64,000 nucleotides of DNA from Lingula anatina. Its lineage: Eukaryota > Animalia > Brachiopoda. Positions 1-64,000 of the stretch are shown in pieces. The stretch covers positions 17,320,534 to 17,384,533 of the forward strand of contig CM120644.1 of assembly GCA_051362555.1 (NCBI GenBank), given 5' to 3'. The notes under the pieces are model-generated. The model worked only from the letters and a program-made list of their open reading frames with translations, did no database searches and had not been told where the DNA came from. Numbering within the stretch: position 1 is the stretch's first letter; each line of letters begins with the position of its first letter. The position numbers and the translations under genes were made by a program.

Positions 1-131
1 TTATCCACAGAAGGCCTTGCACTAAATTGATCTTGGCTGCGAAAAACACTAATTGTTTTAGCAGCATTTGAAGTTTTCAGAAGAAATATATCCTCATTTC
101 TTGTTCTTTCTTATTTTTTGTGTGTGGGAAG

Positions 132-235
132 AATGCAAAGAAAAATCTCAGTCCCAGGAAAAACGTCTTCCAACGGTGGTGTCAAAGGGAGGACCACAAG
201 GCGCATCACCCTCACCGAGTCAATCTTCTGCCAAG
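132..235 (+). CDS. Probable upstream coding exon of the GIMAP-Hint gene (low-complexity linker ECKEKSQSQEKR...SQSSAK)
   Basis: T-rich tract followed by AG at 130-131, donor AAG|GTAAAT at 235/236 in phase 0, matching the phase-0 acceptor at 2310. The gene start is probably upstream of the window. Confidence 0.6.
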
Positions 236-1134
236 GTAAATTCAGAGTATTAAATTTCAGAACTAGCAGAAAGGACAAATTATTTAATATAATAATTTAA
301 ATTATTTAATATAATTTGTCCATGCTTAAAGTCGGTCTAACATAGACACAAAAGGCGCGACGAATCAGAAACCGTTCTAATGACGTAATCAGGTTGCTTA
401 ACATGAGATTTATCATATTTTATGGCAAATTTTCTCTTGGTTCAAAGACAAGTCAAGCTATTTTTTCGTGCAGTAAGAAGTACTTTTTGGCGTTCTCTCC
501 AATTTTTGGTACTTGCGGCTACAACTGTAGCGACAATTTTAGCTTAATTAAAAAGAAAAGCTCGATTTTAACCACATTTTTTCAGTTGTGATGAAGCCTT
601 TCTTTAACGACAGTATATTATACAGAATTTTAATTGTTATAATTTATTCCTTTTAAGATACTGTGCACAAATGTTCAAAGGCACACTGCGTCCTTTTCTG
701 AAAGCTGTTTTTTCATGCCTCCAGAAATCGGAAGGGATGTTCTGTTCTTATATACCGGACAAAAATATGCCACCAAGTGATGACGTAATATATGTTCATT
801 TTTTTTTTTTTTTTGAAAAAAAATTCAGAACAGTTATAGTGCAATAACTCTCTGTGAACTTGCTAGAAGTTAATCTCTAAGTACTGGAATATTTGAGGAC
901 CTAAGTTAAATTCAACAATATCCAAAAATGTTGACATAGTTCTCAATATATAGACTTAGAGCCATTCTTTCATGTTGGACTCAGACACTGTTTCATTTTG
1001 CTTATGACAGTAACGAAATGAAATTTAGAACTTTCTAAACTAATCTTGATTATCGTACTATTCTCAGTGGTTTTGGATAGATTTGTTTTTGTGATAAAGA
1101 AAAAGCTGATAAAATTACAAGGCAAAATACATCA

Positions 1135-1187
<53 letters not shown>

Positions 1188-1211
1188 CCAAGGTCAAATG
1201 AGCATTGTATG

Positions 1212-2230
1212 TGTTGAATCTTCAAAATCTCCAAAATCCCCCAAAGCATGATCAAGTTTAGCTCGGAATGCCACAAATGTCTCACAAATATGTCACTCCA
1301 AAGTATGTCGATGGAACAATATGTTTCAGAAAATTAGGCTTAGGGTCAAGAAATTTCAATATCTAAGCGATTTGGGGTTAACAAAATCCAGGATGGTTAT
1401 ATCCTTAGCAATACTATACTGAAATATTTAATCTTCAAAATCTCCAAAATCCCCCAAAGCACGATCAGGTTTAGCTCGGAACCATGTTGATTTGCCAGTA
1501 ACAAATCCGTGCACCTGATTTAGAGATCTCATTTATTATTCCAATGCTCGTTTTGTAGGAGATCGATCATTCTTATTGAACCAACCGAAAAGCTTTGAGC
1601 TTGTTTTCCCGGTAGAAAACTACAGAGCGCTGTTGTGGTTCACGATTGCTGCAATCGTATCTTATAGAAATACCTTTGATATTAAGATATCTAATGGAAA
1701 TGTGAAACAAGAAGATATGTATAAATACATTATATGAAGTTTTGTTTGCACAGAAACAACATAAATAGATTTGTTTGAAGATATCTAACCCCCAAAAAAG
1801 CGGGTTCATATTTGTCAGTCTGTAATTGAATAATGAAGAGTGAATGTTTTTAAATCACACTGTTGTCTTTTAAGACATTGCTTGAGTGTAAACAGATGCG
1901 TTTTCTAACAAAGGCGAAATAAAGCAATACTCAAGTGGCAATAGGTGTGAAAACAGGTTTTCTTTCATGGGCTAACCAACTTAGGCCTACCTGGAACATT
2001 TTCTTGCAATTTGAGTTCACGTCTTCAAACCAGGTTTAGTTGCCCTAAGATGAGTTTTTTTTTTTAATGCACAGAATGCCAAGTCGTATATTAAAGCCAC
2101 AGATATCTCACTCTAAAATATGTCAACGGAACAAGATGTTTCAGAAGATTAGGCTTGGAGTCAAGGTATTTTAATATCTAAGCGATTTGGGGTTAACGAA
2201 ATCCAGAATGATTATATCATTCGCAATATA
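1212..2230. repeat. Dispersed direct duplications in the GIMAP-Hint intron
   Basis: ~1217-1268 repeated at ~1430-1480 (aatcttcaaaatctccaaaatcccccaaagc..tttagctcggaa); ~1295-1412 repeated at ~2104-2228. Confidence 0.75.
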
Positions 2231-2309
2231 GGCCTATATATCTATTATTTTAAAATCACATTTTGATACCTCATATTTAATTGACTCACATAAACGGTTA
2301 TTTACACAG

Positions 2310-3683
2310 GTACAGAACGAGCTGAAATTGGTTCTGATCGGCAAAACTGGCCACGGCAAGAGCGCTACAGGCTGCACTCTGCTGGATGACCTTGGACTAT
2401 TTAGGGTGTCAGAACTCGGGGAGAGCGAAACATCTGTGTGCATTCGTAAGGTTAGGAAGGTGAATGGTAGGAAAATTTCAGTTACGGACACTCCAGGTCT
2501 GTTTGACACAAGGCGTCCCCAGGAAACCACGTTTCGCGAGCTGTCTCGCTGTCTGCTTCTGGAACCAACTGGCTTTGATGCCATATTGGTTGTGTGGAAG
2601 TACGGAACTCGTTTGACAGAGGAGGAAAGCGACTCTTTGAAGCTTATCAAACTGATCGTTGGCCCCAAAGTTTTTGACTACGTGATCGTGGTGATTTCTC
2701 ATGGGGACGAATTTCAGGATAATAACGATAGGCGGCAGGCCACAGGACAAGCCTTGATGACAGAGGCGGAATATATAGAGAGGCAGCCTATGGCCTTCAT
2801 GACGTTTGTCACTCAGGATATCAAGAACAGGTACGTCTTCCTTGACAACAGCATCCGGTCTCGTTCTCGTGCTGAAAAGCGGGCAGAACTTTTAGATTTG
2901 ATTGATAAACTCGTGGTGACCAACAACGGTGCTAGGTACAGGGATGAGTTTTATAGCGCCGCCTCCGAGGTTCTGGAAGAGATGATTCATCACGGCGATG
3001 TCTCCGAGGGGCTGGAGAAATTGTACGATCAACTGCCCGCGGATCGAAAGAGAGACATCGAATCAAAGCTGTCTGGAAGAGTACGCGCTATCATACAGCG
3101 TCGTGGTGGAAGCAGAAAGGCGTGCTTCCCCGGTAATTCTACAGTTCTAACACCTGCGATGAAACGGAAGCCCATGAGGGATTTAAAGGTGGGGGACTCT
3201 GTACTCGTGACAACACGGACAGGTCAAATGAGATTCGAACCCGTTTTTACGTTTGGTCACGCGTGCTCTGACCACGTGGCGAACTATGTCATGCTGACCA
3301 CAGAAACCGGGGCTCAAATCACCCTAGCGCCTGGTCACTATGTCCACGTGTGTAGCGAACGCGGAACTGTCCACCTTGTATCAGCCCGACGTGTCACTCT
3401 GGGGGCCATGCTGTTAATTTATGTTTCTGACAACACGCCCTGCCTGCGAGCAGATATAATTATTGACATCCAGTGCGTTCAGCGGACCGGTCAGTTCAAC
3501 CCGCACACGCCCAGCGGTACCCTTGTAGTGGACAACGTGCTGGCCTCGTGCTACACAGACACCGTGCCACGGACACTGGTCAAGCTGACACCAGCTTGGA
3601 CATTGTACAGATTGAGCCCAAGTCTTCTGAAAGTGCTTTATAAGAGAAAACAGCGTAAAGCTCTAACGTGGTCTGAGAATTAG
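2310..3683 (+). CDS. AIG1/GIMAP-family GTPase fused to C-terminal Hedgehog-type Hint (Hog) domain; large terminal coding exon
   Basis: Acceptor tttacacAG|GTA at 2309/2310, in frame with the 2328-3683 ORF. GIMAP motifs: G1 GKTGHGKS, G2 SETSVC, G3 DTPG, conserved box PTGFDAILVV, G4 SHGD, G5 LDN. Hint motifs: A|CFPGNSTV (Cys at 3123), MRDLKVGDSV, ITLAPGHYV, FNPHTPSGTLVVDNVLASCY (ends 3554), then an amphipathic SRR-like/polybasic tail. Confidence 0.93.
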   Translation, partial: VQNELKLVLIGKTGHGKSATGCTLLDDLGLFRVSELGESETSVCIRKVRKVNGRKISVTDTPGLFDTRRPQETTFRELSRCLLLEPTGFDAILVVWKYGTRLTEEESDSLKLIKLIVGPKVFDYVIVVISHGDEFQDNNDRRQATGQALMTEAEYIERQPMAFMTFVTQDIKNRYVFLDNSIRSRSRAEKRAELLDLIDKLVVTNNGARYRDEFYSAASEVLEEMIHHGDVSEGLEKLYDQLPADRKRDIESKLSGRVRAIIQRRGGSRKACFPGNSTVLTPAMKRKPMRDLKVGDSVLVTTRTGQMRFEPVFTFGHACSDHVANYVMLTTETGAQITLAPGHYVHVCSERGTVHLVSARRVTLGAMLLIYVSDNTPCLRADIIIDIQCVQRTGQFNPHTPSGTLVVDNVLASCYTDTVPRTLVKLTPAWTLYRLSPSLLKVLYKRKQRKALTWSEN

Positions 3684-6600
3684 TTATAACAGAAATGTAA
3701 CCGTTTTTTTTTTTGTGTGACGTGTGTGTGTGCTTCCCGAAGAACCTGAGTTTTAACAGAGCTTTAATATAATGGGCATAGAATGAGTCCATAGCATGTC
3801 ATGTAGTCCCGTATCTTCTACTAATTAGGTCTGTGCAAAAGTGCTGCAATACGTTATTTATAATGCACTGAGACCTGTAACCAGCAATTTCTAAGATGGA
3901 ATTTTTTCCTGAAAAATTGGTCTTTTTTACACTCTTTGTTGAGCCAGCTTTAAAAATGACATTGAAGCTAGATCAAATTTTGATTCAGCGCGGACAAATT
4001 TCTGTCAAAAAGGCGATTCTTTCGAACATGGCATCATTATAATACGTTTTGTGAAGACATTTCCCCATTAAATGCGGGCCAAGAAGACCGAGAACTCATT
4101 CTCAGCAGTATGAGATTTGATTCTAACACTGGAGCTTTAGCGGAACAAGGTTAATCAAGTTTTATCGACTTTAGACGCTGGAAGTTGATTATAAGATACC
4201 CGGAGGACGGTTGTACATGTGGCCTGACTGTATTGCGAGAAGTTATCACACCGACCCTGCTCCCAGCACGTTTAAGTTAGATCAGATATTGTCTGATTGA
4301 CGTAATCTGCCGAGCAAAATTGGTGTCTTCATCCGATTCAAAATGGCCATCATGTTATCTGAACGTCTGATGACGTCATACATACTTGTTCCGTTCTAAG
4401 ATTGTCTGGTTGTGTGTACGGACGCAGAAAAGTGGCTGTGGAAAATCACTTCTCCTGAATTCTTGTAGTGCCAGTGGATAATAGATTGAAAAAGCATTGA
4501 GCATTTTTCAAGATAATTACAATCGATACAGAGAGATACTTTTTTCTCGTCAATTACACTTCTTAGATATGACGTCGACTCAAGAGCTCTAAATTAAATG
4601 AGGATACTACTATTATCTTTACTGATTTCTTAAAATTTCAATATATTCATGTTTCACATATTTCAAAAGGTCTGTCTTGGATTTCTGTTGCCGACAATCA
4701 GATACAGCTGTATCTGAAAAAAAATCGAATTTATTCCAAAAGATTAGCCACCTTAAATATGAGCTAGGGCGTGTTTGGAACTTAATTTCCTAACAAACAC
4801 CATTATGTAGTCCCCAATTCAAAAAGTCGCCATTAGAAGTTTGAAAGTCTATGGACGGATTTGCCCCAGCTACACTGTGATATACTCAGCATAGAACCCC
4901 ATCCCCACCCCTTTTTGTTCCATTTTCTGTCTGTGGGTGTCTGAGGTCTAGAAAGGGAAATATCTCACTGTACAGGGTGAGCAACTTTATCACGGAATCT
5001 GTAAAAGACACAGTTGTTAATTGTTGTCAGATAATGCTAAATGCAACGGGTTTTGTTAGAAGCTCCATACTTCTTCGTGCCTTATCGCAACTGACTTTAT
5101 TTTATAATTCAAAACGTCAAGCAAACGAGCTTTCGATGTACAAGAGTAAATATATAACACTGTCTATCCCGAAATTTATCATCGTCTTTATCATTTCAAT
5201 CTTTTCATAGTAAAAGACCTTTGAATACTTCAAACAAGTAGTGAGAAAATTGTTTTGCTATCTGCTATGACTTTACGGCACAATTACTTTCAATATGCGG
5301 AAAACACTACAATAAACGAACTCTTTGATCAACCCATGCACTAGTTCGAACATGATTCAAGTAGTCTGGAAGTCGTCGATCAATAAGCGTATAATGAAAG
5401 GAAAACAGATATATATCTCTTTGCCAGAAAACCCAAGTGCAGAATACGGCAACACGATAAAACGAGTTCACAGCAAGATCAACTTAAAGCGGGAGTATGT
5501 TAAATGACGTCATCACTCCAGGAGATTGGTTAACGTGGGATTTTAGAGTGGCAGAAGCGATGTGGTTCCCAACATAATTTAGTCATTCATATACGTCATT
5601 TTTGTCTTTTCCGTTTTAAGTTAGATCTGCTGGGAACACAACTCTAGTCTACAGTATCATCTAGTTTCTTGATATGCTGCGGAATGAAAAATATTGACAA
5701 CGTCTCGGGGGTCTAACTCTAAATCATTTAGAATGGGCAGCTTTATACTTCAATTTAGATTGCCAGCTCCCAGGCAAGTAGTCTGATTTTCTGCCTTAAT
5801 GCATCGAGATGCTGCTCAGAGGAAACTGATCTTATAAACTTATCCACAGGGGTTACAATATAATGTCTTTATTTGCTTATCTGGGCGAACAGACCAATTT
5901 ATAGAATATCATCTCGGATTTAAGAGCTCTGAAAATGTTGCCAAGGTAGTACGGACCGATATATGATTCTGTTATTGGCATCTGTTGTACCAACGGGATT
6001 ACTTTAAATATAAAACATGCAACTCTTTCTGTGGAACAACGACTCACTTGCTAGCACTTCTAAAATGTTTTTAAATCACTAAGTACCACAAGAATCTTTT
6101 ATGTTTCCACGTACTTTGATTTCTTTGAATAGATAGTAAACTGGAATCGCTTATTGTTTGAAAATTCAAAGAAACTTTTTTAATTTGTAATTTTTAACAC
6201 ATTATGAAGGATACAGCGTTACAACAGGACTGTAGTAAGAAGACCATTCTAAAAACTCTAATATTTATTCAAACACTCAAAAAATATTGCCTTGTCTATT
6301 TTGAATATAATTTTTGTATGTTCATTTTTAAAACCATCACATATTAACAAAAAAAGCTGAAAAAATGTTCATATAAAATATACATCGCGTATGAAGTCAA
6401 ATAGAAATCAGAAATCTTACAATAGTTATTCCTGTGAACACAAGAAACAATTTGGTGAGCTGCCACAATTTTTTGTTCAAATTTGACTTTATCACGTCCC
6501 AGGAACATGATTATACACGTTACCTATAGTTGTATGGCTTTGGCGCAATCTCAAACATTACACGCAACAAAATTTCGCCTTAACATTTTCAATAAGTTAT

Positions 6601-6812
6601 TCTGACCTTAATGTGGTTATAACAATATACGTGCGACTTTACCCTGCATTATCGGCTAGCATTTCTATAATTCTTCAACCCCTCTTAAAAATCTACCAAA
6701 ATATGTATGCTGCATGTTACAAACCGTGTAAAAACAACCTATGTTCATTTTACCATCTTTTTACAGTATTCTTTTGTATTTTATGGAGACAAAAATCACA
6801 CGGGTTTCATTA

Positions 6813-9800
6813 TTAAAACAAAACACACTTCTTTTCTGGGTTCATGGCGGACTTAGCAGGACAGTTGAAGGCCTGAGCAAACTCTGGTACATGCGCCAGA
6901 TAACTGTTCACCCTGCAATGAAATGGTAAGAATCGGTAAGATTCGGGAATGTTCTCAATATTGCTTCTAAGGCAAAATTGTTAAGGCAAAATTGTTACAT
7001 ACATATAAAATACATCCTAACTTATGTCCCAAATAACTCAAAACCACGGATATTGATGATAGGAAAACACTAAACTTAAGTGTTTGGCGCACCTTAGTGA
7101 ATTCTGAACCTTAAATCTAACATACGTCATGGCCCGATGTTTGCCGAATGGCAAGAACAAGGGAAAGATTTTTGCGCATGCTTCACGCAGATTCTGAGGA
7201 AATGATTTTCCAGGCAAAAAGTTATACATTAACAAAAAGGAGTTAAAGTCAGTTTGTTCACTTGAGTAGTTCAACTTAAATTACTGGTAAGAGGGGGTAT
7301 ATAGAACTTTTAAGAGGGAACTCACTTGAAACAGAAGTACAAAAAAGGAATCTGTCACATATTAGAATTTTTTGTTCCCTAACAAACTAAGAGACAATAC
7401 AAATGCACTTGCGCAAATGTTTTATCCCTGTGGTGTGAGTTAACCGTTCGATTACAGCTGTTTTAATGATTGTGGTATTACCTAAAGTCCTCCGGATAAA
7501 ACCCATTTATCGCATTGGCATATCCAGCGGTAGGCCTTCTGTTGAAACACTGCAGCTAAAATTGTGAAAAAATAACACTTGAAAATACATCCTAAGCCTA
7601 CTTTGCATGAACGTACTGTTTATCACAATTCTTAACCCAAACACATAAAAACAACGGGAACTGAAATTTAGAAATTGGCAGAATATCACCAAAAGCAAAA
7701 TGGGCAATCCAAAAACAAATTGGTCTTTTAAAATATTACGTATTTTCTTACGTTTAAGGTAATTTTTACAACGATCGATATACTTTGGCGATACTGTCAG
7801 TGCCGATTACAAAATAAATACGCTACAAGTTTTACTCCCTGCAAAAAGTTCTCTACAAGGGCACTTCCTGTTGTATAAATGAAATTAAAAAACGGCCATG
7901 TCCAGCGCGTCTATTGAGTGTACCGATACAGTCTGTTTCCGGTCTGTGTGAAAATAGCCTGGGTATATATAATGCACTTTCAATACACAAAGAAACAAAT
8001 ACCAACAAAATAAAAACATAACAAACTTGGGCCCCATTCTCATAAGCACCATCGGTCTACGCAGATCGATCCAACTCTGCAGGGACTGTCGCTGATTGCA
8101 ATCAGCTTCACTGTATAATACGCCTTCTCCTAGTTTAAGTAGAATACTGAAAAGCCGGTGATTATGTGAATACGTTGAAAACAAGAAGAGGTATGTCATG
8201 CAAGTAAGCTGATTTCAGTCAGAATTGGATTGGTCTTCGTACACCAATAGTGTCTATGGGAATGAGGTCTTAGACTGCATTCCCACTGATTTAGATCGAT
8301 CCACCTGGATCGAGCTAACTCCCTGGGGGTTCACGCTGAATTACGTGTGGGATAATACACTGTCACCCGAGCGATATATGCCATAACACCTCGAGCGTGA
8401 GCGAGAGGTGTTCATGGCATATATCGCGAGAGGGTGACAGTGTATTATTTGACATAGGCCCCTACATACCGAGAAAAAATACAGTCATTTCATCCTAAAA
8501 CACCCCTAAAACCGAATAAAGTGACCCTATATCACGCTCTAGAGATGTTTTACGGAATAAACTCGTCCACGTGCGCTGGTCACCTCCCGCCAAATTCTTA
8601 CATAATGTCTGACCAATTTAGTCAATTTTTTGCCAAATACTTGTCGTGGACGTTCAACTGGCTTGAGAAGTATATAATCATCCGTCGACACTGACCATGC
8701 ACGTCTCAGCTGAGCCACACCTAGCTGGGACCGTTGCGGAAACAAGGCCCCGAGGCAAAACCTCTACTTTTTAGTGACATCTCTGATAAAAAAAGAGCGT
8801 CGGACCGGAATATAGTCAAACTAAATTTTCACAAGTGCAAAGGAGAAAGAAATTTACTTTTTGGTGAAATTTCTGACAACGAGGCAGTTTCGGAATATAT
8901 TCAAAATCGACGGATGTTTATTACAAGTTCACGGGAGTAATAATTCTAGTTTTTTATTGTCATTTCTGACGACGAGGCGGTTACGGAATATAGTCAAAAT
9001 CAAACGGATGTGTTAATTTCAAGTCCACAGGAGTAATAATTCTACGTTTTGGAATATACATGTGCTGGTTTTCAGGGCATTCATGTGCTACATGTAATTA
9101 CAAGATCAAAGGGGGAATTCAATTGATTTTTACCGATATAAAGAGGAAGAATGAACAGCTTAAAAACAAAAGGTAAATAACACAACCCTCGTTTAAGAGT
9201 TACAGATTTACAAATAATTAGTATGCACGTATGGCTTAAATGTAAACTAATTCCCCTTTTCAAACCATACCCATATGATATGACTTAATGTAATAAAATG
9301 ATAAATAATAATTGTTAAACGTGAAAAGTTTATGCTAATTTTTTAAGAGCGTGAGAGATTTTAGATTTGTCTACTGGTAGTTATATAACGCAAGCAACGT
9401 CACTATTCTCTTGATGCCAAGAAGGTCACATGATCACTCTGTCTTTGGCTTTCAGCATTTAAGAGACCTCGACTGATTTAACCAAGATGTAGTCGTGTAA
9501 TAAAGGGAACCGGAGAAGACTGATTGTGCCCGGAAGTGACGTGTAGTGGTGTTAGAAGCGAATCTGAGTGGTCATTTTAACCTGGAGGTGAACGGGAGAG
9601 AAGACGTGTAGTCGGAGGAAAAAGAAGTTTTCTAAACAACATGGTAAGATAACTCTCTTTTTTTACGCATTTTGGGCAGAGAATACTTATAGAAATAATA
9701 AATGCATGATATGAAAACGTGACACGGAACTTGAAGGTGAAAAATCGTGCTTAATTTGCGGTCAACTTGTTTTGAAATACATGCTGCATCGACCGCCAAC

Positions 9801-12800
9801 GCGACAAAGAGCGTAAAGGGAAAATAATTCCCGGGAGTCTATAAATCGCTGTCATGTGGAAATTTGGCATTAACATAATCTGATATGTCCATATCTAATT
9901 ATTTTTTTGTGTTTTATGGTATGGGCTGCAATTATAACGATGTTATAGAGATCTTGAAGGACCTTGTGAAAACCTAGACTACATCGAGGTTAAATCCGAG
10001 TTTTCCGAGAGACGCTATGCAGAAATGTCGAGTGAAGCGAGACATTTTTGGGTAGCGGCTCGAGGTTGCCCTCGATCTTCTCTGAAGCTTGGCTCTAATG
10101 GACAGGCTTCAGTGATCATCATATCGCCACGGTCATACAACATCTCTAGGTATGTATGGAAGTTAATTACCCCCTGACAGGTTTTAGTAGGCGGGACAGA
10201 CATTTAAGCCGGCTAAGCTGACAGTAATCTAGTGAGACTCCCCACGGGGATAGATCGATCTAAAGTCTGTGGGAATGCAGTCTTATATTGCATCTACCTG
10301 AGCAAAGGCGATAAAAAAGGCTTGGTCATTGCTTCTGCCGAGACCAGGCACTTGCTTCTCTGCGGTGTTATCTCCAACCCAATTCTTGTACGCCTAAACA
10401 CAACACTGATATACATTAAACAACGAAATAAATAAATCACTTATTTGACCAACGAATAAATAATCTACATCAATGGAAAATGGAAAAATAGATAGCCCAT
10501 ATTACAAAATGTCCATCATTACATCATTTCTTAAACATAGATGAGTCTCAGGTAAGCTAATAAATTGCTGTGAAAATAGTTCCATTGGATCTCAGTTTTG
10601 ATAGTCAGAAAGTTTTCATTTATGAGGATCAGATATGTGGGTCTATCATAAATGAAAACTTTCTGACTAAGTAATAGATTGCTGGAACACTGGCTAACAC
10701 CAGGCCCGTAGCCCGGGGGGGGGGGGGGGGGTCGGGGGGTTCAAAAGAAACCTCCCCCCCCCTTTTTTGCTGGAAAAAGGTCCACTCTGGGTAAAATTTG
10801 ACCTAGATACATGGGGATTATATGGTTAAAGGTCCACTTTTTCAGAAAAAGACCCCCCTTTGAAATTGCTGGCTACGGGCCTGCTAACACTTACGTAGTA
10901 TGCCGTTCTCACGCCGCCACTAGACGCCATGCTCCGTACAGCCAAGGTTTCTCCGTTCACGGGGACTGATTTCTGAAGTATTTTAAAAAGATTTTATGAA
11001 AATATATGTATATCTGATAAATACAAGTAATTCAAAACGTAAATAGGTTAATATAAAGCGCTGATGAAGATGAGAAAGCTAAATAGTGTAAAGTCTTTAC
11101 ATTCAGCAGAACGGTCCATTGAATTGCTTTTGAATATGGAGTAAAAATAACGGTCTATTTAAAATCAGTTTTTCAGTTAGTTTCCTCACCACGCTGTTAT
11201 CTTCTGGCAAAATAAAGCTGACAGTTTTCCCCGTGTAGTAGTCGATAATACACTGTTTTTTCTGCAAGTAGTTCCCATAAGTCGCATTGCTCCACCACTC
11301 CTGTAGGCTGCCGTCTTTCCCGGTGGATAGGCCTGAAAATAATGTGGTTCAATAGTTTTGATGATTGACTTAAGTGAAAAAATGTGTAGCCGATGACTTC
11401 AGTAAAAGCACAAGCAAAACAAAGGCGTCGAGGAGTACAATAGCAACTTAAAAGCATGCAGTGAGCGTAAGACCCAGCAGTTATGGTAAATTGATGTCCC
11501 TGAAAATTGGAACGATTTTATTGAAAACGCCAGCGTATTTTGAGAAAAAAACTACGATCTTTCAACCTACTTTCGAGTTTTAAGTTTCAAATTCTTAGTA
11601 CCTCTCGTATAGTAATAGAGATGGAAACTGGTAAATTACTGGATCATTCTAAAAAAATTAAACGAAAAAAAATTTTCTCATTATGCCTATAAGTGATATC
11701 TCGAAAAAAATCCACAAATCCTTTTTTTTTTTTGCTTCTTTTTAGTAAAAAAACATATTCATATCTAAGGTCTTTCAGCGGTCTCACTTTAAAAAGAAGT
11801 CAACATGGCAGTAACTACAGAAGGCCTATTACCATACTCGTCAATGGCATGTAGCAGGTTGTGTGCGATAAGAGACCCCAAGCCGCCATATTTGCTGTGC
11901 ATAGGCATTGGGTACGTATACACAGGGAACTGGAACATTCCCGCGGGGACAATGATCTCATTCCACGGGTTGAAAAACCTCACTACAGCCTGGTAAAGGG
12001 TTATGTCGTCGCTCTCCGTCTTTTGTCGGCCTTGGGTCAGGTACTTGGTCCAGGTAGCTTTCTCGAAGGCGTTCACGCTCAGAATGTTGCCGATGAAGTC
12101 GGACACGTTCACTTTCAGCTGGAAAGAAGAAAAACCGGGAAGTATGAAATCAACGTGACAAGACAATGCCGACACAGATTCGTATAAAAAAACATTCAGA
12201 AATAATGGAACTTTTGGGGAATGTTAAAATCTGAGTGTTTCTAGTCTCTAAGCATTTTGGACTTAAGCGTCAAATACAAGTTATACAACATTGGTCAAAA
12301 AGGTTGTCCCACTCCCAATTCCATGTACATGTGGTGGGACAACCTTTTTGACCAATGTTGTATAAGCTTTAATCTGTCACATTTTATTGTGTCCCTGTCG
12401 CATTAAAAAGTTTAACATCAAATAGGCAGCACATTTGCAGTCCCTCTAGACACGGCAGGCGACAACCCTACACAGAGTCATTCCTCTGTTCAAGAATATA
12501 CGCTTGCAAATCTGGAGGCACACAAGCTTCAAAATGAGAACACATCAATACACCCTTCAAAATTTGTTGGAAACCATCATCCACTACATTTTAATCCCTT
12601 ACCTCTAAAACATCCTTTGCCGCGCGGATATCATTGGTGTCTTTTCAATCAAATTATCGAAAATATATGTCACATGTACTTACCGCGTCGTACTTACGGT
12701 CCATGAAAAAGTGGTCCACCGCGCTCGGGTCGTAGGCTATTTTATCTACAATGGCAGCCATCTAAAGACAAACACAAGAGTACATCTGTAACAAATTTAA

Positions 12801-15800
12801 AGCCTCAAGTAAAGGTGTTGTAGCGTTACTTAAAGTATATATCACCCCCGCCCGCCCCCCACCCCAACAAGGACTCAAATTATTCTGGTCGGATAATAAA
12901 CCATGAAAAAATTTACTCGACTTTAAAGTAGGTAGTTTAACAGTAATATTGTGATCTTTAAATGTGCTTTGTACGAGCATTAAAGAAAATAATAATGATA
13001 AAAACAATAAGCGTCTATAACATTGTTTAAAACAATTGCAATAAACTATAAAATGCAAGTATATGCCCACCTTTTCTCTGGCAAATTTCTTGGTGGGTTC
13101 GTCCATCCATGTCACCTCTTGTAGTCGACTCACTATCGTCTGCTTCAAGTTGGAGACGATGGCTTCCACCTGAAAAGAAGACAATTTGAATTATATTATA
13201 TATTTGTTCGTGGGTCTGTTTCTGAATGGAATTGAAGCCAAATTTGGTGAGGGTCGAATTGATTGATCACTTTAAATAAGCCTACAATTGACCAGTTATT
13301 ATTTTTTTTTGAGAAGGATATATGAACAATTACACAACTGATCCGTATACAAAGTAGTGAACGCTCGGCCAACTTCGGTTGACGTCGTATTCAGAATCGA
13401 GTTACTGAATCGCCCGAACTGTACCGAATGGAGTGAACACTTAAAAAGTGCCAAGTTACCCTATCCTTCTTGTTGTCCGTGAAATGATCCTGAACAAACA
13501 GGGCACCAAGAGCGTCCCCCATTTTTTCTGTCATGTAGCCAAAACAGAGCATAGATATGGGGTAATTGGTCCTCTGCCCCGATCTGGCCTTTCTAAATGT
13601 CCTAGTGGCGTGAATATACTCAGATGATAGATCCTCGGTGTATGTCCGCATAAGTTGCCAGTGAAGGTAGTTGTTCAACACCCTAAAGGAAAACATAACC
13701 ATCAAATGTACCGGTATATAACATGTCTTTTTCCTTTTTTGCGTGTTTCAATATGAAATGCTATATAGTAGAGTATATAGGTTTCGCATCGGGGTACTAT
13801 TATCTCTCACTATTCTTTTTAATCCCCTCAGGATTGTGCACTATAATGAAATTAAATATTATGTAAAATTCTCTCTGTGGCTCTAGAGGAGGGTACTAAA
13901 AGAGTATTTTTTCACCACAAAGATCTAACCTACGCGGTGAAGGCTAGGATCCAACATCTTATGTCTGTGTGTATGTTCTCTGTGTAGGATGGGGCATTTA
14001 GGGGATCGGATATGCTGCATATAATGGGTGATATGATCGCAATCAAACGCCACAACCTGGCGAGGACTTTAACCCAAGAAACCCCTGTCTTAAACAATCA
14101 CATATTGTTTCCAGTCTTAAATTTCTGTTGCATTGCATTTATACGTTAAACCTTGTCATGCCAGTTTCAATATTCTACTTTGGAAATATTATCTTCTTTT
14201 CGCCACCACATGATTAATGTAATTATTAAACAGAGCGAAAAAACGTTCCTTTTTTTAAACTTTCTTCAGACTTTTTCCAGGCTTATGTCATAGAAAACGT
14301 ATACGTGACTTGGTAAAACAAACCTGTCTCTAGAATTAGGGTCCATGTCGGCTAGCATAGTGCTCATTCGGCGTAAATAATTCAACTCCAGAAGGACAAC
14401 GTTGGTATCACTAGTAACTGTCGTACCAAACATGTACTGAAATAATCTCAACCAGTCGATCTGAAGTAATAATAATAACAATAAAAATAATAAGAATTAG
14501 GTTAATATTTCTAATAGAGTATCGAAAGTTACCAAATATTTGGTTATAGAAAAATTGCGGCTGACATAAAACTGGATGCTGTATGCACATGCCAATCACT
14601 GTGTCCCCTTTGACACTTTAAACATTAAAACGATGGGACGACTGTAACTATGACATTATGGCAGTAATCGCATTTCACTGAATAAATGAACAATGAACAA
14701 TTTCTTATTTTGAAATGTTATTCCGGCCATTTTTTAAAATCGTGTATTTGAAAATGACAGTTTAACCAGTGGTTTGTTTTCAACCATAAACTTTTCATTT
14801 GCTAAGATATCTTGACATGGCTTAGTTCAAAACCCATTTTATCCAAGATAACTTAAAATTTTAAAAACGCACAAAACAACATACAATTATAGTGGCATTG
14901 CAACATGGCATTTGAAAGAGTCGCCCATTCATTGGGAACTCATCGGCCAAATCCGTCGTATACGGAAAAAGACGACGATTGCCGAGTGCTTACCTGGCCC
15001 GCTATCTTATTCAGGTTGGATATTGTCTTCCTATTATCCATGTGATATGGATTTTTGTTAGCTCCCGTTCTCCTGGACACCTATTTAGAATGAAAATAAG
15101 ATTATATTTTCGAAAAGTAGATATTATAAACCCAGTAATAGTCAGGCCATATTCTTTCATATCGCTAAGACAATGGCTTCATTCCGTTACAGTATCAACC
15201 CTGCTGTTGGGGGTTTCTTCAAACACCTATCTTGAGAATAATTTGCATGTTTATTCATTGTTGATATTATAAAGTTGATAAGGGTTCAACGCAATTTGGT
15301 TCATTCTTTGAAATCAGCAGTAAATACTCATTGCTTTGATATTCTACTAGTACTAGAAAAGACAGAATCAACGAGATACTAAATAATGTACAATCGCCAC
15401 CATCATATCAGCAATAATACCTACATAGAAGAATAAATAATAATAGAAAAGTCTCACGTTTGCCAACTGCATCTCAAACTGGTAGACATCGGCAACGAAC
15501 TGTTCGATACTCCTGTTTACATTGCCGTTATTGGGGTCCATTCCATTGTCTCGTACCAGTAATCTGGCCGTCTGTCGCATGTAGTCTCTGTATGCAGCCT
15601 GGACCTAGTCAGCGATGAAGTTGACCAAAACTTTATATTCTTTAATATGCTATCAAAAGAGCAGGGTATGTTTGATAAAAATACTGTAAATGAATAGGGA
15701 GCCAGAATGAGGCATTGGGCTTATGTCGGGCACAAGACGGGACTTACTACAGGGTCTTAATAAAGGTTATTCAATTCAACATCCGAAATCCGACTTATAA

Positions 15801-16117
15801 TCTTCTTTCTCCAAAACGAATGTGATTGGAGGGGCCTTCTAACTTGTGTTCACTCTCACACTATTAAATTGAGAGAAAAAAATGTAGCTGTTTAAAGGGC
15901 ACCATACTAGCGGTTTTCGAGGTAATGAATGACTATTATCTGTACTAAGGAAAATGGCGGACGAGTTCGGCGTACCAGACGAACAAAAACAGATCCGACG
16001 ATGACGGTTTCTTGAAGAAATCTGAGTCAGCTTTACAAAAAATGAACGGGACGGTGTAGCCAAGAGCCTTTCATATAGGTGGACTTTATTTGAGGGTGAT
16101 TTTATGTTTCTATTCCT

Positions 16118-16170
<53 letters not shown>

Positions 16171-18066
16171 GAACACGCGCAATCGAAAGCGTTATACTTA
16201 CCATCCGGGCCCATGTACCTGTCCAAAAGTATATCCCAGGTCTCCCGTTATTCATTAAACCCATTCCATTCTGATCAATCTGAAGAAGAAAATTTCCTCC
16301 CCTCAAAACGCTGTTAATTTATTCATGGCTGTAAAAAACATCTTTGTTTCATAGAAAGTTTGGAGTGGTCTAGTTTCTGAAATTCAAAAGAATCGTCTAT
16401 TACGGCTGCGGTTGTAGTTAATTTCTTACTTATTTTATCAAAATCACGAGGACCTGGCGTACTTAGTATCAGGAAAATGCACGTCACGTGTCACGGGCTT
16501 CTTGTCAACAAAAAGTAGACGACGTTTACCGTCAAAACTGCTGCTGAGATGAAAAGAGTTCACATAGAATAATCGAATTATGAGTAATACGGGCTCAAAA
16601 TATGCTACGTGAAATCATCATCCGGTGTCTATCAAGCTTCATTGAATAGTGAGAAAAAAAATAGATGTTAGATGCGATTGATACCCGGTGTGGTCATAGA
16701 TGGGCGTCATTTATGCTCAAACAAGGACTTCATACAAATCAGTTAAAAAAAAGATAAGACAGGTGATTCTTTTGTTTTCAAAGTTTTTTTGCGTTGATCA
16801 CCTTCATGACTTTATTTTTCCAAGCTTAAGACATGTAAACATAATTAAAGTAGGGTTAAATATTGATATTCGAGGTCACTCAAAGACATTAAATGGCGGG
16901 AGGTGGCAAATATTTCAACCAGGGAAATAAGAAAGCATTAACATACAGCTAGTGCCGTGTTAACGGTAAATGTGAAGTTGGCAATGATCTCTGAGGAGAA
17001 AAACTTAAAAAAAAATAATGACACCAACTCTTCAGTTTTGTCTTCGAAAGAGCAATTTCGGGCACAATTTAAAAAAAGTAATTTTAGTCAAAATTGTTCT
17101 TATTTTTCTTTAAACACTGAAAATTTTAGCAAATTTAACTCAGAATAATCATGGCATATCCTTCATGCACTACAAGGTTTCAATCGTAAGTAATTTCTTA
17201 GTTTTTGTAAAACGGCTCTAATAGCCACATTTTCCTGGTTTACTACTGGTGCTAATTTATCATCAATGTAAGAAGGCTAAGATTTTCAGTCTTAAGACGA
17301 AGACCAACTTTCGACAAACTTATTACATTATTTTATTTAAGGCCTAAACTCATACCTCGATAACTCCCTTTTTGGTCCTTGACGTGTCCATTATGTCCGA
17401 CTCCACTTTGATCGAAAACAACGCATTTGCCCAGAAGTCCACATGAATTTTCTCCAGTGCTGACTGAAAGTTCCAGTTTTGCATAGAGTTATCGAAAACG
17501 TACCAGGGTCCCAGCTGCCTGCCGTTGTCGTTGTTGTTGATCATGTTAATAAGCGGCGTCCCTTTGAGTCTCTCCGTGTTGTACTGAGAGGTGCAAGACT
17601 TGTAAAAATCCTTAACTTTTCTCTCGTAGGACCAGTCAACATTCCGCTGTATGGGACTGAACAAAATGCGCATGATTTTCCTCTGGTTGAATAAATACGC
17701 GTCCTGAATGACAGTTCTTTCGGTAGAACTAGCCCCGATTTGCATGAACTTCGGGTAGTTACCGCAGGCGAAGGTGTGGAAGTCGGTGCATGGGTCCACG
17801 CTCGCGTTCATCAGCCGTATCATGTTGGACGCCTCCCTTAGGCATCCTTTGGTAACGCACTGCTCCGGGGGCGGGCTCTGGGACGCTCGAACACCCAAGA
17901 GCACAATCATCAGTATGGTCAGAAAGATGAAGACGGCGCCCAGAACGCCCAAAATTACCTCGTTTTTATTGCACGTATTCCCTCCTGCATAGTTCTTCCC
18001 AAAATTACTACTAGGAATAACCTTTTCTATGTCTTCGACCTCTCCATTTACGCTCCCCTTTTCCAT
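6813..18066 (-). CDS. Neprilysin/endothelin-converting enzyme-like (peptidase M13) type II membrane protein, predicted catalytically inactive, 778 aa, 14 exons
   Basis: Exons 18066-17356, 16279-16202, 15604-15458, 15080-14994, 14460-14324, 13682-13460, 13169-13071, 12761-12684, 12118-11833, 11332-11190, 10972-10895, 10393-10298, 7555-7482, 6912-6813, all GT-AG with compatible phases. N-terminal TM, then CVTKGC...DPCTDFHTFACG, WMDEPTK, PAGMFQFP, FFIAFAQ, AFNCPAKSAMNPEKKCVLF*. HEXXH reads HNLLH. Confidence 0.92.
8029..8270. mobile_element. ~250-bp foldback MITE family B copy (other copies ~35717-35982, ~50745-51010, ~60605-60860)
   Basis: Shared arms gatcgatccaactc..cgctgaatgcaatcag and their inverse ctgattgcattcagc..gttggatcgatct in four dispersed copies. 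Confidence 0.7.
8273..10282. mobile_element. Harbinger-like non-autonomous element enlarged by internal insertions; short relatives at ~34141-34350 and ~36238-36440
   Basis: TIRs GACTGCATTCCCAC...GTGGGAATGCAGTC flanked by TTA; subterminal sequences (gatccacctggatcga..aactccctgggggttca; gatagatcgatc) recur in the ~210-bp copy at 34141-34350; internal hairpin and ~90-bp tandem repeats (8770-9050). Confidence 0.65.
10701..10883. mobile_element. ~180-bp CAGG-terminated MITE (family A)
   Basis: TIRs CAGGCCCGTAGC...GCTACGGGCCTG; flanking CTAACAC duplicated; internal poly-G/C and aaaaggtccact motifs shared with other copies. Confidence 0.85.
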
Positions 18067-19102
18067 TTTTCTATTTAAATAAATAAATATATATTTAGAC
18101 CTCAAGATCCGCTCATCGGGCAGTGTTTTCGCATCTGTCAGTAAGGCACAGGGTACATTACATATAGTATATATACTAGTATATATGCGTTAATGTAGAT
18201 CAACTTAGGGGCGTTAATAAGGACGGCTTGGTGACAGACACGGGGTTAGGAGGGTTATCTCTGTAGTATTGGTATACACCGTTTGTACTCCAAAACCGAC
18301 CCGATATAAGACCTAGAATATGCCCTCGACTTCAATCACGCACCTGGAGTTAGAGAGTTAACTGGAGACGCATCTTAAGCATCAAGATAACGGTGGATTC
18401 TCACAAATATTTCTGATACGTTCTAAATGGAGTACAGGCGGGATAAGTGGTCACAATCCAGAAAAAGATAACGCTGGCGAGGGGGGCATTAACATGAGCG
18501 TAGTTGTACATTGAGCGAGTTATTATCTTAATATAGGCCCTATCAAGTATCATTTAGTCAAAAGAAGTGGACTGGGACACTTGGCCTTTTCGATTCCCAT
18601 GCTAAAGACAGAAGTGTATGTGTGTGTGTGTGTTTGCGGGCACGGATATTATTTCACACACACACACTTCAAACGACAACAAAATTTTAATTGTGTTTTC
18701 TAAATCAAATTTTCTTTTTGCTAAATAAATACGCATCAAATTTCTTTAAATGCACATACAGATTTTCTCCGAACCATGAATTGTCATCAATACAATTTCA
18801 AACTATACACTGCTTTTTATGTCATCATAAAATAACCATAGCTAGGCCTATTATTGATAAAATTGATAAAAAATGATACTTGGGTTAAACTGCACACTTA
18901 AACCAACGGGAAGACGTGGAGGAGTTATCCAGTCATTTAAACCACTATAAATATTGATAACAGATAGATACAAATTACATTATCATGACATAAAACAGCA
19001 CTTCTCTAAGAATTACAGTGTATGCCCGTTTCGTTTGAAAGGAACGAAACACGAGAAATACACTACATGAGCAAGAGGGCCCTTCTGCCGGTGTAATGTA
19101 AC

Positions 19103-19279
19103 CAGGCCCGTAGGCAGCAATTTCAATAGGGGGGTTCGTTTTCTGAAAAAGTGGACCTTTTCCCATAAAAACTTCATGTACCTAGATCGAATTTTACCCA
19201 GAGTGGACCTTTTCCCAGCAAAAGGGGCGGTTCTTTCGAACCCCCCGAACCCCCCCCCCCCCCCCCGGCTACGGGCCTG
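19103..19279. mobile_element. MITE family A copy (opposite orientation to 10701)
   Basis: CAGGCCCGTAG...GCTACGGGCCTG termini and the same internal sequence. Confidence 0.85.
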
Positions 19280-21630
19280 GAAACTGAGGGTCTGTGTAAC
19301 AGAAAAAGTCCGCCCTCCACATGGTTATAATGGTTAGGGTTAGCCTGACCAAAGTGGGATAAAATCTAAGGCGAGAATCACCTGTACAAATGAATGGGAA
19401 GCGGACTCTCCGTTATGGGGGTCTCACTGTCACGTTACACCGGTGTGACAGGAATGGTAGTCCTAGCAATAGAAGTCCAGGGTCCCATATGATTAGTACA
19501 GGTTAAGGTTAGTTGGAGTATTGGGGTTGGTACAAAGCATACATGTCACCTGTACATGTACAAAGTAGTGGGGAACGAACTATGGATCTTAGCGGACTAC
19601 CATTCCTATTACACCTAGCCCTGGAGGTGGACCCTTATAAGCATTATCTTGATACTTATTTACGCCGAAACTTACTAGGAAATAAACACAACAACACGTA
19701 TAACAGGTCAAAGGTAATTTTTATTATATATACATATATAAATATATAATGGAAGATGAAACTGCTCTAGTTAATTCAGTATGATTACTATATATTCATA
19801 AATTGGAATGCAAGACATAAATGCTGAATGTCACCCATATTCCTCAAAGGATAATAACAATTGTAAAATAAAGCCTGTGTTTGATTTCGTTCAAAAATGT
19901 TTCCAAACTATTACAATATTTATCAATATCTTAAAAAGTTTGGCATTGGAACAATTAATATCAATAAAGATTTAAATCTGGACGGAGAATGTTTTCAGTA
20001 ATGTTCTTAAAAAGGACGGATAATGATACCACTCACGGTATGAGATGAAGGTAGACTACAACGCGCAAAACGATGCTGATGTCGAGTGTATTATACAAAA
20101 GCGAACTATAAAAGCAAAAAAATACATCAGAAACAAACAAACTAAACAGAAAAAAAATCCATTTGTACTCGCCCTTCTCTACCACACTCACACTGCTTCT
20201 GAGTATTATGCAGTTAAAAAGGGTTGCACTCAGCCGCTTTACTTTTCTCCCAATACAGTAAAATATCAAATGGTTTCTTGAAATCACAGAGCTACACTGC
20301 ATTGGTGTAATTAACTTAAAAAATATGCAAATTCAGTAGAATCACAATCACAAAATATAATTCTGAGCAATTCTAAAATTGGAAAATACAAAGTTTCCAA
20401 TATGGCAGTCAAAACCAAGATGGTTACATTTCTAGCGATGACCTTCACCAACATAATGGTACATGTATGTGCATAAATGGCATAAAATATTAAGTTGTGC
20501 ATCAACTTTGTCTTAGAAATTCTAAATGAAACAAAAATAACCAGACAATAACATTAGCACACTACATGATGCATATTTCTATAATACATATAAAAGGATT
20601 GGATGACATCATAGAAGGTACAACATATGAAGACATAGGGAGGCCATGAACTTAGCCTAACTAAGCCATGTCCTAATTCAGCTAACACACCCATTTCCAA
20701 TAAAATAATATCATATAGAATATCAAAATTATCAGAATAAAGTCATGGTGTTTTTCTTGGTTGGTTGGCTCAGTATTCAAGAAGATGATGTCATAGAACA
20801 AAATGGAAGCCAGAGAGAAAACTGAGACTTTTAGGAGGGTAGGGCACCTGTTGTCTGCAGCCTTATAAACATTTAGATATTCAAGTCTTTGAAAGCATGC
20901 AGAATTAATTTCTTTGTACCCGTTCAGTATTTAGACTGTTAAACATTAAAACTGACTATACTTACACATGTAGGTGATATTTACATGTCAGAAAGTGAAA
21001 CATAACATGAAGAATAAAGCTATACACATATAGTTGAGAGTGCATAACATGACAATGACCAAATTTACACTAGTTTGATAAAAATAATACTCTGTGTTAG
21101 AAAAATAATTTCATAAGCTTAACATTTACAAGAGGGACCCGAGTAGAGACCCCTATCATTGTGCGATAAAATTTCAAGGATTTATAAATGAAATAAAAGA
21201 AAAATTATACAAATAATGAAGAGATCCATTTTTACCATAAATACTCATAAAGGAAACAAATTCCGAATATGGATACATGAAGAGGCAACAACAAAACGGC
21301 ACACATCTAGTGAATGAAATCCAAATTATAAATTGCACAAGCAATAATACTAGATAGATGTTTGTTAGAGATAGTGGTTTCACACCTTAAAAGATGAAAT
21401 CAGCTCTTGACTCTAGGTTACCACTAGCTATAACGTCCAATGCTGCTACTCTGTATCAAATTAATTATGGCAAGTACATACATTATGCATTAGAGGATCC
21501 ACGGTGCAGAAATTATACAAGGATTGAGAAAAAAATGTCTTTTTCTATCCACCACTTGCTTTCTTCCACCAAAATCCAGCATCTTTTGGTTTTATGCTTA
21601 ATCAGCTACAAAGACAATGCTGCATCGTGT

Positions 21631-44258
<22,628 letters not shown>

Positions 44259-45599
44259 TGTGACAACTCAGTATTTCACAGATAAAGCAATCTTCACAAA
44301 CTTTAAAGAGTGTCTTTTGACGTTGACAGCATTTATGTGTTCTCCATGTTTAACCCAAGGATGTGACGTCACGACTTGGACCAGTGGCTTCTGGGAAAAT
44401 AATATTGTACGGTCTTTTAGCATAATTTATTTATTTATCATTATCACTAAAATATATCAATTGTGACTACTATATTATTAAAAAACACTATACAATGGCA
44501 AATTTAACATTTTATTTAAATGATTTTTTAAATCTTAGTTGCTATTTAAATGGTAAATATATGCCGTATAGAATAAATCATCATACTATTAAGACCCGTT
44601 ACTCTTTCACCTATCGCTCCATGGTCACAGGTAAACAATAACATCAGATCGATGTAAAGGTGAAGCAAAACTCTTATTTACCCGTAAATTGTGAAAGCAT
44701 TGTTAATTATAAACGACCCTACATTCAGAAATACTTCAGATAATTAGGAAACTAACAAATTATCGATCACCCTACAAATAAAGACAAGTTAAACAAGGAC
44801 ACGCAGTGCACATTAATTTGTCAATGTCATAAGTCGCCCATTTCCATCTCATCTTGCTTCACTGCGCGTTTTGTGCAATTTACAATAACTTCACCTGGTA
44901 CATTCATTATCCTGAAAAGGTATTGACTGCGATAAAGACCTGTGTGCGAGGCTCTAAATTAAGGCATCTTTACGTTATAGATTAGATCTAAGCCTACTGA
45001 TAAAATGAAGTCGCGCTCACTCCATAATAATAAACTTAGTTCTACAGATATAATAATCATGTTTCAATTGGCAATAAAAATGGGACGGTGAAGTGGTGGG
45101 AATTAGATAAAGTTCATTTATTTTTAAATTATTGTTTTTCTTTTTATAAAGAGCTTATAAAATATGTGGGTATTACCTCCGGGCCAATATTTCTGTGACT
45201 GTCAGTCACCATCATCAGGAATATTGGAGGTAATACCTACATAGTTTATAAGGAAGGCTGGACTTTTTGTAGTTACTTTTAAAACAATAACTCATTATTT
45301 TTTATCATTAATAAAAATATATTTAGTGCCATTTGAGTTTACTTAAAAATAAAAAAAACAAGTTTGATTTCATAGATATTAGCTACTGAGTAGATCACTT
45401 GTTAATAAATGTTTTTAATACATGCAAAATAATGAAGGTAGACTATCGTATACCCAGCTTACACGTCCAGAACGTTTTTAAAACAGGGTTATATATCGGT
45501 TAGACCATCAACAAGTGTTAAGAGAACGTTATTCTAACGCTCTTTACTGCCACTGTCATCATCATTGATCCGAGGAACCTTGTCAGCAAGTTCTATTAA

Positions 45600-45937
45600 A
45601 GGGATAATAACTCTTCGTATGAGGTCTATTTTTCACAATAAAAACATTGTGAATAACTCACAGAAATATAATATATTCTGTGTTTTGACAAAAACAGCAG
45701 TTATAGCTATTATTCTGATATCTGAGCTTGTCTTCAGACCATGTGACCTCAATTGATGGCTATACTCTGTTATAATCTCTTAAGAGATTTTAACAAAAAA
45801 CCAAACTTTTTAGAAAAAAAACAGGGACTAACTTTGAATGTGAAAATGGATTCATTAACCATTGGTTAGTATGGGAAAATTGTTGTTTACTCCAGGAAAA
45901 TTCATTTTTTGGCCAAAACGAAGAGTTATTATCCCTT
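45600..45937. mobile_element. Kolobok-like MITE
   Basis: TTAA|AGGGATAATAACTCTTCGT...ACGAAGAGTTATTATCCCCT|TTAA: TTAA duplication with purine-purine termini. Confidence 0.7.
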
Positions 45938-46639
45938 TAACGTATATAAATTTTGATGAAAATTTACAAATGATACATTTTTGTTAATTTTGGCACAAGC
46001 ACATGAACAAAGGATATCATATTTTGCATCACTACAATTTGCACAACTTTAATCATCACATCTAGTATTAAAACGTTTTTTACAATGTCATAAAAGTAAA
46101 AAGATATATTTACCAATATAGCAAGCAGGAGACGCGCCATACGCTGTCGGTATAACGTTGGGCATACGCTGTTTTAACTACGCCCAGTGGCTGATTACAA
46201 ACTGGGGTTGGGGTTAGTCGGTGACGAGAGCGATGAGGATTTTAGAACCCTCCGGGAGTCGGTACCTACCCGAAATTACCGACATGCTGAAAAGCTTAAA
46301 AAAGCCTATAAAAATGGACTTCAATTATGTAATAAGATTTATCAAAATGATGAAAAAAGTGTTTTCAAGTAATCTTGCTATTTGATTGGCATTTGTGATG
46401 ATTGAATGGATTGTTTTAACTTCATTTTAGAAAATTCATTCTAATATATTGCTAACACAGGAGTAGTGAAAATGTTTAGCAATAAATTCTTGAATGAAGC
46501 AATAAAGTGGAACAGTACGCCTCGGTCATCTGATAGACAAATTGGGGGAGTCCATTCAATTGGAGGGGTATGGTGGAGAAAATCCACTCAGTCTGAGGCA
46601 TGTTAGGTGGGACGACTCAAATAAAAGGGTGTAAATGTT

Positions 46640-47060
46640 ATGTGGGGCGATTCCAATCCATTAGAGGGGTGACAGGTGGGGCGAGTCCATTGCATAAAAG
46701 GGGTCGCAGGTGGGGCGAGACCATTGCATAAAAGGGGTCGCAGGTGGGGCGAGACCATTGCATAAAAGGGGTGACGGGTGGGGTGAGTCCATTGCATTAG
46801 AGGGGTGACAGGTGGGGCGGGCCCATTGCATTAGAGGGGTGGCAGGTGGGGTAGGTCCATTGCATAAAAGGGGTGACAGGTGGGGCGGGTTCATTGCATT
46901 AGAGGGGTGACAGGTGGGGCGAGACCACTGCATTAGAGGGGTGACAGGTAGGACAGGTCCATTGCATTAGAAGGGGTGCCGGGTTCGGCGAGTCCACTGC
47001 ATTAGTGGGATGACAGGTGGGATGAGTTCATTGCATAAGAAGGGGTGACAGGTCGGGGGA
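46640..47060. repeat. 34-bp G-rich minisatellite, ~12 copies
   Basis: Unit ccattgcat(aa/ta)gaggggtgacaggtggggcgag(t/a). Confidence 0.9.
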
Positions 47061-50052
47061 GACTTGTAATTATTCCATATTGGTTCAGAGAACAGGAACT
47101 GAAGAAATTGTTTTACCCCGAGAAATCAATTTTTTGGTCAATTTCAGCTGTATCCATTTAAAAAACCGACTTGATTTAAGCTACATCAGAATCATCCCAC
47201 CCCTTCATTATCATGTTCAAATGTCAAATTAAGTATTAATACTAAGAATAGGCCCCCAAATTAAAACAATTCACGATAGTAAAAGCCAAAACTATATCTA
47301 AAAGAATTAGTTGCATATGCTATAGAACAAAAATCTCATGTGAATTTTTTAAAAACTAGGATTGTAAATTTATATAAATTAGAACTATAAAATGTAGGTT
47401 GTTGGAAACCATTTTAGATATTTTTATTTCAGTGCGCTAAAACAGCTTGGAGGGTTTATTTAGAAAATACTGGTCATTTTACAACTATTTAAAATTTAGG
47501 TACCACAGAAAACCGTCAACCACAAAAACATTGACATTATTTACAGATCAGATTGAATTTGAAAGTCCTCAAACATTAAAAATAACTCATTTTCCATAAT
47601 TACTATTATTTTTATCATAATAATTTCATAACAAAGTGAAAAGTAAAACGTCAAATTAAAAATGTTTTTATTGAGTTTTCATATAATAAATGTCCGAAGG
47701 AGCGTGGGTTCCTGTGTGTGAAGCAAAGGCTAGACTTCATAGGTTGCTTTCAGGATGATGTGCAGAATCTCGTTGAGCTCCTGAAAGGATAAAATAATGT
47801 TTACAACTTTGAACTAAACAGACAGGCTTTCTACATTCTAATAATGCATGTAATATCACAGGGCAGAGGGCACATATAAAATGGAATGGCGTGCAAGTTT
47901 ATTAACTAGTCTGATGTTCAGGTTCAACTACTAGCACAAAACCAAAACTATGTTCTGGAATTAGTTAATGATACAACTATTTGAGGTCTCTTGTTAAAAA
48001 AGTAACATTGATAGCACAACCCGTTTCATTTGCAGAGTGGGCGAGGTTACTGCTACGACCGTTTATATATCCCTCTTGATATTAAATGTTATAACACGGG
48101 TTGTAGTACATGTTGACGCATTTCAGAGAAAGAGATCATTTACAAATTCTCTTCGAAAATTATAACAAAAAGGGCCTACATTGCACATATATAATAAGTT
48201 TTCATACAGTGAACCGTGTAATGGATGAACAACACACGGCACAATGGAGACGACAAGCTGTGTAAAATTTGTATCTGTCAGTCATTGTGCAATGAGCACC
48301 CGAAATCCTTAGATCAGAAGCTCAGAATGGTGTCAAGCATCATCCAATTAATTAATTTGGGTGGTAGTACTCACATTTAAACACACACTACATTTTAAAT
48401 TAGATCAAAATATTCAGAATTAATTGTCAAGGCCGGGGCACACAAAATGTTCAAACAGAGGGTTACAAAGTGCAGAGGATTTCAAGCAAACTTAGATTAT
48501 CACCAAAAGTCAGATGAATGCGCCGTTTATCCTGAACATTTGGAGTCCCAGTGCACTGTAGGCAATAATTTCTACCACTCTGAGTGACATACAAGTGACA
48601 ATGGAAATATATTAAAATGATTTATGTCATAAATATTTGTCGTAAATATTTTTCTCATTCTTCTGCGCCTTTAGTATTTAATGGCTGTGGTTTATGAAGA
48701 AATAGTGATACTCACAAACATACATTTGCTTCCACGCCTTATAAAGCTCGACCTTCTGACTGCTCCACACATACTGTTGCATCTACACCCGACTCTGTCT
48801 AACTGCCAAGTGAGCATTCGGGAAGACAGCTCGCACTACGACTTGTTGTTATGCAAATAACAACAGGTATAGCTATATTTAGGTGAGAGGTTGTTACTAA
48901 AACTGTTCACGAATGTTCAATAAACCCGGTGGTGATACCTTCATATGCTCAAAGTCGTGCAAATATTCGATGTCACATACAATACTCTACAAGGCCAAAA
49001 GTGTCTAACTGGGCCTACTACACATGTAGCCCACCTGTTGAAAGGGGGGGGGGGGGTCCAGAACGACAAACCTCTGATGCGAAGCCGACCATCGCCCCCT
49101 TGGCGTGGTTTTGGGGCCTGCTTAAGGGCTCTGAAATTTTTTTGTGTTCTGGAGAGCAAACAGTGCCCTTTGGTACGTTTTAGAACTATGATTTAGCTTG
49201 TCAAAATTCTACTTTCAAGAGAGGAATATTGGTGTGATATATTGATGTGATATATTTTTCAGAAACCGAAGGAGGGTCGGGACCCCCCCCCCCGGTCCCC
49301 CCCTCTAAATCCGCCACTGTTGTCAGGAAGCGAGTATGATGTCTAACGTCTAAGAAAATGTCTAGGATGTTCATTTTGAATAACTCAGTGAAAAGCTTGC
49401 GGCTATTTTCGCGGTGTCGACGATTTTTTTTAAAAAATTGAAGAAACATTCTTTGTTTCTTTTGGGAGCAGGACGGTATTTTTAGTTGTTTTTGTAATAT
49501 TTTAGCCATGAAATAATCTTAAATTCAGTAACATCCATGATTAACTAGACGATAATTGCGACAGGGCACAGTTTTAAAGATGTTTAACACGAAACACGGC
49601 AAAATTGCATTCTCTTTTAAATATGCATAACCATCGTTTACCAGGCATTGTGAAAAATGTACTTGATATTGAGGGAAAAATATTCCAGTAAAAAAAACTT
49701 GCATTTTGCAATGTCCCTTTAATCGCAGTCTATTTTTGTTTGAATTAATAACGTGAGAATATTATCCAAATTGGGTTAACTTTCGTTACCAAAATCTTCG
49801 TTACTGAATACGAAAATTCCCCATACTGGCAAGGCATGAATTTTTAATTTTCCACGCTTTACACAAAAAGCTAGATATATCACTTTCTATCACCATAGTC
49901 TTAGGTAAAGTAGCATTCTGGAATATATCTTGCACTACATTTTTCTCTTTTGTTTTCTTCCAGTGGACATATACACTGAGAATGAATGTTCGCGATAGAT
50001 TGACAGAAGTCTTCCTGGCTACTTAATGTGCTTTATTCCTTAAAGTTATTGC

Positions 50053-50096
<44 letters not shown>

Positions 50097-50744
50097 CGAC
50101 GACTATGATGATGACGACGACGACAACAATAAATAAATAAATAAAATGACCGGTTTGTTATTTTCTACACATTTAATCTAAAACCTTCAGGATACAGGTA
50201 TCAAAACCGTATTTATGTACAAGGCGTCTGTATGCAATGAAACGTCTTTATTCTTAAAGCCAGACAAGTAAACTTTTTGGACAAAGTGCTTTCCAAAGAA
50301 CCAGACAGGCCTGTCTTTATACATAGATTAATCAATTGCAACTGAAAAATAACTGGTAGCGTAAATACAGTACGCTATTTTAACAAATTAAAGCATTACT
50401 TGAAAGACATGATATAATTGCAATTATAGGAGGAATGTTGCTTTATGTTTTCAAGGGCATGTTTGAAGAAACGGGAGTGTACACCTTCTTATAACTGCAT
50501 TTTTCATTGCTAATAAGAAGTCCCTACTACTTTTTATACTATTTCAGAGACCTCCGTGATATTAGGGTGTAGCACTACTTTTTATACAACTATTCGTTTT
50601 TCGAGTGCTGCCTTTTTCACTGGTCTCACTCACCATCGATTAAACTTTTAATTAACTGGTTCAAATGGCACTTTTTGCTTGATCTTCTTTACTAGTCTTG
50701 TGCTGTAAACCATGCGCTATTGTACCGGTACTAGTATAAATAAA

Positions 50745-51010
50745 GATGCGTCCACAATGAAACTTCCTTGCAATGAAGGTCGATCGAACTCCGCTGCCGC
50801 TGGGAACTCTCGCTGAATGCAACCATATTGATTGAAGGACACGCCCCCTCTTGTTTCCAACATACTCGAATAATCGCAAGCTTTTCTTTATTCTACTCAA
50901 CCCCAGAAAGGCGGTGTTGTGATCTTTAATTCTGATTGCATTCAGCGAGAGTCCCAGCGGAGTTGGATCGATCTACCTGAAGTACAATAGTTTCATTGTA
51001 AATGCACCCC
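50745..51010. mobile_element. MITE family B copy
   Basis: acaatgaaact..ctctcgctgaatgcaa / ttgcattcagcgagag..agtttcattgt inverted arms. Confidence 0.65.
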
Positions 51011-51432
51011 AAAGCATCTCATACATGTTATACATACTATAACCAATTATTTAATCGCAACCTTCTGTGTACAGTTTTTTATTATAACATAATAAGGTCT
51101 ATTATTTAAACTTTGAAGATTTGAAATGCATTACCAAAAATTTCACCTCAAAACTGGCTCTAATCATAAGTACACCAGAATTTCAACATTACGCTTTAGT
51201 GAAAACGATTTTCCAAATAACGGTTAGTACGTGTTGTTAATTCTAATATAACATTGTTGCCATAAGCTAGCGCGTACTAGAAAATGTGTGAAATGTATTT
51301 ACATCAATAAGAACCATTCACAAGAAAGAAACTCAATAACTCGATCTCTTTACCATTTCTTGACTCCTATTTTGTCGATAATGACGCCGGTACCGACCTA
51401 ACCCTAAAATGAATGGATTGTACCATGCGTAT

Positions 51433-54400
51433 CTACTTTATTCTTATTTGAAGGTCGTATTGTAGAGGAAATAAAACGGCGACAACTACGACAGAGGCAA
51501 ATGTCACAATCAGAAACAACCGGTCCAAGATGACAGCATAAAGTTGCCATTCCAAGTGAATCTTTAGCTTCTCTCGCTTTTTCTCGCTCTCGTATGACAG
51601 AGTCCTCCTGGCGCCTTTGATTTGCGCCAGAATAGCATTCAGAGTCAGGCGGCTGTGCAACTTGCCATCGTTTTTTATCAATGAATCGTTATCCGTGTTG
51701 GACTCGCCTGTAACTGGAATATCCAAAACATCCATTGATATGTCCTGAAATTGTAATGATCGGACGGTTAAAATAGAAGAATAAAAAAAAAACCTTGCAA
51801 AGTAAATGTTTTTAAAATATCGTTTTGCCTTCGAAATAATAATAATAATAATAATAAATTAAACTAGGAATACATTTATCTATCTATCTAAAAATAACAT
51901 CCTCAGTGAAAAATTTACATCAGAGTGGAAATGAAAATTAACGGTGTGCATAAACTGAAAGGTAATATGCAACTTAATTAAACACAAAGGAAAAAAAATT
52001 AAAACTATACTCTGCAATAAAGCATACTAAATCAAAAATCGATGCCAACTGGTTATTACGTTTTTCTCTTCATCTGCACTAGTATCAAATATTTTCTTCG
52101 CCTCTTTTCCGAAGCCAAGTACTCTTCCAATGCAGCCCACTACCAGATGGCGCTTGCAGTACGTCAGTGAGTGCCCTGATCCTTGTTCTAGATATGCTCC
52201 ATAGGACCAACATGAGAGGACAACAGACAGAACGATGCGGCAAATCACGGACACAAAGAATTGAGCTGAAATTGAAATGTGCCATTGCATTAGATGTGAC
52301 TGGAAAAGGTTTTACCGAACGATGCGGCATATCACAGACACAAAGAACTGAGCTGAAATTGAAATGTGCGATTGCTTTAGATGTGACTGAAATAGCTGTA
52401 TGTTAGATTGGTTGTGTCTTGTGTGAATTAATATTTGGTAGAGTAAGCTAGAGTTGTGTTGGTTGTGATGGAAATGATTGCACATCTAGTTGTATTAGTT
52501 GTGACTGATACTGTGTAACGTTGCATTAAGTGTCATGGAAGGGGTATTCACTGGCTAAATTAGCTCCGTTAAACTGGGAAGATTACTTGGTGTAAACATG
52601 TACATACATTTTATAATTATACCAGCAAAATATTGAGAGAGACTATCTACATACATGTGCATCTTATAATTTCACCAGCAAAGTTTTGAAGAGAGATAGA
52701 GAGAGAGAGAGAGATGCTTGTGTCGTACCTATGACTGGTACTTCGTTACTCCCTGTGACACCCATAGGAACAATGTCTTTGCTGTACACAGTAAACACAA
52801 AGAACCCAACTAACTGAATCAATGCGAATGTAATCCTCTGAGGGCTACTAACAGGAAGCAAAAACACACACAGTGGCAACAAGGTGAAAACGATAAACGG
52901 GAAAATCACTGTGTACCAATACGTCACAGACCGGCGTGCAAACCGGAAGGTGAAAGTTGACTTGACGTAGACGCGGTTCAAAAACGGCGTTGAGGCACTT
53001 TGTGATGACAGTGACGTCACTTCCCATTCGATGTTCGGAATCATGTCTGCAGCCGAGCTAGAAGTTTGAACTACGGGGCGGGGTTGGGCTGTGATGGCGA
53101 CAGGGAAGGATAAGACCGTTATGTTGCAGTCCTGGTAATCAAAAGGAAAGAAATACAGGTCCGTCTGGCATGGAACGTCCACCGGTCGCCCCGGAGTGGT
53201 CCAAGTTATTAATCCCGTTGAGTCAATGGAAATACTGTCGTCTGCCGTCTGTTTTGCTATTTCTTTGTAATGCTGAAAGCTGGTAGATGAATGTATTTGT
53301 TAGTAATGTAAATAAATAAACAAATAAATAAATTTATAAACATCTTTTATGCAATTATCCAACATAGATTTTAATGAAGAAGTTGGACCATGTTTTATCC
53401 CATTATGCCTACTTTTTGACATCTGACCATGGGCCTTAATTTGAGTAAATGTGTTTTTGACTTTAACTTAACCCGAAAAGTGTCTAAAACCAGTATTCTG
53501 CAAATAATTTTGACTATGGGACTCGACTTAGTGTACCTAAAAAATCTCGTTGAAATAACACTAAAGCCAGAAATCAGTTCCTGTCAAACCCCGTGAACGG
53601 CCCTTTGTAATTTTTATACCATTCACGCCTGCTTTTAAAAGTTACCTTTCTAGGTAGCGGACCTCTGGGGTCCAAACGTCGTTTGGCTGAACATGTATTG
53701 TGTTCACACCGCCATATTGCTGACGGTTCCATTGGAGCCGCTCATCTAACCAACTCTAGAAAAAAGAGAGTTTTGGGGATGATAAGGAGCCAAAGAGGCG
53801 TGGCTCGTGTTAACATATAAAAATGCGTTTTTTTTTCTTCTTACCGTATTTCTTACTTGTGTTCTGTAAAAATGAAAAAAAAGAAGAAAAAACGTTAATT
53901 AAATCTTTAGGTTAAAGGGTGGTCAAAAGTTGGGGTAGGGTTCTGTGGTACTAGTGCACGTACTGCTGAATTTAGACTTAATTTGTTAGAAAATACTTAC
54001 AGTCTGAATCAAAATATCCATTCCAAGCGCGGTGTGATCAATATTCTGTAATCATGATTAAAATTAGAAAAAAAATTGAGTCAGACTTCAGTGTAATATT
54101 ACGAAATACGTTTCATACGATGCCCCATAAGCACCACGCTAATCGACGCTAAGGGGTGCATGCAGGCCATCGTAGTTCCAATTCTTATGCTTTACTAACA
54201 ACTAAAACGGAAATAATATAAAGTATAGTAGGCTATGACCAAATAAGTCGGGGACCTCCTTGTGGGCCCCCACTTATCGTAATCCTCAGTTGAAACTATA
54301 ACACTCGTGAAGTCGACGTTAGATTATTTATATTTAGTGTATATAGAAAGACGACATACTATTTTGAATCACTCATTTATACAGTCAAAAAAGCATGAAG

Positions 54401-57400
54401 TTAAGTGTAAATGGGTGATTCAACAAATAATAATAATAGTAATAGTAATACACTCACAATATGTCTCAATCTTTGCACGATTATTCTGATAGTACTCTTG
54501 TTTGAAGTAAAATGTTCTGCAGACGGTGGCTGTAATTGTTGGTAATCCTGAAATATCGCCTTTATTATCTCAGCCTCGTAATTGGTTGTTGGTTCCTCCG
54601 TGGTTGTCATTGCGTTAGATGTGACATTTGCACTGGTTGTTCCCGCAGTCGACATTGTGCTATTGGGTGTGCCAGTGGTATTGGTAACTTCAGAGGAGAT
54701 TGCGGTAGGAGTGACGGGTGAAAGTGTGGTCTGCGAGGCGATTGTGTCCGGTGTGACAGAAGAGTTTGTCAGCATTGTGCTGGTGGACGCTTCCACGCTT
54801 GTTGAATTGGGATCCAAAACATTTTTCACCGTCGAAGAATATGTTGGGGAAACCGCGGGCGTTGTTGACGAGGAAACATTCGCCGCTCCAGTTGCTGATG
54901 GCGGTGTTGTGGTAATCTCTTGCACAGCGGGAGGTGACGTTAAATTTTGCTCAGTAGAGGGCGTTTGGGTAGTCACATTTTGAGCTTGAATATCTGAAAA
55001 AAAAATAAAGAAAATAGAGATTTAATGTACTGAGATCTACACCAAAAGTCATTAAAAGGCCTTGGACCCACCTCCGGGCAGTATCCAGAGAGAGAAAAGA
55101 GGCACTTGAATATAAGAGGGAGAAAGGTAGGCTACGGCAGAAAGACAAATGTTTAGTTGAAATTTGTAGAGATGAATGAACGAACGTTTTCAATAACGGA
55201 TCAGGCCGGGGGACGGATCGACGGGCGAACAGACAGACAAACAAATATAGAGAAAGTGCGCTTTTTCGACTGTGCACTTCCTCCAGAGACAAAAAACACG
55301 ACGAGTGGAATTTAACTGAACAATTCAAGAATTCCACGTAACGTAAAGTGCATGTGCTACGTGTCAATCCCAGAGCACCGCCACATGACCTTCTACTAGT
55401 ATTAAAGTTTATTTTAATTTTTTTGTTCATTATTAATTGTTTTTGCGCCTGAAGATAAGTCAATCAGATCTTTGGGTCATTGAATTAATCCTCTTCTTAA
55501 TCTTTATCTTCTAATAGATTGCAAACCGAGGCCAGTAGAGCCTTCTGCAGGTTCTCTTACTCGGAGGTTCATGATAAGTAACTGATGTAGATCCGTGTAA
55601 CAGAGGCTGCCCTCCATTAGATTCATATAGGTTTAAGTTATCGTGACGTAAGCGGATGATAATGATAATTATAATAATTAATTGTCATATGTATACATAA
55701 AAGTATAAAATGGAAATTAATATGTTCCGTCGATAAAATAAAATACAATAGAATGATTAAAATCCATTTTGTTCATACGAAAATACATTTACGTACTGCC
55801 GATGGCATAAGGATCTACAGCTGGTCTTACCTGTACATATCAATATATCACACCAAAGGGTCTCTGACACCGGACCATTTTTGAAAAATATTTGGTTTGT
55901 TTTGTGTGCTTAACAACTTGAATGTTATATTGAAACCGTTGTTTTTTTTTTTACGTGATCGTGTGTCATTTTTACCTGGCTGCTCCAGCACCATAGCGGC
56001 ACGCCTAGGACATTGACCTATAACGCGAGTGTATGAGGAGGTTAATGGCAAAACTGGACAGGTAGCCCTATTAAATTCTGATTTTATCAGTGCTGTCATT
56101 CCGCTTAGAAGTTCAATTCACCTTGAAAGCGGTTGTCTTCGTGAATTGTGCCAATCTGATATGATCTTGTTTAGAAGTAGAAATGATAACAATATTGAAA
56201 AAAACCTTTGCCAGTTGTAGTTCACGATATCTGGCCATGGTCCGTTGTTATCGATCTTCCTTTGACCTTGAAACTCCTTGAAAAGCGTTTGCTTTTTGCC
56301 TTATTAAAGAATATCAAATCATTATTAATTAGAGAGTGTTTTAAAAAGGGGAATGCTTTCTATCCCATATGCACATTAATATTCTCTAGATTAAAACCAG
56401 CAATTTCAGCCAAATGTATTGGTGTAGATATGCTAGTATAGGTGTTTTAAAATATGGTACCACTTAAGAGCAGTACTTTATCAACTAAACTATCACAGTT
56501 CATCATTGCCCGTTTTCATGCTTAACGTACATTAAATGACAGTGACCGCCCAGCTTTGGATTTCCCCGGTTGAAATTGACAAACAGTTATTGTTCTTTTA
56601 CTCGACGACCTGGTTTTATAAGTCTTTTTAATTCATTCCTTTTTAATTATTCTCATTTGTCGTCCTCGGGAAATGATTTGATTTTTGTAGACCTGACAGT
56701 GCACAGTAATATGGGCTATTCGTCACTGTCAGGCTAACGCACGCACGTGCGTGCGAGCGTGTGTGTGAAATTTTGATAAATCTCAGGGTGTGTATTTTCT
56801 ATTTATTTTGGTCAATATTTTGTTAAAATTTTGGAGCAAATCCAGGGCTCTTCCTTTCTATTTTTCTTGCCTGCACTGCACATCGTTGAATAGGTTTAAT
56901 CGGGAGAGCGATAAAAAAGACAGCATTGTAAACGTTTTCCGTTATACTTTAGGCCTTCAAATTACTCGTATATATCATTTTTATCTGTACAACAACGAGT
57001 ACCTACTTTGACAGGCTTTATCTATCCGCCGTATCTTTTGAAATTAGCTTCCAAATCATCTGCGTAAATACACTTGAACAGACGATTTTCAAAAGTTTTA
57101 CATGAAGAGTGTCAAGGGGCTATTGTGGCGGAACAAAGCTGAGTATACTAGTATTGTGTTCAGAATACACCGTATTTTGTTCCATATTATCATATGACCT
57201 CAGGTTTCTTGTGGTGCCAGAATATCGCACTATTAGGCGACCGATCAGGATAAATAGTAACAGCAACGAATATCAGTTACCATTCAGAATTTTTTTGTGG
57301 CAAACAAAGTCTTTTATCTACGCGAAACATAAGAATGTCTTCTCTCCTTTTTTCACAGGGGGTGGGTATTTTAGGTGTTGGTTGAGCCGAGATATCTTAG

Positions 57401-57966
57401 GTGTTAGATTTGGATGATGAGAATAGGATGACTCGGTCCTAGAACCTTCAAATTTCCCGCAATTGTCCGCAGTGACACCTGGTGGACAGTGCTATGACCA
57501 ATGACAGAAGGCTTGACTCACTCAGAATTATTTTACAACGTAAATGGGTTAAACTTCTGTGGGAAAACTTTTCTTATAGCATCCTATGAAACCTCAAGTT
57601 TTTGTTAGAATCCTATTTTGCTTAAAGAGAGCTTTGGGTTGCAAATATGCAGGCGAGAATAATTGGAGCAGTGGGGTGCACGTTAGAATAAAATCTGTGA
57701 ATAAGAGAGATGGGGCGTATCTAGTGCTTTCTCAGGTGTAATATTACCATTTTAACATGATTCGGTCCAGGGGATTCGAGTGCGGCAAAGCATTTGTTAT
57801 CATTGTTCAGTATTATACGGTGGAATTATCATGACCTGGCCCATTCGCATCTCTCTCTCTCTCCCCCTCTCTCTCTTTCTCCTTTTCTTGATGATTTTCC
57901 TTTTCAAGAGAGAGGTATACTTGCTGTATTTCTAATAGAGCCAGCAATCATGCAGGTGCAGGGCTC

Positions 57967-58026
<60 letters not shown>

Positions 58027-58788
58027 AGAGGAGTAGGAGGACGCGAGTTTTGAGCATCCATAAATCAAGAAAGAGTCAGCTTGCTTAGCTAAAACAATAA
58101 ATTCTTACAAGACACATTAGCTGAGATAAAAAATATCCTGTTCAAACAAAAACCAATGGTGCAGTCTCAGTCTACTGGTAGGCAAACCAAACTGTTATAC
58201 CTTTCATGTACGTCTTGAGCCATGTCCCCATACAAACGAGCCCAAAGATTACGCTTAGATCACCATGGGGAGCCAATCTTATCCCGAATTTTCCCACCCA
58301 TGTGGTCACTTTGGGTGTGCTATTTGAACGGCTACCTACCACGATGAGCTGATCGTAACAATACAGCCAGTTCAGATGGAACATATCAAGAAAGGTTGCG
58401 CCAGTTTTAGTGGTATACTGGGCCTTATTTGTATAATCTAAAGGCCCCACCTACCAGTACACACGAACGCTCTGTCGTTTTAAAATGTGAATATATTAAA
58501 CCAGGCCCGTAGCCAGCAATTTGAAAGGGGGGGGGGTTCTTTTTCTGAAAAAGTGGACCTTTTACCATATAATCCCCATGTACCTAGGTCAAATTTTACA
58601 CAGAGTGGACCTTTTTCCAGCAAAAAGGGGGGTTCTTTTGACCCCCCCCCCCGAACCCCCCCTGGCTACGGGCCTGTAAACAAATGTATTTTCGTACATG
58701 TAACCCCTAGAGTAGAATCATAACCTTAAACTGAACCTTAAAGTGAGAACATTCCGTTTGGCTCCGAAGGCTGCATGAAAAATTTTAA

Positions 58789-58847
<59 letters not shown>

Positions 58848-59103
58848 AATATAGAGTTGCTAATGGGGTTTAGCCACCATTCTGTCTTCAAGGAAGAGAA
58901 AACAAACTAACCACATACGTTAATGAAGAAATTAACTGTCCAATTTCATAAAGATTAATACCTTGTAAATTATTCGCCTTTTGCGTGTGCTAAAACATTT
59001 ACAATTAGTGACTTCTGCTTGAATAAACGATGAGGCACTCACCTACGTGCAACACAGCCAAGATAAGAATATATAGGGTTCTTTCCCACGTTGTTCTCAA
59101 CAT
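51433..59103 (-). CDS. Divergent Cys-loop ligand-gated ion channel (nAChR-like, non-alpha) subunit with N-terminal Thr/Ser-rich mucin-like extension, 606 aa, 7 exons
   Basis: Exons 59103-59043 (signal peptide MLRTTWERTLYILILAVLHV), 54993-54458, 54045-54001, 53755-53646, 53279-52729, 52265-52060, 51744-51433. Motifs WLDERLQW..YGG..VWTPEV, Cys-loop C-x13-C (CQTDLYFFPFDYQDC), four TM segments, EWQLYAVILDRLF before TM4; 45-nt and 110-nt exons typical of nAChR genes. The first exon assignment is less certain than the rest. Confidence 0.88.
58502..58676. mobile_element. MITE family A copy
   Basis: CAGGCCCGTAGC...GCTACGGGCCTG; TAAAC on both flanks. A truncated copy lies at ~28880-29003. Confidence 0.85.
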
Positions 59104-60305
59104 CTTTCAAACCCTTGGGATGTGGCTTGGACGACGTTCTTTTAAGTGCCCTAAACCTTATTGGCCTAAGATGGCGTATTCTTCACCGGTAGGGTACGTT
59201 TATGCTGAAACTTATAAATCCAAGACAAACGGCGTTGGGTTACAAGAAATAAATAACGCTTGTGTATATATCCTTGTAAATTCCTCTGCAGTTCAAGGAT
59301 GCGGGTCCAGCGTATATTATGTCTGTTATATCGCTCGTTTGCTAACCTTGCAGAAAATCTTGCATAAAAACTTGAATATTATTGAATATTGTGCAGCCTT
59401 GTGAATCGGTTCCGTACACAAGCGATGTCAACTGAAATAATTGTTTTTTTTTTTCTTTTTGGTGTCAGAAACAATGTGTAATTTGAGTGTACATTTTCAG
59501 CAAAAATGCGGCATGTATTATCCACCGAAATAACTTGCAAGAGAACGCAGACACTCCCCTTACCTTGAGCACTCCCACAGTCTTCGCCACGCCGTCTTTC
59601 TGTACCTACCGGCTAAGGACGCTAATCAGTCACCGTCCAGCGTGAAATGTAATAAAATATCCCACACCTGTCCTTTCACTAACACCAGGACTTGTATAAA
59701 TAAGGCAGAAATATTTGCATCACCGTTCAAGCGAGATGAAAAATACGAAGGCGCTTTCACAAACAAGAAGACCCCAGCACAATATTAATGTCAGTATTGC
59801 GGTCGGTTGCCTGTGTTGTGTGCGACATAGTTAACCAGATCGCGGAACGTCCTCTATATTATAGAGAGTTAATCTTGGTGCAAATTTCACGCACGTTAAC
59901 CGCGTAAATGAAGCTCGTATATTTTATTAAACACTGCCTTGGTAAACTACCGAGGGCTTAATCACTATCTTCGTGTGACCATTAACGAAGGCTGACACAG
60001 GGCGAGTTAATAGGATTCGCTTAGCTCGTTCATCAGTATAAATAGCAAAACCTGAAGTTTATGCTACTGTTGCAGAATCCCCTCTCACAGGCATTTAAGT
60101 CTTTCCGTGTGCAAGCGCACGCGCACACACACACACGCACGTGTGCGCGCGAGGGCACACATACAGACAAACACGCACACTCACACGCGCGCATGCATAT
60201 ACACGCACATGTACACAGATATACCCTTCAATGAGAGGTCACAATACACCACAGACTGTAAGCGACCGGTTAGTTTATGCATTATTGTGGTGATTCGTCC
60301 AAGAC

Positions 60306-60307
<2 letters not shown>

Positions 60308-60374
<67 letters not shown>
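60308..60374. repeat. (AT)n microsatellite; other simple repeats: (ATT)n 1137-1187 and 32097-32134, (CT)n 31497-31550, (AAT)n 50053-50094, (GT)n/(GA)n 57969-58029, (TAAA)n 58786-58846
   Basis: Read directly from the sequence. Confidence 0.95.
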
Positions 60375-60375
<1 letters not shown>

Positions 60376-60581
60376 CAGTAGTATACGGCGTATGCATTTA
60401 AAGTCCATTTGCAGCGACAAATAGCACTATGCTGTAAAAACTCATATTGTGGTTATTTTGAACCTTTCTCACCGGGCACTTCACCAACTCGATGTCAGTT
60501 ACAAGGACGGCGGGCCGGACGGCGATGGGATTAGATGGTTAGACATCGTTTTCACGGTCAACTGACAGAGTGCATAATAAG

Positions 60582-60882
60582 TTATCACTGTGTGTTTAGA
60601 CTTAGGGCTCATTACCAATGAAACTATCGTTCTACGTAGATCAATCCAACTCTGCTGGACTCTCGCTGAATGCAATCAGATTCACAGATTAACACGTCTC
60701 CTCTACTGAGTCCTAGCGTCAGAAAAGCTGGTGATTACACGAGAACTGGTACAATGGAAACAAGGGGAAGTATGTTAATCTGCTAATCTGATTGCATTCA
60801 GCGAACCTGCAGGGTTGGATCGATCTAAGTAGAACGATATTTTCACTGGGAATGAGCCCTAAGTCTAAACACACAGTGATAA
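60582..60882. mobile_element. MITE family B copy with extended perfect outer inverted repeat
   Basis: Outer 32-bp perfect IR ttatcactgtgtgtttagacttagggctcatt (60582-60613) / 60851-60882, enclosing family-B arms. Confidence 0.7.
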
Positions 60883-63188
60883 TCGTTAAATGATTCGTGT
60901 AATTGAAACAGTGACGGGAAATTAATAGCGTTCCTTGCAACCGTTTAATATTCCAGCTGTTTTTATTTGTGGAGTGTCACAATTTAGTGTGCAGACGATT
61001 TACATGTAAACACGTGACGCGGTGGCTTTCGTCTTGTACATGAACTTGTACTCTTTTTTAATTGGACTCATAGTTAGGTATCTAAATTCTATTAAATTGC
61101 AAGGGATTAAAGCTGGAATTCTAATATATAGCATCCTAAACCATTAAGATTTAACTGACTTTTTTATTTGCACATTCATTTAATGACATAAATATATATT
61201 TTGAATAATGGGTAATTTTGACATTGTTTTTAATTTATAATATCCATCTGGACTGGCTATACAGAAAAACCCACTACCCTCTTATATTTTATGTTCCAAT
61301 ATAATTAAAAATTAACCTTTGAATATGTTGAATGAGAAAACATCATACGGCAATCTGTGCTAAAAATTCCATTTATAAATTTATACACACCTAAAAAGAA
61401 AATAAAAGCCTACAAATTCAAAGAAAAAGAGTGCTTTTTTAAACGCATAAACGTAATTTGTAAAAGTACTGAGGACGTTGATTGCTTTTTCTACCAATAA
61501 GAATCCCCACATATGCACATCATTAACGCTGAATTTCCTACAGAAAAAAACCCGAACCGGTTCCGAAGTCAAATTGTGAATTGCGATTATTCATTTAACT
61601 ATGTCAAAAGTTGTCAAGTTATTTTCTTGTAAGATGAACTTCGTTAAAAGCTGGAACAATATCAGCTTTCATATCATATTTAAAACCACATACTTCAAAA
61701 TCCAAATTATGAACGTATACTAATGACGTAATAAGTGTTTTGAAAGAAATTCCTTTACCACAACCAGACATACCCTGTAATTACTATGTCTTGTACTCCG
61801 ACCGCCCTGGAAAAACTTGTTGTTGTTAGTTTTAAACAGTTTTTATGGCCTATTGACAACATTGTTAAATAATAAGTGTAAATTATGGCGATATATATAA
61901 AATTCAATTCAAAACATAACTGATTATGATAATAAACGTATGGAACGTTTGAATTCCTCAGTGGCGACAAATACTGATTGGACGTTTTGCAATACCACGA
62001 CACCTTCCGTAGATAGTGACTTCTCTTTGGGAAAGTCCATGTGCTCCATTTCAAATGTATGCTTAAATACTAGTATTGTTAACATCACTGTTAAGGCAAT
62101 CATTACCCATCGAAGGCTTCGCTTAAACCAGCGCGAACGGTGCAAGTACCTCAGCTCGTTAGTCTAAGTGTGCGCCGGCCTGTAGATGAATAAATCTCCT
62201 AATGAGTTTCACCTTATGAGGCTAATGTTTTCAGCTTGTTGTTTTACCCCATACCCTCACTTCAAAGTCTCAAGTTTGTTATTACGAAAATACTACGGCA
62301 CAGTTCAAATAGCTTCAAGCCACGGATGCATTACAAATTGAATCCCTCGTACGATTCACACATATGACGTCGGGAAAATGTTTATATGCGTTTCGCGTTA
62401 AAGATTAATATTTTCACTGCTGAATGGTTTAACCTTATGATATTGCCTACACCAACACCAACATATCAGAGCGCGGATATTTCCGGCACTTCAGCGAGTC
62501 AGAGCATCTTGAAATAACGGGGCCACTCTGCCTATCCTTAGAACGCTCCAATGACTGTATCACATGAAAACATATCACAAATACGCAATTTCCACTTCTC
62601 TGAACATTCCTAAATGTAGTTCTTCATGGTGAAGAAATATGAGCATTGCATTTGAGATATGATGGTATTCTCCTCATGACCTTAAGTGGGCTTGCTCATA
62701 CTCATAATGGTAACAGCTTATATTCCTCCTCGTTTTGAAATCCTATACAGTAAAGTATATCTTGTTATACTCTCATTATAAGACAATATCAGTTTTTCGA
62801 ATTTTGTGAATAAGATAAGTGCGATTCAAGATATACAGTTTATTTTTTTATCTAACATTCGTCAAAGTCGTCAGCTGTTTTTCTGGACTGACTTTCCTAT
62901 CTGAAGTCAGCTGGTCAAGAGTGAATCTTCTTTTTCTTTATCTTGTAACATTTTGCAGACCGCTGCAGATTCCATTTGGACCGAACCTTTTTTTAATTCT
63001 CTGGTTTCATTGATATTGTTATGACACCCCCGCACAAAAGATAATGAATTATGCCTTAATAAACGAATGAAACAGTTGATTAATCGAATGCGTAAAATTC
63101 GCAGAGTACGCGTAAATGAGAGTTTATGGCCGCCTTGGATATTTGTTGGTGTAGCACCAACGAAATGGATATGTCATCACAGCACTTT

Positions 63189-63500
63189 CTATACATCTCC
63201 ACCAGATTCTTTCTCAGCTTCAATTGTCATAGAAAACATTTGTAACACAACCCTGGTCGTCACAATCAAGAGCACCGCCAGCACCACGATGAGTATAATC
63301 AGTCTGATTTGTTGAAATTCATCTAATTCCAGTCCATAATCCGCTACGTCCGTTGTGACGTCATCAGTGACGTTCAGTCCCTCACCGGATTTAGAATTTG
63401 TGACGTTTAATGTGGAGTTGACGTAGTCTGACCACCATGTGACGTCATCTGCGGAACCGTTTCCTTTAGTTACAGTCGCTGGTAGACTTAAAACTCCCAT
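63189..63500 (-). CDS. Small single-pass membrane protein (103 aa) with N-glycosylation sequons and no signal peptide
   Basis: ATG in AAAATGG context; sequons NGS, NST, NVT, NVT; one strong TM (IRLIILIVVLAVLLIVTTRVVL); short acidic tail; GC content above the flanks. Confidence 0.6.
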   Translation of the reverse strand: MGVLSLPATVTKGNGSADDVTWWSDYVNSTLNVTNSKSGEGLNVTDDVTTDVADYGLELDEFQQIRLIILIVVLAVLLIVTTRVVLQMFSMTIEAEKESGGDV

Positions 63501-64000
63501 TTTGTTAATATTTCTTCACCGATTTCGGCAGGATTATGGATAAAAGGTCAACAACACTTAAGTTGATTGCACTGTTTGTCCTCAGAACAGGGTAGACTGA
63601 AACTTGATATGATTCGATCTCCTTTTCATATACATATTATGTTTTAAAATAAGTTAATCTGTCTGTAATAAAATAATCCATGGATGAATTGGCATTTGGA
63701 CCAATTCCATAACATCACTTCCCGGAGCGTTGCTTAACAATGCTTTCACTGAAAGACGATGGGTTTTCCACGAATTGCCATTAACATAAAAGGCAGACTA
63801 GTCACGTTGCTTGGGATCCAGACTCTCAGACGTTCGATGAAGGACAAACAAGCAATTTGAAAAGCGTCTGTCCCCCACGAGGTGCAGCAGGCGCTTCCTC
63901 ATGTGGTGTAAAATACTCAGCTGCTATAAATATGCGGGGAAATAAGAAATATAAACCGTGTTCTTCAATTAAGAGTCTAACAGGTGTAGTATTCCTTTCC

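What the first reader, a model, noticed from the sequence alone, without database searches (positions are those of the whole stretch)
2310..3683. GIMAP/AIG1 immune GTPase fused to a Hedgehog-type Hint autoprocessing module: candidate self-cleaving, self-conjugating GTPase system
Seen: one uninterrupted exon encodes a complete AIG1 G-domain (G1-G5 and conserved box), a helical linker ending IIQRRGGSRKA, then CFPG-start Hint domain (Cys at 3123), His of block B, the C-terminal GTLVVDNVLASCY block and an SRR-like tail; no TM anchor. Known: Hedgehog/Hog Hint domains make a thioester at the N-terminal Cys and transfer the upstream polypeptide to a nucleophile (cholesterol in Hedgehog); GIMAPs are septin/dynamin-related immune GTPases, many anchored to membranes by C-terminal TM helices. 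Inference: here the Hint replaces the TM anchor, so the GTPase could be released at Ala|Cys and either lipidated next to its polybasic tail or covalently attached to a protein or pathogen target, giving a triggerable intracellular immune effector. AIG1-Hint architectures may already be mentioned in invertebrate AIG-family surveys (not verified), but I know of no biochemical characterisation.
Basis: partly seen in the sequence, partly recalled or inferred. Interest (0 to 1): 0.9.

Follow-up and report, generated by a model that had tools for sequence, protein, structure and literature searches.

The report
Immune GTPase with worn self-cleaving domain
An animal gene joins an immunity-type GTPase to a Hedgehog-type self-cleaving domain, a fusion already reported in fungi, corals, snails and lancelets; this copy lacks residues that its relatives keep, so it likely cuts itself only weakly and likely attaches no sterol.

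Summary
The fusion is real. One reading frame (2310-3683) encodes AIG1 (Pfam E 1e-41) and Hint (E 5e-32); the predicted Hint fits Hedgehog's at 1.3 A, and a few sense-strand RNA reads cover both halves. It has no start codon: it is a last exon, and the N-terminus probably lies upstream of the window.

The architecture is not new: fungal GmGIN1, Acropora, Biomphalaria and lancelets are in print, and this scan noted a diatom case earlier. I found 42 such fusions among 151 hits, from five animal phyla.

The block-B Thr is Ala here (Ser/Thr in 42 of 42 relatives). The sterol-recognition tail lacks the helix-1 His and Arg and most of helix 2. The basic patch before the cut site is not conserved. 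The matching Hedgehog mutants lose most activity or cholesterol transfer, so lipidation of this copy is unlikely, although its Hint is still under purifying selection (7 nonsynonymous, 10 synonymous).

More interesting in passing: the family keeps a sterol-type tail and a natural Asp46-to-His swap, and 13 of 42 members share an N-terminal region that looks MACPF/stonustoxin-like in the one member folded.

The parts
132..235 (+). Candidate upstream coding exon (AG at 130-131, GT at 236-237); the frame that ends in phase 0 reads as a 34-residue Ser/Pro/Lys-rich linker without Met, so more exons should lie before the window
   Evidence: One read pair in run X18: one mate with about 68+26 bases in bins 1-200 and 201-400, the other in bin 2401-2600; one of the two runs on into unlike sequence; frames. 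Single pair; the junction itself was not seen.
2310..3683 (+). Last coding exon, 457 codons plus stop; acceptor AG at 2308-2309 (alternatives 2314-2315 and 2320-2321, all phase 0)
   Evidence: no indel listed inside the frame in four DNA runs
2325..2978 (+). AIG1/GIMAP G domain, residues 6-223, motifs G1-G5 and conserved-box Arg80 present
   Evidence: Pfam PF04548 E 1.4e-41; GIMAP7 alignment; Foldseek; listed variants 3 nonsynonymous, 14 synonymous
2979..3122 (+). Helical linker, residues 224-271, ending in a basic patch; Ala271 is the -1 residue
   Evidence: Helices in the model; the last helices align with Lingula P0124, which lacks the four-residue basic insert and has about 200 more coiled-coil residues
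3123..3557 (+). Hedgehog-type Hint domain, residues 272-416: Cys272 (C1), His317 (Asp46 site), Ala340 (Thr69 site, deviant), His343 (H72), Cys414 (C143)
3558..3683 (+). Reduced sterol-recognition-like tail, 41 residues: helix 1 keeps the Pro and the LY..SP end but lacks His and Arg and is about 2 residues short; a basic stretch follows; helix 2 is cut off three residues after the Trp
3684..4400 (+). Probable 3' untranslated region
   Evidence: RNA depth on the same strand continues to the 4201-4400 bin in three runs; the end was not mapped

Best explanation
This is the last exon of a transcribed GIMAP-family GTPase gene that ends in a Hedgehog-type Hog (Hint plus tail) module, and in this copy the module likely cleaves only slowly and likely transfers no sterol, so the protein would stay mostly full length and would dock on membranes through its amphipathic, basic tail. 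Shown: the fusion, the folds, low-level sense transcription, the residue pattern, and purifying selection on both domains. Inferred from Hedgehog mutants: Cys272, His343 and Cys414 can still form the thioester at Ala271-Cys272, but the loss of the block-B hydroxyl slows it, and without the helix-1 His/Arg and helix 2 the thioester would be resolved by water or a thiol rather than by a sterol. Inferred from GIMAP biology (recalled): the G domain dimerises in a GTP-dependent way and scaffolds on organelle membranes in immune or stress responses. The ancestral state in the family is likely an active Hog that releases the GTPase with a sterol at its C-terminus.
For: Ala at the Thr69 site in the query against Ser 31 and Thr 11 of 42 fusions; Ala in 2 of 103 other Hint hits. 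Drosophila T326A (the same site) is greatly reduced in both DTT and cholesterol reactions (PMC9163320, passage). Tail after C143: 43 residues against 51-75 in 41 of 42 fusions, the other being a fragment. H-x4,5-P in 34 of 42 and H-x4,5-P-x-R in 28 of 42, neither in the query; the His, Pro and the later Pro and Trp are at least 90% conserved in a 25-row alignment. In human SHH, H374A and R381A do not undergo cholesterolysis, and deleting helix 2 gives cleavage without cholesterol (PMC7242414, passages). Ala340 and the stop codon are unchanged in the three DNA runs whose difference lists are complete for this stretch (X2, X3, X5; three studies), so they are not an assembly error. Variants in 3250-3680: 7 nonsynonymous, 10 synonymous against 322:110 sites, binomial p 0.004, or 0.02 allowing for transition bias.
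Against: No activity was measured; everything rests on transfer from Hedgehog at 34% identity. C1, H72 and C143 are all kept, and His at the Asp46 site is active in Hedgehog (PMC12054796, passage) and accepts more sterols (PMC8529194, passage), which might offset the other losses. Both Lingula relatives also have Trp at the Arg site, so that change may be an old, functional subfamily trait. Selection on the Hint does not say whether chemistry or structure is being kept. Membrane binding by the tail is untested. The missing N-terminus could hold a signal peptide or another domain that changes the setting.
Confidence: 0.55

Rival explanations
1. The Hog module of this copy is fully active: it releases the GTPase and attaches a sterol or similar lipid next to the basic patch, giving a lipid-anchored GIMAP.
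For: C1, H72, C143 and an active-type His46 are present; the fold matches 6tyy at 1.3 A; Hedgehog Hog domains process unrelated N-terminal partners (PMC7242414, passage); the Hint is under purifying selection.
Against: Thr69 site is Ala; helix-1 His and Arg are absent; helix 2 is cut off; each matching change blocks or sharply reduces cholesterol transfer in Hedgehog. The basic patch is not a family trait.
Confidence: 0.2
2. The Hog module is decaying: it has lost activity and is carried along on a still-useful GTPase.
For: Several deviations fall on conserved sites. Listed variants are 10 nonsynonymous to 11 synonymous in Hint plus tail against 3 to 18 in AIG1 plus linker, Fisher p 0.043, from a list that shows only 40 of 89 differences plus 3 RNA variants.
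Against: Nonsynonymous changes in 3250-3680 are still fewer than neutral (p 0.004-0.02); no indel is listed in the frame in four runs, including a contig that differs at 67 of about 1530 bases; three catalytic residues are kept.
Confidence: 0.15
3. The thioester is used to attach the GTPase covalently to a host or pathogen protein, as a triggerable immune effector.
For: The sterol-binding features are reduced while the thioester residues and purifying selection remain; 6y75, a Tetrahymena BIL2 domain, appears among fold neighbours, and such domains ligate ubiquitin-like proteins (recalled).
Against: No partner, no target-binding domain and no conserved -1 residue or upstream motif (13 different -1 residues in 42 fusions). 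The Hint is Hedgehog-type with SCY, not a splicing or BIL type. The block-B change should slow thioester formation.
Confidence: 0.07

Closest known systems
GmGIN1 of Glomus mosseae and the Mucoromycota AIG1+Hint cluster
   Same: AIG1-like GTPase followed by a Hog domain, no signal peptide (PMC2362128, passages); top ESM Atlas hit is a 59-member cluster with Hint 100% and AIG1 100%, score 0.92
   Different: GmGIN1 has good motifs J and K and a motif-L-like region by that paper; the query's tail lacks the K-motif His/Arg and an L-like helix. I recall reports of in vitro self-processing for GIN1, but the 2002 paper was not held, so this is unverified.
Invertebrate AIG1+Hint GIMAPs (Acropora millepora, Biomphalaria glabrata, Branchiostoma)
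   Same: Same domain order; four transcripts in Acropora (PMC3723955), a hint/hedgehog AIG gene in Biomphalaria (PMC7053062), CARD and HINT architectures in lancelets (PMC12373286). Nearest named protein found: Lingula anatina XP_013410208.1 (P0124), 30% and 33% identity over two blocks
   Different: The query has a short linker (47 residues against 257 in P0124), Ala at the Thr69 site and a truncated tail. The passages I saw give no residue-level analysis or biochemistry.
Hedgehog C-terminal autoprocessing (Hog) domain
   Same: Hint fold (rmsd 1.2-1.3 A), C1, H72, C143, SCY motif
   Different: N-terminal partner is a GTPase; Ala instead of Gly at -1; His at Asp46; Ala at Thr69; no HPR or HWY motif
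Human GIMAP7 and GIMAP2
   Same: G domain with G1-G5 and conserved box; best sequence and fold hit 3zjc
   Different: C-terminal Hog module in place of a coiled coil or TM helices

Membership tests
AIG1/GIMAP GTPases | AIG1 domain above the Pfam cut-off | tested here: met
   142.6 bits against cut-off 27
AIG1/GIMAP GTPases | G1-G5 motifs and conserved box | tested here: met
   Alignment to GIMAP7/4/5, motif check
AIG1/GIMAP GTPases | GTP binding, hydrolysis and dimerisation | not testable with these tools
   Needs biochemistry
AIG1+Hint fusion proteins (GIN1-like) | AIG1 then Hint in one reading frame | tested here: met
   42 relatives with both domains by Pfam
AIG1+Hint fusion proteins (GIN1-like) | Both domains in one transcript | tested here: inconclusive
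   X13 has depth in every 200-base bin from 2201 to 4400, X12 has none in 3001-3200; 56 reads in all; no joint listed, but the threshold is 3 reads
AIG1+Hint fusion proteins (GIN1-like) | Single origin of the fusion | tested here: inconclusive
   Quick trees do not resolve it; 10 of 30 'Hint-only' rows checked were truncated fusions, so the label counts on the tree mislead
Hedgehog-type Hog autoprocessing domain | Hint fold | tested here: met
   Pfam 111.7 bits against cut-off 29.7; Foldseek TM 0.94 to 6tyy
Hedgehog-type Hog autoprocessing domain | Cys1, block-B His, Cys143 | tested here: met
   C272, H343, C414
Hedgehog-type Hog autoprocessing domain | Block-B Thr (TxxH) | tested here: not met
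   Ala340; Ser/Thr in 42 of 42 fusions
Hedgehog-type Hog autoprocessing domain | General base at Asp46 | tested here: inconclusive
   His317, as in 41 of 42 fusions; D46H is active in Hedgehog
Hedgehog-type Hog autoprocessing domain | Sterol recognition region: helix 1 with H-P-R and helix 2 with HWY-like hinge | tested here: not met
   His and Arg absent, helix 2 cut off; requirements from PMC7242414 and PMC7906309
Hedgehog-type Hog autoprocessing domain | Cleavage and sterol transfer | not testable with these tools
   Needs an assay

The most novel reading that the evidence does not exclude
AIG1-Hog proteins are an overlooked second class of animal proteins that attach a sterol to themselves, putting immune GTPases (in some molluscs and a brachiopod together with a MACPF-like domain) on membranes; this copy is a retuned member that has dropped sterol recognition but kept, under selection, a slow triggerable thioester that releases the GTPase or hands it to a non-sterol partner.
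Probability: 0.2. Interest if true: 0.75.

Novelty: new member of a known kind. Interest (0 to 1): 0.3.

Why it matters
For this locus, little: it is one more, apparently weakened, member of a published architecture. For the family, a test would matter: Hedgehog is described as the only protein class whose Hint thioester is intercepted by cholesterol (PMC7242414, passage), and the relatives found here keep a sterol-recognition-like tail across five animal phyla together with a natural version of the engineered Asp46-to-His swap. This copy is a ready natural negative control for such a test.

Tried and rejected
No whole genome is held for the window, so paralogues and the upstream exons could not be searched; tblastn of the query and 42 relatives against the window found no second AIG1 or Hint piece at E 0.01, and their N-terminal extensions gave no convincing hit. 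The word-based search with the Hint region alone returned 1 protein of 846 candidates, so the HMMER library search was used instead. No RNA holder was listed in the run index; raw RNA runs were laid instead, and depth was too low to list splice joints. Whether the most divergent DNA run (X10) has Ala340 is unknown, because 49 of 89 differences were not shown. A frameshift as the cause of the short tail was considered: the two other frames stop sooner (read) and no indel is listed in four runs. A TM anchor was rejected. Trees of the AIG1 and Hint domains did not settle one origin against several. The original GIN1 paper and the D46H paper were not held. A cnidarian GIMAP survey does not mention Hint (PMC8857920, 0 occurrences). 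A second structural aligner run on the abalone relative did not start. No complex was predicted, as no partner is proposed.

Full report
1. What is in the sequence. The only long plus-strand frame near the finding is 2232-3683. From 2310 it gives 457 residues with AIG1 at 6-223 (E 1.4e-41) and Hint at 270-451 (E 4.9e-32). Sequence search of the PDB returns GIMAP7, 4, 5, 2 and 1 for the first half and Hedgehog autoprocessing domains for 272-416. An AlphaFold model from an 87-row alignment has mean pLDDT 90.5; Foldseek matches GIMAPs and the Hedgehog Hint (6tyy rmsd 1.3 A, 1at0 1.2 A). The window is animal-type DNA: it also holds pieces of an M13 peptidase and a ligand-gated ion channel. That it is an invertebrate is inferred from the relatives.

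2. Gene structure and expression. There is no in-frame ATG before G1, and the three candidate acceptors are all phase 0, so this is a last exon. Four RNA runs from three studies, of which about 6 to 25 in 100 reads were read, gave 30, 22, 2 and 2 reads on 1-6000, all in one orientation, which fits a plus-strand RNA if the libraries are of the usual stranded kind. X13 has depth in every 200-base bin from 2201 to 4400, the domain junction included; X12 has none in 2201-2400 and 3001-3200. No joint was listed, but that needs three reads. One pair in X18 lies partly at about 133-226 and partly in 2401-2600, which fits an exon at 132-235 whose phase-0 frame is a Ser/Pro-rich linker without Met. The true N-terminus is therefore probably upstream of the window and is unknown. 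No genome is held.

3. Relatives. A HMMER search of 1.84 billion representatives with residues 86-457 gave 4709 hits at E 0.001, of which the best 150 were listed. Of these 150 plus one, 42 carry both domains, 103 Hint only and 6 AIG1 only; Pfam confirmed both domains in 42 of 42. This is a lower bound: 10 of 30 'Hint only' rows checked carry part of an AIG1 domain. Named fusions (30 of 42 looked up, two more named) come from Brachiopoda (Lingula), Mollusca (Haliotis, Potamilus, Tegillarca, Physella, Bulinus, Plakobranchus, Gigantopelta), Platyhelminthes (Macrostomum), Echinodermata (Holothuria, Apostichopus, Anneissia) and cephalochordates (Branchiostoma). The ESM Atlas adds a 59-member Mucoromycota cluster (score 0.92). 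The nearest named protein is Lingula P0124, at only 30-33% identity.

4. Active site against the family. In 42 fusions: Cys1 in 40, His72 in 42, Cys143 in 38, His at the Asp46 site in 41, Ser or Thr at the Thr69 site in 42 (31 and 11), and 13 different residues at -1. The query has Ala271, Cys272, His317, Ala340, His343 and Cys414. It follows the family except at block B. The active site of the Hedgehog Hint is C1, D46, T69, H72 and C143, and D46H still processes in cells (PMC12054796, passages); D46H also accepts more sterols (PMC8529194, passage). T326A, the same site as Ala340, is greatly reduced in both DTT and cholesterol reactions (PMC9163320, passage).

5. The tail. After Cys143 the relatives have 51-75 residues (41 of 42; one is a fragment) and the query 43. 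The family pattern is a first helix with His, Pro and Arg (H..P in 34, H..P.R in 28 of 42) and a later G-x-P-x-W-like hinge before a second amphipathic helix (32 of 42 by a loose pattern that overcounts). The query keeps the Pro, lacks His and Arg, is about two residues short in helix 1 and stops three residues after the Trp. In human SHH, H374A and R381A give no cholesterolysis, and removal of helix 2 gives cleavage without cholesterol (PMC7242414, passages; model in PMC7906309, passages). Against this, both Lingula relatives also have Trp at the Arg site. The basic patch before Cys1 (net +4) exceeds all 42 relatives and includes a four-residue insert absent from P0124.

6. Are these changes real, and is the domain decaying? 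Contigs of four DNA runs from four studies list no indel in the frame. For X2, X3 and X5 the listed differences over about 3250-3800 add up to the contig totals (12, 11, 9), and none touches codon 340 or the stop; X10 cannot be judged because 49 of 89 rows were hidden. In 3250-3680 there are 7 nonsynonymous and 10 synonymous changes against 322 and 110 sites (p 0.004; 0.02 with a more cautious null). Over all 42 listed coding variants the Hint and tail show more amino-acid change (10:11) than AIG1 and linker (3:18), p 0.043, but that list is incomplete. So the Hint is constrained, perhaps less than the GTPase.

7. Mechanism. Most likely (0.55) the protein stays largely whole, cleaves slowly if at all, takes no sterol, and uses its amphipathic basic tail as a non-covalent membrane anchor. 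Rivals: active sterol transfer (0.2), decay (0.15), attachment to a protein target (0.07). The fusion, folds, transcription, residue pattern and selection are shown; all chemistry and localisation are inferred. An immune role rests on the family; the RNA runs carry no challenge data that I could see.

8. What is in print. AIG1+Hint is described for fungal GmGIN1 (PMC2362128, passages), four Acropora millepora sequences (PMC3723955, passage; its additional file 4 was not read), Biomphalaria glabrata (PMC7053062, passages), lancelets (PMC12373286, passages) and Rhizophagus transcripts (PMC6956056, passages). Ten full-text searches showed no biochemical test of an animal member, but the library lacks most subscription papers, the GIN1 papers were not held, and I recall unverified reports of GIN1 self-processing.

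9. In passing. Thirteen of the 42 fusions share a related N-terminal extension. For abalone P0143 this region is closest to SNTX/MACPF-like clusters in the ESM Atlas (0.97), gives weak Pfam MACPF scores below the cut-off in 2 of 11 proteins scanned (E 0.0015 and 0.0046), and its model matches the stonustoxin structure 4wvm (E 7.6e-11, 403 columns, 14% identity, rmsd 11). One search for MACPF, AIG1 and Hint together returned only the lancelet paper, whose passages that I saw do not describe this architecture. Whether the window's gene has such a domain is unknown.

10. Verdict. A real gene, a new member of a known architecture, and probably a weakened one. Interest 0.3.

Noticed in passing
Relatives P0143, P0012 (Haliotis), P0126 (Potamilus), P0135 (Lingula), P0139, P0140, P0155 (Physella), P0138, P0169 (Bulinus), P0151 (Plakobranchus), P0130, P0153, P0164: 13 of 42 AIG1+Hint proteins share an N-terminal extension of 100-481 residues. 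In P0143 it resembles the MACPF/stonustoxin fold (ESM Atlas 0.97; Foldseek 4wvm E 7.6e-11). A MACPF-like + GIMAP + Hog architecture was not described in the passages I saw and may deserve its own look.
   Followed up: partly
Relatives, 42 fusions and 103 other Hint hits: His stands at the Hedgehog Asp46 site in 41 of 42 fusions and 95 of 103 other hits: the engineered D46H swap is the usual natural state in these non-Hedgehog Hog domains (the sample is biased towards the query).
   Followed up: partly
Relative P0191 (Apostichopus japonicus PIK58467.1): CARD + AIG1 + Hint occurs in a sea cucumber, although PMC12373286 calls the CARD and HINT architectures unique to amphioxus among animals. P0255 adds CARD and DED, and P0142 a GT4-conflict domain.
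   Followed up: partly
window 17350-18189 (-): Frame with a Peptidase_M13_N match (E 1.3e-16), probably one exon of a neprilysin-like gene.
   Followed up: no
window 52664-53299 (-): Frame with a neurotransmitter-gated ion-channel ligand-binding match (E 1.2e-10), probably one exon of a Cys-loop receptor.
   Followed up: no
window 22385-23767: Minisatellite, 48-base unit, about 29 copies, 95% matches; it explains the long open frames at 22302-23862.
   Followed up: no
window 5001-5800: A few plus-strand-type RNA reads in two runs, separated by an uncovered gap from the main 3' region; perhaps a longer 3' end or another exon.
   Followed up: no
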